Below, one piece after another: positions 1-64,000 of a stretch of 64,000 nt of DNA (within the stretch, counting starts at the first letter, position 1; every line of letters starts with the position of its first letter). Position numbers and translations under genes: made by a program. The notes under the pieces are model-generated. The model ran no database searches, was not told the origin of the DNA, and saw only the letters and a list, made by a program, of their open reading frames with translations. Source of the stretch: Gemmatimonas sp. (GTDB lineage Bacteria > Gemmatimonadota > Gemmatimonadetes > Gemmatimonadales > Gemmatimonadaceae); NCBI GenBank assembly GCA_965279375.1, contig OZ257156.1:2688001-2752000 (forward strand), in the 5' to 3' direction.

Positions 1-255
1 CCACACCGTCCCCGAATCGCGACCCATGAGGCGCCCGCGGTCTGCGCGATCGATCAACGCGGAGTCACTGAGCGTGTCGCCGGACGAGGAGCTGCTTGGC
101 GCGGCGCCATTGGCGACCGGCGCTGCCGTAGTGGTGCTGCTCGAACCCGACCGACCGGCCGCGTTGGCGCGATCGCATGCGGTGGCGGCACCGACGGCGA
201 GGGCGAGGAGCGACAGACGCAGAAGCGTCTTGAGCGACTGTAATGAACCGCGCAT
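1..255 (-). CDS. Partial (N-terminus) lipoprotein, probably DsbA/thioredoxin-fold family
   Basis: Not in ORF track. The minus strand from ATG 255 reads MRGSLQSLKTLLRLSLLALAVGAATAC...LIDRADRGRLMGRDSGTVW and runs off the window. It has a lipobox-like AATAC, and the last residues resemble the segment preceding the CxxC of DsbA proteins (CxxC itself would lie outside the window). Confidence 0.5.
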   Translation of the reverse strand, partial: MRGSLQSLKTLLRLSLLALAVGAATACDRANAAGRSGSSSTTTAAPVANGAAPSSSSSGDTLSDSALIDRADRGRLMGRDSGTVW

Positions 256-469
256 AGGAACGGAGACGGGAGAGTTCGGAGCGCCGCAGGCGCCAGCGTG
301 TAGTAAAGCTAGCGCCGTGCCGGCGTGTGCTGACACCGGGAGTTGGACCGCTGCGTATACTCCTAGGCGTACGGGCACTGTGCGTGTCTCTCATCGTTCA
401 CTCGTGTACTCTCGACTGTTTCGTCGCTGTCGGCCAGTGGGCCTGTTGTTGGCTGGCGTCGTGTCGTTC

Positions 470-1258
470 ATGCTCAGCCCTGTGCTGCTCAGGGCGCAGC
501 CTCCGGCGCTGCCGGCCCCGACTGGGTACGTCAACGACTTTGCCGGGGTCATCCCGGAGGATGCCAAACTCCGTCTCGAAGAGCTCGCTCGTCGCGTGAA
601 CGCCGCGACGCGCGGCGACATGGTGGTCGTGACTCTCCCTGATTTGGGCGGCCGCCCGGTCGAGGAGGTGTCACTGCGTTTGGGGCGGGAGTGGAAGGTT
701 GGCGCGGACGCCGGGATCGGCGACAAGGCGCGAAACGCCGGCGTGATTCTGCTGATCGTACCCAAGGAGAGCTCGTCGACGGGGCGTGGGTCGTGCCGGA
801 TCGAGACGGGGCAGGGGACCGAAGGGTTCCTGACGGATGCCACGGCGGGCGAGCTGTGTCGTGCGGCGCGGGATCAGTTCGTGGCCAAGGACTATGGCGG
901 AGCGATCGAGTACATCGCTGGCCAGATCGCCGCTCGCTACGCTGCCGAGTACGGCGTGACGTTGGATGGCGCGCCCGCGCCGCGTCGCTCCACGAGAAGT
1001 CAGGGACAGCGGCAGATCTCGCCGATCGCGATCCTGATTCTGATCTTCATCGTGTTCTCGGTGCTCAACTCACTCGGCCGGCGTCGTCGTGGCTGCGCGG
1101 GATGCATTCCGATCCCGATCCCTGGTCCGTCGATCGGGGGATTTGACCGCGGCGGCTGGGGCGGAGGAGGCTTCGGTGGTGGCGGCGGAGGCGGTGGATT
1201 TGGAGGGTTTGGAGGTGGCGGTGGGTTCAGTGGTGGTGGCGGCGGTTCTGACTGGTAG
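470..1258 (+). CDS. TPM domain (YgcG-like) membrane protein with Gly-rich C-terminus
   Basis: Motifs PTGYVNDFAGVI, VVVTLPDLGG, RIETGQGTEGFLTD, one TM helix and a GGFGGFGGGGGFSGGGGGSDW tail. The start is uncertain (GTGs upstream); the ORF-track extension to 26 overlaps the divergent gene. Confidence 0.9.
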   Translation: MLSPVLLRAQPPALPAPTGYVNDFAGVIPEDAKLRLEELARRVNAATRGDMVVVTLPDLGGRPVEEVSLRLGREWKVGADAGIGDKARNAGVILLIVPKESSSTGRGSCRIETGQGTEGFLTDATAGELCRAARDQFVAKDYGGAIEYIAGQIAARYAAEYGVTLDGAPAPRRSTRSQGQRQISPIAILILIFIVFSVLNSLGRRRRGCAGCIPIPIPGPSIGGFDRGGWGGGGFGGGGGGGGFGGFGGGGGFSGGGGGSDW

Positions 1259-1297
1259 GCGTACCTTTCCTCACACTGCGACCGACTCCAACGATCG

Positions 1298-2044
1298 ATG
1301 GCGAATTCCACGATGAGCGTGACTGAGCTGGTCACGCAGCTGACGCAAGTTCATGGCGGCGCGCTGCGCGCCGTGGTGCTGTACGGCTCTGCCGCGACCG
1401 ACGAGCAGATCGCCGGGCAGTCCGACATCAACGTGCTGGTGATTGTCGAGACGCTCTCGATCGCGACACTGCGCGCACTGGGGCAGACAACGCGCGCGTG
1501 GCTGGAGGCGGGCAATCCGCCGCCGCTGACATTCACGGTGGAGGAGTGGCGTCGCTCGGCAGACATTTTCCCGATGGAGTACGCCGACGTACTGGAAAGA
1601 CATCGCGTACTGCACGGAACGTTGCCGCTGGATGGCGTGCATGTGGCGCTGGCGGACTTGCGCCTGCAGACGGAGCACGAAGCGATGGGCAAGCTGCTTC
1701 GCCTGCGTCGCGGTGTGATGAGCGCCGGCACCGATGCGAAGCGTCAGGCGGAGTTGATGCGGGACAGTCTCAGCAGCCTGCTGGTGCTCTTTCGTGCGGT
1801 GCTGCGCCTGCACGGCACGGTTCCATCGCGCGATGCGGTTCCGGTGGTGCAAGCGGTGGCAGGCCATTGTGGATTTGACGTGGCGCCGTTCGAGCGCGTG
1901 ATCGCGCACAAGCGCGGAACCACGCTGGCCGAGCGAGAGACCGAGACGGTGTTGGCGGGGTACGTAGCGGGGATGGAATCGCTCGTTGCGTATCTCGATC
2001 GCTTTACTCCGCCGGCAACGGCAACCGATTCCCTTTCTTCCTGA
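1298..2044 (+). CDS. Pol-beta-like nucleotidyltransferase-domain protein
   Basis: VVLYGSAA...SDINVLV signature, followed by DIFPMEY and a helical C-terminal part. Confidence 0.8.
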   Translation: MANSTMSVTELVTQLTQVHGGALRAVVLYGSAATDEQIAGQSDINVLVIVETLSIATLRALGQTTRAWLEAGNPPPLTFTVEEWRRSADIFPMEYADVLERHRVLHGTLPLDGVHVALADLRLQTEHEAMGKLLRLRRGVMSAGTDAKRQAELMRDSLSSLLVLFRAVLRLHGTVPSRDAVPVVQAVAGHCGFDVAPFERVIAHKRGTTLAERETETVLAGYVAGMESLVAYLDRFTPPATATDSLSS

Positions 2045-2054
2045 GGACCTTTAG

Positions 2055-2702
2055 ATGAACTCCATGCAGTCTTCGCCCACCACGGGCCGCCCGCGATCCC
2101 GCCGTCGCCTGCTCGCGATGGCGCTCCCGATGCTCTTTGCGGTGAGCGCGCCGCTGACGCTGTCGTCATGCGGTTACAACAGCATTCAGAGCTACGATGA
2201 ACAGGCCGAGCAGGCGAAGAAGAACATCGATGCGCAGCTGCAGCGTCGTGCAGATCTGATCGGCAATCTCGTCAACACGGTGAAGGGGCTCGCGCAGCAG
2301 GAGAGCGACGTGTTCGTGGGGATCGCGAAGGCGCGCGCGGGTCTGACGGGCGCGTTGCAGAAGCCGGGCGGATCGGATCCCTCCGAGACGGCCAACGCCA
2401 ACGAGCAGCTGACAACCTCGTTGCGCGGTCTGAGCGTCTTCATCGAGCAGTATCCGCAGCTCAAGTCCGATCAGGCGTTCCTCAAGCTGCAGGACGAGCT
2501 GACGGGCACGGAGAACCGGATTGCGGTGTCGCGTACGGATTACAACGCCGCGGTGCGCACCTACAACGAGTACATCCGCAAGTTTCCAGCGGTCATGACG
2601 GCAAAGGCGACGGGCGCGAAGCCGCGAACGTATTTCGAGGTGACCGATGCGGCCTCGCGCGCAGCCCCCACGGTGGACTTCAGCAAGCCCAAGGCGAACT
2701 AG
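2055..2702 (+). CDS. lemA: LemA family protein
   Basis: CGYNSIQ, QLQRRADLIGNLVNTVKG, YPQLKSDQAF, ENRIAVSRTDYN; GAGGA RBS upstream. Confidence 0.95.
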   Translation: MNSMQSSPTTGRPRSRRRLLAMALPMLFAVSAPLTLSSCGYNSIQSYDEQAEQAKKNIDAQLQRRADLIGNLVNTVKGLAQQESDVFVGIAKARAGLTGALQKPGGSDPSETANANEQLTTSLRGLSVFIEQYPQLKSDQAFLKLQDELTGTENRIAVSRTDYNAAVRTYNEYIRKFPAVMTAKATGAKPRTYFEVTDAASRAAPTVDFSKPKAN

Positions 2703-2717
2703 TCGACAAGTGAAAGT

Positions 2718-2761
2718 GAGAACGGCGCTGAGCAGAATACGCTCGGCGCCGTTTTCGTTTT
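2718..2761 (+). terminator. Rho-independent terminator between convergent lemA and pilin operon
   Basis: GAGAACGGCGCTGAGC...GCTCGGCGCCGTTTTC stem followed by GTTTT. Confidence 0.75.
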
Positions 2762-2784
2762 GTGTCACGTGCTGTTGCTGATGG

Positions 2785-3744
2785 CTAGCGGTTCTTCTCG
2801 TACATCAAATTGCGCGGCGCAACCTTCCAGTCGTACCACTTGTAGACGGGATAGCCGTTGTTGACTGTCGGATCGCTCCTGTCCGATTGGATTTTCGAAC
2901 GGATGCGTACGCCGATGATGTCGTTGCCGTCGTTGAGCGTATCGGTGTCGAGTCCGCTGTAGCCGGGCGATTCTCTATTCCCCTTGAACAGCAGTGATGT
3001 TCGGAAGTCCATGGCTCCGGATGCCAACGGCTTGCCGATGGGCGCTGCCGACGAATTGAGCTGCTCGGCCCGCATGAGCGTGTTGGTACTGACGTCGCGC
3101 CAGTAGACGACGGCCTTGAGCTTCTGAATGGTCGTGCCCGATCGGGTCAGCAGCACGCTGTCGATGCCCGCAGCACGGCCGAGCAAGCGCTGCATCGGCA
3201 GGAATTGCACCTGGAAACGCCCACCCGCACTTCCGGCCACGCTTGTGAGGTAGAGCAGGCGTCGCGTGGTGCCGATCTGCAGGCGTGCGAGATCACCCGG
3301 CTGCAACGTATACGCGCCGTTGATGCGATTGAACTCGATGCAGTTCGTGCCGCAGTTGCCGCCCGGCGGATAGTTGGGGAGCGTGTCTCCATCGTCGAAG
3401 ATGGGGTACACGGGCGCCTCGACGGTGGTGAAGGGCACCGACAGAATCGAGAGCGTGTCGCCGAACGAACCAAGCGTGCCGAACGTCGGCGTGCTCTCGA
3501 TCGCGACGCCCGCTTCCTGCGCGTCACGAGCCAGCGACATGCCGACGAAGCGTGCGTTGCGGTCGACTGTCTCGCGCACTGTCCAACCGCGACGCGTTTG
3601 CCAGCTGCGCATGGAGAAGCTGGCCGCTGCCGTGATGACGACGATACCGATCGTCATCGACATGAGCATTTCAACGAGCGTGAATCCGGCACGATTGCGA
3701 CGCGAACGTGGGACCGCTCGGCGGGTTGATTGGTGCGTGATCAT
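2785..3744 (-). CDS. Type IV minor pilin, PilW-like
   Basis: Class III signal RRNRAG|FTLVEMLMSMTIG; ATG overlaps the stop of the upstream gene (ATGA). Confidence 0.85.
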   Translation of the reverse strand: MITHQSTRRAVPRSRRNRAGFTLVEMLMSMTIGIVVITAAASFSMRSWQTRRGWTVRETVDRNARFVGMSLARDAQEAGVAIESTPTFGTLGSFGDTLSILSVPFTTVEAPVYPIFDDGDTLPNYPPGGNCGTNCIEFNRINGAYTLQPGDLARLQIGTTRRLLYLTSVAGSAGGRFQVQFLPMQRLLGRAAGIDSVLLTRSGTTIQKLKAVVYWRDVSTNTLMRAEQLNSSAAPIGKPLASGAMDFRTSLLFKGNRESPGYSGLDTDTLNDGNDIIGVRIRSKIQSDRSDPTVNNGYPVYKWYDWKVAPRNLMYEKNR

Positions 3745-4145
3745 GGGGCCACCACCAGTCCGTTTCCACGGAAGTAGGAGGTCGTGAGCGTCACCGGCTG
3801 TGTGCTGCGCGGATAGTCCACGGCGACGTCGATGCGGATCAGGTTCTGGCGTGACACGGCGACCGTCATGGTGCGTGTGAAGGCACCGGTCGTGGCAGAC
3901 TGACCGTCCGAGTTGAGCTTGACGGGCGATTCGGTCTGCAGCGTCCACGGATCACGCGTTCGTACTTCTTCCATGTAGCTGCGTGCGATGGCGATGGCGC
4001 TCGTGCGATTCTGCGCGAGCGTTTGCATCTTGATCGTGTTGCCGCTGGCCGTTGCAAGAGAGGTCAGCCCCACGGCGAGCAGGATGATCGCGACGAGCAT
4101 CGACACGATCGTGAAGCCGCGGCGGGTGCGTCGTGCGAGTGTCAT
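3741..4145 (-). CDS. Type IV minor pilin, PilV-like
   Basis: RRTRRG|FTIVSMLVAIILL prepilin signal (Ser at +5), about 134 aa, ATGA coupling. Confidence 0.8.
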   Translation of the reverse strand: MTLARRTRRGFTIVSMLVAIILLAVGLTSLATASGNTIKMQTLAQNRTSAIAIARSYMEEVRTRDPWTLQTESPVKLNSDGQSATTGAFTRTMTVAVSRQNLIRIDVAVDYPRSTQPVTLTTSYFRGNGLVVAP

Positions 4146-4738
4146 TGCCAGCCTCCATTCTTCCACGTCCACAGCCGAACGCTCCCCGAGGGGGAGACTT
4201 CCACGGCGACGACGGCGTTGTCGTCTCTCGCGTTGGTGAGATACACGACACCGGAGGTTCCCATGGGCGAGGGAAGTCCGCGCGTATCGAAGTTGATGTG
4301 GTAGCCAGGAAAGGTGACCGCACTGCCGCCGACATCACCGGGAATCGGCGAGGAAGCTCCACGCGCCATCACGATGTGGTCCGGGAGCGGACGCGTACCG
4401 AACGCCTGTAGCCCGAGCTTCTCTGCCGCCGTGTAGCTGATGACGCTGTCCGCGTCGACATCGAGGTAGCCGGAATACGACGGCGAGCTGGACGAAAGGG
4501 AGAACGACACCTGGGCGATGCTGCGCGTGGAGAGCGCGCGCGTACGTGCGAGGTCCATGTCCTGCGCGAGCTGCATGCCGGCGAGCTGCACTTCGGTCGC
4601 CTCGGAGATGCGCATGCGCGGCACGACGATGGACATCATGATGCCAACAACGGCCACCATGGTGAGCAGTTCGATCAGAGAGAAGCCGCGACGAGCCGGC
4701 GAGCGCGATGGTGCGGAGTAGATCGAGCGCATGGCCAT
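4142..4738 (-). CDS. GspH/FimT-like minor pilin
   Basis: RRG|FSLIELLTMVAVVGIM; AQDMDLARTRA, INFDTRG and VSPSGSVR are typical of the FimT family. Confidence 0.85.
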   Translation of the reverse strand: MAMRSIYSAPSRSPARRGFSLIELLTMVAVVGIMMSIVVPRMRISEATEVQLAGMQLAQDMDLARTRALSTRSIAQVSFSLSSSSPSYSGYLDVDADSVISYTAAEKLGLQAFGTRPLPDHIVMARGASSPIPGDVGGSAVTFPGYHINFDTRGLPSPMGTSGVVYLTNARDDNAVVAVEVSPSGSVRLWTWKNGGWQ

Positions 4739-4739
4739 C

Positions 4740-6659
4740 TCAGTAGAGCGGACGGAACGCGGTCTGCAACACGGTGCCGACGGATGGCGTGCCGGGAGGC
4801 AGTCGCTGCGGGAAGCGGAAGTTCACGTCGAAGGACCAGGCACGCGTTGGCGCCGAGTAGTACGCCTGGTTACCGAAGCCGACATTGGTGCTGTTGCCCC
4901 ACAGGCCGGTGGAGTAGACGTTGGCGAACAGCGAGACGAGCGACCCAGTGTAGCGGAACGTGATGCCGCCCCAGTTTTCGAGGAATCGCGGGAAGTTCTC
5001 GAGTCCGCCGCCGTACACGCCGCCGCCGCAACCAGCGCGAGCGTAGTCGCAGGGCGTCGGCGAGTGGCCCGCGAGAATCGCCGCATTCACCGTCGTGTTC
5101 ACTGCAGTGCGCTGCGCCATGTTCTGCTGCATCACATCGCACCATCCGTTCGTGGAGCTGCAGCGGCCAGCAAGACCACTGGAATCACGCATGCGTGCGT
5201 TGGGCGGATTGCTGAGGAACGTGACCGCATCGGCCATCAGCGCAGCCGGGCGCCAGACATTCGTGTTGTAGTCGCCGAGGATGTACATCGGACGATCGGT
5301 CACCATCGAGACGCCGCCTGTATCGGCCGGCAACTGCGCCAGCGGCAGACGCCCGCCGTTGCGCAGGCGCACCGCTACGTAGTCGTTGGTGGCCGCCGTG
5401 TTCGTGTTGATGAAGTTGAAGTACATGATGCGCGGCGCGCGCTGCGTCGGATTGCTGTCGGCCCAGATGCGCAGGGAATCCATGTACACGTCGATCAGGT
5501 CGGGACGCAGGTCTTCGCGGCCCTCGTAGAAGGCGTTTGCACGCGGCTTGAAGATGCGGCGGCACGCGGCACCGGTCGGCACCTGCAACGCGCCTGTACG
5601 CAGCTGCGTCAGGCTCGCGCAGAAGTTGGTCTTCATCATACCCGTGTCGGGATTCGTGAAGGCCGCCGCGTCAACCGTGATGTACCAATCCGACTTCCAC
5701 GCCATCTTCACATCCTGCACCATCTGGTTGTCGCCAGCGGAGCGCGGTTGCACCAACGTGATCGGAGGCGTGTTGGCGGGCAGGGGCAGCTTCAGGGCGC
5801 GGACACCGTGCGCCTTGGTCATCAGTCGGCCGCTGAAACGCTGCTGGCTTCGCGTGACGAACGCAGGACCGGAGAGGCTTCGGGAATCGAAATCGAGCAA
5901 CACGGACGTGCCGGCGGCGTTGTTGATACTCACGCCGTTCAGGCGCTGGTTGGCATCCTTTCGATTCCAGAAGACGCTGTCCGGTGTGGTCAGCTGGCTC
6001 TGAAAGTTGGCGCTCGCAGACGACGTGTAGAGATTGCCGTTCGTGTGCACCCATCCGGCGAAGACCATTGGGGCGCCGGGCAGAATCTCGAGATCGTTCT
6101 CGTAGAAGACACCGAACTGGAAGAGCGGAATCGTCTGCGCATTCACCGACAGGATCGCCGTGGCCTTGTTGCCCGACGAGTCGCGAGCGGTCACCGAGAT
6201 GTCGATCGGCTGATTGAGTGAATACAGCCCGGAGAACGGGCCGGACGCGATCGTGCGCGAGACGGGCGCACCGGTCGTGTTCGTGACATGGTTGATGTTG
6301 AAGCCGCTCAGCTGCGGCGTCGAGAGCTGCGAGATATCCGACGCACTGATGATGCCGTCCTGCATGGCAGCATCGAGCTGCGACATGATATCATCTGCGC
6401 CACCCTCGGCCGCATACGACGCACGCGAGGCGCGGTAGTCTGCACTCGACGTCTTGGCCATCGTCGACACGGCGGAGAGTCCGGCGAGGATGATGATCGA
6501 GAACATGATGAGCAGGAGCAACGACGCCTCCAGCGCGAAGCCGCGTCGGTCCCGCACGCGCGCCTCGGTCACATGAGTGCGCGCGCGCAGTCCGCGCAAT
6601 TCCTGGGCATCGTGGTGTTCGCGCCGCGTGGCGCCACGTTCTGTTCGACTCGATCGCAT
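4740..6659 (-). CDS. Large PilX-like minor pilin
   Basis: RRG|FALEASLLLL; ASYAAEGG PilX N-terminal motif; FQFGVFYENDLE, GWVHTNGNL, GGLENFPRFLENW. Start may be GTG near 6572. Confidence 0.8.
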   Translation of the reverse strand: MRSSRTERGATRREHHDAQELRGLRARTHVTEARVRDRRGFALEASLLLLIMFSIIILAGLSAVSTMAKTSSADYRASRASYAAEGGADDIMSQLDAAMQDGIISASDISQLSTPQLSGFNINHVTNTTGAPVSRTIASGPFSGLYSLNQPIDISVTARDSSGNKATAILSVNAQTIPLFQFGVFYENDLEILPGAPMVFAGWVHTNGNLYTSSASANFQSQLTTPDSVFWNRKDANQRLNGVSINNAAGTSVLLDFDSRSLSGPAFVTRSQQRFSGRLMTKAHGVRALKLPLPANTPPITLVQPRSAGDNQMVQDVKMAWKSDWYITVDAAAFTNPDTGMMKTNFCASLTQLRTGALQVPTGAACRRIFKPRANAFYEGREDLRPDLIDVYMDSLRIWADSNPTQRAPRIMYFNFINTNTAATNDYVAVRLRNGGRLPLAQLPADTGGVSMVTDRPMYILGDYNTNVWRPAALMADAVTFLSNPPNARMRDSSGLAGRCSSTNGWCDVMQQNMAQRTAVNTTVNAAILAGHSPTPCDYARAGCGGGVYGGGLENFPRFLENWGGITFRYTGSLVSLFANVYSTGLWGNSTNVGFGNQAYYSAPTRAWSFDVNFRFPQRLPPGTPSVGTVLQTAFRPLY

Positions 6660-6828
6660 CTGACGTCCTCCGTGCGAGAATGATCCTGCTGCACGAGAGA
6701 AGTACGGTCGAGGGCTTCGCTACGTCACTTCGTCAGCGGTACAGGCACGCACGACGAAACGGGAGTGGAGTGCGATGTGACACGCGCCGATGTTCGTGTG
6801 ATGAAATCGGCGCGTGTGTGACAGCGAA

Positions 6829-8382
6829 CTAGGCGGGTGCGCTCGCAGCCGGCGGCTGCGGACGGGGAAACAGTCCCTCGCCTTTTGCGACCGTCCAGCC
6901 AGTCGCGTCGAGCGTGGCGACATCTGCGAAGCGTTGCGAATGCACGGAACCGGTGCCGCCGAGCGTCACCCACAGTGCCTGCGCCTTTTCGGGCATGAAC
7001 GGAGCGAGCAGCACCGCCTGTCGTGCCAGCCGGCGTACGAGCGACGACATGCAGGTCTCCAACTCGCCGCGTCGTGCTGGATCCTTGGCGAGTTGCCACG
7101 GCGCCGTCGCCTGCGTGTACTCGTTCGCTCGCGCGGTCATGCGCGAAACAGCCGCCAGTCCTTCGTGCAAGAGCCACCCACGCGAACCGTCCATCGCCGC
7201 GTGGTACGATGCGATATCGGTGCCATCGTCGCGTTCGGCGTCCGGACGCGCCGCCGCAGGTACGACTGCGCCACAGTACTTCTCCACCATCGCCGTCGCA
7301 CGGCTGGCGAGATTGCCGAGGGCGTTGGCGAGGTCGCTGGTATATCGCTCTTCGAAACGCTCCCAGCTGAAGTTGCCGTCGCCATCGTACGGGACTTCGC
7401 GCAGCAGCACGTAGCGGAACGCGTCGGCGCCGTAGCGATCGATGGCCTCGTCGAGATCGAGCTTGACGCCGGCGCTCTTGGAGAAGCGCTCGCCGCCCAA
7501 CTGCACGAAGCCATGCGCCCACACCTGCCTGGGAAGCGGCAGCCCGGCCGACTCGAGCATCGCGGGCCAGATCACTGCGTGGAAGCGCGTGATATCCTTG
7601 CCGACGATGTGCAGGTCAGCGGGCCAACGCGACTCGTAGCCCGCGTCAGGAAAGCCGGTGGCGGTGAGATAGTTGGGGAGCGCATCGAACCACACATACG
7701 TGCCCTGCGTTTCGCCGTTAGACAGCGGCAGCGGAAACGGCACGGCCCAGTCGAGGCGCGCACGCGACGCGGAAATGTCTTCGAGTCCTTGGGCAAGGAG
7801 CCCGAGGATTTCGTTGCGGCGGCTCTCGGGTTCGATGTACGACGGATTCTCGGCGATCATCTCCTGGAGGAACGTCTGGTACTTGGAGAGACGGAAGAAC
7901 CAGTTGCGCTCTTCAACTTCCTCGAGCACACGCGTGGGGTGCAGCACACACTTCCCGTCCACGATGTCCGCGTCCTGCTTGAACGCCTCGCAGCCCACGC
8001 AGTACATGCCGCGATATGAGCGTTCGAAGAAATCGTCCGGGTTGTGTTGAGCGATGCGCTTGATCAGAGCCTGCACACCAGCCTTGTGGTGCGCATCGGT
8101 CGTGCGAATGAACTGATCGTGCTGAATGCCAAGCTTGGCCCACGTGGCCAGAAAGCGTGCCGCGATCTCGTCGGTGAATTCCTGCGGGGGCACGCCACGC
8201 GCCGCGGCAGTCTGCTGCACCTTCTGCCCGTGTTCGTCCATGCCCATCAGCAGATGCACGTCGTCACCGCGCAGGCGGTGATAGCGGGCAATGACGTCGG
8301 CGCCGATCTTCTCGAGCGCGTGGCCGAGGTGTGGATCGCCGTTGGCGTAGTCGATCGCGGTCGTCAGGAAGAAGCGAGCCAT
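6829..8382 (-). CDS. metG: Methionine--tRNA ligase (short form)
   Basis: TTAIDYANGDPHLGH, YCVGCE knuckle, YVWFDAL, GKDITRFHAVIWP, RFSKS (KMSKS-like). Confidence 0.97.
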   Translation of the reverse strand: MARFFLTTAIDYANGDPHLGHALEKIGADVIARYHRLRGDDVHLLMGMDEHGQKVQQTAAARGVPPQEFTDEIAARFLATWAKLGIQHDQFIRTTDAHHKAGVQALIKRIAQHNPDDFFERSYRGMYCVGCEAFKQDADIVDGKCVLHPTRVLEEVEERNWFFRLSKYQTFLQEMIAENPSYIEPESRRNEILGLLAQGLEDISASRARLDWAVPFPLPLSNGETQGTYVWFDALPNYLTATGFPDAGYESRWPADLHIVGKDITRFHAVIWPAMLESAGLPLPRQVWAHGFVQLGGERFSKSAGVKLDLDEAIDRYGADAFRYVLLREVPYDGDGNFSWERFEERYTSDLANALGNLASRATAMVEKYCGAVVPAAARPDAERDDGTDIASYHAAMDGSRGWLLHEGLAAVSRMTARANEYTQATAPWQLAKDPARRGELETCMSSLVRRLARQAVLLAPFMPEKAQALWVTLGGTGSVHSQRFADVATLDATGWTVAKGEGLFPRPQPPAASAPA

Positions 8383-9798
8383 TCAGTCGGTCTGCGTGGA
8401 ATGCGAGGGTGAAGCATCATCGTCGTGGTCCGAACCGCCATCGTCGGCGTCGCCGTCGTCGAGTGCATCGTCACTCGAGGTCCCGTCGTCGCTGCCGCCT
8501 TCGGATTTCCGACGCTGCTCGGCGGCACGCAGGCGTCGGCCACCTCGACGGCCACGACGGCGCTTACGCCGCGGCCCGTCTTCCGTTCCTTCCGGCTGCT
8601 CGGCTGCGTCGTCCGCTCGTGCGTCCGCAGGTGCGTCGGCAGTTGACGCTGCCTCGGCGATCGCTGCGGGCTCCACTGCGGCCACGGGCGGCAGTGGCGC
8701 GGCAACAACGGGCGCGGCAACAGCGGGCGCGGCTACAGCGGGCGCGGCCTGCGGCGGTGCTGGCGGGACGGCCGTGGTGATGACGTCCGCGACCACCGGC
8801 TCGGCGATGCGTTCGATGCTCCGCACCGCGGGGCGATTGCTTGGCGTTGAACGCGGCGGCCGACTCTTCGCGCCAGCGCGGGCGTTCGCGCGCGCATCGT
8901 CGTGGTCGATCGCCATGTCTTCGATGTCGCTGGGCACTTCATGCGTGTCGGTCGCGTGCATGCCATCGAAGCCGCCGATCTCTTCGCGCAACTCGGCGAG
9001 CGGCACGACGCGCGAATCGCCTTCGGCGGTGCGCAGCGTGACGCGATCGTTGAAGATGTCGCAGCTGACGACCTTCTCTTCGCCCAGCTTCGTCTGAAGA
9101 ATCTTCCCTTCCTTGGGGAAGCGTCGACGACTCTGCACGTAGAACTCGTGCTCGTATCGCAGGCAGCACATCAGCCGCCCGCACGCCCCAGAGATCTGCT
9201 GGGGATTGAGCGAGAGCTTCTGGTCCTTGGCGACGCCAAGATTGACCGGGCGCAGGTCCGGGAGCCACGACGACGAGCAGTACTCGCGACCGCAGCGACC
9301 AACGCCGGAGAGACGCTTGGCCTCGTCGCGCACGCCGATCTGTTTGAGCTCGATGCGGGTGCGAAACATCGCCGCGAGATCGCGCACAAGCGCGCGGAAG
9401 TCGACGCGACGTTCGGCGGTGAAGTAGAACGTCAGCTTGCGACGATCCCACTGCCACTCGGCGTCGGTCAACTTCATCACGAGCCCATTGGCTTTGACGC
9501 GTTCGAACGCACGCCGACGGGCGGACTCGTTCTCGGCGCCCATCTCGCGTTCGCGCACGTCTTCTTCGCGTGTGGCGAGTCGGAGTGCCTTGCGCGGTGG
9601 CGGTGCGGTGCCACAGCCGTGCGCGCAGCCGCGGCAGCGCACTTCGGCGAGCTCGCCGGTGGCATGCACGCGACCGAAGTCCTCCCCGCGGTCGGCCTCG
9701 ACAATGATTCCGGCCTTGAGAGCCGGCACTGTCTCCTCCTCCCACTGGAAGAACTCTTTGCGATTGCCTCGAAAGGCGACTTCGATGAGGTGCGCCAC
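8383..9798 (-). CDS. ricT: PSP1-domain RicT/YaaT-like Fe-S protein with long disordered C-terminus
   Basis: FYFTAERRVDFRALVRDLA, RIELKQIGVRDEAK, GRCGREYC, SGACGRLMCCLRYE. Confidence 0.9.
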   Translation of the reverse strand: MAHLIEVAFRGNRKEFFQWEEETVPALKAGIIVEADRGEDFGRVHATGELAEVRCRGCAHGCGTAPPPRKALRLATREEDVREREMGAENESARRRAFERVKANGLVMKLTDAEWQWDRRKLTFYFTAERRVDFRALVRDLAAMFRTRIELKQIGVRDEAKRLSGVGRCGREYCSSSWLPDLRPVNLGVAKDQKLSLNPQQISGACGRLMCCLRYEHEFYVQSRRRFPKEGKILQTKLGEEKVVSCDIFNDRVTLRTAEGDSRVVPLAELREEIGGFDGMHATDTHEVPSDIEDMAIDHDDARANARAGAKSRPPRSTPSNRPAVRSIERIAEPVVADVITTAVPPAPPQAAPAVAAPAVAAPVVAAPLPPVAAVEPAAIAEAASTADAPADARADDAAEQPEGTEDGPRRKRRRGRRGGRRLRAAEQRRKSEGGSDDGTSSDDALDDGDADDGGSDHDDDASPSHSTQTD

Positions 9799-9809
9799 GC
9801 GTGTGCGCC

Positions 9810-10778
9810 CTACTCGGTGAACTGGCCCATGCGCAAAAACTTTTCGCGACGACGTCGCACGAGCTTGTCCGGCTTGAGACGGCGCAGGTCTTCGAGGTTC
9901 TTGATCAGGGCGTCGCGCAGTGAATTGGCCGACGTCTGGTGATCGGAGTGCGCGCCGCCGACGGGCTCGGGAATGATCTCGTCGATGACCTTGAGTTCGA
10001 TGAGATCCTTGGCGGTGAGTCGCAGCGCGGACGCGGCCTTCTCCTTGATCGCTGGCGTCTTGCCATCCTTCCAGAGAATGGACGCGCAGCCTTCCACCGT
10101 GATGACCGAGTACACCGCGTTCTCGAGCATCAGCACGCGATCGGCCACACCCAGTGCGAGCGCACCACCCGAGCCACCTTCGCCGATGACCGTCGCGACG
10201 ATGGGCACCTGCAGCTGGCTCATCTCGAGGAGATTGCGTGCGATCGCTTCGCCCTGTCCGCGCTCTTCAGCGCCGAGTCCCGGCCACGCGCCCGGCGTAT
10301 CGATGAAGGTGATGACCGGCACCTGGAACTTCTCGGCCAGCTTCATGTGGCGCAGCGCCTTGCGGTAGCCCTCGGGGTGGGGCATGCCGAAGTTGCGCTT
10401 GAGGTTCTCCTTGGTGTCGCGGCCACGTTGCTGGCCGATGACCATCACCGTTTCGCCGTCGAGTCGCGCCCAGCCACCGATGATGGCGCCGTCGTCGCGA
10501 AACGCGCGATCCCCGTGCAACTCGATGAAGTCGGTGAAGGCGAGGCGGATGTAGTCGGCCGTGAAGGGACGACGGGCAATGCGCGCCACCTGCACGCGCT
10601 GCAGCGGCGTCAGGTCGCGATAAATCTCAACCCGGAGCGACGAGAGCTTCTGTTCGAGCGGCGCGATTTCCTTCGCCACATCGATCGAGCGTTCGCCGGC
10701 GAGCTTCTTGAGCTCCTCGATCTGCTTCTCGAGCTCGGCCAGCGGTTTCTCGAACTCAAGAACGGGTGCGGAAGCCAT
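9810..10778 (-). CDS. accA: Acetyl-CoA carboxylase carboxyltransferase alpha
   Basis: LEFEKPL, ELHGDR, FGMPHPEGYRKALR, IDTPGA, GEGGSGGAL; start set at MASAPV. Confidence 0.97.
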   Translation of the reverse strand: MASAPVLEFEKPLAELEKQIEELKKLAGERSIDVAKEIAPLEQKLSSLRVEIYRDLTPLQRVQVARIARRPFTADYIRLAFTDFIELHGDRAFRDDGAIIGGWARLDGETVMVIGQQRGRDTKENLKRNFGMPHPEGYRKALRHMKLAEKFQVPVITFIDTPGAWPGLGAEERGQGEAIARNLLEMSQLQVPIVATVIGEGGSGGALALGVADRVLMLENAVYSVITVEGCASILWKDGKTPAIKEKAASALRLTAKDLIELKVIDEIIPEPVGGAHSDHQTSANSLRDALIKNLEDLRRLKPDKLVRRRREKFLRMGQFTE

Positions 10779-10810
10779 AGCGATACGGAAGAAAGGAAGC
10801 GCGGTTGCGG

Positions 10811-13800
10811 TCAGCCATCGGCGCGCACGAGGCGCACACGATCGGCGCCCAGCAGCGCGCGAAGATCGGTCAGGACAACGGGTGACACAGCGACGGTGAG
10901 GGTCCGCGAGCGAAAGCGCACTTGGTGACCGTCGCCGCTGTTCCAGCGCACTTCGATCGGTGCAGAGCCGTGATGGTTGTCGATCGTCAGCCGGATATCG
11001 TCCATGACCGAAGGCGCGAGATCGAGTCCGCGCTCCAGGTCGATGGCGACCCCCACCTCGCCGTTGGCGCGCACTTCCGTGAAGCGCGTGACCGACTCGA
11101 CGATGAACGTGGGGTTCTCGACCCCCTGATCCTTCCGGGAGTATCCGCCCTTGAGCAGCAGCGGAATGTCCGGCCGGACGCGTTCCGCGATCACCGCCCA
11201 GGCTTCCTGGAAGACCAACACCTCGGCAGACCCCGAAAAATCCTCCACGGTGAGTCGAGCAAACTCGGCGCCGGAGCGTTTCGAAATCTGTCGCTTGATA
11301 GCCGTCACCACCACCCCGATCGTTACAGACTCGGGCGTCCACGTCCCCAGCTGCGCGACCGTGTGGGACGCGAACAGCTCGCACTCCGTCCGGAAGGGGT
11401 CGAGGGGGTGGCCGGAGATGTAGAAGCCCAGCAGCTCCTTCTCCCGCTGAAGCCGCTCACTCTCCGACCAGACCGACGCGTTCGGGAGCGTCGGGGCCGG
11501 CGCCTCCGCCGACATCCCCGACCCCTCGTCAGGGCTCGGCTCGCCAAAGAGCGACCCTTGGCCGATGGCGGCCTCCCCCTGCCGCAGCGACGCCTCGTTA
11601 ATCGCATGGTCGAGCGCGGCCATGAGCTGCGCCCGATGACCGCCCAGCCCGTCGCAGGCGCCCGTGGCGATCAGGGCTTCGAAGACGCGCTTGTTGCAGA
11701 CCCGCAGGTCGACGCGCGAGCACAGATCGTACAGCGACGTGAACGGGCCCGCCTCGCGCGCGGCGAGCAGCGAGTCGATCGCGCCGCGCCCCACGTTGCG
11801 TACGGCACCCAATCCAAAGCGCACGCGGATTTCGCCGTGTACCGTGAAGCGCCATCCGGACTCGTTCACATCCGGCGGCAGGACCTCGAGCCCCATTTCG
11901 CGCGCTTCGGCGATGTACTTGATGACCTCTTCGGTCTTGCCGATCTGCGCCGACAACAGCGCCGCCATGAACTCAGCGGGATAGTGCGCCTTGAGCCACG
12001 CGGTGTGGTACGACAGCACCGAGTAGGCGACCGAGTGCGACTTGTTGAAGCCGTAGCGGCCGAACGTCTCAATCTGTCCTGACAGCTCGTCGATGATCTT
12101 GGGATTGTGGCCCCGTGCGACGGCCTTCTCGGTGAACTTGCCGAGCTCCTTCTTGATCAGCTCCGCGTCCTTCTTGCCCACCGCCTTTCGCAGCACGTCG
12201 GCTTCGGCGAGCGAGATGCCGGCGATCACCTGCGCCAGACGCATCACCTGTTCCTGATAGGTGATGACGCCGTACGTGTTGGAGAGAATCGGCTCCAACT
12301 CGGGCAGCGCGTACGAGACGGGCTCTTCGCCGCGTTTGCGCTTGATGTAGACGTTGTGCATCCCCGCGTCGAGCGGGCCGGGACGCAGCAGTGCGTTAGA
12401 GGCGACCAAGTCGTCGAAGCGGTCGCAGCGCATGCGCTTGAGCACGTCCGTCGCGAGCGGCGATTCGAACTGGAACACGCCGGCGGTGCGACCAGCACGC
12501 AGCAACCGGTACGTCTCGGGATCGGTGAAGCCGCGTTCTTCCAGCACGACTTCCTTGCCGCTCCGCTGCTTGATGAGCGCGAGCGTATCGCTGATGACGG
12601 TGAGCGTCGTCAGACCGAGGAAGTCCATCTTGAGCATGCCCGCCTTTTCCAGCGCGGTCATGTCGTACTGCGTCACGATGACGCGTTCGTCGTCGCCTGA
12701 GCCCGAGCCTTTGGTAGCCTGCGTGCAGATTGGCACGAAGTCGTCAAGCGGACCTGGCGCGATGACGACACCGGCAGCGTGCACGCCGGTGTGGCGCGAG
12801 AGTCCTTCGAGCGAGATCGCGAAGTCGAGCAGCTGCTTGTAGCGCGGATCGTCCTCGTAGAAGCGCTTGACTTCGGGGACCTGCGCAATCGCTTCCTTGA
12901 CGGTGAGCGAGAAGTTGGGCGCGTTGGGGATGAGCTTGGCCAGCGCGTCCGTTTCGCCCGGCGTGAAGCCCAGCGTGCGCCCGACGTCCTTGATCGCGGC
13001 GCGCGACTTCATCGTTCCGAAGGTGACGATCTGGCCGACGGAATCCTTGCCGTACTTCTGACGCACGTACTCGATCACTTCGCCGCGGCGCTCGAAGCAG
13101 AAGTCGACGTCGACGTCAGGCATCGACACGCGCTCCGGATTCAGGAAGCGCTCGAAGAGCAGATCGAACTCCAGCGGGCACACATCGGTGATGCGTGTGG
13201 CGTATGCGACGATCGAGCCTGCCGCGGAACCACGTCCCGGTCCCACGGGAATGCCGCGATCGCGCGCCGCCTTGATGAAGTCGGCGGTGATGAGGAAGTA
13301 GCCCGCGTAGCCCGTCTTGGTAATGACGCCGAGTTCGTAGTCGAGTCGCTCGACGACGTTGGCCGGCAGCGGATCGCCGTAGCGCGCCTTGGCGCCTTCC
13401 GTCGCCAACTGCACGAGATAGTCGTTTTCCGACGTGAGTCCGTCGGGCAACGGAAACGACGGCACGTAGTACTTTTTGGCGAACTGCACGTCGACGCTGT
13501 CAGCGATCGCCAGCGTGTTGGTGAGTACGTCTTCACGGCCCGGGAAGAACGGCCGGATTTCATCCGCGTTCTTGAAGTACAGGCCATCGTCGTACTTCAT
13601 CCGATCGCGGTCGTTGCGATCCTTACCGAGTCCGATGCACAGCAGCACGTCGTGCGCATCGTGGTCCTCGTGCTTGAGGAAGTGCGCATCGTTCGTGGCC
13701 ACGACGGGCAGTCCAACGTCGTCGGCGAGCGACAGGATCTTGGCGTTGAGCTTCGCCTGTCCTTCGCTGGTGTGCGCCTGCACCTCGAGGAAGTAGCGCC

Positions 13801-14305
13801 CCTTGAACAGTTCGGCGTACCACGCCGCTGCTTCGCGCGCTTCCTCGACGCGATCCTCCATCAGGTGCGACGCGACTTCGCCCGCGAGGCAGGCCGAGGA
13901 GACGATGATGCCTTCGGAGTGCGCCGCGAGCAGTTCGCGGTCGATGCGCGGCTTGGTGTAGAATCCCTCGGTGTATCCCAGCGAGGAAAGCTTGACGAGG
14001 TTCTTGTACCCGACGATGTCCCGCGCGAGGAGCACGAGATGGTAGTAGGGCTTGGCACCCGGCGCCGGCCGGCCGCGCGTGCGCCGATCGCCGGGCGCGA
14101 CGTAGGCTTCCATGCCGATGATCGGCTTGATGCCGGCCTTCTTGGCCTTTTCCTGGAATTCCCAAGCGGCGTGCATGTTGCCATGATCCGTGATGGCGAG
14201 CGCCGGCTGTTCGAACAGCTTGGCGCGCGAGATCAGGTCATCGATACGATTCGCGCCGTCGAGGAGCGAATACTCGGAGTGGCAATGCAGGTGAACGAAC
14301 GACAT
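10811..14305 (-). CDS. dnaE: DNA polymerase III alpha subunit
   Basis: FVHLHCHSEYSLLDG PHP domain, GPGRGSAAGS, FERFLNPERVSMPDVDVDF, YGFNKSH; no intein-sized insertion. Confidence 0.98.
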   Translation of the reverse strand: MSFVHLHCHSEYSLLDGANRIDDLISRAKLFEQPALAITDHGNMHAAWEFQEKAKKAGIKPIIGMEAYVAPGDRRTRGRPAPGAKPYYHLVLLARDIVGYKNLVKLSSLGYTEGFYTKPRIDRELLAAHSEGIIVSSACLAGEVASHLMEDRVEEAREAAAWYAELFKGRYFLEVQAHTSEGQAKLNAKILSLADDVGLPVVATNDAHFLKHEDHDAHDVLLCIGLGKDRNDRDRMKYDDGLYFKNADEIRPFFPGREDVLTNTLAIADSVDVQFAKKYYVPSFPLPDGLTSENDYLVQLATEGAKARYGDPLPANVVERLDYELGVITKTGYAGYFLITADFIKAARDRGIPVGPGRGSAAGSIVAYATRITDVCPLEFDLLFERFLNPERVSMPDVDVDFCFERRGEVIEYVRQKYGKDSVGQIVTFGTMKSRAAIKDVGRTLGFTPGETDALAKLIPNAPNFSLTVKEAIAQVPEVKRFYEDDPRYKQLLDFAISLEGLSRHTGVHAAGVVIAPGPLDDFVPICTQATKGSGSGDDERVIVTQYDMTALEKAGMLKMDFLGLTTLTVISDTLALIKQRSGKEVVLEERGFTDPETYRLLRAGRTAGVFQFESPLATDVLKRMRCDRFDDLVASNALLRPGPLDAGMHNVYIKRKRGEEPVSYALPELEPILSNTYGVITYQEQVMRLAQVIAGISLAEADVLRKAVGKKDAELIKKELGKFTEKAVARGHNPKIIDELSGQIETFGRYGFNKSHSVAYSVLSYHTAWLKAHYPAEFMAALLSAQIGKTEEVIKYIAEAREMGLEVLPPDVNESGWRFTVHGEIRVRFGLGAVRNVGRGAIDSLLAAREAGPFTSLYDLCSRVDLRVCNKRVFEALIATGACDGLGGHRAQLMAALDHAINEASLRQGEAAIGQGSLFGEPSPDEGSGMSAEAPAPTLPNASVWSESERLQREKELLGFYISGHPLDPFRTECELFASHTVAQLGTWTPESVTIGVVVTAIKRQISKRSGAEFARLTVEDFSGSAEVLVFQEAWAVIAERVRPDIPLLLKGGYSRKDQGVENPTFIVESVTRFTEVRANGEVGVAIDLERGLDLAPSVMDDIRLTIDNHHGSAPIEVRWNSGDGHQVRFRSRTLTVAVSPVVLTDLRALLGADRVRLVRADG

Positions 14306-14382
14306 AGGCAGGAAAGGATAGCCGCTCTGCCGGGAGTGCGGGAGCACTTGCGCTCCGTCGCCATCCGGCATGGGGAGATGCG

Positions 14383-15444
14383 ATGCGCCGCTCGCTGAGT
14401 TGGCGTGGGTTTCGTCGCGGCGCTGGGCTGCTGGCCACGCTGTGTGCAGCGGTGCTCTGCCTCACACCGATGGGGTGCTACATCTCGCGCGCTGCGTTCG
14501 AGGAAGCGCGCATTCTGTCGCGCCGGCAGTCGATCGCCAAGCTCGCCGCCGACACCAGCAGCACATCCAAGATTGACGCGGCCACGCGAGCCAAGCTGGG
14601 ACTAGTGGTCGCAGCTCGCAACTTCGCCGTCGATTCCCTGGGGCTCAAGGCAGGAAAGAGCTTCACGGCATACTCTCGTCTCGACCGCGACACGCTCGTG
14701 CTGGTGCTATCGGCCGCCTATCGCGATCGATTGGAGCGGAAGACGTGGTGGTTCCCCGTGGTGGGGCGCTTCCCCTACAAGGGGTTCTTCGACTTCGACG
14801 ACGCGCGCAAGACGGCGACATCGCTGCGCAACGACGGGTTCGACGTCACCGTTGGCGCGTCCTCGGCGTTCAGTACGCTGGGGTGGTTCAATGATCCGCT
14901 GGTCAGTACGACGATCGCGACGGACTCGATCACGCTGGCCAACACGATCATCCACGAACTGCTGCACAACACATACTTCGCCAAGGGGCGCGTGCCTTTC
15001 AACGAGTCCTTCGCCAGCTTCGTGGGTGGGCGCGGCGCCGAGCACTTCTTCCGCGCCCGCGGCGACACGGCGTCCTTGCGTCGCGCCGAGGCGGATTGGC
15101 AGGATGACCTTTTGCTCGGCGCCTTCTGGGCCCGCGTGTCCCACCAGATCGATAGTGTGTTTGCCGCGCTGCCGGCTGACGCGAAAGAGGCGCGCATCGC
15201 CGCACGCGACACGGTGTATACGCACGCGCGCCGCCGGTTGGTGGATTCGATCGGTCCGCAGCTGCGCGGATATCCGGCGGGGTGGGCGGAACGCGTGCCG
15301 CTCAACAATGCAGTGCTGCTGTCGCGCAGAGTGTACGCCGAAGGGTTGGATGGATTCGATTCGGTGTACGTCGCGGAGGGGCGCGATTTGCGGCGCGCGA
15401 TTGAGAAGATCATCGCGCGGGATCGGGAGACGGTACGAAAGTAG
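14383..15444 (+). CDS. Putative exported zinc aminopeptidase
   Basis: Signal/lipobox-like N-terminus, WWFPVVGRFPYKGFF, STLGWFNDP, HELLH...NESFA (HExxH+E). Confidence 0.85.
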   Translation: MRRSLSWRGFRRGAGLLATLCAAVLCLTPMGCYISRAAFEEARILSRRQSIAKLAADTSSTSKIDAATRAKLGLVVAARNFAVDSLGLKAGKSFTAYSRLDRDTLVLVLSAAYRDRLERKTWWFPVVGRFPYKGFFDFDDARKTATSLRNDGFDVTVGASSAFSTLGWFNDPLVSTTIATDSITLANTIIHELLHNTYFAKGRVPFNESFASFVGGRGAEHFFRARGDTASLRRAEADWQDDLLLGAFWARVSHQIDSVFAALPADAKEARIAARDTVYTHARRRLVDSIGPQLRGYPAGWAERVPLNNAVLLSRRVYAEGLDGFDSVYVAEGRDLRRAIEKIIARDRETVRK

Positions 15445-15448
15445 GGAC

Positions 15449-15529
15449 CGGTAACCGGTCACGCCGTTGGCTGTTCGGCGGCCGGTCACGCAGTTCGCCG
15501 TTCGGTAACCGGTCACGCGGTTCGCTCCA
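15449..15529. repeat. Three 27-bp tandem units (consensus CGGTAACCGGTCACGCAGTTCGCCGTT)
   Basis: Units start at 15449, 15476 and 15503; the third unit begins the long hairpin. Confidence 0.9.
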
Positions 15530-15731
15530 CTGATCTCCCGTCACTCACCACTCGTAGCCCGAAACAGGGGTGTGTCGAGTTGGCGGTCCTCGACCCCGCC
15601 TGATCTGAGTGAGAAACTCTGAACCGGGAACTGGCGACTGCGCCCTGCCGCCGCTCTGACACTCCTCTGTTCCGGGTCGCGAGTGGTGGGTGGTCAGTCT
15701 TGAGTGGAGCGAACTGCGTCACCGGTTACCG
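15503..15731. repeat. Long structured repeat, copy 1 (rod-like hairpin; putative ncRNA)
   Basis: Left arm 15503-15586 is complementary to right arm 15648-15731; direct repeat of 16190-16410 at offset 687. Confidence 0.9.
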
Positions 15732-16086
15732 GTGACGATTGGACACGCCGGCGTAAGCCGAAGAGCATCTTTCGCACGCCGACCAATTCGTCCATCAGAG
15801 ACACCGCTTCGGCTGGATCAATCAGCGCCAGCTCCCGCGCCAGCTTGAGATGACTCTCCAGCTCATTCGCCGACGCAATCGCGATGGTGAGAAATCGCGC
15901 GAACTGCGCCGGCGAATCCTGCCCGGCGCCCTCCGCGATGTTCGAGGGAATCGATACGGCCGCGCGGAGCAACTGCGCGCGGAGTCCGGGCGCGTTGCGA
16001 TGGGTGAGGCGTTTGGAGGCGGGATGCAACGCGAGCGTGAGCGCGTGTGCTCTCTGCCAGACATGGAGTTTGTTGTGATCCTGCAT
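15694..16086 (-). CDS. Four helix bundle protein (23S rRNA IVP / TIGR02436-like)
   Basis: KLHVWQRAH, LRAQLLRAAVSIPSNIAEG, FARFLTIAIASANELESHL; 130 aa. Confidence 0.93.
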   Translation of the reverse strand: MQDHNKLHVWQRAHALTLALHPASKRLTHRNAPGLRAQLLRAAVSIPSNIAEGAGQDSPAQFARFLTIAIASANELESHLKLARELALIDPAEAVSLMDELVGVRKMLFGLRRRVQSSPVTGDAVRSTQD

Positions 16087-16162
16087 GGCGACAACGTGCG
16101 GAGCAACGGCGGAATGGCGGTAACCATTTCGATGCCCGGTAGTGCCGATTCACGCATCCAAC

Positions 16163-16410
16163 CGGTAACCGGTCACGCAGTTCGCCGTTCGGTAACCGGT
16201 CACGCAGTTCGCTCCACTGATCTCCCGTCACTCACCACCCGTAGCCCGAAACAGGGTTGTGTCGGGTTGGCGGTCCGCGACCCCGCCTGAGCTGAGTGAA
16301 AAACTCTGAACCGGGAACTGGCCACTGCGCCCTGCCGCCACTCTGACACTACTCTGTTCCGGGTCGCGAGTGGTGGGTGGTCGGTCTTGAGTGGAGCGAA
16401 CAGCGTGACC
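16163..16410. repeat. 27-bp unit plus long structured repeat, copy 2
   Basis: Unit 16163-16189, then 16190-16410 matches 15503-15723 with 13 substitutions and no indels (manual alignment). Confidence 0.9.
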
Positions 16411-16466
16411 CTTCACCGGCGGAACCGGATGGAGCAAACCAGGTGACTGGTTACCGAGAACAACCC

Positions 16467-19349
16467 CTACGGCGTCTTCGCCTCCGGCTGCAGTACGAAT
16501 CGCGCCCGATTCGTCTCACTCAAATACACCTTCGCCGCCGCCGCCAACTTCTCCGTCGTCAACCCCGCAATCAGTTCGTCGTTGGCGAACACCGTCGTCG
16601 GGTCGTCGCCGTTCTCGATGCGGTCCCGCAGCACTCCCGCCCACCAGCTGTTCTGTTTGCGCGTGACCTCGAGTCCGCGGCGCTGCTGCTCGCGTACGCG
16701 CTCAACTTCCGCGGCCGTCGGCGGGACGCGACGGAGCGAATCGAGCTCCTGGCGCACGGCGGCGAACAGTGAGTCCGCCTTCTCCGGTGCCGAGCCGTAG
16801 TCGATGACCAACTGCCACTCCTGACGGGGACGGCGCGAGAAGCCCGCGTTGACGCTTACCGAGTAGGTCGCCCCCAACGATTCGCGCAGACGGTCCAGCA
16901 GGCGCATCTGCAGCAGCTCGCCAACGGAACCGATCAGATATGCCTGCTCGCGGCTCCACGCGCCTGTGCCCGCGAGCATCAGCACTGTCTGGCTCTGCGG
17001 AGCGACGCCCTTGCGCACCGTCTTGTCGATCTGTCCGGAGAACAGCTTGGGGCCAACATCGCGGAACGTCTCTTTGCGACCCGTCGTCGGCAACGACGCC
17101 AGCCACTGCTCCACGAGCGGCTTGAGTACCGCCGCGTCGACGTTGCCCACGAACACGAACGAGAAGTCGCCCGCCTCGCCGAAGCGATCCTTGTAGATCG
17201 TCAGCAGCTGACCAAGATCGAGTTCCTTCAGTCGATCCACTGAGATCGGCCGTGCGCGCGGACTGCCGCCGGCGAGTGTGACCGTGATCGTGTCGCCAAA
17301 CACCGCGCTCGGATTCGCGTCCTTGTTGCGCAACTGGTTGTCGAAATTCTGCAGCAGCGCTTGAAAGACCGCGCTGTCGGCACGTGGTGCCGTCATGCGC
17401 AACCACGTGAGCTGCAGCAACGTCTCGAGATCGCGAGGCGAGGCGCGCCCGCTCAGGCCTTCGCTCAGATCACTGATCGACGGCGCAACACTCGCGACCT
17501 TGCCAGTCAACTTCTTGTTGAGATCGACCTGCGAGAAATCACCGACGCCGCCATTCGACAACACCAGCGCAGCGAGCGATGTGCGGAACACCGCGCTGTC
17601 CGGCGCAAGACTGACACCGCCCGGACTCCATGCCGTCATCAGAATCTGATCGGCGTTGTAGTCCGTCGGCTTCACGAAGACGCGAATGCCATTGGACAAC
17701 GTCCACTCGGTCAGTCCGATGCTCTCATACTTCTTCTCGGCCACCACGCGACCGGCCGTGGGGACCGTCTTCACCAACGCGCCGTCGACAACCGTCTCCG
17801 TCCACGCGGCAATCGTTGCAGAAGCAACCGTGCGGAAGACTGCGCGAATCTCCGTCTCGGTCGGCGGCGTGAGGCCAGCCTTCTCGGGCATCGTCACTGT
17901 GACGACGCGGTTCTGCGCGCCGGTGCGCGCATTGCCCAACGCGTTCACTTCCGCCAGCGTGATCGCGGGAAGCAACCGCTTGGCCGCCTCATACTCGAAC
18001 GCGATACCAGGAATCGCATCGCCCGAGAGATAGTTGTCGATGTACTCACTCACAAAGGCGTCCGACGGCGTCTTGTCGCGCTCCGTGTACGCGCGCTCAT
18101 AGGCGCGCAACATGCTCACGCGGGCCCGCTCCAATTCGGCGGGGAGAAAGCCGAAGCGATTGACGCGTTCGGATTCCGTGAGCACCAACTGCAACGCGTC
18201 GAGCAGGCGACCTTCCTTCGCGGCCGCGTCGAGCGAGTAGTAGTCGGCACCACGCACGAGGTTACCGCCGCCGCCACCCGCACCGAGGAACGGAGCATCC
18301 GGCTTGCGAGAGAGCTCGCCGAAGCGCTGGTTGAGCATGCTGTTGTAGAGACTCTGCATCATGTCGCGACGCAGGTCGCTCACGAGCCGTGCGTTCGTCG
18401 GCGGCAGCTTCCACAACACACCGATCGAGGAGGACGTGATCTCCGCATCCGTCGCGATCGTCACGAGCGTCGAGTCGTGCGACGGCACACGAGCCAGCAC
18501 GCGGGGGCGCGAGGCCGCGCGGCGCGGAATCGGTCCGAAGGTCTTCCTAACCAACGAAAGCAGCGAATCCGGATTGGCGTCGCCGACCGCGATCACCGCC
18601 ATCAGCTCCGGCCGATACCAGTCCCGCCAGAAGCGCTTGATCTGCGCCGGGTTTGCCTTCTCGAGAATCTCCGGCTTGCCAATCGGCAGGCGTTCTGCGT
18701 AGCGCGAGCCGCGAAAGATCACCGGGAACTGCTTCGAGCGCACGCGCTCGTCGGCGCCGAGTCCGTTGCGCCACTCGGAGAGCACCACGCCGCGTTCGGC
18801 GACGACCGCGCTGGAATCGAAGAGAATGCCGGTGGCAACATCGCCAAGGAATTCGAAGCTCTTGGCGAGAATGCGCGCGCTGTCCGTGGGAACCGGAAGG
18901 ATGTAGATCGTTTCGTCGAAGCCCGTGGAGGCGTTCAGGTCGGCACCGAAGCGCACACCGATCGACTCGAGGTACTTGACGATTTCGTTCTTCGCGAAGT
19001 GACGTGTGCCGTTGAAGGCCATGTGCTCGAGGAAGTGCGCCAGACCCTGCTGGTCGTTGTCCTCGAGGATGGAGCCGGCGTTGATCACCAGGCGCAGCTC
19101 TGCGCGCTGCTCAGGCTTGGCGTTCCGCCGGATGTAGTAGCGCAGGCCATTGGACAGCGTACCGATGCGCACCGACGGATCGACTGGCAGCGCGGTAGTC
19201 AGCGCGAATGAGTCGACGGCGGGCTTCGATGCGCGTTTGGAGGGGGCCTGCGCACCGACCGAAAGAGCGAGCGGCCCAGCGGCGATGGCGAGTGCGACGA
19301 TGGCGCTGCGGCGCGTAATGCGACGGGGCATCCAATGGGCAATGCGCAT
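16467..19349 (-). CDS. M16 family zinc peptidase (PqqL-like), exported
   Basis: GTLSNGLRYYI, inverted zinc motif HFLEH, LNASTGFDETIY, second half WTLSNGIRV; signal peptide; start uncertain. Confidence 0.93.
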   Translation of the reverse strand: MRIAHWMPRRITRRSAIVALAIAAGPLALSVGAQAPSKRASKPAVDSFALTTALPVDPSVRIGTLSNGLRYYIRRNAKPEQRAELRLVINAGSILEDNDQQGLAHFLEHMAFNGTRHFAKNEIVKYLESIGVRFGADLNASTGFDETIYILPVPTDSARILAKSFEFLGDVATGILFDSSAVVAERGVVLSEWRNGLGADERVRSKQFPVIFRGSRYAERLPIGKPEILEKANPAQIKRFWRDWYRPELMAVIAVGDANPDSLLSLVRKTFGPIPRRAASRPRVLARVPSHDSTLVTIATDAEITSSSIGVLWKLPPTNARLVSDLRRDMMQSLYNSMLNQRFGELSRKPDAPFLGAGGGGGNLVRGADYYSLDAAAKEGRLLDALQLVLTESERVNRFGFLPAELERARVSMLRAYERAYTERDKTPSDAFVSEYIDNYLSGDAIPGIAFEYEAAKRLLPAITLAEVNALGNARTGAQNRVVTVTMPEKAGLTPPTETEIRAVFRTVASATIAAWTETVVDGALVKTVPTAGRVVAEKKYESIGLTEWTLSNGIRVFVKPTDYNADQILMTAWSPGGVSLAPDSAVFRTSLAALVLSNGGVGDFSQVDLNKKLTGKVASVAPSISDLSEGLSGRASPRDLETLLQLTWLRMTAPRADSAVFQALLQNFDNQLRNKDANPSAVFGDTITVTLAGGSPRARPISVDRLKELDLGQLLTIYKDRFGEAGDFSFVFVGNVDAAVLKPLVEQWLASLPTTGRKETFRDVGPKLFSGQIDKTVRKGVAPQSQTVLMLAGTGAWSREQAYLIGSVGELLQMRLLDRLRESLGATYSVSVNAGFSRRPRQEWQLVIDYGSAPEKADSLFAAVRQELDSLRRVPPTAAEVERVREQQRRGLEVTRKQNSWWAGVLRDRIENGDDPTTVFANDELIAGLTTEKLAAAAKVYLSETNRARFVLQPEAKTP

Positions 19350-19388
19350 GAAATCGATTGGGTGAGTAGTCATGGGGCCGGCGGTGGG

Positions 19389-21467
19389 CTACGGTTGTCC
19401 GAATCTGCCGCGAAGAAGTGCGCGCAGATCCACCGTCGGATCCGTGCGCAGTGCAGGGAGAGCCTGCAGCGGTTCTGGTGCGAGGGTGACGCGTTGCATC
19501 GTCGCACGTACCCCGTTGTCGAGAAAACGCGACAACTGCCCGTATGCGAAGTCGGCGCCGGTGCGCGTGGGGTAGCTGTGCAGCGGATAGGTCACGTAGA
19601 GCTGGTCGCGGGCGCGCGTCATGGCCACATAGAGGAGTCGACGTTCCTCGTCCACCTGCGCCTCGTCGCCGGCACTCCGCGCCATGGGGAACACCCCGTC
19701 GGCGGCCCAGATGACGAAGACCACGTCGAACTCCTTGCCCTTGGACGAGTGCGCGGTGGAAAGGATCAGCGCGTCGTTGTCGTCCTCGTGGTTGCCCACG
19801 GCCAGGTCCTGCGTGTTGGACGGCGGCTCGAGCGCGAGCGCGGAAAGAAACGCCGAGCGATCCGGGTAGCCGGCAGCGATGATCTCGAGTTGGTCGAGGT
19901 CAGCGAGACGCGGTGGTGCGTCGTCGTATGTGGCCTTGAGGATCGGATCGTAGAGCTGGCGCACCAGTCGAATCGCTTCCGCCGGTGCGTGCGTGTTCAC
20001 CCGTCGCATGCCGTCGAGCAGCGCGGAGAGCGCGTGCAGCCCCGGGCGTGCGCGTGACGGGGCGCGCACGGCGCCAATCGCCATCGGCTCCCAGCCATGC
20101 TGCGCGAGTTGATCGACCGCCGCCTTGGCGGTGGCGTCGCCCACGCCGGGCAGGAGGCGCAGCAGCCGATACCAGCTCACTTCATCGCGCGGATTCTCGA
20201 GCACGCGAAGGAAGGCGAGGATGTCCTTGATGTGCGCGGCTTCGAGGAACTTGAGGCCGCCCCACTTCTCGTACGGAATGCGTCGGTTGGCGAGCTCGAT
20301 CTCGAGATCGGCCGAGAGGTAGCCGGCGCGGAACAGCACGGCGATCTCGCGCAGCGGGATGCCTTCTTCGTGCAACTGCAGGATACGATCGACGACGAAC
20401 TTGGTTTGCTCGTGCTCGTCGCGCAGCGTCACCAGCCAGGGCGGCTCACCGCCGCTGCGATCGGTCCAGAGCTCTTTCGAGTAGCGCTCGAGGCTGCGCG
20501 AGATGAGCGCGTTCGTGGTGTCGAGGATGGGGGCGACAGAGCGATAGTTGCGCTCGAGCGTGATGATGCGCGTGCCGGGAAACTGCGTCGGAAAGTCGAG
20601 GATGTTGCGAATCGTCGCGCCGCGGAACGAGTAGATGCTTTGCGCATCGTCGCCCACGACGGTGATACGACCATTCGTGCACATCGCGCGGAGGATGCGC
20701 GACTGGAGCGGATTCGTATCCTGATATTCGTCCACGAGCACGTGATCGTAGAGCCCGCGGATTTCTGCCGCGATCGTCGGATCGTGTTCGAGGAGCAGCG
20801 CCCACGAGAGGAGCAGGTCGTCGTAGTCGAGCAGATTGCGTTCGCCCTTGCGGCGCACGTAGTCGCCGAAGAGTCGTTCGAGGTCGCCCGCCCACGCGAG
20901 GAAGTGCGGCCATTGGTCGGCCAGAATGTCGGCGACGGGGCGGTCGGTGTTGACGTGCCGCGAATAGACAGCGAGCGCGGTTTCGGCCCGCGGGAAGCGC
21001 GGGGCGCCGCCCTTGGATTCACCGAAGCCCAAGGCGGCGCGGGCGATGCTCATCAGATCGCCGGCGTCACCCTGGTCGAGGATGGTGAAGTCGGCGGGGA
21101 GTCCAGCGGCGGGACCGAACCGGCGGAGCAGGCGATGGGCGACGCCGTGGAAGGTGCCGCCGTGGACCTGTTGGGAGGCGGACCCGACGAGTCGCTGGCA
21201 GCGATCGAGCATCTCCTGCGAGGCTCGGCGGGTGAACGTGAGGAGGAGGATGCGGTGGGCGGGGACCCCGCGTCCTATTAGGTGCGCGACCCGGTGAATG
21301 AGGGTGCGCGTTTTCCCGGAGCCGGCGCCCGCAACTATAAGGAGCGGGGAGTCGCCATGGCTGGCCGCCTCGGCCTGGGCGGCATTGAGAGCCGGGCCGA
21401 GGGGGTCCGCCGGTGACGCGGCGACTTCGAGGTGGGTAGGGATATGGAGTCGGGGGGTGTCTTCCAT
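19389..21467 (-). CDS. UvrD/Rep family ATP-dependent helicase
   Basis: AGAGSGKT, LVDEYQDTN, VGDDAQSIYSFRGA, LERNYRS, TAHSSKGKEF, EERRLLYVAMTRAR. Confidence 0.95.
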   Translation of the reverse strand: MEDTPRLHIPTHLEVAASPADPLGPALNAAQAEAASHGDSPLLIVAGAGSGKTRTLIHRVAHLIGRGVPAHRILLLTFTRRASQEMLDRCQRLVGSASQQVHGGTFHGVAHRLLRRFGPAAGLPADFTILDQGDAGDLMSIARAALGFGESKGGAPRFPRAETALAVYSRHVNTDRPVADILADQWPHFLAWAGDLERLFGDYVRRKGERNLLDYDDLLLSWALLLEHDPTIAAEIRGLYDHVLVDEYQDTNPLQSRILRAMCTNGRITVVGDDAQSIYSFRGATIRNILDFPTQFPGTRIITLERNYRSVAPILDTTNALISRSLERYSKELWTDRSGGEPPWLVTLRDEHEQTKFVVDRILQLHEEGIPLREIAVLFRAGYLSADLEIELANRRIPYEKWGGLKFLEAAHIKDILAFLRVLENPRDEVSWYRLLRLLPGVGDATAKAAVDQLAQHGWEPMAIGAVRAPSRARPGLHALSALLDGMRRVNTHAPAEAIRLVRQLYDPILKATYDDAPPRLADLDQLEIIAAGYPDRSAFLSALALEPPSNTQDLAVGNHEDDNDALILSTAHSSKGKEFDVVFVIWAADGVFPMARSAGDEAQVDEERRLLYVAMTRARDQLYVTYPLHSYPTRTGADFAYGQLSRFLDNGVRATMQRVTLAPEPLQALPALRTDPTVDLRALLRGRFGQP

Positions 21468-21664
21468 CGGTGGGAAGATAGGGGGCCGCCGTCGAACGGG
21501 TGGTGCTGGGTGTGTGACGGGGTGGCTGAGGCGACCGTCCATTAACCGGGCCCAGCCGTATGGCTGCTGGGTTGTGGGAGCCCGTGGGGGTCTGCAGGTT
21601 TGCATTTCCGCGGGTGCGGTACCAGAACGTGATGGTGCAGTTCGGGCGACTTGGGGAAAGCGGC

Positions 21665-21693
21665 TTGACCGCTTGCCAGATCGCCCATAGCTT
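21665..21693 (+). promoter_or_regulatory. Putative sigma70 promoter for the 1412-aa lipoprotein
   Basis: TTGACC-N17-TAGCTT, about 250 nt upstream of ATG 21943. Confidence 0.55.
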
Positions 21694-21942
21694 TGCGTCT
21701 TGCTATCTGGTCACCGTTCTGTCCACGAGTGTGGGCAGTATTGTGCTGGATGGTTCGGGTATCAGTCTTTTCGTATTGGCGTGGACGCAGCCCGGCCGCT
21801 CCCCGGAACGTGTCCAGCCCGATACGGGCTGACTGATTCAAGGACATGTCATCGCGACGTGTTCTCTTTCATGCGGTTTTTCTGTTGGCAGCGACCCACT
21901 GCACGCAGATGCTCACTCCACGACCTCGTAAGAGGGGGATGA

Positions 21943-24900
21943 ATGCAACTCTTTTCTCGGAAGAAGGCGATTATCGCCGTCAGCCTGAGTGCCTTGACGG
22001 CGCTTGGTGCTTGCGGCGATAACGTCACGGTGCCCGTAGCACCGGCGGCGCCAGTGGTCGTTTCGATCACGCCGCCGAGTGCTAGCATGAACGTTGGCGA
22101 GCGTCTGAACTTCGCGGTTCAGATCAGCGGTGGCAGCACGACGGCCGCCCCGACGCTTGCCAGCTGCACGTCGAGCAATGCTGCGGTGGCCACGGCCGCT
22201 GTTGCGGGCTCTGCTTGCGCCGTCACGGCCGTTGCCCCGGGCAACGCGACGGTGACCGCTGCTGCGTCGACCGGTCAGGTTGCTGCGGCTTCGGTCTCGG
22301 TCTCTGCGCCGACGCCGGCCATCACGTCGCTCGCGGTGTCGCCGTCGGCGGCGCAGCTCGCGATTGGTCAGTCCGTGTCGCTGGTCCCGACGGTGCAGCC
22401 TGCTGGCCGCACGGTCGCGTACACGTACACGTCTAGCTCTGCCGCGATCGCCACGGTTTCGGCGACGGGTGTTGTTTCTGCAGTTGCCCCTGGCGTTGCG
22501 ACCGTGACGGTCACGGCGAACGGTTCGGGCACGGGCTTCGCGAACGCGACGATCAGCCAGGCCGTGACGATCACGGTTTCTGATCGCGTTCCGGGCCTCA
22601 CGACGTTGACGGTTCAGCCGTCGTCGGTCGCGCTTGCCCTTGGTGGCACGCAGGCCCTGACGTCGTCGGTCGCCGGCCCGCGCGCTTCGGCCGCGACGTT
22701 CACGTATGGCACGTCTGCTCCGGCCGTTGCGACGGTCAGCGCGACGGGCACGATCACGGCGGTGTCGGCCGGTACGGCTGTCATCACGGTGACGGCGCAG
22801 AGCGTTGAGTCTGGCGCCTTCGCGGCGTCGTCGGTTACCGCGCTCATCCCGGTGACGGTGTCGCCGAATGCGCAGGTCGCGATCGTCAACCTGACGCGTG
22901 GCGGCTCGGTCATCGACATCTCGAACGTCACGGACCAGATCGAAGTCAACCTCGCGATCCAGCCGAACGGCCAGGTCGTCTCGGAAGCCAACGTTTGGGT
23001 CTGCGACCCGGCGGAGACTGTGCCGGCTTGCGCCGCGCGCACGAACGGTGTGCCGGCTGCTCGTCAGTCGTTCACGGCGTCGGGCACGCAGGCGACGAAC
23101 GTGCAGCTCTACATCAACACGTCTGAGTTCGGCACGCCGGACTTCACGACGGGCGCTGATGCCAACACGCTTTACAAGAACGGCCTCCGCACGATCGTCG
23201 CCACGCTGACGACGACCCCGGCTGCCGCTTCGACGATCGCGTCGAACAGCATCTCGCAGGTGAACTTCAACAACCCGGACGGCTGGACGATCAGCTGGGC
23301 CGCCCCGGCCAACCGCGCCAACGACCCGTCGAACATCACGTGGTACGGTGGTCCGAGCACGCCTGATGCCCTGACGCCGTCGGCGCAGTCTGGCACGGGC
23401 TCGTTCACGGTGGTCCCGGTCATCTACACGCCGAACCGTACGGTTGTGCAGGCTGTCCTCAACCTGTCCAGCAGCTGCGGCAGCAACATCACGGATCGTA
23501 CGCGTCCGTACGCGGGCACGTATGGCACGAACACGCGCGACACGCTCGCCGTGAACTTCAACTGCACGGCGACCGCGACGTCCACGTCGGGTCTCGCCCC
23601 GCAGGTCATCGGTGGTGTTGACAACAACAACAACGGCTACGTCGGCACGAACGCGTCGCCGGCCGTTGCGCGCTCGATCTTCGACGACTTCACGAACATC
23701 GCCAACAGCACGTCGGGCGGTTATCGCCAGTCGCTCGCCTATCGTCGCAACTACCTGTACCTCCCGCATGACTACGCGGCTCCGTCGATCGACGCCTTCG
23801 ACATCAAGGGCGGCTCGAACGGCTTGGTTGCGTTCCAGGACTCTGCGTGGGTGAACGCGGCCGCCTTCGTCGCCGGTACGAACCCGGTTACGGCGACGGG
23901 CACGGGCGCTCTCCGCTACCGCATCTCCGACGGCAACGTCGGCCTGACGTCGGTGAACGGCTCGCAGATCGGTGCTGGTGCGGCTTCGCGTAACACGCTG
24001 TTCAGCGTCTGCGCGCAGGCCAATGTCCCGGCCACGACCCCGACCGCTCCGGTCAACTGCACGTCGCCGGTTGCGACGGGTGGCATCTCCTCCACGTTCG
24101 GCTCCATGAACGTGCCGGAAAGCGCCACGAACTTCACGAACACGGCGTACTTCGCCCAGGTCGCTGAGACGGACCGTCTCGGTAACCGTGCGACGTCGGT
24201 TGTGTACACGTGGGCGAACGCGTCTGCGGGCACGGGTGCCACGCGCACGCCGACCTTCGCGCAGTTCAACGGCAACACGAACAACGTGATCAGCGGTGGC
24301 GTGTTTGGTGTCGACCTCACGGCTCCGGTCGTGGCGGCGCTCCCGAACACTGGTACGGGCTCGATCACGAACGCCGTCCGCACGGACGTCGATTCGATCT
24401 TCACGAACAACGCTGGTATCAACGCCGCTGGTCAGACGTTGGCCAACGCTGCGCTGTTTGCCTTCCGCTTCACGGACGCCCGCTCGGGCTTCCCGCAGTG
24501 CGTGAACGCCACGCTGACGACGGGTAACTGCCCGAGCTTCGCCGCTGGTGGTGATGTCAACGCCGGTACGTTCTCTGTCACCCGCCGCACGGCCCCGACG
24601 CTCGCCGTCGTGTCCAACGCTGCGGTCGTCGAAGGCATTGTCCGCACGGACAACGGCACCTCGGCTCCGACGGTTGCGACGGATCGTCGTCTCACCGTGA
24701 TCAACGCGCCGGTCTCGGGCTTCGACCCGGCCTACCGTGACTTCACGTTCAACATCTTCGGCGCCACGAACCGTATCGCCGCCACGAACCTGATTCCGTC
24801 GGGCATCAACCCGGCCGCGTCGGTCGCTGGCTACTACACGTTCGCTGGTACGCTGACGGACCGCGCTGGCAACAGCACGACGCTCCCGACTCGCTCGGTC

Positions 24901-26181
24901 GCGATCGACAACGCGAACCCGCTCATCACGGGCATCAACATCCCGGCCGTCCTCACGGGTGGCACGACGGTCGCGTTCGGCCCGACTGGTACGGATGACC
25001 TGGAAGCCGTCTCTGGCGACCTGTCGCTCCAGTACCCGCAGCTCGCCTACAACAACGGCCTTGGCGCCGCGGTTGGCGGCCAGCCGAGCACGCTCCGCTT
25101 CCGTCGCGTGACCAGCTTCTCGACGACGGCTGCGCTCGGCCTGTGGCACAACCCGTTCGCGTCGGTCACGGATGACAAGCTCGCCACGCCGATCGGCCCG
25201 GGCACTGCGCTCGGTGCGACTGGCCTGACGGTTCCGATTCCGTTCATCCAGCAGATCGTGACGGTCACGGCCGGCAACGTGCCGCCGACCCGTCAGCAGA
25301 TCTTCGTCAACCTGTTCACGGCCGGCTTCGTCGCTCCTGACGCCCGTCCGAACCAGGTCACGGCGTGGCTGTACGACATCCGCGCGACGTCGCCGCTCGC
25401 CTTCACGGGCAACGGCCGTTCTGCGGCGCTCTCTCAGCCGCTCTTCGGCGGTCAGATTCCGACCCCGTCGGACAGCTTGACCACCAAGATCTGGGGCACG
25501 CCGATCGCTGGCGTTGGCGCTGGTATCACCACGTGGCAGGCTGTGACGATCGGTGGCGTGACCGAGCTTCGTGCGGAAACGCCGACGTCGATCACCAACC
25601 CGCCGTTCACGTCGGTCTACATCGCTCGTCAGGTTGGCGCGACCGAGTGGGAGTACATCGGCACGGCGACCTACGCTGGCCCGCTTGATCAGGGTGGAAC
25701 GCGCTTCTGGCGCTACACGCTCTCCTCGACGGCCATCGATCAGGGCAACGGTGTCACCATGGCCGCTCTGGCTAACGGCGACATCATCAAGGGCATCGGC
25801 GTCGACGCCAGCGGCAACGGTCTCGCGACCGCGGCTGCGACGTTCGGCCTGCCGCCCGCATTCCCGAGCACGGTGACGGTTGCCGCGACGGCCGGTACGG
25901 CTGCCGCGACGATCAATGACAACAACACGGGCGGCGGCACGCGCAACGTGGTTGTCAGCGCCAACCCGAACGGTGCGGCGATCACCTACACCTGCGTCTC
26001 GTCCAACCCGGGCCTGTTGACGGCCACGATGGGCGGCGCCGGCGTCTGCACGCTCGCTGCTGCTGGCTCGGCTGCTCCGGCCGGTAACAACGTCACGGTG
26101 ACGTTCACCGCGACGGGCACGGCGGGTGGTTTCAACACCAACTCCGTCAGCACGACGGTCACCTTCTCGCGCCAGCCGTAA
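21943..26181 (+). CDS. Large surface lipoprotein with N-terminal Big_2-like Ig domains (S-layer-like candidate)
   Basis: Lipobox LGAC; three repeats of the type SSNAAVATVSATG.VTAVAPG.ATVTVTA; Ala/Thr/Gly/Asn-rich; AGAGGGGG RBS. Confidence 0.85.
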   Translation: MQLFSRKKAIIAVSLSALTALGACGDNVTVPVAPAAPVVVSITPPSASMNVGERLNFAVQISGGSTTAAPTLASCTSSNAAVATAAVAGSACAVTAVAPGNATVTAAASTGQVAAASVSVSAPTPAITSLAVSPSAAQLAIGQSVSLVPTVQPAGRTVAYTYTSSSAAIATVSATGVVSAVAPGVATVTVTANGSGTGFANATISQAVTITVSDRVPGLTTLTVQPSSVALALGGTQALTSSVAGPRASAATFTYGTSAPAVATVSATGTITAVSAGTAVITVTAQSVESGAFAASSVTALIPVTVSPNAQVAIVNLTRGGSVIDISNVTDQIEVNLAIQPNGQVVSEANVWVCDPAETVPACAARTNGVPAARQSFTASGTQATNVQLYINTSEFGTPDFTTGADANTLYKNGLRTIVATLTTTPAAASTIASNSISQVNFNNPDGWTISWAAPANRANDPSNITWYGGPSTPDALTPSAQSGTGSFTVVPVIYTPNRTVVQAVLNLSSSCGSNITDRTRPYAGTYGTNTRDTLAVNFNCTATATSTSGLAPQVIGGVDNNNNGYVGTNASPAVARSIFDDFTNIANSTSGGYRQSLAYRRNYLYLPHDYAAPSIDAFDIKGGSNGLVAFQDSAWVNAAAFVAGTNPVTATGTGALRYRISDGNVGLTSVNGSQIGAGAASRNTLFSVCAQANVPATTPTAPVNCTSPVATGGISSTFGSMNVPESATNFTNTAYFAQVAETDRLGNRATSVVYTWANASAGTGATRTPTFAQFNGNTNNVISGGVFGVDLTAPVVAALPNTGTGSITNAVRTDVDSIFTNNAGINAAGQTLANAALFAFRFTDARSGFPQCVNATLTTGNCPSFAAGGDVNAGTFSVTRRTAPTLAVVSNAAVVEGIVRTDNGTSAPTVATDRRLTVINAPVSGFDPAYRDFTFNIFGATNRIAATNLIPSGINPAASVAGYYTFAGTLTDRAGNSTTLPTRSVAIDNANPLITGINIPAVLTGGTTVAFGPTGTDDLEAVSGDLSLQYPQLAYNNGLGAAVGGQPSTLRFRRVTSFSTTAALGLWHNPFASVTDDKLATPIGPGTALGATGLTVPIPFIQQIVTVTAGNVPPTRQQIFVNLFTAGFVAPDARPNQVTAWLYDIRATSPLAFTGNGRSAALSQPLFGGQIPTPSDSLTTKIWGTPIAGVGAGITTWQAVTIGGVTELRAETPTSITNPPFTSVYIARQVGATEWEYIGTATYAGPLDQGGTRFWRYTLSSTAIDQGNGVTMAALANGDIIKGIGVDASGNGLATAAATFGLPPAFPSTVTVAATAGTAAATINDNNTGGGTRNVVVSANPNGAAITYTCVSSNPGLLTATMGGAGVCTLAAAGSAAPAGNNVTVTFTATGTAGGFNTNSVSTTVTFSRQP

Positions 26182-26199
26182 GGCTTAGCGAAAGGCTGG

Positions 26200-26240
26200 A
26201 AAACAAAGGCCCCGCCCGAAAGGGCGGGGCCTTTGTTTTT
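26200..26240 (+). terminator. Strong Rho-independent terminator
   Basis: AAAACAAAGGCCCCGCCC-GAAA-GGGCGGGGCCTTTGTTTTT. Confidence 0.95.
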
Positions 26241-26462
26241 CCCCCAGGTTCACGCGCGCAATCAACGGCCGCCTCACCGCGGGTTCAGCAGTCCATCTTG
26301 TCCGCTCAACCGAATGAGAGAGCCCGCGCAGAGCGCACAGAGCCGGCCAATTGAGCCGCCACCTCTTCGGAACACCGGGGTAGTTGTGTAGACTTATCCC
26401 ACCGTTGCACAGCGCTCTTCCAGCGCGTTCGCAACGCATTCCACCCATTACGATCAGAATCC

Positions 26463-26969
26463 ATGAAGACTTCTCTTGTCCGTGCTTCCGCTGTGTTACT
26501 CCTCGTCTCGGCCGCAGCGTGCGGCGGCTCCGACGAAGCTGGTAGCGACCAACTCAAGGGGCTGAAGGAAGGCATGACCACAGCCCAGGCGCTCGAGACG
26601 ATGGGCACAGGCCCCCTCGCCGGCACCTATTCCGACACCATGCGCATCACGCATGGCTTCCGTCGGTCGCGTTACTTCATGAACGGCGTGACCTACGAGG
26701 TCGTGTATGCCCGCGATCTGCCCGGCGATGTGAAGGAGCCGGTGCTGCAGGCCAAGGAGACGCCAGTCGTCTTCCGCAACGACACGCTGCAAGGCTGGGG
26801 CTGGAAGTACTACGCGGAAACGGCCATGCCGAAGTTCGCTCTGCCTACTCCGTTGCGCGCGATCGATACGCTGACGGCGGCGGCGCCCAAAGACACGGGA
26901 GCGATCGGCATCAACGCACAGCCGGCCGACACGACGAAAGCGAAGCCAGATACCACCAAGAAGCCGTAG
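26463..26969 (+). CDS. Small lipoprotein, DUF3192-like
   Basis: Lipobox AAAC; LKEGMTTAQALETMG and TPVVFRNDTLQGWG resemble DUF3192. Confidence 0.65.
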   Translation: MKTSLVRASAVLLLVSAAACGGSDEAGSDQLKGLKEGMTTAQALETMGTGPLAGTYSDTMRITHGFRRSRYFMNGVTYEVVYARDLPGDVKEPVLQAKETPVVFRNDTLQGWGWKYYAETAMPKFALPTPLRAIDTLTAAAPKDTGAIGINAQPADTTKAKPDTTKKP

Positions 26970-27030
26970 TTCGGCTTCGCCGACCAGCGCGCCACGGCTC
27001 ATCGCCGCGTGACGCGGTCGCATGAGCAAC

Positions 27031-27067
27031 GAAAAAGGCCCCGGGAGATTCTCCCGGGGCCCTTTTC
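27031..27067. terminator. Bidirectional terminator
   Basis: GAAAAAGGCCCCGGGAG-ATT-CTCCCGGGGCCCTTTTC between convergent genes. Confidence 0.9.
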
Positions 27068-27088
27068 GTCTATGTCCGCCAGCGCCTG

Positions 27089-29362
27089 TTAAGGCACCGT
27101 GGCAGTGAACACCACCGGATTATTGGTGATGCCCGTGCCGGTCACGGTCGCCGTGAGCGTACGGGCACCCGCGCCCGCACCCATCAACCACGCCGTCGCG
27201 ACGGCATTGCCATTGATGTCCGTGAGCACCGCCTGCGAGGCCGCCCCGTTGACCGTGTGCGGACCAGAGCCGCCCGTCACGAAGGTGACCGAGACGCCGG
27301 CGACGCCGTTACCGAACTGGTCGGTCACGCGCACCGCCGGAGCCGTGGTGACCAACGTGCTCGCCACCGCCGCCTGCGACGTGGTGGTCACATTGGCCAC
27401 CGTTGCCGCTGTGAGCGCGGTACCGACGACGTACCACGTCGGCTCCGCGCCGTTCAGGTTGATGCCGCCAACCAGCGCTCGGATACGGTAGGTACCCACC
27501 GAGGTGCCAATGCGCCACGTGCCCAGCTGCGCCAGACCATCGGCCGCTGTGGTCTTCGTGAAGCCGGTGAGCACGTTCCCGCTGCCAGAGACCACTTCGA
27601 ACGTGACCACTGCTCCGATGATCGAGTTGCCGTTGGCGTCCATCACCTTGACCGTCGGCAGCTGCGTGCCCGGCACGAAGCTGTTGACCGGGAGACTGGT
27701 CAACGCACTGTCGCCCACCACCTGCACGACCGAGGCAGAACCGGCAGTGGCCGTCGCGTTGAAGATGACGTCCGGCAAGCCGAGCAGCGATGCGTTCAAC
27801 GTCTGGTTGCCCGCGATCGGGCCGAGGCGCCAGCTACCAACGGTGGCGATGCCTGCTGCATTGGTGACCACCGAGCCGTTCGTGACCGACCCGCTGTTGA
27901 CGCCCGGTGTGAACGTCACCGTGACGCCTCCAACAGGGTTTCCGCGCCCATCGCGCACGATCACCGACGGAGCCGTCAGCAGCAGCGAGCCCGACGTGGA
28001 GCTCTGATTGTTGCCGGCCGCGATGGTCATCGACGACGGAGCGCCAGGCGTGGCGGTCGCCGAGAAGGTGACCGGGCTGCCAGCAACCGTGATGCCCGTG
28101 GCCGTAGCGCGCAGGGTGTTGGTGCCCGGCGCGTCACCCAGCGTCCACGCGCCGACTGTGGCGACACCGTTGGCGTCCGTCACCGGACGACGGGCCACCG
28201 CGGAACCACCACCCGTCAGCACCTCGAACAGCACTTCCTGACCGGCGATGGGGTTTCCCAGCGCATCGGTGATGCGCACCGCCGGATCAACTGGCAGCGT
28301 GCGACCGACCTGCGCCGTCTGGTTGTTACCCGCGGAGATCGTCATGGCCGCCGCCACACCCGGGCGCGCCGTCACCGTGAAGACGATTGGGGCGAGCGTG
28401 CCCACGGTGGCCGTCAGCGTGTACGTACCCGCCGAGGCACCCACCTGCCAGCCATCAGGCGAAGCGACGCCCGACTGGTTGGTGGTCTTCACGCCGTTGA
28501 CGACGGTGGAGCCCGTCGAGGCGCTGAAGGTCACCGTCGAGCCGGCCACCGGGTTCCCCGTGGCGTCGACCACACGGATCGTCGGGATCGGCGTGACCAG
28601 CGCGCCGACCGAGGCGGTCAGTGTCGTCACGCTCTGCGCGGTGGCGGAAGCCGCCGCTCCGGCCGTGCCGTTGGCGTTGAAGGTGATCGGGTTGGACGTG
28701 ACGCCGTTGGCGACCACCAGTGCCGTCAGGCGGTTGGTGCCGGCCGCGGGGCCGAGCGTCCACGAACCAAGCGTCGCGATACCAACGCTGTTGGTGGTGG
28801 CGCCGAAGCCAGTGACCGAGCCGCCGCCGGAGGCGACGGTGAAGAAGACCGACGTGCCGTTGACCGGATTGTTGAAGCGGTCGCGTACGACGACCGCGGG
28901 AGGGATCGTCACCGCCGAGCCAGCGACCGCGCTCTGATTGTCACCAGCCTGAATGGCGACTGATGCAGGAGCGCCAGCGGTGGCCGTTGCCGTGAAGCTG
29001 GCCGCGGTCGCTACGCCGGTAACGCTGGCCGTCACGCGCTGCGGCCCCGTGGTGCCACCGAGACGCCAGCGCGTGCTGGCTTCGCCGGAGTTGTCGGTCG
29101 TGTCGACGGCGGGAGAGACCGTACCGCCACCCTCGGCGACCGCGAAGCTGACCGGAACGCCGCCGCGAGCGACGCCCTGATCGTCCGTCACTTTAACCAC
29201 GAGTGCTTCGGGGATGAGGTCACCGACGCTGCCGGTGAACTGGGAGGTGCTGACAACCGCAACCGCTGCGAGCGGGCGCGGCCCGTCGTCGCCTTTGCAG
29301 GCGGCCAGCGCGGCGGCCGACAATACCAGCGCTGACCAGGAGAGAGGAGCGCGACTCTTCAT
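27089..29362 (-). CDS. Lipoprotein of about 7 tandem Big_1 (invasin/intimin-like) Ig domains
   Basis: Lipobox LAAC; repeated GxNQ...PAVxVxDxxGNPVxGxxVxF...TxxxGxAT..WxLG. Confidence 0.85.
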   Translation of the reverse strand: MKSRAPLSWSALVLSAAALAACKGDDGPRPLAAVAVVSTSQFTGSVGDLIPEALVVKVTDDQGVARGGVPVSFAVAEGGGTVSPAVDTTDNSGEASTRWRLGGTTGPQRVTASVTGVATAASFTATATAGAPASVAIQAGDNQSAVAGSAVTIPPAVVVRDRFNNPVNGTSVFFTVASGGGSVTGFGATTNSVGIATLGSWTLGPAAGTNRLTALVVANGVTSNPITFNANGTAGAAASATAQSVTTLTASVGALVTPIPTIRVVDATGNPVAGSTVTFSASTGSTVVNGVKTTNQSGVASPDGWQVGASAGTYTLTATVGTLAPIVFTVTARPGVAAAMTISAGNNQTAQVGRTLPVDPAVRITDALGNPIAGQEVLFEVLTGGGSAVARRPVTDANGVATVGAWTLGDAPGTNTLRATATGITVAGSPVTFSATATPGAPSSMTIAAGNNQSSTSGSLLLTAPSVIVRDGRGNPVGGVTVTFTPGVNSGSVTNGSVVTNAAGIATVGSWRLGPIAGNQTLNASLLGLPDVIFNATATAGSASVVQVVGDSALTSLPVNSFVPGTQLPTVKVMDANGNSIIGAVVTFEVVSGSGNVLTGFTKTTAADGLAQLGTWRIGTSVGTYRIRALVGGINLNGAEPTWYVVGTALTAATVANVTTTSQAAVASTLVTTAPAVRVTDQFGNGVAGVSVTFVTGGSGPHTVNGAASQAVLTDINGNAVATAWLMGAGAGARTLTATVTGTGITNNPVVFTATVP

Positions 29363-29542
29363 GGGGCAATAGAGTTGTGGGCGGGAATCCCACCGGCGTA
29401 CAGTCGTAGCACCAGTGGCGGAGATGCACGCAACGTGCATTGGGGTGCTGCGTGTGACAGTAATGCAGGATTAACAAACTGGAAAGCAGCAGGGATCACA
29501 CGCGCCATCACACAAACGCCACGTTTGTAAGTGGGACGCTCT

Positions 29543-30262
29543 CTACAGGCTGTTCCGCAGCTGGGCCGGCAGTGATGTCGGCGCCAAGTGCAATGTGTGG
29601 GCCATGCTCTGCGTCAACGCGTCTTGTACGTCAGCGAGTGATGGTGTGTTGATCCCAAGTCGCTCGCATTCGCGAGCGACAGTGCTCATCTGTACGCCGT
29701 CGATTCCGCAGGGCACGGTGTGATCGAACGTCGCCAAGTCATTGGTCACATTGAGCGCCACGCCGTGCCACGTCACCCAGTCGCGGGCGTGGACGCCGAT
29801 GCTCGCCAACTTCACCACGCGACCATCGGCATCGGTTCGCCACACACCGGTCAGGCCCTCCACGCGCCCTGCCTCGAGTCCGAACGTTTCGAGGGCATCG
29901 ATGACGGCCTGCTCGATCTGACGCAGATACCAGTGCAGATCCTTTTTGTGCCGCTTGAGATCCACGATGGGGTAGGCGACCAATTGCCCCGGCTCGTGAA
30001 TGGTCACGTCGCCACCGCGCTCGACGTCGCGGAGCTGAATGCCGAGCGCACCGAGGTACTCGGGCGTGGCCAACAGATGCCCCGGCTTGGTGCTGCGCCC
30101 GAGTGTGACGACGGGCGGGTGTTCACAGAGAATCAGGAGATCCTGCGGTAACTCCCCGCTGATGCGCATGGCCGCTGCGCGTTTCTGCAGCGACCATGCG
30201 TCATCGTACGGGACGAGCCCCAGCGGGAGCGTGTAGAGCAGCTCGTCGTGCCGTGGACTCAC
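29543..30262 (-). CDS. lipB: Octanoyltransferase LipB
   Basis: EHPPVVTLGR, RGGDVTIHEPGQLVAYPI, KLASIG, HGVALN, PCGI. Confidence 0.95.
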   Translation of the reverse strand: MSPRHDELLYTLPLGLVPYDDAWSLQKRAAAMRISGELPQDLLILCEHPPVVTLGRSTKPGHLLATPEYLGALGIQLRDVERGGDVTIHEPGQLVAYPIVDLKRHKKDLHWYLRQIEQAVIDALETFGLEAGRVEGLTGVWRTDADGRVVKLASIGVHARDWVTWHGVALNVTNDLATFDHTVPCGIDGVQMSTVARECERLGINTPSLADVQDALTQSMAHTLHLAPTSLPAQLRNSL

Positions 30263-31662
30263 GCGTGGAGCATCTTGCCCATGCTGTCGAGCACCGCCTC
30301 GCCGATCGCCTCGGAGAGCGTCGGGTGTGCGTGCACGGCCAGATCGATCTCTTCCACCGTGAACTCGTTCTCGCGGGCGACGACGAGCTCGTGAATGATC
30401 TCCGTGGCGTTTGCGCCCACGATGTGTGCACCGAGAATTTCACCGTACTTGGCATCGCGGATGATCTTCACGAAGCCGTCGGTCTCGCCGCTGGTGCGGG
30501 CGCGTCCGTTCGCCGAGAACGGGAACTTGCCGACCTTGTACTCGAGCTTCCTGTCCTTGCACTGCTGCTCGGTCAAGCCGACGGATGCAACTTCCGGATG
30601 GCAGTAGGTGCAGCTCGGAATGTTCGCATAGTTCACGAGATGCGCATGCTGGCCGCCGAGGAGATCGGCGAGCACGTGCCCTTCGCGTGAGCCCTTGTGG
30701 GCGAGCATCTGATTGCCGGCGACGTCGCCGATCGCGTAGTAGCCCGGGACGTTCGTCTCGAACTTCTCGTTGATCTTGATGAACCCGCGATCGCTCTTGG
30801 CGATGCCCACGGTTTCAAGTCCGATCTTCTCGACGTTGGGCGCGCGACCCGCGGCGACGAGGATCTTGTCCACCTCGAGCGTCTGCGCCTTGCCGCCAAC
30901 TTCGACGACCATCGTCGCGCCGGTCTTGCTGACCTTCACGCTCGTGATCTTCGCACCGGTGAGGATCTCGATCTTCCGCTTCTTGAAGGCCTTGGCCAGT
31001 TCAGCCGAGCTGTCGGCGTCTTCGATGGGAAGAATGGTCGGTGCGACTTCCACGAGGGTGACCTGCGTGCCGAACGCGTTGAACACATCGGCGAATTCGC
31101 AGCCGACGGCGCCGGCGCCGACGATCACCATGCTCTTGGGCGCCTTCTCCAGCACCAGCGCTTCATCGCTCGAGATGACCACCTGCTTGTCGAGCTCGAG
31201 GCCGGCCTGCGGGAGTCCCTTCACGCGCGAGCCGGTGGAGATCACGACAGCCTTCTTGGCCTCGTGCGTTTCCTTGGTGCCGTCGGCGAGCGTGACGGTG
31301 ACCTTCTTCCCCTTCTCGACGGTCCCTTCGCCCTTGATCCAGGCGATCTTGTTCTTCTTGAAGAGGAACTCGACGCCCTTGGAGTTCTGTTCGCTGACGC
31401 CGCGCGAGCGCTTCATCGCGACGCCGAAGTCAAGCGACACCTCGCCCACGGTCACGCCATGCTGTGCGGCGTGCTTAAGCTGGTTGGCCATGTTGGCGCT
31501 CGCGAGCAGCGCCTTGGCGGGGATGCAGCCCCACACCACGCAGGTGCCGCCGAGCTTTTCACGCTCGATGACGGCAGCGGTCAGACCGAGTTGGGCGCAG
31601 CGCAGTGCGCACACGTATCCGGCGGGACCGCCGCCAAGAATGATGACGTCGTAGGCAGCCAT
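30259..31662 (-). CDS. lpdA: Dihydrolipoyl dehydrogenase
   Basis: GGGPAGY, GGTCVVWGCIPAK, GAGAVGCE, HAHPTLSE. Confidence 0.97.
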   Translation of the reverse strand: MAAYDVIILGGGPAGYVCALRCAQLGLTAAVIEREKLGGTCVVWGCIPAKALLASANMANQLKHAAQHGVTVGEVSLDFGVAMKRSRGVSEQNSKGVEFLFKKNKIAWIKGEGTVEKGKKVTVTLADGTKETHEAKKAVVISTGSRVKGLPQAGLELDKQVVISSDEALVLEKAPKSMVIVGAGAVGCEFADVFNAFGTQVTLVEVAPTILPIEDADSSAELAKAFKKRKIEILTGAKITSVKVSKTGATMVVEVGGKAQTLEVDKILVAAGRAPNVEKIGLETVGIAKSDRGFIKINEKFETNVPGYYAIGDVAGNQMLAHKGSREGHVLADLLGGQHAHLVNYANIPSCTYCHPEVASVGLTEQQCKDRKLEYKVGKFPFSANGRARTSGETDGFVKIIRDAKYGEILGAHIVGANATEIIHELVVARENEFTVEEIDLAVHAHPTLSEAIGEAVLDSMGKMLHA

Positions 31663-31835
31663 AAAAATCGGAAGGCGGAATCAGCGTGCGGCGCGGAAGT
31701 CGCGCCGAATCGGCCGTGAATCGACGCGCCGTCGATTGAATACCGATGGCGAATCGAGCGTGCGGAAAGATACCGCGCGGAGGCCGCGCGCGAGTACCTC
31801 TCCGGCACGTCCGCTTTCGATTGGCTACTGCCTGA

Positions 31836-34800
31836 CTACTGCTTGACCACCGACCGCACGCCGTCGCTGAACACCACTTCGACCGCTCGTCCGTTGGTCG
31901 CGACCAGGTCACCCGAGTTGCGCACGAAGCCCATGAGCGCGCCCGTGGACGCATCTCGTACCATGGCCATCGGGAAGGCCTGCGTGTTCCAGCGCAGCTG
32001 CGTACGCGACCCGCCGACACTGCTGATGCTCGCCGCAGGATCAAGGGTCGCCGTCGCCTGCGCCGCGCTGCCCCCCGCACGAAGTGCGGCGGTCATCTGC
32101 TCTGCGGAGGCCAGCGGGGAGCGCACGTCCCGCACCCGAATCCGCGCCAGCGACTGCTCCAGCGTCGCGCTCCACGGCAGCACCACGGCGAACTGACGCT
32201 CGTCGTGCGTGAGCTCATGGTCCACGCGGTCGGCCGTGATCGGCAGGTCGAGGAGCGTGCCGCCCTGCGCGTCGAGCAGTTCGACCCGGTGCGAGGCACG
32301 TGCGGGCGTGGCCGACGCCGGCGCCTTCACGCGGAACGACGGCTCGAGGATGACGCGCCCGTCCACCACACGTCCCCACACCAGCAACCCTTCAGTGGCC
32401 GCCTGCGTCCGCAGCGCGGCCGTCTGGAAGCCGTTGGCCTGACGGTATTCGAGGATCTTGGTCCAGGTCCAGTCGCTGATCCACTGGTTGTTGCAGTAGC
32501 CCATGACGTCGGTCGCGCTCGTCGACACGAGCGTATTGGTCAGCGAGTTCCAGCCGTACATGCCGATGACGCCGCCCGGGTACGGATACGCCGGATCACC
32601 GGAGACATCGCAGGGCGAATGCGGACGGGAGAAGTTGTGCCCCCACTCATGCACCGCGACCTCGTCGCCGCTCGGCAGGTAGTCCCACCCGATGGCCGCA
32701 CGACCGGGCACGTAGCCATAGCCCGCAACTCCGCTGTTGTAGCTGACCTTCACCACGCCGTAGTAGTGCATCGTGGCCGGAGCGCCGTCGGTGGTGCGGA
32801 GCGCGTTCATCTCGCTCAGCACCGTGAGCCAGGCACCGTTCCCATCACTGGCCTGCAGTGCCGCAGCACTGGAGCTGAACGGCGCGCGCACATCGGAGAC
32901 CACATCGCGGATGGGCATGTAGCGCCGCGTGGAGGTCAGGAACCCTTCCTTGTTGGCCTCCGACACGTTGCCCGTGGCGCCGGCGATGGTGACCGGCACG
33001 AAGCGTACGTTGAAGGCCGGGACCGTGGCCACGGAAATGGTCTGCGGCGTTCCGCCACGCGGCCACACGTTGTCGGTGCGGTCGGTTTCGGTGATGGCTT
33101 GGTTCGGGTCCAACTCCACAAGCACCTTGAGCGTCGCGCGGACATTGGCCGCCGGGACGATCGTGTTCCACGTGGAAGCGAGGACGCCTTCGCTGCTGGT
33201 GGTGCGGATGCTGGCTTCCGGCGCCGTCAGCACGACCGTCTGCAGCAGCGTGGCGCCGTCGTAGATGCGCACGCGTACGTCGGGACGCTGCGTGTTGGCC
33301 TGACTCGCAGTCACGAAGACGCGGAGCAGGGCATCACGATTCGCCACCAGCGTTACGCCGCCGTCGGGGCGTTGCGTCGCCTGGGTGAGATAGACGTTCT
33401 CGACGGCCATGTTGAACACGCCGGTGTTTCCGCTTGAGTAACTGAGCGTGGCCGTTGAGGTCCCACCCGCCGTGATCACGATCGGGACGGACGTCGGGTT
33501 GGGCACGTACGTGGTGCCGCCTGAGGAGACGTTGTTGGCGTTCAGCGTATACGTACCCGCGACCACCGGATCGATCGTGGCGGTGCCGATGATGGTGGTG
33601 CTGCCGTTCGCGCCCGTGAGCGTGAACGACGGATTGGCATTCTGCGGCAACCCGGTCACACTGAAGGCGAGACGGCCCGTACTCGCGCCGCCGCTCGAGG
33701 TGTAGGTGAACGCCGCGAAGGTGGTGGCGTTGATGTTGACCGTGAGCGCGCGACTCGCCGGTGCCGGCGTGTACGATACGCCGTTCGCAGTCACGGTGGC
33801 GGCGGTCATCGTGTACGAGCCGGCCGGCACGGTGAGCACCGCGGTGCCGTTGACGGCGGTCGAGCCGTTGGGACCCGTGAGCACGAACGTCGGCATCACG
33901 CCCGCCGGCATGCCGGTGAGATTGAAGGCGATGCGCCCGCCCGGAACGGCGTACGCCACGGTGGCCGGCGCCGCCACAAGCGACGCGGACACGACTACCT
34001 GCTGCGAGGTGGGCGCTGCCGTGTACGGCAGGCCACCAATCGTGACACTGGCGGCGGTCACGGTGTACGTGCCGGGTACGAGCCCCGCGACGGTCTGCGT
34101 GGTCGTCACCACCGAGCGATAACTATTGGGACCGGTGATCGTGAGCGAGCCTTGCCCGCCCTGCGGCAGACCGGTGATCGCCACGGCGATCGCGCCGGTG
34201 GTCAACGTGTACTGCACGGGCAAGCGCAACGTGTCGCCGAGCGCGACGGTCGTATCCGCGCTGGCGGGGGAAGCGCGATAGATGTAGCCGGCGTAGTTGA
34301 CGGTACCGGCGGTCATGCGCCACCGACCCGACTCGGCCGGCGAGATGCGCGACGTGGTCGTCACGGAGACGTCCTGACCACTCGGCGATGTGAGCGTGAT
34401 GTTGGCGGGCGTACCGCTCGCCAATCCGGTGACGTTCACGTCCACGACAGCGGGAAGCGGCGCATAGGTGACAGTCGCCGTGACGACGGCGCCGCCCGCG
34501 ACGATGTCCACACCTTGCGATGCGGGCGTTGCCGCATAGGTGCCGCCGCTCGTGCGCACGTTGCGCGCGGAGACGGTGTAGCGACCCGGCGAAAGCGCCG
34601 TGAGCGTCAGGCCGGCGCTTGCAACGCGCGAGAAGCCGCCGGGGCCAGTGATGGTGATGTCAGCGTTGACGCCGTTTGGCAGCCCGGACGTGGCCAGCGT
34701 GAGTACACCGGTTGTGATCGCGTACGCAAAGCGCGCGTTTGCCGTCGTACGTGCGCCGACTGCCAGTGAGACGGTGGGCACCAACGGCGCGTATGCAAAG

Positions 34801-35897
34801 CCGCCCGCGGTGACAGACGCTCCGGTGACCGTGTAGTTGCCGGGCACCAGCGAATCGATCGTGGCATCACCGGTGATGGTGCGCGAGCCGTTGCTGCCGG
34901 TCAGCGTGTAGACAGGCACAGCGCCCGCCGGCACGCCGGTCGATGCGATGACGATGCTGCCAACCTGCGCGCTGTACTGCACGAGAGCCGGCGCGGCGAC
35001 GAGCGTGGCACTGACGGTGATCGTCTGCGTGGCCTGCGCCGGTGCGAAGCTGATGCCGCCGATAGTCAGCGCGGGCGCCGACACGACGTAGATGCCCGGC
35101 GCCAGATCGGTGAGCGTCTCGGTGCGGGTGAGCGTGCGATTGAAGGTGCCCGGGCCGGTCACGGTCACGGTGGTGGTGGCGCCGGCGGGAAGTCCGGTGA
35201 TTGCCACGGCGAGCGCGCCGGTGCTCAGGGAGTACGCCACTGGAAAGCGCAGCGTGTCGCCAGGCACGGCCTCGGCCTCGCCTCCAACCGGCGTGGGCGT
35301 GTACGTGTAGCCCCCGTTCGATACGGGCTGCGCGTTCATCAACCACTTACCTGCGGCGGCGGGGCTGATCAGCATCGATGTGGTGACGACCATGTCGCCC
35401 CCGGTCGGCGGCGTGAGACGCACCAACGAGGCGACACCCTGCGGCAGTCCCGTGACCGTCACGTCGATCGCGGCAGCGACTGCGGCGTAGGCGACGAGTG
35501 CGCTCGTCGGCGGGCCGGCGGAGACATCGATGTTCTGCGTGGCTGTCTGCGGCGCATACGTTCCTTTGTCGGCACCGCCCGAGACCTTCACGGTGCTCGC
35601 CGTGATCGTGTAGCGCCCCGGCGCGAGCTCGGCGAGCGTGCCCGACGTCGTCATTGGGCGACTGAAGCCCGACGGCCCTGTCACCGTGAGGTTGGCCGCC
35701 ACGCCAAACGGCAGGCCGGAGACGGTGATCGCGAGCGCGCCGTTCGTGACGGGCGCAGGTTGCACCACCCCACCGCCGCCATTGGATCCGCCCGACGGTG
35801 ACGTCGGCGCTTCGCTAGCGGAGCAGGCAGCGAACATGACAGCGCTGACGGCGAGAGCCGAGAGCGAACGTAGCGTGCGGCCGACGAGGAGTTGCAT
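31836..35897 (-). CDS. Surface lipoprotein with 9 beta-sandwich repeats and a C-terminal zinc metallopeptidase (M66-like/metzincin)
   Basis: Lipobox FAAC; repeated GLPxG...TGP...PGxYTV units; HEWGHNFSRPH with Met-turn DVMGY. Confidence 0.85.
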   Translation of the reverse strand: MQLLVGRTLRSLSALAVSAVMFAACSASEAPTSPSGGSNGGGGVVQPAPVTNGALAITVSGLPFGVAANLTVTGPSGFSRPMTTSGTLAELAPGRYTITASTVKVSGGADKGTYAPQTATQNIDVSAGPPTSALVAYAAVAAAIDVTVTGLPQGVASLVRLTPPTGGDMVVTTSMLISPAAAGKWLMNAQPVSNGGYTYTPTPVGGEAEAVPGDTLRFPVAYSLSTGALAVAITGLPAGATTTVTVTGPGTFNRTLTRTETLTDLAPGIYVVSAPALTIGGISFAPAQATQTITVSATLVAAPALVQYSAQVGSIVIASTGVPAGAVPVYTLTGSNGSRTITGDATIDSLVPGNYTVTGASVTAGGFAYAPLVPTVSLAVGARTTANARFAYAITTGVLTLATSGLPNGVNADITITGPGGFSRVASAGLTLTALSPGRYTVSARNVRTSGGTYAATPASQGVDIVAGGAVVTATVTYAPLPAVVDVNVTGLASGTPANITLTSPSGQDVSVTTTSRISPAESGRWRMTAGTVNYAGYIYRASPASADTTVALGDTLRLPVQYTLTTGAIAVAITGLPQGGQGSLTITGPNSYRSVVTTTQTVAGLVPGTYTVTAASVTIGGLPYTAAPTSQQVVVSASLVAAPATVAYAVPGGRIAFNLTGMPAGVMPTFVLTGPNGSTAVNGTAVLTVPAGSYTMTAATVTANGVSYTPAPASRALTVNINATTFAAFTYTSSGGASTGRLAFSVTGLPQNANPSFTLTGANGSTTIIGTATIDPVVAGTYTLNANNVSSGGTTYVPNPTSVPIVITAGGTSTATLSYSSGNTGVFNMAVENVYLTQATQRPDGGVTLVANRDALLRVFVTASQANTQRPDVRVRIYDGATLLQTVVLTAPEASIRTTSSEGVLASTWNTIVPAANVRATLKVLVELDPNQAITETDRTDNVWPRGGTPQTISVATVPAFNVRFVPVTIAGATGNVSEANKEGFLTSTRRYMPIRDVVSDVRAPFSSSAAALQASDGNGAWLTVLSEMNALRTTDGAPATMHYYGVVKVSYNSGVAGYGYVPGRAAIGWDYLPSGDEVAVHEWGHNFSRPHSPCDVSGDPAYPYPGGVIGMYGWNSLTNTLVSTSATDVMGYCNNQWISDWTWTKILEYRQANGFQTAALRTQAATEGLLVWGRVVDGRVILEPSFRVKAPASATPARASHRVELLDAQGGTLLDLPITADRVDHELTHDERQFAVVLPWSATLEQSLARIRVRDVRSPLASAEQMTAALRAGGSAAQATATLDPAASISSVGGSRTQLRWNTQAFPMAMVRDASTGALMGFVRNSGDLVATNGRAVEVVFSDGVRSVVKQ

Positions 35898-36099
35898 TGC
35901 AGGGCAGTCGTGGAGAGCGACAATGACAGCGCATCTGCCGCGTTGCGCGGTAGAGCATCTCTCCGGGGACGACCCTGCTTGGCGAATGGTTCGCCGTGTG
36001 CCAGCGGTGTGACGGTTCGGCTGGCAGTGAAACGAAACGTGCGGTGACTCGAGCCGAAGCCCGAATCACCGCACGTTGTCTGCCTGCGTTTGCTGTTGT

Positions 36100-37395
36100 T
36101 TAGAACAGCATCATCATCGGCGATTCGAGCAGCTGCCGCACGGTCTGCAGGAACTTGGCGCCCACCGCACCGTCGATGACGCGGTGATCGCAGCTGAGCG
36201 TGACACGCATGCGCTGCCGCGGTACGAACGCGCCGTTTACCCACACCGGCTTCGTTTCCATGCCGCCGATCGCAAGAATCGCCGCTTCGGGCGGGTTGAT
36301 GATCGCCGTGAACTGATCGATCCCGAACATGCCAAGGTTGGAGACGGAGAACGTGCTGCCGGAGTATTCGGCCGGCGACAGCTTCCGTTCGCGTGCGCGC
36401 TTGGCCAACTCACGCGCCTCGCGGCCGATCTGTCCAAGCCCCTTGGTGTGCGCGTCGGTGATGACCGGAACGATCAGGCCATCATCGGTGGCGACGGCCA
36501 TGCCGAGATGCACGCGTGCGAAGTAGCGGATATGGTCGCCGTTCCAGTGCGCATTCACTTCAGGATGACGCGAGAGCGCGATCGCGACCGACTTCATCAC
36601 GATATCGTTGACCGACACCTTGAACTGATCGCCAGCGGCCACCATCTGCTCGCGCAGCTCGGTGACCTTGGTCATGTCGATTTCCGATGTGAGATAGAAC
36701 GTCGGAATCGGGCCGATCGACTCGCTGAGACGACGCGCGATGGTTTTGCGCATCTGCGTCAGCGGTACGTCCTTGAAGTCGCCATCGATCACCATGGCCG
36801 GCGCGCTTGGTGCGGTCGGCTTGGAGGAAGACGACGGCGCGGCAGCGGCAGCGGGTGCCGCGCTCTTCGCGCTGGCGCTTCCGGTGACCACGGCGCTCTC
36901 GATGTCGCGACGGATCACGCGACCGTTAGGTCCCGTGCCCTGCACCTGGTCGAGTGCGACGCCTCGTTCGGCCGCGATGCGCCGCGCGAGCGGAGAAGAG
37001 CGTACCGGTCCGCTTGGCGCCACGGGTTCCGCGACGGCCGTTGCAGCAGCGACAGTCGCTGCTGCTGCAGGCGCTGCTGCCGCCGCAGCCGGTGCAGCAG
37101 CTGGTGCCGCAGCGGCCGCAGGCGCAGCTCCGCCGGTCAATGCCGCGATGTCTTCATCGGCACCGGCGATGATACCGATCGTCTGACCGATCGGGGCCAC
37201 CGCGCCCTCCTCGACGAGACGCGCGCGCAGCACACCGTCGCCGCGTGCGACCAGTTCCATGATGGCCTTGTCAGTCTCGACTTCGGCGAGGGTGTCACCG
37301 CTCTTCACGGCGTCACCGACGTTCTTGAGCCACTTCACCAGGCGCCCTTCTTCCATAGTCGGAGAGAGCGCCTCCATCATCACTTTGGTTGCCAT
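36100..37395 (-). CDS. pdhC: Pyruvate dehydrogenase E2
   Basis: Lipoyl domain ETDKA, SSPLARRIA E3-binding domain, DHRVIDG. Confidence 0.97.
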   Translation of the reverse strand: MATKVMMEALSPTMEEGRLVKWLKNVGDAVKSGDTLAEVETDKAIMELVARGDGVLRARLVEEGAVAPIGQTIGIIAGADEDIAALTGGAAPAAAAAPAAAPAAAAAAPAAAATVAAATAVAEPVAPSGPVRSSPLARRIAAERGVALDQVQGTGPNGRVIRRDIESAVVTGSASAKSAAPAAAAAPSSSSKPTAPSAPAMVIDGDFKDVPLTQMRKTIARRLSESIGPIPTFYLTSEIDMTKVTELREQMVAAGDQFKVSVNDIVMKSVAIALSRHPEVNAHWNGDHIRYFARVHLGMAVATDDGLIVPVITDAHTKGLGQIGREARELAKRARERKLSPAEYSGSTFSVSNLGMFGIDQFTAIINPPEAAILAIGGMETKPVWVNGAFVPRQRMRVTLSCDHRVIDGAVGAKFLQTVRQLLESPMMMLF

Positions 37396-37398
37396 GGC

Positions 37399-38379
37399 TC
37401 AGTCGAGGTAGAGGACCTGCTTGATCGCCGCGATCGTCTTCGGCAAATCGGGCTTGGCGGCCTTTTCGAGACTCTTCGTGTACGGCATCGGTGCATCGGC
37501 CTGATGCACGCGCAGCACCGGCGCATCGAGATAATCGAAGCAGTAACGCTGCACGTAGTCCACCACCTGCGCGCCTACGCCGCACACTTCCCACCCTTCT
37601 TCCACCACGACACAACGCGTCGTCTTGCGCACCGATTCGGCGATCGTGTCGACATCCATCGGACGGATCGTGCGCAGGTCGACGACCTCGCAGCTGATGC
37701 CTTCCTTGGCCATCGCTTCTGCGGCCTGCAACGCGACCAGCACCATCTTGCCGTGCGAAACGAGCGTCACCTGATCGCCGACACGCTTCACTTCCGCCTT
37801 GCCGAGCGGGATGATGTAGTCGGTGTCGGGCACTTCGCCCTTCGTGTTGTACAGCATTTCGCCTTCGAGGAAGCACACCGGATTGTCATCGCGGATGGCT
37901 GCCTTGAGCAAACCCTTGGCGTCGTACGGCGTGGCCGGCGCGACGACCTTGAGTCCGGGAATATGCGCGAGCCACGATTCCCATGCTTGGGAGTGCTGCG
38001 CGCCGAGCTGCAACGCGGCGCCGTTGGGGCCGCGGAACACCATCGGCATCGGGAATTGTCCTCCCGACATATACAGCATTTTCGCCGCCGCATTGACCAC
38101 TTGGTCGAGTGCGAGCAGCGCGAAGTTCCACGTCATGAATTCGATGATCGGACGCAGTCCCGCCATCGCGGCGCCGACACCGACGCCGGCGAAGCCGAGT
38201 TCGGTGATCGGAGTATCGACGACACGCATCTCGCCGAATTCCTGGAGCAGTCCCTTGGAGACCTTGTACGCGCCCTGATAGACGGCGACTTCTTCGCCCA
38301 TGAGGAAGACGCGATCGTCGCGTTGCATTTCTTCGCGGAGCGCCATGTTGAGCGCATCGCGGTACGTGATGACGGCCAT
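37399..38379 (-). CDS. pdhB: Pyruvate dehydrogenase E1 beta
   Basis: GEEVAVYQGAYKVS, DTPITE, EFMTWNF, AQHSQ. Confidence 0.97.
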   Translation of the reverse strand: MAVITYRDALNMALREEMQRDDRVFLMGEEVAVYQGAYKVSKGLLQEFGEMRVVDTPITELGFAGVGVGAAMAGLRPIIEFMTWNFALLALDQVVNAAAKMLYMSGGQFPMPMVFRGPNGAALQLGAQHSQAWESWLAHIPGLKVVAPATPYDAKGLLKAAIRDDNPVCFLEGEMLYNTKGEVPDTDYIIPLGKAEVKRVGDQVTLVSHGKMVLVALQAAEAMAKEGISCEVVDLRTIRPMDVDTIAESVRKTTRCVVVEEGWEVCGVGAQVVDYVQRYCFDYLDAPVLRVHQADAPMPYTKSLEKAAKPDLPKTIAAIKQVLYLD

Positions 38380-38393
38380 GTTCGTGTGCGCTC

Positions 38394-39458
38394 TCAGCTC
38401 GTGGTTTCGACCAGGATGTCTTCCATGAGCGCTTCGAGCGGAAGCTCAGGGCTCTGTTCAGCGAAGTCGATCGATTCCTGCACGATCTTCTTGATCTCCT
38501 CGTCCATCGCCGCCACATCAGCGGCCGTGATTTCACCGGCTTCTTCCATGCGCTCACGATGGAGCGCGATGGGATCGCGCTTGAGGTACTGCTCGAGCTC
38601 TTCCTTGGTGCGATAGGTACCGCTGACCGCGTCGCTCATCGAATGGCCCATGAAGCGATAGGTGCGGATTTCGAGCAGCGTGGGCGTGCTCGACTTGCGC
38701 GCGCGCTCGATCGCTTCAGCCGCCGCGGTGCGCACGGCGTGCACGTCCTGTCCGTCCACCACGTCGCGCGGCATGTCGTACGACGCGCCACGCTTGTAGA
38801 TGTCGTGAATCGCCGAGGCGCGCTCGACGGCGGTGCCCATGCCGTAGCGGTTGTTCTCGATGACGAAGATGCACGGCAACTTCCAGAGCGCGGCCATGTT
38901 CAGCGCTTCGTGGAAGGCGCCGTTGTTCACCGCCGCTTCGCCCATGAAGCAGACGATGACCTGATCGCCGCCGCGATACTTGATGGCGAATCCAACACCG
39001 GCGGCAATCGGAATGTGACCGCCGACGATGCCGTGTCCGCCGAGGAAGCCTAGCTGCTTGTCGAACATGTGCATGGAGCCGCCCTTGCCGCGCGCGCATC
39101 CATCCTGTCGTCCGAACAACTCAGCCATCACCGCCTTGGGGGTCATGCCACGCGCGAGCGCCTGTCCGTGATCACGGTACGTCGTGATCATGTAGTCGTC
39201 GGGGCGCAGCACGGCGCAGAAGCCTGTGGAGATGGCCTCCTGTCCGATGTACAAATGGCAAAACCCGCCGATGCGGCCGATGGCATACATCTCGGCGCAC
39301 CGCTCTTCGAAGCGGCGCTGCATCAGCATGGAGTAGAGCAGGTCGCGATTGAGCGACGCGCTGTCAGCGCCCGCTTCGGTCGCTACGGCAGGGGCCGCAT
39401 CCGCACCATTCGCGGCACGGCGTCCCTCGCTCGTCTTGCGTGATTTTGTTGTGCTCAT
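38394..39458 (-). CDS. pdhA: Pyruvate dehydrogenase E1 alpha
   Basis: GFCHLYIGQEA, GKGGSMH, GEAAVNNG...ENN TPP-binding region, YRFMGHSMSD. Confidence 0.97.
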   Translation of the reverse strand: MSTTKSRKTSEGRRAANGADAAPAVATEAGADSASLNRDLLYSMLMQRRFEERCAEMYAIGRIGGFCHLYIGQEAISTGFCAVLRPDDYMITTYRDHGQALARGMTPKAVMAELFGRQDGCARGKGGSMHMFDKQLGFLGGHGIVGGHIPIAAGVGFAIKYRGGDQVIVCFMGEAAVNNGAFHEALNMAALWKLPCIFVIENNRYGMGTAVERASAIHDIYKRGASYDMPRDVVDGQDVHAVRTAAAEAIERARKSSTPTLLEIRTYRFMGHSMSDAVSGTYRTKEELEQYLKRDPIALHRERMEEAGEITAADVAAMDEEIKKIVQESIDFAEQSPELPLEALMEDILVETTS

Positions 39459-39554
39459 TCGTGGTGTTTGGACGGAGGACCGGCTGTTCACTGCGAAGTT
39501 CAACGCGAAGTTCACTGCGAGTTGAGCGCGTCGACTGACGCGTCAGAAAACGCG

Positions 39555-40463
39555 TCAGACGCCTGCGGCTTGCACCTGCTCCCACGCGTGATAGCTCGAG
39601 CGCACGAGCGGACCGCTTTCGACGTGACGGAAGCCGAGGCTCATGCCCACGTCGTAGAGCTCCTTGAACTCCGCCGGGGTGACGTAGCGATCGAGTGCGA
39701 TGTGCCCGTCGGAAGGACGCAGGTACTGGCCAAGCGTCAGGATGTCCACGTCAACGCTGCGGAGATCCTTCATGACTTCGATGACTTCCTGATTCGTCTC
39801 GCCGAGTCCGAGAATGATCCCCGTCTTGGTGGGGACGTCTGGCGCGATCCGCTTGGCGATACGGAAGATTTCGAGCAGCCGCTCATAGCGACCACCCGGG
39901 CGCGCCTTCTTGTAGAGGCGCGGCACGGTTTCCGTGTTGTGGTTGTAGATGTCCGGTCGCGCCTCGAGGACGGCGCGGATGGAGTCTTCGTTGCCTTGAA
40001 AGTCCGGGACCAGCACCTCGATGGAGCAGCTGGGAAGCTTGGCGCGGATCTGCCGGATTGTTTCGGCAAAGATGTACGCACCGAAGTCCGGGAGGTCGTC
40101 GCGATCCACGGACGTGATGACCGCGTGACGCAGGTTGAGCTCGGCGATCGCCTGGGCGACGCGCGACGGCTCTTCGATGTCGTAGGCCGGCGGCCGACCG
40201 TGCGACACGGCACAGTAGGCGCAGTTTCGGGTGCAGACATCGCCCAAAATCATGAAGGTGGCAGTGCCGTGCTCCCAGCACTCGCCGATGTTCGGGCAAT
40301 GCGCTTCCTGACAGACCGTGTGCAGGTTGAGATCCTGCATCATCTGTTTGAGGCGGATGTAGTTGCTGCCGCCCGGCGCCTTCACCTTGAGCCATTGGGG
40401 CTTCCGCTCAGGGAGCGGGTCCCGCCGATGGCGCCCCATGATCTGATGCAGCTGCTCGGCCAT
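39555..40463 (-). CDS. lipA: Lipoyl synthase
   Basis: CQEAHCPNIGEC, CTRNCAYC, RSSYHA. Confidence 0.98.
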   Translation of the reverse strand: MAEQLHQIMGRHRRDPLPERKPQWLKVKAPGGSNYIRLKQMMQDLNLHTVCQEAHCPNIGECWEHGTATFMILGDVCTRNCAYCAVSHGRPPAYDIEEPSRVAQAIAELNLRHAVITSVDRDDLPDFGAYIFAETIRQIRAKLPSCSIEVLVPDFQGNEDSIRAVLEARPDIYNHNTETVPRLYKKARPGGRYERLLEIFRIAKRIAPDVPTKTGIILGLGETNQEVIEVMKDLRSVDVDILTLGQYLRPSDGHIALDRYVTPAEFKELYDVGMSLGFRHVESGPLVRSSYHAWEQVQAAGV

Positions 40464-40663
40464 ATCGCGCAGTTTCAGAGAAAACGGGCGGCGGCGAATA
40501 CCGGAGCCCGAGCCGGAAGGTAGTTCGGTGTACCACGTCTGGCCACAAGATGCTAACCGTCTTTGACGGTTTAGCCGGAACTCCGTAACTGTGCCAGTGG
40601 CGAAACTCACCGATGAGACTATCGTAGGGGCGTCAGAACTCATCACCGCCCGAGGATTTTCCC

Positions 40664-40879
40664 ATGCTTCGCAACCTGTTCACCATCGGCATCATCGCCT
40701 TGATCGGGCTCATCGCGCTCAAGGTCGTGTTCGGGCTGCTGGGCCCGCTTGTCGCACTGCTGCTCTGGCTGGCCGGACTGGCCGTGAAGGTCGCGCTCGT
40801 GGGCGCGATCGGCTACGTCGCCCTGCGAATCGTCAGTCCGTCGACCGCCGAACGCCTGACTTCAGGCTTCCGCAAGTAG
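40664..40879 (+). CDS. Small two-TM membrane protein
   Basis: 71 aa, strongly hydrophobic, GAGGA RBS, followed by a terminator. Confidence 0.7.
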   Translation: MLRNLFTIGIIALIGLIALKVVFGLLGPLVALLLWLAGLAVKVALVGAIGYVALRIVSPSTAERLTSGFRK

Positions 40880-40948
40880 CCACTCTGCGCCGGCGCGCGC
40901 GTAGGCGCCGAGGTAGAGCTCGGCCGAGAGAGTGCGTCGCGACAAGAG

Positions 40949-40979
40949 AAAGCGGGGCGGCATGTTGCCGCCCCGCTTT
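40949..40979. terminator. Bidirectional terminator
   Basis: AAAGCGGGGCGGCA-TGT-TGCCGCCCCGCTTT. Confidence 0.85.
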
Positions 40980-40980
40980 G

Positions 40981-43014
40981 CTATTCCTGCCAGTCGCCGC
41001 CCGAGCCTTCACTGGCGGTCGAGCCGCCGCCCGAGCCTGCATCGCCGCCACCGCCCTCGTCTCCAGCCTCGCCTCCCTCCGCCGTGCGTCCGCGATTGCG
41101 GGAACGACGGGCGCCTCCGCGCCGACCGCGCCGGCCGCGGCGCTTCGTGCGCGCCTGTCCCGCGGATTCGCCGTCGCCTGCCTCGGAGTCGTCGGATCCG
41201 CCATCGTCGGATTGGTCGGCGCCCATGTCGTCGGAACCGGCCTCATCGCCCTCAGCGCCGCGCCCGATCTGGCTCGCGTCTGCTTCCGACCTCTCAGGAC
41301 GTGGACGGTTCGCTCTGGGGCGGTTGGAGGCGGAGCGGGATTGCTCGTCGTCGCTCGAGCCCGCCGCGTCGCTCGAGACTCGGCCTTCCGAGTGTTCGCT
41401 GGATTCCTCGCCTGAATTCTCGCCTGAATTCTCGACGGATGACTCCGCGGAGCCGTCCGCATTGGCTTCGCGCTGCTTGGACTTCCGGCGACGCGAGCGC
41501 CGATTGCGGCGACGCTTCCGCTCGCGGGCGGCGGAATCGGTGCCCTCGCCTACCTCGATGCTCTCGGCGTCCTCGCCGTCGGTCTCCTCATCCGCGTCAG
41601 AATCCGCACCGGACTCCTTGGTCGAATTCGGCGTCAGCTGGTCGCCGGTGGGGCGAGGGCGCTGCGGCGACGCCGGGCGAGCCGCGGCGTTCTCGGTCGA
41701 CGCATCGGAGGCGTTGACGCTCTCCTCTGGCTCGGGGGCATACGGTGACGCCGCGGCGTCGCGGCGCGCCGTCGGTGCGGCAAACGGATCGTCGAGCGCC
41801 TGATCGAGGTCGGCGCTGTTCTGCGTCGCCGCATCGCGTCCACGTCTTGGCTCGTTCGTGCGCGCGCGGTCCCGCTCGCGACGCGGGCGCTCTTCCTTGG
41901 TGCGTTCTTCCTTCGCACGCTCTGCGCGTGGCGGGCGCGCGTCGCGCGGTGGTCGCGTCTCCTCGGCCTCCGGCCGCGGACGAGATGCGGCGGGACGTGC
42001 ACCCGGGTCGCGCGGCGCCGCGGTCTCCGTCGCCTCATTCGTCGGGCGCGTGTCCTTGTCGGCGCGGGCCTCACGCCGATCGCGGCGACCGCGTTCGCGG
42101 CGCGCGTCCTCGGCGGCATCTTCCAGTCCGGAGTCGCTGCGCGGACGTTCGCGGTCGCGCTTGCGTTCGCGAAGCCGCTCCGCGGTCATCTCCGGTTCGT
42201 CGCGCCGCTTGGGTGCGGGTAGCTGCTGTCCACGTGGCGGTCTCGCTGCGGCTTCCGCCGCTTCCGGAACCGTGGTGGGGGTGGCTTTGCGTCCGCGAGC
42301 ACGCCAGCCCCAGCGGAGCGTCGCGAGTGCGTCGCGCAGCGTGATGCGGCGACTGTCGCGCATGCGCACGCCGTAGGTGGGCTCGAGCGGCACCGTCTCT
42401 ACGCGGCGCGCGTGCGGCACCAGGCGAAGCAGCAGGTCGGCGTTGGCCGTCCACGAATCGCCGTCGCATACCGGAGCATCGCCGCTGGTGCGCAGCGCAT
42501 CACGCAGCACGGAAATGCGTGCGAGTCGCATGGAGCCGGTCAGGTCCTTGATGCCATCCACGCGCACGAAGGGGCGAAGTGCCCAACTCGCCGCCGTGAA
42601 CAGTCGTTTGACCGGCACCGGTGCATCGACAACCGCCGTGCGCTCACCGATGACGAGATCAGCACCGCCTTCGAACCGACGCGCGAACTCCGGGACGATG
42701 CCCGGCGGATCGGTGAAGTCCGCCTGCAGCAGGAGCATCGCGTCGCGTCGCGGGTAGCGCGTATGACCGGAGACGTAGCGCACGAGCGCGTCGACGGCGC
42801 CGGCGTATCCGACCGGCTTCGTCCCGCGCAGTACCGTGACCGGCATGGCGTGCGCGTACTGCTCCGCGACATCGGCCGTCTCGTCACTGCTGGCGTCGTC
42901 GTACACCACGACTTCGTACTCACGTGGAAACTCGGCAAGCACCGTACGGAGCCGCCAAAGCAGCACGCCAATGGTGGCGACCTCGTTCTGTGCTGGGATT
43001 GCGAGGTAAAGCAC
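40981..43014 (-). CDS. GT2-like glycosyltransferase domain with ~400-aa charged disordered tail
   Basis: LYLAIPAQNE, EVVVYDDASSDET, LQADFTDPP, GADLVIG; start set at GTG 43014. Confidence 0.8.
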   Translation of the reverse strand: MLYLAIPAQNEVATIGVLLWRLRTVLAEFPREYEVVVYDDASSDETADVAEQYAHAMPVTVLRGTKPVGYAGAVDALVRYVSGHTRYPRRDAMLLLQADFTDPPGIVPEFARRFEGGADLVIGERTAVVDAPVPVKRLFTAASWALRPFVRVDGIKDLTGSMRLARISVLRDALRTSGDAPVCDGDSWTANADLLLRLVPHARRVETVPLEPTYGVRMRDSRRITLRDALATLRWGWRARGRKATPTTVPEAAEAAARPPRGQQLPAPKRRDEPEMTAERLRERKRDRERPRSDSGLEDAAEDARRERGRRDRREARADKDTRPTNEATETAAPRDPGARPAASRPRPEAEETRPPRDARPPRAERAKEERTKEERPRRERDRARTNEPRRGRDAATQNSADLDQALDDPFAAPTARRDAAASPYAPEPEESVNASDASTENAAARPASPQRPRPTGDQLTPNSTKESGADSDADEETDGEDAESIEVGEGTDSAARERKRRRNRRSRRRKSKQREANADGSAESSVENSGENSGEESSEHSEGRVSSDAAGSSDDEQSRSASNRPRANRPRPERSEADASQIGRGAEGDEAGSDDMGADQSDDGGSDDSEAGDGESAGQARTKRRGRRGRRGGARRSRNRGRTAEGGEAGDEGGGGDAGSGGGSTASEGSGGDWQE

Positions 43015-43142
43015 GTAGTCGGGCGATGGGTCGGGAAAAGAGCGCACTGGCGCACACGTCTGCGTCCGATAATAACAGAGAAGGGGCTCAGGCGGGTGCG
43101 GTGCCCGCAAGCCAGCTGGCGACAGTATCAGGGGGAGACTCC

Positions 43143-43889
43143 ATGATTCTCGCAAATGTGCGGTCCCGACTGACCCGGGAAGATGCGCAATTGGTGCTCC
43201 GACTCGTGGCCCGAGGCTCGGGGCGCGCGCTGGACGACGCGGAAGGCACCCTGACCGATCAGGGGCTCGATCCGCTGCTGGATGACCCGCGGCTGCACGA
43301 CGGGCTGATGGACTCGCGCCAGGGGGCGCACGCGTCGCTGCCGCTCTTCGCCTATGTCGTGGTGCGGCGAGCGCTGCTGGCCGCCGGCGAGTCCGACCGG
43401 CAGCTCGCCGACTATCTCGCCTCGCTGGTGCTGCATTTCGGTCTGCGGCAGCGCGCGAACCGGATTTCGGCGCACGACGATGACAGCTACGACACACTGG
43501 CTGCGATCGGGGAAGCCATCGACACGGCGGATGCGAGGCGCAGCTATCTCGCGCGGGCCCATCTGGGCAACTACGCGCTCTGGATGAGCGGCATCTTTCC
43601 CGACGCGATCGAGCGTCGGCGGTGGCGACGCGGCGGCCCCGATCTGGGGTACTTCGAAACGATGGGATCGCGCGGCTATCGTCTGGCGGCCGATCATCGG
43701 CTCGCTGCAGAGCAGGGGATGGCCCCACTGTTCGAGACCGCGGCGGAGAAGTTTCCGCGACTGCGGATGGCCCTCAATCGAGTCAGCGATCGTCTCTTCT
43801 TTCCCAACGTGCACACGCCGGAGCGCCTGATGCGCCAGGTGACCGACGAGGCGCGTTGGGTGCCTCCCGGAGGGAGTACACTCAGTTAG
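43143..43889 (+). CDS. Conserved hypothetical protein
   Basis: GGGGGAG RBS, MILANVRSRL; protein-like composition (HLGNYALWMSGIFPD, YFETMGSRGY). Confidence 0.75.
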   Translation: MILANVRSRLTREDAQLVLRLVARGSGRALDDAEGTLTDQGLDPLLDDPRLHDGLMDSRQGAHASLPLFAYVVVRRALLAAGESDRQLADYLASLVLHFGLRQRANRISAHDDDSYDTLAAIGEAIDTADARRSYLARAHLGNYALWMSGIFPDAIERRRWRRGGPDLGYFETMGSRGYRLAADHRLAAEQGMAPLFETAAEKFPRLRMALNRVSDRLFFPNVHTPERLMRQVTDEARWVPPGGSTLS

Positions 43890-44032
43890 CATTCCGCGAC
43901 GGCGGTGGGCGCACTGGCGCCCGCCGTGACGCGGCGCGTATCGTGCGAGGGATGAGAAGGATGGTCCTTCTCGCAGCCCTCCAGCCGGCCGTGTGGTCTC
44001 TCCGGTCGCCCCCGTCGCACCTCGCCTCCCGC

Positions 44033-44629
44033 ATGTTCGATCAGCTTCGCGAATCCATCCGAGCCCTGTCCGACCGTCTGGCTCCCGAAGAGCGCCGCCG
44101 CGTAGTCTCCGCAATGCGGGATGCGATGGTGCACGCCAAACTGGGGTTGCAGGATCTGCGTGAGAGCATCGCAACGACCGAGGCTCGGCTCCAGACCGAG
44201 CGCACGGAGCTCGAGACGGTGCGCCGACGGCAGGGGCTGGCCGCCCAGATCGGCGACAACGAGACGGTCGCGATCGCTGAGCGATTTGCTGCGCAGCACG
44301 CCGAACGCGTGGCGGTCCTCGAGTCCAAGCTGATGGTTCAGCAGCAGGAGCTTTCGCTCGCCGACCGCGAGCTGGACGAGATGGCCAGTCAGCTGCGCCT
44401 GGCGGCATCGGGCGTGGCGCCCGGCGGCATCTCTGCCGACACGGCGGCCCAGCAGGAAGTCGATGACTTTCTCAGCGGTGCCGAAGATGCCGCCGCGTCG
44501 GGCGCATCCGATGGACTGTCCGACGTCGACACTGGTGAGCGCGCCGCCCCTGCGCGACGTACTCGTGCGCAACGAGAGGCAGAGGCGGAGGAGCGCCTGG
44601 CGGATTTGAAGCGTCGCATGGGGAAATGA
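44033..44629 (+). CDS. PspA/IM30-like coiled-coil protein
   Basis: Long helical heptad pattern, AAQIGDNETVAIAERF, C-terminal AEERLADLKRRMGK. Confidence 0.7.
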   Translation: MFDQLRESIRALSDRLAPEERRRVVSAMRDAMVHAKLGLQDLRESIATTEARLQTERTELETVRRRQGLAAQIGDNETVAIAERFAAQHAERVAVLESKLMVQQQELSLADRELDEMASQLRLAASGVAPGGISADTAAQQEVDDFLSGAEDAAASGASDGLSDVDTGERAAPARRTRAQREAEAEERLADLKRRMGK

Positions 44630-46398
44630 GCAGCGAGCGTCGGATGCGGTGCGCGGTGGCGCAGTGCGCCATGGCGGCACTGGCGGGCCCCTTGTGCGGA
44701 CTCGGTGCGCAGAACGCGACGCGACCAGCGCCGGTGAGCAGCAAGGGACGGTTACCCATCACGGGATGCGCGGGACAGACGATCAGCAACATCGTCGTCG
44801 TGACGCAGCCACCGTTGACCGAGCGACTGCCGCGACGGCTCGAATTCGTGCGGCGCGCGGCGCGTGCCTTGCACACCACGACGCGTGACGAGATCGTGCG
44901 GCGTTATCTGCTGCTGGACGTGGGGCAGCCGTGCAACCAGATCCGTCGCGCCGAATCGGAGCGCATTCTGCGCGCGCAGCCGTATCTGGTGGACGCGCGC
45001 ATTCAGGTGTACGACGACGAAGAAGGCGGTGTACGTCTCGAGGTCGAAACGCGAGACGAATTCAGCATGCTGGTGGGTGCGCAGGCGTCACCGCCGGTGC
45101 CGTATCTGCGTGGGCTGCGTCTCGGCGACAACAACCTTGGCGGCTCGGCGATTCTGGCCGCGCTCGAGTGGCGCGATGGCCGTGCGTTCAACGACGTGAT
45201 GGCGGCCGAGTTCACGGACTACCAGTTCGCCGGCGGCCGTCAGATCATGCGGCTGTCGGGAACGCGTTTCGAACGCGGCCAGGAGCTGCGCGCCGAATTG
45301 GTGCGGCCATACTTCACCGACCTGCAGCGCTTTGGCTGGATTGCGACGGTGGGTGGGACGCGGAACTACACGTCGATCATGCGTCCGCAAGAAGGACCGA
45401 ACGCGCTGAACGTCGCGCGCACGTTCGCGAACGTGGGCGGACTGATTCGAGTGGGTCCGGTCGGACGACTCAGACTCATCGGGCTTGGCCTCACGCGCGA
45501 AGTGCAGCGCGTGGATTCCGTACCGGTGCGGATTACGCGTGAAGGTTTCCTGCCGGACTCCGGATCGCCGCTCACGGCGCGCTTCCGCACGCAGAACGTG
45601 GTGCGCGCGAATGCGCTGCTGGGCTTCCGTCGGTTGTCGTTCCAACGCGTACAGGGCTTCGATGCGCTCACGGGCGCGCAGGACGTGCGCGTGGGCCTCG
45701 AGACGGGGGTGAGCTTCGGGCAGTCGCTGCCGATCGGGAATGCGCGCGACAAGGATCGTTTCGTGGCAGGCACGTTGTACGCCGGATGGGGCGGCCCGAA
45801 GTCGTTTGGCGGTTTGCAGGCCAACACGGAAGCGCGCTACGATCGACGTACGGGCAGGTGGGACAACATGGTTGCCAGCGGTCGCATGGCCTGGTACTTC
45901 AAGCCCGCTGTGAAGCAGCTCACGTTGCTCTCCACCGAATGGAGCGCGGTGCGCAACACGTCAGTGCCCGTACAGCTGTCGATGAGCGATTTTCTGGGTG
46001 GGCTGCGCGGCCATGATCGGTCGAGGGATCCGGGCGCCAAGCGACTCGTGTTGCGTGGCGAGCAGCGGCTGATCATTCCGACGCGCTACAACCTTGCCGA
46101 CGTCGGGTTGGCGGCGTTCGCCGAAGGCGGACGGCTGTGGCGCGATCCATCGGTGCCGTATTCGGTGGATACGCCGTGGCGGGGCGCCGTCGGTGTCTCC
46201 ATTCTTGCGGCGGTGCCGCCGCGTTCACGCCGCATGTGGCGCGTCGACTTTGCGTTTCCCGTCAGCAGCGATCGCGACCGAAAATTCGAAGTGCGCTTCA
46301 TCGGCGACGATCTGACGCGTCTGTTCTGGCGCGAGCCCAACGATGTGGAGCCGGCGCGCGAACGCACCGTGCCCAAGTCGTTGTTCAAGTGGCCATAG
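44626..46398 (+). CDS. Omp85/BamA-TamA-like outer membrane protein with POTRA-like N-terminus
   Basis: HTTTRDEIVRRYLLLDVG...ESERILR (POTRA-like), GGLRGH lid motif, AAFAEGG, RVDFAFP. Confidence 0.75.
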   Translation: MSSERRMRCAVAQCAMAALAGPLCGLGAQNATRPAPVSSKGRLPITGCAGQTISNIVVVTQPPLTERLPRRLEFVRRAARALHTTTRDEIVRRYLLLDVGQPCNQIRRAESERILRAQPYLVDARIQVYDDEEGGVRLEVETRDEFSMLVGAQASPPVPYLRGLRLGDNNLGGSAILAALEWRDGRAFNDVMAAEFTDYQFAGGRQIMRLSGTRFERGQELRAELVRPYFTDLQRFGWIATVGGTRNYTSIMRPQEGPNALNVARTFANVGGLIRVGPVGRLRLIGLGLTREVQRVDSVPVRITREGFLPDSGSPLTARFRTQNVVRANALLGFRRLSFQRVQGFDALTGAQDVRVGLETGVSFGQSLPIGNARDKDRFVAGTLYAGWGGPKSFGGLQANTEARYDRRTGRWDNMVASGRMAWYFKPAVKQLTLLSTEWSAVRNTSVPVQLSMSDFLGGLRGHDRSRDPGAKRLVLRGEQRLIIPTRYNLADVGLAAFAEGGRLWRDPSVPYSVDTPWRGAVGVSILAAVPPRSRRMWRVDFAFPVSSDRDRKFEVRFIGDDLTRLFWREPNDVEPARERTVPKSLFKWP

Positions 46399-46441
46399 TC
46401 GCCGCCTTTCGCGGCGAAAAAGCGGGCACAGCGATCCGCGG

Positions 46442-47989
46442 TTAGGCCTGCGCCGAGCGCGTGAGGCGCTTGAGCAGCGGCACGCAGACGAACATCAGCG
46501 CAGCGGCTACGAGCGACGACACCACGAAGATGGTGAAGAAGCCCTTGTTGGTGGCGCTCAACTGCTGGATGTATCCGCCGAGGCCTGACTGCACGGCTGC
46601 GGGCGCTTCACCGGGGAGCGGCGTGTAGCCTGCCACGAAGCCGGCCACCTTGTTGGCCGCGGCGTTGGCGAGGAACCAGACGCCCATCAACAGCGACGCG
46701 AACTTGAGCGGCGCGACGCGGGTGACGTACGAGAGGCCGAGCGGCGAGAGACACAGTTCGCCGATGGAGTGCAGGAAGAAGGCACCGAAGAGCCAGTTGG
46801 GGCTCACGAGCATTCCGGTGTCGGCGCGTCCACCACCAATGGCGAGCAGCGCGAAGCCGGCGCCAACGAACGCGAGGCCGATCGACATTTTGAGCGGCGT
46901 ACCCGGCTCGAGCTTTCGCTTGCCGAGCGCGCTCCAGAGTGCGGCCATGAGCGGCGCGCAGGTGATGATGAAGAACGAGTTGACCGACTGGAACCAGCTC
47001 GACGGCATGGTGAAATCGCCGTACTTGCGGTCGGTGAACTTGTCGGCGAAGAGACTCATGCTGGAGCCGGCCTGTTCGAACGCCGCCCAGAAGAAGACGA
47101 CGAAGAACGACACGATGAACAGCGCGATGACGCGATTGCGCTCTTCTCCCTGGGTGCCGAGCACGGACATGAAGATGGACGCGCCGATGACGGCGCCGAC
47201 GCCGATGCCGAGCAAGCCACCCGAGAGCACGGCCGCGAGCGCGCCGCCGACCGCGAGGCCGATGCCGCCGTAGAGCATCGACTTGTCGTTGCTGACAACG
47301 CCGCCGACGTCGATGGACTTGGCGCGACCGGTGGGTTCGCTGCCGAGGTCACCGATGAAGTTGCGCTTGAGCGTGGCGTAGCCGATCAGACCGAGCACCA
47401 TGCCGACGCCGGCGGCGGCGAACCCATAGTGCCAGCCGAAGCGATCGCTTTGCGCGAGGTAGCCACAGACGAGCGGTCCGAGGAAGCCGCCCGTGTTGAT
47501 GCCCATGTAGAAGATCGTGAAGCCGGCATCGCGACGCTCGTCGCCCTTGCTGTAGAGCTGTCCGGCGAGCGTGGAGACGTTGGCTTTGAAGAAGCCCGTG
47601 CCGATGACGACGAGTCCAAGACCTGCGTAGAACGCCGACATGCCCGGAAGCGCGAGGACAAAGTGGCCGGCGGAAATGATGGCGCCGCCGATCAGCAGGG
47701 CGCGATGCGTGCCGATGTAGCGGTCGGCGATGTAGCCACCGATCATCGGCGTGAGGTACACGAGCATCGTGTACGTGCCGTACAGACTGGCCGCGCGCGC
47801 GGTGTCCCACTTGAGCTCATTGACGAGATAGAGCACGAGGAGCGCGCGCATGCCGTAGTACGAGAAGCGCTCCCACATCTCGGTCATGAACATCAGGCCG
47901 AGTCCGCGAGGATGGCCGAAGAAGGCACGATCCTCCTGCACCGCCGCAGCAGTGGCGGCGGTCGTGGAGGTGCTGGTTGCGGAGGTCAC
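46442..47989 (-). CDS. POT/PTR family peptide:H+ symporter
   Basis: [43 protein letters not shown] overlap start. Confidence 0.95.
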
Positions 47990-49023
47990 GGCGTGATGTG
48001 CTGAGGGAGGATGGGCTGCTTGATGCAGGCGACGAAATGGCCGGGCGCCTTTGCTTCGAGCGTGGGGACGATGCGCGTGCAGGCTTCGTCCTTGGCGGGA
48101 TGCGGGCAGCGCGGATGAAAGACGCACCCACTCGGCGGATTGGCGGGGCTTGGCGGTTCGCCGGGGAGCAGGATGCGCTTGCGCGTGGACGTGGGGTCGG
48201 GGACCGGCACGGCGGAGAGCAGCGCCTGCGTGTACGGCATCATCGGATTGGCGAACAGCGCTCGACGCGGCGCGAGTTCGACGATCTTGCCCAAATACAT
48301 CACCGCCACGCGATCGGCCATGTGCGAGACGACGGCAAGATCGTGGGCGATGAAGAGGTAGGCGAGACCGCGATCACGCTGCAGATCGCGTAGCAGGTTG
48401 ACGACTTGTGCCTGCACGCTGACGTCGAGCGCAGAGACGGGCTCGTCGCACACGATGAACGACGGCTCGACGGCGAGCGCGCGCGCGATGCCCACGCGTT
48501 GGCGTTGACCGCCCGAGAACTCGTGCGGAAAGCGCGCGGCGTACTCGGGGCGCAGGCCAACTTCATCGAGGAGCTTGGCGACGCGCACGTCGGCCGCAGC
48601 TCCTTCGGCGAGTTGATGCACGATCAAGCCTTCCTTGATGGCGGCGCCGATCGTCATGCGCGGATTGAGCGAGCCGTACGGGTCCTGAAAGACGATCTGC
48701 ATGCGACGGCGCATGCGGCGAAGGGATTCTCCCTTGAGGGCGCGGACATCGGTGCCGTCGAATGCAATCGTTCCGTCCGTCGGCTCGACGAGTCGGAGAA
48801 TCGCGCGTCCGGTCGTCGTCTTGCCGCAGCCGGATTCGCCGACGAGTGCGAGCGTTTCACCGGGCGCAACGTCGAACGAGACGCCATCGACGGCCTTCAC
48901 CGCGCCCGTCACGCGTTGTAAGAGTCCGCTGCGAATGGGGAAGTGCTTGGTCAGGTTGCGCACCTGCACGAGCGGCGCAACGTTCGCGCCGTCAGCGCGA
49001 TCCGCGTGGGCGAGACTGCTCAT
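47986..49023 (-). CDS. oppF: Oligopeptide ABC transporter ATP-binding protein (OppF/DppF)
   Basis: [35 protein letters not shown]. Confidence 0.93.
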
Positions 49024-50072
49024 GCGGATCGATCCCGTCGATGGCGACGTTCCGGTTCCTGTACGAGATGACAGCGCGCCCGATGCGCCGAGCTGATTTG
49101 CAGCAATGCGGGTTCTTCCATGGCACAGCGTTCGTAGGCGTAGGCGCAGCGATCACGGAAGCGGCAGCCGGTGGGCCAGTCGGTCGGCGGCGGGACCGTG
49201 CCGGGAATCGTCGTCAGGCGATCCTGATCGTCATCGAGGCGCGGAATCGCGGCGAGGAGTCCTTCGGTGTACGGGTGCGACGCGTCGGCGAAGAGTGCCG
49301 CCACCGGCGCTTCTTCCACAACACGCCCCGCGTACATCACGATGACACGCGAGGCCATCTCGGCGACGACACCCAGATCGTGCGTGATGAGCAACAGTGC
49401 CATGCCCGTGCGGCTCTTCATGTCCCGCAGCAACTCGAGAATTTGCGCCTGGATGGTGACGTCGAGTGCCGTGGTGGGCTCGTCGGCGATGACGAGCTGC
49501 GGATCGAGCACGAGCGCCATCGCAATCATCACGCGCTGCCGCATACCGCCGGAGAGCTCGTGCGGATACTGCTTGGCGCGCGTGGCCGGATCGGCGATGC
49601 CCACCTGCGCGAGCATGGCGACGGCGCGTTCCCAAGCCTGCGAGCGCGACGCGTCGGTGTGCACGCGCACCACTTCCGCCACTTGATCGCCCACGGTGAG
49701 GACCGGATTGAGCGCGGTCATCGGCTCCTGGAAGATCATCGCCATGCGATTGCCGCGAATCTGGCGCAGCGCTTCGTCCGGGAGGGTGAGGATGTCCTTG
49801 CCGTCGAAGCGGATGGCGCTCCCCGGCTCGATGCGGGCACTCGGCGGCACGAGGCGCAGGAGCGACAGCGCCGTGACCGACTTGCCGCAGCCGGACTCAC
49901 CGACGACGCAGACGGTCTCGCCGTGCGCGATCGTGAAGCTCACCCCATCCACGGCGCGGGCGATGGCGCCACCGGCGGCGGGGAAGGAGACATGGAGCGC
50001 ACTGACGCTGAGGAGCGGGCCGCCCCCGACGACGGGCACCGGCTGCGAATGGCGGAGTTGAGGCGAAGTCAC
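49020..50072 (-). CDS. oppD: Oligopeptide ABC transporter ATP-binding protein (OppD/DppD)
   Basis: [34 protein letters not shown]. Confidence 0.93.
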
Positions 50073-50944
50073 GCGGGAACCTGTGCCGGTGCGAAGAGGT
50101 CGCGCAAGGCGTCACCGAGCCAGTTGCAGGTGGTGACGGCGAAGAGGGTCGCCAGACCGGGAAAGAGTACGAGCCACCAGTGGAGGGCCACCGCGTGCAT
50201 CCCCTCGCGCATGATGCTGCCCCAGCTGACGTTTGGATCCTGCACGCCCAAGCCGAGAAAGCTGAGCCCCGCCTCGAGACTGATGGTTTGCGCCACGGCG
50301 ATCGTGGCGTACACGACCAGCGATGGAATGAGGTGCGGCAGCAGATGTTGGCGGAGCAGGCGCACTCGCCGCACACCGGTGGCTTCCGCGGCCAGCACAT
50401 ATTCGCGCCCAAGTTGTGCCTGAATTTCGCTGCGCACGATACGGGCCAGGTCGTACCACCCCGTGGCGCCCAGCAGCAGCACGAGCTGCGGCACCGTGAG
50501 TGTGTCGGCGAACGCGCTGATCGCGAGCAAGAGCAACAGGCGCGGTAGCGCGAGCGCGACATCCAACGCGCGCATCAGCAGGCGATCGATCATGCCGCCC
50601 GCCATCGCCGCCGTGGCGCCGTATCCCACGCCGATGAGCAACGCGACGAACACGGCGCCCACTGCAACCTGGAGCGAGACGCGAGCGCCCATGAGCACGC
50701 CACTCAGGATATCGCGCGACGCCCCGTCGGTGCCGAAGGGGTGCGCCCACGACGGCGCGCGATTGGAGAGTGCGACGATGTCGGGCTGCACGCGCCATTC
50801 GTACGGCGCCAGTAGGGGCGCGGCCGCGGCAACCAACACCAGCACTGTGAGAAGCACTGCGGGACCACGCAGCGCGCGCCAGGCGTCGCGCTGTTTGAAT
50901 CGCTCTGCTACGCGCCGTGGCGGCACCGCCATTGCTGCACTCAC
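50069..50944 (-). CDS. oppC: Peptide ABC transporter permease (OppC/DppC)
   Basis: HPFGTD...GARVSL, EYVLAAEATG, EAGLSFLGLG; start at GTGA overlap. Confidence 0.9.
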   Translation of the reverse strand: MSAAMAVPPRRVAERFKQRDAWRALRGPAVLLTVLVLVAAAAPLLAPYEWRVQPDIVALSNRAPSWAHPFGTDGASRDILSGVLMGARVSLQVAVGAVFVALLIGVGYGATAAMAGGMIDRLLMRALDVALALPRLLLLLAISAFADTLTVPQLVLLLGATGWYDLARIVRSEIQAQLGREYVLAAEATGVRRVRLLRQHLLPHLIPSLVVYATIAVAQTISLEAGLSFLGLGVQDPNVSWGSIMREGMHAVALHWWLVLFPGLATLFAVTTCNWLGDALRDLFAPAQVPA

Positions 50945-51888
50945 GCTGACCGCGTCCGTGTGCGCGGGTCGAGCCGCTCGCGCAGGAGATCGGCGGCGAC
51001 GGTGGACGCCGTCGTGAGCGCGCTGATCAGCACCACACCCGCCGTGACGAGATCGTAGTCGCGCCCTTCGATGGCGCTGAGCAGCGTTTGCCCCATGCCG
51101 GGCCAGGAGAAGACGCTTTCGACAAAGACCGCACCAGAAATCAGCGACGGCAGCAGCAGCGCGGCGAGTGTGATGACCGGAAGCAACGACGCGCGAACGG
51201 CATGCCAGCGCACGGCGGATTCCGGCAATCCCTTGGCCCGCGCCGTGCGGACGAACGGCAGCGCCACGATGTCGCGCACCGCGGCGCGCTCGAAACGCGC
51301 GATGTAGGCGATCCCCACCAAACCCAGTGCAAGCACCGGGAGCACGACGTGTCGTGCACGATCGTAGAGCGCTTCGCCCCAGCCGCTCGCGATGCTGGCA
51401 TCGGTGGTCATCCCCGACGACGGAAATGGCCACGGCGACAAGAGCAACGCCAACAGCAAGGCAAGGACGAACTGCGGTGTGGAGAAGAGTACCAGAGACA
51501 GTGCAGACCACGCCCGGTCCCGATGCGTGCCAGCGTGCGTCCCCTGCCATGCGCCGAGCAGCACACCACCCACGAGGCTGATCAGGAATGCACACGACAT
51601 CAGCGCGAGCGTGCGTGGCAGCGTGTTGGCGAGCACCTCACCCACGCGACGCTCCTGCGAGGTGGACCATCCGAGATCGCCGCGTGCCGTGCGCTGCACC
51701 CACCGTCCGTACTGTTCGACAAGAGGTCGGTCGAGTCCCAGCTGTGCGCGCGCCGTCGCGCGTACGTTCGGGTCGCGCAGGCCACCGTCGATGTTGCTGA
51801 AAGGATCACCCGGGGCCGCGTGCAGCAGGAGGAATGCCGCACTCGCCGCGAGGACGATGACGAGCAGTCCCTGCGCGGCGCGCGACAC
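50941..51888 (-). CDS. oppB: Peptide ABC transporter permease (OppB/DppB)
   Basis: APGDP, LGLDRPLVEQY, FVRTARAKGL, ESVFSWPGMG. Confidence 0.92.
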   Translation of the reverse strand: MSRAAQGLLVIVLAASAAFLLLHAAPGDPFSNIDGGLRDPNVRATARAQLGLDRPLVEQYGRWVQRTARGDLGWSTSQERRVGEVLANTLPRTLALMSCAFLISLVGGVLLGAWQGTHAGTHRDRAWSALSLVLFSTPQFVLALLLALLLSPWPFPSSGMTTDASIASGWGEALYDRARHVVLPVLALGLVGIAYIARFERAAVRDIVALPFVRTARAKGLPESAVRWHAVRASLLPVITLAALLLPSLISGAVFVESVFSWPGMGQTLLSAIEGRDYDLVTAGVVLISALTTASTVAADLLRERLDPRTRTRSA

Positions 51889-51908
51889 GATCCGGGTGAA
51901 CAGCCCCG

Positions 51909-53585
51909 TCAGGGTTTGCTCCCCGCGGCGCGCTTCAAGGTATCCGAGCGCTGCTCCGTCGAAATCGTCCAGTCGGCAAGGTTGGCATACCAGGCGTCGG
52001 CGCGCAGCGGTGCGTTCTTGAAGCGCTTGTTGATCGCAACGGGCGTCCGCTCTTCGTACAGCCAGAGACCGGGCTGATCATCGATCATGCGTTGCAGCAC
52101 GCGCGTCCACACTTGCGCGCTCGCCACAGGATTGAACGTGGTGAGGGCGGTGTCGAGCAGCGCGTCGAACTCAGGCGAGTTGTAGTGCCCGTAGTTCATG
52201 GATCCACGGCTGCCCCAGACCTGTCCCATTCCGAGTCGGCCCGGAGTCACGCCGAACGCGCTGACGAAGCTGTCGAACCGGGACGAGTCCGCGCGCTGGC
52301 CGATCACAGCGCCGGGCAACACACGCACGCGCACCTCGACGCCGAGAGGCCGGAGTTGCTCCTGCATCAACACGGCGTAGCGCTGGCCGGCCATGCTCGA
52401 CTGCATGGCGAGCATTTCGAATGAGAGTGGCTTGCCGTTCCGTCGGCGCACGCTGTCGCCTGCGGCCAGCGTCCACCCCGCGGAGTCGAGGAGCGCGCGC
52501 GCCGCGGCGGGGTCGAACGGCAACTGCTTCAGCGCGGCGGTGTCGGGGATCAGCACGCGCGGTGTGGGCGCGAGCGCCGGAGCGCCGAGTGTGTCGAACA
52601 CGTTGCGGGCCATGCGCGCACGATCGACCGCCATCGCCAGCGCGCGCCGCACGCGTACGTCGCCAAAGATCGGGTGTGGCTCGGACGTGGCGCCCGCGCG
52701 CAGGTTGAGCGCGAGGTAGCCGTACTTGAGCGGATGCGCCGATTCGAGGCGCAGAGCGGGTGCCCGCGCGACATCGGCAAGATTTTCAGCGCGGATGGCC
52801 TCGTAAAAATCGGCCTCGCCATTGAACAGGCGGAGTGTGGCGGCCGCATGCTCCGTGGTGAAGGAAAAGATCACGTGATCAAGCTTGGCACGAGTGCGAT
52901 AGTTGGCGCTGTCGGCGTCGAGCTGCAGACGAACTGCCGGCTCCCACGACGCGAAGCGAAAGCGCCCGGTGCCGATGGGGTGCCGCGAGAATGCCGACTT
53001 CGCAAGCGTTGCCTTGCTGACCGTGTCGAGCAGATGCGATGGCAGGATGTACATGTGGTACGTCGCATCGAAAAACTGGTGCGGAAGGCGACGCTTGAAC
53101 CAGAAGACGGCGGTGAGCGAGTCCCGCACGGACACCGAGTCGATGTTGCCGAGCAGCGAACGTGTGTCGGAGTTGACGCTGTCGGAGGTGTAGGCCTCGA
53201 AGGTGAAGCGAACGTCCTTTGCACGCACCGGCGCCCCGTCGTGCCAGCGCGCGAGCGAGTCGAGGGTGAACGCGATCGAGAGCGAATCGGCCGCCCAGGC
53301 CCAGCGCGCGGCGAGGCGCGGTGTGTAGCCGTGGTCACCCGTGACCGAGAGCGAATCGCCGATGTTGGCGAGTCGATCGAAGACCGCGTCGACGATCGGA
53401 GCGCCCGCGGTGCTGCTCAGCGACGGCGGAAACAGCGTGTTCGGCTCGGCGGGCTGCACGACAACCATCGTGCCGCCGACGTCGCTCGCGGAGGGCGTCG
53501 GCCTTTTTTCGCGGCAGGCGATGGCCAGCAGCAGCACGGTAGCCAGTGCGGTTCGCGCGGCCGCGCGCGAGGCGGTGCGGGTCAT
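51909..53585 (-). CDS. oppA: Peptide ABC transporter substrate-binding lipoprotein (family 5)
   Basis: Lipobox AIAC, RWHDGAPVRAKDVRFT, PIGTGRF, DVRVRRALAMAVDR; start uncertain. Confidence 0.9.
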   Translation of the reverse strand: MTRTASRAAARTALATVLLLAIACREKRPTPSASDVGGTMVVVQPAEPNTLFPPSLSSTAGAPIVDAVFDRLANIGDSLSVTGDHGYTPRLAARWAWAADSLSIAFTLDSLARWHDGAPVRAKDVRFTFEAYTSDSVNSDTRSLLGNIDSVSVRDSLTAVFWFKRRLPHQFFDATYHMYILPSHLLDTVSKATLAKSAFSRHPIGTGRFRFASWEPAVRLQLDADSANYRTRAKLDHVIFSFTTEHAAATLRLFNGEADFYEAIRAENLADVARAPALRLESAHPLKYGYLALNLRAGATSEPHPIFGDVRVRRALAMAVDRARMARNVFDTLGAPALAPTPRVLIPDTAALKQLPFDPAAARALLDSAGWTLAAGDSVRRRNGKPLSFEMLAMQSSMAGQRYAVLMQEQLRPLGVEVRVRVLPGAVIGQRADSSRFDSFVSAFGVTPGRLGMGQVWGSRGSMNYGHYNSPEFDALLDTALTTFNPVASAQVWTRVLQRMIDDQPGLWLYEERTPVAINKRFKNAPLRADAWYANLADWTISTEQRSDTLKRAAGSKP

Positions 53586-53659
53586 AGCGGTCGGAAAGAG
53601 GTCGTCGAACGGTCTGTTGCGCATGGACGGCACCGGCGGGGTACGATGCGGAGTGTGGG

Positions 53660-54616
53660 TCATCGGCGCCAGAGCCATTCAGGGCTCTCGACGTCACGTT
53701 CGGCGTGCGATACTCGGGCGAGGAAGGAGGGTGCTGTCGGGTCGAACAGCGCGAGGCTGCCGTGCGACGGCACTTTCGCGATCAGTGTACGCTCCAGCGT
53801 TCGCTCCAGCGCCTGCTCCAGAGCCAGAACAACGGTGCCCCACGTGGGCGTGTCCCGCGCGGCCCGAGCACTCCATTCGCTGAGGCTCGCGGCAGGCGGC
53901 AGCGCGTCGGCCGATGCTCTGGCGGGCTGACACATCGCGCTCAGCAGCCGCGGTTGATCGTCGTGCAGCAGGATGCTGCCGTGCTGCAGGTAGGCGCCCC
54001 CTTCGCGCCAGACCGAGCTGCCGACCAGCTTCGCGCCGTGAAGCATGATTTCCCCCGCCGAGGGCAGGGCAAAGCAGAGAGGCCCGTCTGGACGCGTCGC
54101 CGCCGTGCTGTCGTCGGCAACGAGTGTGGCGGGCACGCCCAGCTGGCGCAGCGCATCGAGCAGGATGCGATTGACCGCGTCGTAGGCGTGTCGCCAAGGC
54201 ACATTCGTGGGGAGCGGCATGGTGACGCTGTACGTGACCTCCCTCGCGTGCAGCAGGGCGCGACCGCCGGTGGGGCGGCGCACGACGTCGAGTCCTGCCG
54301 CAGCGACGGAGGCCGCGTCGAAGCGGCCGCGCACCGACTCGTTGCGGCCGAAGGAGATCGAGGGGCGCTCCCACGCATAGCACCGCCACACCCCCTCCTG
54401 CTCGCCCTGCGCGCGGGCCAGCAGCGCGAGATCGATGGCCATGTTCTTGGCTGCGCTCGCGGGCTCCGACCGCCACGTCCGCCAATGCCGCGGCAGCGCG
54501 TCGATGTCGCTCTGCTCGACGCCCGTGGCAACGCGCGGTCCGGACTGGGCGGCGTTGGCCGGCGCCCGGTGATCTGGTGGCGCGGGAGGATCGATCGGTC
54601 GAAGGTTGGTAGGCAC
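53660..54616 (-). CDS. Lipoate-protein ligase family, LipM-type octanoyltransferase
   Basis: C-terminal part of the 1084-aa ORF: NMAIDLALL, VRRPTGGRALLH, PLCF, KLVGS, LQHGSIL; start uncertain. Confidence 0.85.
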   Translation of the reverse strand: MPTNLRPIDPPAPPDHRAPANAAQSGPRVATGVEQSDIDALPRHWRTWRSEPASAAKNMAIDLALLARAQGEQEGVWRCYAWERPSISFGRNESVRGRFDAASVAAAGLDVVRRPTGGRALLHAREVTYSVTMPLPTNVPWRHAYDAVNRILLDALRQLGVPATLVADDSTAATRPDGPLCFALPSAGEIMLHGAKLVGSSVWREGGAYLQHGSILLHDDQPRLLSAMCQPARASADALPPAASLSEWSARAARDTPTWGTVVLALEQALERTLERTLIAKVPSHGSLALFDPTAPSFLARVSHAERDVESPEWLWRR

Positions 54617-54766
54617 GGCGGTTAAGTTTACTGCCGGGTCACGATCAAGGTCGTGGCCGACGTCGCAGCGCGCACCGGTTCGATATCCACGAGCGGACCG
54701 TGTGCGCACCTCGTTCCGATACCCGACGCAATTGACCGGGCGGCAGCCCGATCTTCGAGGATGGTC

Positions 54767-57655
<2,889 letters not shown>

Positions 57656-57671
57656 TCTCGGCGGAAACGCA

Positions 57672-57713
57672 AACGGGGCGACGGAGATCTTCTCCGTCGC
57701 CCCGTTGTTCTTT
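57672..57713. terminator. Terminator between convergent gcvP and gcvH
   Basis: AACGGGGCGACGGAGA-TCT-TCTCCGTCGCCCCGTT followed by a T-rich tail. Confidence 0.85.
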
Positions 57714-57722
57714 CCGTCCCCC

Positions 57723-58109
57723 TTACTCGCCGAGCTGCGCCTTGTATTCGTCGGCGGTCATGAGGCCGGCGTCGCCGTTGGGTGCCAGCTTCACCTTGAT
57801 CATCCACCCGCCTTCGTACGGCTCGGTGTTGATGAGCGCGGGCTCGCCATCGAGACGCGCGTTCACTTCCACCACTTCGCCCACGACGGGCATGAACAGT
57901 TCGGAGACGGCCTTTACCGCTTCTACGGTGCCGAAGACGTCGTGCGCGCCGTAGCTGCTGCCGACCTTGGGCAGCTCGACAAACACGATGTCACCGAGCT
58001 CGCCCTGTGCGAAGTCCGTGATGCCGATTGCCACGACGCCCGCGTCTGCGGTTGTCTTGACGTATTCGTGGTCCTTCGTATAGCGCAGGTCGCCGGGGAT
58101 ATTCGACAC
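57723..58109 (-). CDS. gcvH: Glycine cleavage H protein
   Basis: YTKDHEY, GITDFAQGELGDIVFVELP, EAVKA lipoyl lysine. Confidence 0.97.
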   Translation of the reverse strand: MSNIPGDLRYTKDHEYVKTTADAGVVAIGITDFAQGELGDIVFVELPKVGSSYGAHDVFGTVEAVKAVSELFMPVVGEVVEVNARLDGEPALINTEPYEGGWMIKVKLAPNGDAGLMTADEYKAQLGE

Positions 58110-58112
58110 GAT

Positions 58113-58739
58113 TTACTCCGATGGTGTTGGAGGAACGGAGACGGGTAGTGACTGCATGGCATGCCAGACATCGGCGACACGCACCGCAAGCTGCTCACGT
58201 GAGCCGTCGTTGTCGATGACCCAGGTGGAAGCGGCGCGCTTTTGAGCGGACGGCCACTGGGCGTCGATCATCGCCTGCGCCTCCGCTTGCGGAAGATGGC
58301 GGTCGTGCATCAGCCGGGCGAGCCGGAGGGGCACGGGCGCATCGACGAGGACGATGCCGTCGAAGGCGTGCTCCAGCCCGACTTCGAAGAGCAGCGGGAT
58401 GTCCGAGATCACGACGGCGTCGCCGCGGGCGCGGGCGGCGGCCAGCCGTTCGTCACGCAGACGGCCTACCGCCGGATGGACGATGCCATTGACCACATCG
58501 CGTGCAGCGGCGTCGGCAAAGACTCGGCGCCGAAGGGCGGCGCGGTCGATCGTCCCGTCCGGCAACAGTACGCCGGTACCAAAGTGCTCGACGACGCGCT
58601 CGTGGCCGGATGTGCCGAGCGCCACGACCTCGCGTGCCAGTACGTCGGCATCGATGATCGTGGCGCCCATGGCCGCCAGCAGGGTCGAGACGGCGCTCTT
58701 TCCGCTGGCGATGTTGCCTGTGAGGCCGAAGTGACGCAT
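58113..58739 (-). CDS. coaE: Dephospho-CoA kinase
   Basis: GLTGNIASGKS, IDADVLAR, IVHP, DIPLLFE. Confidence 0.96.
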   Translation of the reverse strand: MRHFGLTGNIASGKSAVSTLLAAMGATIIDADVLAREVVALGTSGHERVVEHFGTGVLLPDGTIDRAALRRRVFADAAARDVVNGIVHPAVGRLRDERLAAARARGDAVVISDIPLLFEVGLEHAFDGIVLVDAPVPLRLARLMHDRHLPQAEAQAMIDAQWPSAQKRAASTWVIDNDGSREQLAVRVADVWHAMQSLPVSVPPTPSE

Positions 58740-58792
58740 CGCCGAAAGCTAGGGCGAGGCGTTTGGGGGCACTACCCCGCGTGGTGCCGTGC

Positions 58793-59608
58793 TTAGGCGG
58801 CCACGCTCTCCGTCAGGTCGTCTTCGTGGCTATCGATCTGACGGCGCTTCTCGCGATTGACGAGCAGCTCGGAGATCACCCAGCTCGCTCCACCCTTGAC
58901 GCGAATCTGGTGTGGCGTGCACCCCAGGTAGCGCTGGCAGGTGTTGCGGAAGGCGCTGCCCGACGGGAAGTCGAGCGCACTGGCCACACCATCAGCAGAC
59001 CGCGAGCCGTCCTCGAGCATGCTGGCGGCGACGATCAGTCGTCCCCACGTGAGCAGCTGATGCGGCGGCGGCAGCTGCGCGCCTTCGAGTCGCTTCGAGA
59101 GCAGGCGACGGGAGACCGCGATCAGACGGGCGAGGCTGTCCGGCGTGAGGCGCTCGTGCGCCCTCGTGACCGACAGCATGACGGCGTCTCGCACCACACT
59201 GCGCAGTCCGGCCAGATGCGGCTTGAGCAGACTGGAGACGCTGCGCGCTTCGGCCTGATCGAGCAGTGCGGCGAGCATCGTCGGTGTGTCGGTTTCTTCC
59301 GCAACCACCAGTACATCGATGCCGCAACGACCGGCGTCGAACATGTCCTTGGCGCGTTCGCGTGTCACATCGACGTATGCGACCAGCGCCGCGCGCGGCA
59401 CACGCACACGCAGCTGTCGCACGCGTTCGAAATCGGCACGACCGTCCACGTACAGATCGAAGACAACCACATTGATCGGGCCCCGTTCACAGGCACGCGT
59501 CAAGGAAGTCCAGTCTTCGCACGGCACGAAGCGATACCGATCACGCGCGGCGCTACGCAGCCGGGCGAGTCGGGGTTCGTGCGCCAAAAGCGTCGCGATT
59601 ACGCCCAT
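58793..59608 (-). CDS. AraC-type HTH regulator with receiver-like N-terminus
   Basis: VVFDLY; C-terminal VASALDFPSGSAFRNTCQRYLGCTP AraC signature. Confidence 0.8.
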   Translation of the reverse strand: MGVIATLLAHEPRLARLRSAARDRYRFVPCEDWTSLTRACERGPINVVVFDLYVDGRADFERVRQLRVRVPRAALVAYVDVTRERAKDMFDAGRCGIDVLVVAEETDTPTMLAALLDQAEARSVSSLLKPHLAGLRSVVRDAVMLSVTRAHERLTPDSLARLIAVSRRLLSKRLEGAQLPPPHQLLTWGRLIVAASMLEDGSRSADGVASALDFPSGSAFRNTCQRYLGCTPHQIRVKGGASWVISELLVNREKRRQIDSHEDDLTESVAA

Positions 59609-59745
59609 GCGACAGTCACTGTTGGAGAGAGGGTTGACAACGAAAAAACCAGTTCGTGGAAAAGACGCACCCACTCGGAATGCGTCACAGCGTGTCACAA
59701 CGGGCGTGGTTTCCAGCGGGGCGTGATGCAGGCGCGGGCGTGCAC

Positions 59746-62700
59746 GTGACCCCACCGCGCGATACCTTGCAGCAAGATCATCGTCCTTTCTACGTGACGG
59801 ATTCAGCCCGCCTAGTGACTGCTCCACGTACCGCAGAGCAGAGTGCTCTCCTTGAGGTCGCCTTCGAGACGACGGACAGCGTGAAAGCGTTGCTCGCGCT
59901 CGATGGCACGTTGCTCGAGGCGAACGTGCGCGCACAGCAACTCGCTGCTGAGCCACTCGATGCACTGGTGGGTCGTCCGCTCTGGGAAGCGCGCGGCGTT
60001 CGTGTACTTGAAGGGCTGTCGGCGTGGCTGCAGGAGTCGTGCGGTCATGCGGCGGCGGGCGAAACCTCAACCCGCGTGTCGCAGCCATTTCATCAGGCGG
60101 ACAGCGAGCGGTACATGGATCTCTCCATGCGACTGGTAGAGGCCACGCCGAGGACAGCGGCCTTCGTGCTCCTGGAAGGGCGCGACGTGACAGCGCGCGT
60201 GCAGTCGCAGCATGCACTCGAAATGCGCGAGCGCAACGTGCGCCTGCTGACCGATCACATGCACGAGCTGCTGTATCTCGTGCGCATCGAAGCGGCGGGG
60301 GTGTATCGATGCGAATCGGTCAACCCGGCGTATCTCGCGGTCACGGGAATGCGCGAAGATCAGGTCGTCGGTCGCACGCCCGAGGATGTGTTGCCGCCCG
60401 ACGCCGCAGCGTTCGCGATTGAGCGGTACGAGGCGGCGATCGCGGCCGGCGAGCCGATCACGTACCGCGAGGACGTCACGCTGCCGACAGGCCGCGTTGT
60501 GGTGGAGACCTGTTTAACCCCGGTGCGCGATGTCACCGGCACGATTACGCACCTGCTGGGCCTCGCGCGCGACGTGACGGCCGAATCGGCCGCAGAGACG
60601 GTGGTGCAGGCGGCAGAGGCGCGCTTCCGCGCGGTGGCGGAGGCCGGGCTCGATGCCTTTGTGATGGTTCGCGCGGTGCGTGCAGCGGATGGGTCCGTGA
60701 GCGACTTCACCGTGGTGGATGCGAACACCCGTGCGGCGAAGATGGCCGCCGTGGAGACGTCGGCGTTGTCCGGCGCGTCGCTGCTGGAGGCGTTTCCGTA
60801 CAGTCGCGACACGGGGCTTTGGGAGGAGTGTTGCACGGTGCTGGTCACGCGCAATCCGCTCGAGAGTACGCGCTTCGCGCCATTGCCCGATCGCAGCGAT
60901 CGCTGGGTCCAGCGGCTCATTGTGCCGATCGAGAACGGCGTCGCCATCTCCTCTCGCGATGTCACGCGACAGCACACCGAGCAGCTTGCCCTCGAGGCGA
61001 GTGAAACGCGCCATCGCGAACTCTTCGAGTCGAACGGCGCCATTCAGTTGCTCGCGGACGCCGAAGACGCTCGCATCCTCGACGTCAATCCGGCGGCGGA
61101 ACAGTTCTATGGCTGGCCGCGCGAGACGATGCGCTCGATGCTTGCGACGGACCTCGAGGAGATCTCGCTGGAGGCGTGGCGGGCGCGGACGGGTTCGCTC
61201 GCCGTCGGCACCGGCGAGCGTCAGCTGCGCGAACATCGTGTGTCGAGCGGCGAGCATCGGCAGCTCGATACCTTCACCAGTCTGCTGCGCATCGCGGGCC
61301 GGCGGGCAGTGCACGTGATCGTGCAGGATGTGACCGATCGCGTGCGCGCCGAGGCGCAGCTGCGCGAATCGGAAACGCGGTTTCGAGCGGTCGTGTCGAG
61401 CATGCGCGAAGGCGTGGTGGTGCACGACGCAACGGGAGCGATTCGTCTCTGCAATCCGAGCGCCGAACGTATTCTCGGATTGTCCGACGCACAGATGCGC
61501 GGCCTCGAGCCGATCGACGGGCCGTGGCTCACCACTCGCGGTGACGGGTCGCCGTGGCCCACCGACACTCATCCGGCGATGCTCGCGCTGCAATCGGGCG
61601 AAGTGCAGCCGCGAACGGTCATGGGCGTGCAGGTGGGCGAGTTGCCGCCGCGATGGCTGTCGGTGAGCGCCGCGCCGCTTGCCCGTGCGGGCGATGCCAA
61701 GCCGTACGGCTCAGTCGCGGTCTTCTCCGACGTGACGGACGAACGCGAGGCACAGGAACGACTGCAGCAGGCGCAGAAGCTTGAAGCTGTCGGCCAGCTT
61801 GCCGGCGGTATCGCCCACGACTTCAACAACCTCCTCACGGTCATTCGCGGTGCAGCGGGATTCCTCGGCGAGTCGCTGACAGCCGATTCTCCGCTCCTGG
61901 GCGACGTGCGGTCCATCGAACGCGCGACGGAACGCGCGGAAGAGTTGACGCGGCGTCTGCTCGCCGTCGGGCGGCGTCAGTTGCTGCAACGGGTGCGCGT
62001 CGACCTCAACGACCTGTTGCATGAGCGCGCGGATGCGCTGCGTTCGAAAGAACTCCCCGGCTTGTCGGTGCAGCTCGAACTCGCGGCAACGCCGGTGATT
62101 GCGCTGCTCGATCGCACAAAGCTCGTGGACGCGCTCAACATGGTCGTCGAGAACTCGATCGCCGCGATGCCTGACGGCGGCACGTTGACGTTCGGGACCG
62201 CTATCGAAATGCGTGAGCGGCAAAGCGCGGGTAGCGTGAAGAACGTCGCGGAGCCTTTCGTCGTGCTGCGCGTAACCGATACCGGCGTGGGCATGCCCGA
62301 GGAGGTACGCCAGCGTCTCTTCGAGCCGTTCTTCTCCACGCAGCCCTTTGGCACGGGACGCGGTATCGATCTCGCGTCGGTGCACGGGCTGGTGTCGCAA
62401 TCGAAGGGATTCATCGAGTGCGAATCGGAGCCGGGCATCGGCACCACGCTGCGTCTGTACTTCCCGCAGGGAGCGCCATTGCGCGAGGCACGCGTCGACC
62501 CGCCTCGCAGCGGTGTCGTCAAACCGTCGCGCTGTGTCCTGGTGGTGGATGATGACGCGCTGATTCGCGACTTCGCGAAGCGGTCGCTGCAGAAGCTGGG
62601 CTATCCCGTGCTCACCGCCGAATCCGGCGCCGACGCGTTGGCGATGCTTGCCGCGAGCGGCAGCGTGATCGCGACGCTCGTCACTGACCTCACGATGCCG

Positions 62701-62895
62701 GAGATGAGCGGCATGGAGCTGATCGATCAGGTGCAGCGGCAGTGGCCCACGCTCCCGATCGTCGCCATCAGCGGATTTGCGGTCAACGCGAGTGTGCGAG
62801 ATGAACTCACCGCACGTCAGTTGATGTTCGTTGCCAAGCCCTTCACCAGCAGCATGCTCGGCGATGCCGTCGCCCGCGCCGTACAGGCGAGATAA
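59746..62895 (+). CDS. Multi-PAS hybrid sensor histidine kinase
   Basis: About 5 PAS repeats, H-box GGIAHDFNNLL, DTGVGM, FEPFF, C-terminal receiver (VVDDD, VTDLTMP, AKP); start uncertain. Confidence 0.93.
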   Translation: MTPPRDTLQQDHRPFYVTDSARLVTAPRTAEQSALLEVAFETTDSVKALLALDGTLLEANVRAQQLAAEPLDALVGRPLWEARGVRVLEGLSAWLQESCGHAAAGETSTRVSQPFHQADSERYMDLSMRLVEATPRTAAFVLLEGRDVTARVQSQHALEMRERNVRLLTDHMHELLYLVRIEAAGVYRCESVNPAYLAVTGMREDQVVGRTPEDVLPPDAAAFAIERYEAAIAAGEPITYREDVTLPTGRVVVETCLTPVRDVTGTITHLLGLARDVTAESAAETVVQAAEARFRAVAEAGLDAFVMVRAVRAADGSVSDFTVVDANTRAAKMAAVETSALSGASLLEAFPYSRDTGLWEECCTVLVTRNPLESTRFAPLPDRSDRWVQRLIVPIENGVAISSRDVTRQHTEQLALEASETRHRELFESNGAIQLLADAEDARILDVNPAAEQFYGWPRETMRSMLATDLEEISLEAWRARTGSLAVGTGERQLREHRVSSGEHRQLDTFTSLLRIAGRRAVHVIVQDVTDRVRAEAQLRESETRFRAVVSSMREGVVVHDATGAIRLCNPSAERILGLSDAQMRGLEPIDGPWLTTRGDGSPWPTDTHPAMLALQSGEVQPRTVMGVQVGELPPRWLSVSAAPLARAGDAKPYGSVAVFSDVTDEREAQERLQQAQKLEAVGQLAGGIAHDFNNLLTVIRGAAGFLGESLTADSPLLGDVRSIERATERAEELTRRLLAVGRRQLLQRVRVDLNDLLHERADALRSKELPGLSVQLELAATPVIALLDRTKLVDALNMVVENSIAAMPDGGTLTFGTAIEMRERQSAGSVKNVAEPFVVLRVTDTGVGMPEEVRQRLFEPFFSTQPFGTGRGIDLASVHGLVSQSKGFIECESEPGIGTTLRLYFPQGAPLREARVDPPRSGVVKPSRCVLVVDDDALIRDFAKRSLQKLGYPVLTAESGADALAMLAASGSVIATLVTDLTMPEMSGMELIDQVQRQWPTLPIVAISGFAVNASVRDELTARQLMFVAKPFTSSMLGDAVARAVQAR

Positions 62896-62952
62896 CCGAC
62901 GCGCGCCGCAGCGCTGTCGCTGCGGCGTTGTACAGGTCGGGGTGGCGCTGGC

Positions 62953-63564
62953 CTAGAGCAGCTGTTGCTGCGCGGCGTCGCGGCGCGGTACGACGTGGCA
63001 TGCACGGCAGCGCGCTTCGTACGCGTCGGCCGCGCCCACCATGATGGTGGGCGAATCGTACGGCGCGGGCTTCCCGCCAATCAGGCGCTGATTGCGGCTC
63101 GCAGGTGAGCCGCACATGACGCAGATCGCGTGCAGCTTGTCCACGACTTCGGCCACCGCCATGAGCTGCGGCATCGCGCCGAACGGCTCGCCGCGGAAAT
63201 CCGAATCGATGCCGGCGAGAATCACGCGCCGGCCGCGATCCGCCAGCGTGGTGGCCACGCCGACGATGCCCGCGTCGAGAAACTGCGCCTCGTCGATGGC
63301 GATCACCTGCGCCATCGGATCGAGACGCAGCATGATCTGCGCGGCGGTGTCGACCGGAACGGCATCGTACGCGCGCCGGTCGTGGCTCGAGACCGCCCAC
63401 GCACCAGCGTAGCGGTCATCGAGATGCGACTTGAATACCTGCACCTTCTTGCGGGCGATGGTGGCCCGGCGAATGCGACGCAGCAACTCTTCCGTCTTGC
63501 CGCTGAACATCGACCCCGCAATGACCTCCATCCACCCGCCTGACGTCTGGAAGGCGCCGCTCAT
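62953..63564 (-). CDS. tdk: Thymidine kinase
   Basis: [21 protein letters not shown]...YEARCRAC. Confidence 0.97.
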
Positions 63565-63567
63565 GCG

Positions 63568-64000
63568 TTACCCCTCGGCGTCGGTTTCCGGGGCGATCAC
63601 GCGCGGCGGACGCTTGGCGTGCTGCATGCGCTCGGCGCGTTCCGACCACTCCGCCTTTCCTTCGGCGCGCTCACGCACCGGGCGGTCGCCAAAGGCGAGA
63701 CGCGCCTCATCCGCACGCACGGGGCCACGTCCGGCGCCGCCACGCGGCGGTCCCGAACGCGGACCACGATCTCCACCGCGCTCGCCGCCGCGGTCAGGGC
63801 CACGGCTGGCACCGCGTTCGCCGCGATCGTCGCGTCCACCTTCGCGGGGTGTCCACTCACGCGGGCCGCTGCTGCGCGGCGCACGCTCACCACGCTCCCC
63901 ACGGTCGCTGCGATCGAAGCTGCGCACCGGACGATCGCCACCACGCGCACTGCCAGACCGATCGCCGCGATCGCCACGATCCGCGCGCGGCGGACCGAAC
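63568..64000 (-). CDS. Partial CDS: Arg/Gly/Asp-rich C-terminal tail of a gene starting beyond the window
   Basis: Frame is open to the window edge (...RGDRGDRSG...RGPDRGGERGGDRGPRSGPPRGG...); family not identifiable. Confidence 0.6.
   Translation of the reverse strand, partial: FGPPRADRGDRGDRSGSARGGDRPVRSFDRSDRGERGERAPRSSGPREWTPREGGRDDRGERGASRGPDRGGERGGDRGPRSGPPRGGAGRGPVRADEARLAFGDRPVRERAEGKAEWSERAERMQHAKRPPRVIAPETDAEG

What the first reader, a model, noticed from the sequence alone, without database searches (positions are those of the whole stretch)
15447..16456. Four-helix-bundle (IVP/Avd-like) gene cassette between two copies of a long structured element: candidate undescribed RNA-protein system or mobile unit
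Seen: a lone 130-aa four-helix-bundle gene (15694-16086, minus strand) lies between convergent peptidase genes. It is flanked by direct repeats 15503-15723 and 16190-16410 (offset 687 bp, 13 substitutions, no indels), each self-complementary over ~80-nt arms. The ~1-kb block starts with CGGTAACCGGTCAC (15449) and ends with its near-inverse GTGACTGGTTACCG (16443-16456). No transposase, integrase or RT is nearby. Known: this family (TIGR02436/23S rRNA IVP) was first found inside RNase III-excised intervening sequences of 23S rRNA, shares its fold with the RNA-binding DGR accessory protein Avd, and has no assigned function. Inference: the protein binds its flanking structured RNA/ssDNA, and the cassette spreads or is processed as a unit, possibly with an enzyme supplied in trans.
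Basis: partly seen in the sequence, partly recalled or inferred. Interest (0 to 1): 0.88.

Follow-up and report, generated by a model that had tools for sequence, protein, structure and literature searches.

The report
Hairpin-flanked four-helix-bundle gene cassette
The genome's only gene of the "ribosomal-RNA intervening-sequence protein" family lies between two copies of a long hairpin repeat that occurs nine more times without the gene; relatives in many phyla sit between similar pairing arms, so it is likely a transposase-free mobile cassette, here in a bacterial class where no RNase III gene was found.

Summary
Observation confirmed. A 130-aa PF05635 gene (15694-16086, minus) lies between two direct copies of a 251-nt hairpin repeat (16 differences, no indels). 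This complete genome holds 11 full copies of the repeat but one PF05635 gene, so 9 copies are gene-less.

The pairing is not chance. In the same genus, 34 of 50 PF05635 loci have flanking direct or inverted repeats (controls 1/250 and 1/72). Across phyla, 34 of 71 have tight inverted arms (mock windows 1/259), and 36 of 37 arm pairs have a 7-nt period. One sister species carries a different PF05635 gene, in opposite orientation and with unrelated hairpins, at the same aminopeptidase/M16 junction. That junction is empty in 6 of 9 relatives.

Best reading: an rRNA-IVS-type cassette outside rRNA with gene-less derivatives, likely mobile. The mechanism is unproven.

New here: no RNase III gene was found in 46 of 46 genomes of this class, against 14 of 15 in sister classes, and this genome has no reverse transcriptase or Y1 transposase. 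RNase III excision therefore cannot be how it works here.

Against: other hairpin families lack any linked PF05635 gene, and there is no covariation and no RNA data.

This scan has noted the same package on other DNA (162 notes). I found no paper describing it.

The parts
14383..15444 (+). Left host gene: PF10023 putative aminopeptidase. Its stop codon lies 2-4 nt before the element.
   Evidence: Pfam E 4.7e-79; sequence
15447..15502 (+). Outer left terminal array: two extra, degenerate 27-nt units of the arm-end motif
   Evidence: the repeat finder families D2/D3; unit map; period 27 with autocorrelation 0.71 and a weak period 7 at 0.48
15482..15732 (+). Hairpin repeat copy 1 (251 nt). Its right arm overlaps the last 39 nt of the IVP ORF.
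15694..16086 (-). The genome's only PF05635 (23S_rRNA_IVP) gene, 130 aa, pI 10.3. It is a four-helix bundle. The disordered tail 122-130 is encoded by the hairpin arm.
15709..15733 (.). Inner arm, pairing with 16161-16185. This 25-nt inverted repeat is 96% complementary and tightly encloses ORF plus leader, which is the canonical arm-ORF-arm layout.
   Evidence: the repeat finder I6; in the predicted fold of the whole sense RNA this stem encloses the ORF
16087..16160 (-). 74-nt leader upstream of the IVP start codon. No sigma-70-like promoter was found.
16161..16185 (.). Inner arm partner: an extra 27-nt unit to the left of hairpin copy 2
   Evidence: I6, D2
16169..16419 (+). Hairpin repeat copy 2 (251 nt, 94% identical to copy 1)
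16430..16457 (.). Outer right terminal unit, the inverse of the left units. It ends 10 nt before the M16 stop codon.
   Evidence: the repeat finder I5/I8
16467..19373 (-). Right host gene: M16 peptidase, convergent with the aminopeptidase
   Evidence: Pfam PF05193 and PF00675

Best explanation
The block is a gene cassette built like an ORF-bearing rRNA intervening sequence but sitting between protein genes. It holds the genome's single PF05635 four-helix-bundle gene, enclosed by pairing arms, and it is likely a transposase-free selfish element whose gene-less hairpin copies are its derivatives.

Shown:
- The arms here are two complete 251-nt palindromic repeats, so they are direct and inverted repeats at once.
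- Nine more copies lie alone at gene ends elsewhere in the genome.
- The arm-gene-arm layout is the rule for this protein family in the genus and across phyla.
- The cassette is present, absent or replaced at one and the same junction in sister species.

Inferred:
- The basic protein (pI 10.3), predicted from its solved relatives to be pentameric, would bind the short repeat units of its own arms. It would do so on extruded DNA hairpins, or on its transcript.
- That binding would favour copying or retention of arm-bounded DNA at permissive sites just past stop codons, using host replication or recombination enzymes.
- Solo hairpins would arise by recombination between the two direct arms, like solo LTRs, or as non-autonomous copies.

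No RNase III gene was found in this genome or anywhere in its class, and no reverse transcriptase was found in this genome. The arms therefore most likely act at the DNA level here, not as an RNase III-cut RNA stem or a retroelement template.
For: (1) Linkage within the genome. There is one PF05635 gene in a 99.95%-complete single-contig genome. Two of the 11 full repeat copies flank it. Of 250 random windows of the genome, 1 showed flanking direct repeats and none inverted repeats.

(2) Recurrence in the genus. Of 50 PF05635 loci with at least 300 nt on both sides, 34 have flanking repeats: inverted in 32, direct in 17, both in 15. Seven have none. The control was 1 of 72 windows in relatives' aminopeptidase loci.

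(3) Unrelated arm sequences, same layout. This holds in G019, G020 and G006, with copy-to-copy spacings of 660, 684 and 584 nt against 687 here. Each arm family is also dispersed in its own genome.

(4) Across phyla. Of 71 loci, 34 have tight inverted arms, against 1 of 259 mock windows. The best period is 7 in 36 of 37 arm pairs, with a control of 1 of 255. Protein distance correlates with heptamer distance: Mantel r 0.263, with 45 of 5000 permutations as high.

(5) Insertion polymorphism. The aminopeptidase/M16 spacer is 0-96 nt in 6 of 9 relatives. It holds a different IVP cassette in opposite orientation in G019, and solo hairpins in G005 and G011. The site of copy c4699k is empty in G014 and G011.

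(6) The repeat is young and lineage-specific. Copies are 88-94% alike. It was not found in the 60 relatives searched.

(7) The classical Coxiella rRNA IVS has tandem heptamers before its S23p ORF (PMC4990558, passages).

(8) Protein. The AF2 model has pLDDT 90.2. Fold matches are 2GSC (TM 0.84), 2RLD and DGR Avd (TM 0.71). Entries 2GSC and 2RLD hold five chains each.

(9) No rival enzyme was found. PF01797 and PF00078 are both absent from the genome, and no transposase lies next to any copy.
Against: - Nine of 11 copies lack the gene.
- A second hairpin family in this genome (7 members by a seed screen; BLAST hits in 15 bins of 300 nt) has no PF05635 gene at all.
- The solo-hairpin families of G005 (over 25 loci) and G011 (about 35) are not next to the PF05635 places listed for those genomes (against 13). 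Hairpin families can therefore persist, and perhaps spread, without a linked gene.
- Sixteen of 50 genus loci and 37 of 71 wide loci lack detectable flanking repeat pairs.
- No target-site duplication could be defined.
- There is no covariation among the 11 copies: one compensatory pair, not above shuffles.
- G.U against A.C mismatches are balanced in the wide set (47:48) and only mildly skewed here (100:63 cells among related copies).
- The two flanking copies are not clearly each other's closest relatives. They differ at 12 sites, against 10 between c2704k and c5104k, and the tree is unresolved.
- The family has no known catalytic activity.
- Protein binding, transcription and movement have not been observed.
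- The Mantel signal may reflect co-inheritance rather than recognition.
Confidence: 0.5

Rival explanations
1. Passenger between two independent MITE/REP-like insertions. The hairpins would be an autonomous-enzyme-dependent repeat family that piles up at permissive spacers past stop codons, and the four-helix-bundle gene would merely share that site preference or be trapped there.
For: - Nine of 11 copies have no gene.
- A second gene-less hairpin family exists in the same genome.
- The G005 and G011 hairpin families are not linked to the listed IVP places.
- Some junctions are hotspots. The aminopeptidase/M16 junction carries four different inserts. The ArgJ 3' site holds this hairpin here and a different heptamer hairpin in G006.
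- Two direct copies also bracket a 3-kb blaR-blaI block.
Against: - Flanking by repeats on both sides is found in 34 of 50 and 34 of 71 loci, against about 1 in 70 to 1 in 260 for controls.
- The arms differ between cassettes, yet track protein similarity.
- The genome's only such gene has two of the 11 copies.
- No Y1 transposase is in the genome and no transposase lies beside any copy.
Confidence: 0.2
2. RNA-level device only. The hairpins would be terminators, stabilisers or processing sites that set the ends and level of the IVP mRNA, or insulate the neighbouring genes, with no role in DNA mobility.
For: - The folds are very stable (z -11.4 and -8.6).
- The + strand folds 13.5 kcal/mol better than the - strand.
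- No own promoter or intrinsic terminator was detected.
- The rRNA IVS precedent is RNA excision (PMC4990558).
Against: - No RNase III gene is present in the genome or the class.
- Nine copies serve no IVP gene.
- Presence and absence vary among species.
- There is no covariation, and G.U:A.C is balanced in the wide set.
Confidence: 0.12
3. Integron-like cassette. A 687-bp circle of gene plus one hairpin would recombine at resident hairpins (attC-like folded sites) through an unlinked site-specific recombinase.
For: - Direct hairpin copies flank one promoter-less small gene.
- Similar unit lengths (584-687 nt) occur in four species.
- One Logan contig of one run joins 15720 to 16202, though its shorter side is only 21 nt, which is too weak to count.
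Against: - No integrase was found among the ORFs scanned near the cassette.
- Solo copies are scattered singly rather than in arrays.
- The model moves the gene among existing hairpins but does not explain how the hairpins spread.
- attC core sites were not tested with a model.
Confidence: 0.08
4. Assembly artefact: one repeat copy was duplicated by the assembler.
For: None found.
Against: - The copies differ at 16 of 251 sites.
- Independent short-read contigs run from unique DNA into each copy, and a single-copy-depth contig spans gene plus both inner repeat ends.
Confidence: 0.01

Closest known systems
ORF-bearing intervening sequences (IVS) of 23S rRNA (Coxiella burnetii helix 45 with S23p; Leptospira), PMC4990558
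   Same: - The same protein family (PF05635).
- The ORF is enclosed by complementary arms, and short tandem repeat units lie before the ORF (heptamers in Coxiella).
- No transposase is present.
- Both have long been suspected of being mobile.
- ORF-less hairpin forms exist.
   Different: - It lies between protein genes, not in rRNA.
- The arms are whole 251-nt palindromes with 27/38-nt end units rather than a roughly 28-bp stem.
- Nine dispersed gene-less copies exist.
- The host class has no detectable RNase III, the enzyme that excises rRNA IVSs.
REPIN-RAYT systems (recalled from general knowledge; no paper read here)
   Same: A single-copy gene is flanked by members of a dispersed, species-specific family of palindromic intergenic repeats. 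That is the logic by which RAYTs were tied to REPs.
   Different: The gene is a four-helix bundle, not a Y1/HUH transposase, and PF01797 is absent from the genome. No catalytic role is known.
MITEs and their autonomous insertion sequences
   Same: Short, multi-copy, intergenic elements with terminal inverted repeats, related to one longer gene-bearing copy.
   Different: There is no transposase in the gene-bearing copy and no definable target-site duplication. The number of terminal units varies.
Avd, accessory protein of diversity-generating retroelements (PDB 4DWL, 8UBE)
   Same: The fold is the closest functionally characterised one (TM 0.71). It is a basic small four-helix bundle that works with structured nucleic acid.
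   Different: Sequence identity is 14-16%. There is no reverse transcriptase anywhere in the genome, and no template or variable repeats.
Bacterial heptamer simple-sequence repeats (Xanthomonas, Nostoc: PMC4692102; cyanobacterial STRR, recalled)
   Same: The arms of most cassettes in the wide survey are inverted heptamer arrays. PMC4692102 (passages) reports 70-75 convergent heptamer-array pairs in Xanthomonas without linking them to a gene. Two cyanobacterial plasmid cassettes show such arms.
   Different: In this window the 7-nt period is only a trace (0.48); periods of 27 and 38 nt dominate.

Membership tests
PF05635 / 23S_rRNA_IVP (four helix bundle protein) | Profile match above the curated cut-off | tested here: met
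   E 3.2e-30, 104.9 bits against 33.8, residues 6-109
PF05635 / 23S_rRNA_IVP (four helix bundle protein) | Four-helix-bundle fold like Xcc0516 and BT_0352 | tested here: met
   AF2 pLDDT 90.2 with four helices; Foldseek matches 2GSC at TM 0.84 and 2RLD at 0.74
PF05635 / 23S_rRNA_IVP (four helix bundle protein) | Conserved motif RxxxSxxxNxxE (as given in PMC3936711) | tested here: met
   R41, S45, N49 and E52 are present; R41, N49 and E52 are invariant in 12 genus sequences
PF05635 / 23S_rRNA_IVP (four helix bundle protein) | Homopentamer | not tested
   Only indirect: the PDB entries 2GSC and 2RLD hold 5 chains each
ORF-bearing rRNA intervening sequence (IVS) | Inserted in a helix of 23S (or 16S) rRNA | tested here: not met
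   It lies between aminopeptidase and M16 peptidase genes; Rfam gave only a sub-threshold miRNA-model hit in 15000-17000
ORF-bearing rRNA intervening sequence (IVS) | Complementary termini that enclose the ORF in a stem | tested here: met
   25-nt arms, 96% complementary, at 15709-15733 and 16161-16185, plus the outer arms; predicted fold
ORF-bearing rRNA intervening sequence (IVS) | Excision from the transcript by RNase III | tested here: not met
   No RNase III gene was found: PF14622 and PF00636 absent; TIGR02191 in 0 of 25 genomes; tblastn with E. coli Rnc gave best E 3.5 while the Era control gave 2e-58; 0 of 46 genomes of the class. Cleavage itself cannot be tested here.
ORF-bearing rRNA intervening sequence (IVS) | Tandem heptamer units in the arms (Coxiella; general in the wide survey) | tested here: inconclusive
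   Periods of 27 and 38 nt dominate; period 7 scores only 0.48
MITE | Terminal inverted repeats, small size, many copies | tested here: met
   11 copies of about 250 nt with inverted end units
MITE | Target-site duplication, and a parent element encoding a transposase | tested here: not met
   No duplication could be defined; the end motif occurs only at these elements (39 matches); no transposase lies beside any copy
REPIN-RAYT | The flanked single-copy gene is a Y1 (HUH) transposase | tested here: not met
   The gene is PF05635; PF01797 is absent from the genome, while the control rang in 6 of 14 genomes
DGR (Avd accessory protein) | Neighbouring reverse transcriptase with template and variable repeats | tested here: not met
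   No PF00078 anywhere in the genome
Integron gene cassette | attC site with R/L core boxes, and an IntI integrase | not tested
   No attC model was run and no genome-wide integrase search was made; there was no integrase among the ORFs scanned in window 3.7-30 kb

The most novel reading that the evidence does not exclude
PF05635 proteins are the missing driver of a transposase-free class of hairpin elements. Each pentamer recognises the short repeat units of its own arms on folded DNA and makes the host copy arm-bounded segments. This seeds the species-specific palindromic and heptamer repeats that litter many bacterial genomes. The mechanism works without RNase III, so the rRNA intervening sequence is only one landing site of a general DNA element.
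Probability: 0.3. Interest if true: 0.9.

Novelty: new variant of a known kind. Interest (0 to 1): 0.72.

Why it matters
PF05635 is a very large protein family with solved structures, and it has had no assigned function since 1993. Bacterial heptamer arrays and many species-specific palindromic repeats are equally unexplained. This locus ties the two together in an unusually clean setting:
- a complete genome with one such gene and one cognate hairpin family of 11 copies;
- no reverse transcriptase and no Y1 transposase;
- no RNase III gene found in any of the 46 genomes of its class that were searched.

A single knockout or complementation should therefore say whether the protein maintains or spreads its hairpins. 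The RNase III-free background separates a DNA-level role of the arms from the RNA excision known for rRNA intervening sequences.

Tried and rejected
- Rfam, E-value mode, on 15000-17000: only a sub-threshold miRNA-model hit (20.1 bits against 60.4).
- Covariation among the 11 copies: too little divergence, nothing above shuffles.
- Strand test by G.U against A.C: balanced in the wide set (47:48). Here it is 100:63 cells, but the copies share ancestry, so this is not significant.
- Target-site duplications: the ends are blurred by variable numbers of terminal units, and none could be defined from copy flanks or from empty sites.
- Tree of copies, to ask whether the two flanking copies are sisters: unresolved.
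- Closest relative G022: synteny is broken after the aminopeptidase, so it is uninformative.
- Expression: no RNA holder was listed among the public runs. The four holders are contigs of one sample at even depth.
- One Logan contig joint, 15720 to 16202, in one run with only 21 nt on its shorter side: too weak to read as a deletion or circle.
- Promoter and terminator scan: nothing found. The consensus may not fit this phylum.
- Phage collection: no homologue at E 1e-5.
- Comparison of arm length with RNase III-positive classes of the phylum: only 5 loci, 2 of them with arms (24 and 31 nt), which is too few.
- My recollection that PF05635 belongs with HEPN-type domains was not borne out. The paper search listed 3 papers, and none looked relevant from its title or abstract start; Foldseek listed no HEPN protein near the top. 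I dropped the idea.
- Literature: eight searches found no paper that describes PF05635 genes outside rRNA as repeat-bracketed cassettes with gene-less copies. Subscription journals, and the 1993 Ralph and McClelland paper itself, were not read.
Full report
**What is there.**
The window is G000:C1:2688001-2752000 of a single-contig, 5.31-Mb genome of 65% G+C that is 99.95% complete.

The ORF 15694-16086 (minus strand, 130 aa) matches PF05635 (23S_rRNA_IVP) at E 3.2e-30. It lies between a PF10023 aminopeptidase gene (+) and an M16 peptidase gene (-), which converge.

Two direct repeats flank it. Each copy is a long imperfect palindrome. As RNA the + strand folds at -149.7 kcal/mol (z -11.4) and the - strand at -136.2 (z -8.6).

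The ends of the repeat are arrays of a unit with a 27-nt period on the left and a 38-nt period on the right, and the number of units varies from copy to copy. One such unit on each side forms a 25-nt, 96% complementary inverted repeat (15709-15733 with 16161-16185) that tightly encloses the ORF and its 74-nt leader. In the predicted fold of the whole sense RNA, this inner stem encloses the ORF while the two cores fold locally (a prediction only).

The ORF's last 13 codons are read from the hairpin arm. In the AF2 model residues 122-130 fall below pLDDT 50.

Short-read contigs of four runs of one sample give no sign of an assembly duplication.

**A genome-wide repeat family, but only one gene.**
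The repeat has 11 full-length copies in the genome, 88-94% alike, plus fragments at three further places. PF05635 occurs once. Nine copies are therefore gene-less.

These solo copies lie in spacers 15-130 nt from the ends of unrelated genes: M14, M42, ArgJ, glyoxalase/metallophosphoesterase, imuB-like/dnaE2, and blaI-blaR. No transposase lies beside any of them.

The repeat was not found in 36 same-genus or 24 same-order genomes; the only hit was a 25-nt match at E 2e-4. The other half, no enrichment next to such genes, fails clearly, as the next two sections show.

**Recurrence in the genus.**
PF05635 homologues occur in 57 of 61 genomes searched, G000 included, with up to 12 per genome.

At the same aminopeptidase/M16 junction, G019 carries another PF05635 gene. 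It is 51% identical, lies in opposite orientation, and sits between two direct copies of a long hairpin of unrelated sequence, spaced 660 nt apart. G020 and G006 show the same layout with yet other hairpins. Each of these hairpin families is dispersed in its own genome.

I then examined 53 loci:
- 40 further same-genus places, taken in list order, skipping those within about 900 nt of a contig start;
- the 12 relatives' loci already held;
- the window's own locus.

Fifty of the 53 have at least 300 nt on both sides. Of those 50, 34 have flanking repeats: inverted in 32, direct in 17, both in 15. Seven have no repeat at all, and the rest have a palindrome on one side only. Controls run with the same criteria gave 1 of 250 random G000 windows and 1 of 72 windows in relatives' aminopeptidase loci.

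**Recurrence across phyla.**
A scan of named genome contigs with an alignment of 12 genus proteins returned 80 loci. They come from Acidobacteriota, Chloroflexota, Planctomycetota, Bacteroidota, Actinomycetota, Verrucomicrobiota, Cyanobacteriota, Gemmatimonadales and others.

- Of 71 loci with full flanks, 34 have an inverted-repeat pair tightly enclosing the gene (37 of all 80). Mock windows gave 1 of 259.
- In 36 of 37 the best period of the arms is 7 nt. Autocorrelation is at least 0.6 in 29 left and 31 right arms, against 1 of 255 control windows.
- Median left-arm length is 38 nt.
- Protein distance correlates with heptamer distance: Mantel r 0.263, with 45 of 5000 permutations as high, over 29 loci. 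Arms and gene therefore travel together, or recognise each other.
- Two plasmid examples from cultured cyanobacteria, the only 2 examined of 20 plasmid records with a match, show the gene between mirror-image heptamer arrays. In both it lies antisense between two co-directional host genes, in one case the two ribonucleotide reductase subunit genes.

The classical Coxiella rRNA IVS has tandem heptamers before its S23p ORF, and RNase III cuts at the first one (PMC4990558, passages read). The same paper relays the 1993 idea that the IVS is a mobile element whose ORF serves mobility. PMC4692102 reports abundant paired, convergent heptamer arrays in Xanthomonas and does not link them to a gene (passages).

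**Comes and goes.**
Nine relatives keep both host genes in the fetched locus.
- In six, the spacer is 0-96 nt.
- One (G019) has the other cassette.
- Two (G005, G011) have solo hairpins of yet other families.

The site of solo copy c4699k is a 6-nt spacer in G014 and a short spacer in G011. The ArgJ 3' site holds this hairpin in G000 and an unrelated heptamer hairpin in G006. Spacers just past stop codons are thus repeatedly colonised. No target-site duplication could be defined.

**What the host lacks.**
- No Y1/HUH transposase (PF01797) and no reverse transcriptase (PF00078) were found in the genome. Both searches rang in control genomes.
- No RNase III was found either. PF14622 and PF00636 are absent. 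TIGR02191 occurs in 0 of 25 genomes of the order. tblastn with E. coli Rnc gave a best E of 3.5, while the Era control gave 2e-58.
- In a draw from the phylum, PF00636 was found in 0 of 46 genomes of the window's class, all at least 96% complete, and in 14 of 15 genomes of the other classes.

The enzyme that defines IVS excision is therefore missing from a clade that is rich in these cassettes. Their arms are long in this genus: best inverted matches run 40-213 nt, against a median of 38 nt in the wide set. Whether arm length is connected with the loss of RNase III is open, because only 2 armed loci from RNase III-positive classes of the phylum were seen (24 and 31 nt).

**The protein.**
The AF2 model has pLDDT 90.2 and four helices. 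The closest structures are Xcc0516 (2GSC, TM 0.84) and BT_0352 (2RLD), followed by DGR Avd (4DWL and the 8UB* ribonucleoprotein entries, TM about 0.7, 14-16% identity). The protein has pI 10.3. Eleven polar or charged residues are invariant in 12 genus sequences.

**Reading.**
Shown:
- The layout itself.
- Its recurrence far above controls.
- The dispersed gene-less copies.
- Presence/absence among species.
- The absence of the usual enzymes.

Inferred:
- The cassette is a selfish, mobile unit.
- The protein acts on its own arms.
- Solo hairpins are recombined or non-autonomous derivatives.
- The arms work at the DNA level here.

Evidence against a strict gene-drives-hairpins model:
- A second hairpin family in this genome has no PF05635 gene.
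- The G005 and G011 families are not next to the listed genes.
- There is no covariation.
- The wide set shows no strand bias.
- The two flanking copies are not demonstrably sisters.

**Relation to earlier notes of this scan.**
After I had reached the arm and heptamer generalisation, a look-up showed 162 earlier notes in at least 154 genomes describing the same package on other DNA, also as apparently unpublished. What this window adds:
- the double-palindrome arm variant;
- a clean one-gene, one-family complete genome;
- independent filling of one junction in sister species;
- the RNase III-free background, which speaks against the RNase III-centred reading given in several of those notes.

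**Verdict.**
This is a new variant of a known kind (an IVS-type cassette outside rRNA, with MITE-like derivatives). Its mechanism is unproven but directly testable.

Noticed in passing
whole genome G000 and 45 other genomes of its class (no window coordinates): No RNase III gene was found by three profiles and by tblastn. PF00636 occurs in 0 of 46 genomes of the class and in 14 of 15 genomes of other classes of the same phylum. This looks like a class-wide loss of a near-universal enzyme. I could not establish whether it is in print: one search listing was not informative.
   Followed up: partly
G000:C1 233227-233360, 1466034-1466160, 1626459-1626592, 1667272-1667425, 3021131-3021248, 4609299-4609432, 5223143-5223280 and others: A second, unrelated family of hairpins about 130 nt long. 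A seed screen found 7 members, and BLAST hits fall in 15 bins of 300 nt. There is no PF05635 gene for it in this genome.
   Followed up: partly
G000:C1 5098480-5109666 (L105): Two direct copies of the window's hairpin (5100849-5101066 and 5104055-5104274) bracket a block of about 3 kb holding blaR-blaI. The block separates an imuB-like gene from dnaE2, and a third copy follows dnaE2. A second blaI-blaR pair also has a copy about 150 nt upstream (4237267-4237516).
   Followed up: no
L051:2535-2705 (G005) and L055:2525-2725 (G011): The same aminopeptidase/M16 junction holds gene-less long hairpins of two further families. Each is dispersed over 25 or more loci in its own genome, and none lies next to the PF05635 places listed for those genomes.
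   Followed up: partly
L241:2760-2935 (G006): The spacer after argJ holds the window's hairpin family in G000. In G006 the same spacer holds an unrelated hairpin made of mirror-image heptamer arrays.
   Followed up: no
L260:300-800 (Nostoc edaphicum plasmid) and L259:250-800 (Calothrix sp. PCC 7716 plasmid): PF05635 genes lie antisense between two co-directional host genes (the ribonucleotide reductase subunits; a secretion protein and its ABC transporter). Each is bracketed by mirror-image heptamer arrays. Nostocales are where tandem heptamer repeats were first described (recalled).
   Followed up: partly
G000:C1 2272538-2272702: A hairpin whose right flank runs into a perfect tandem array of a 6-nt unit, repeated at least 8 times.
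   Followed up: no
relatives' contigs (one search list): Many PF05635 matches in draft genomes start within a few hundred bases of a contig end. That is what repeat arms breaking short-read assemblies would produce.
   Followed up: no
G000:C1 4699100-4699160 and L256:1400-1470: Upstream of the glyoxalase gene, G000 and G011 share a conserved TTGAC-like box followed by an AT-rich palindrome, probably an operator. The hairpin insertion in G000 stops just short of it.
   Followed up: no
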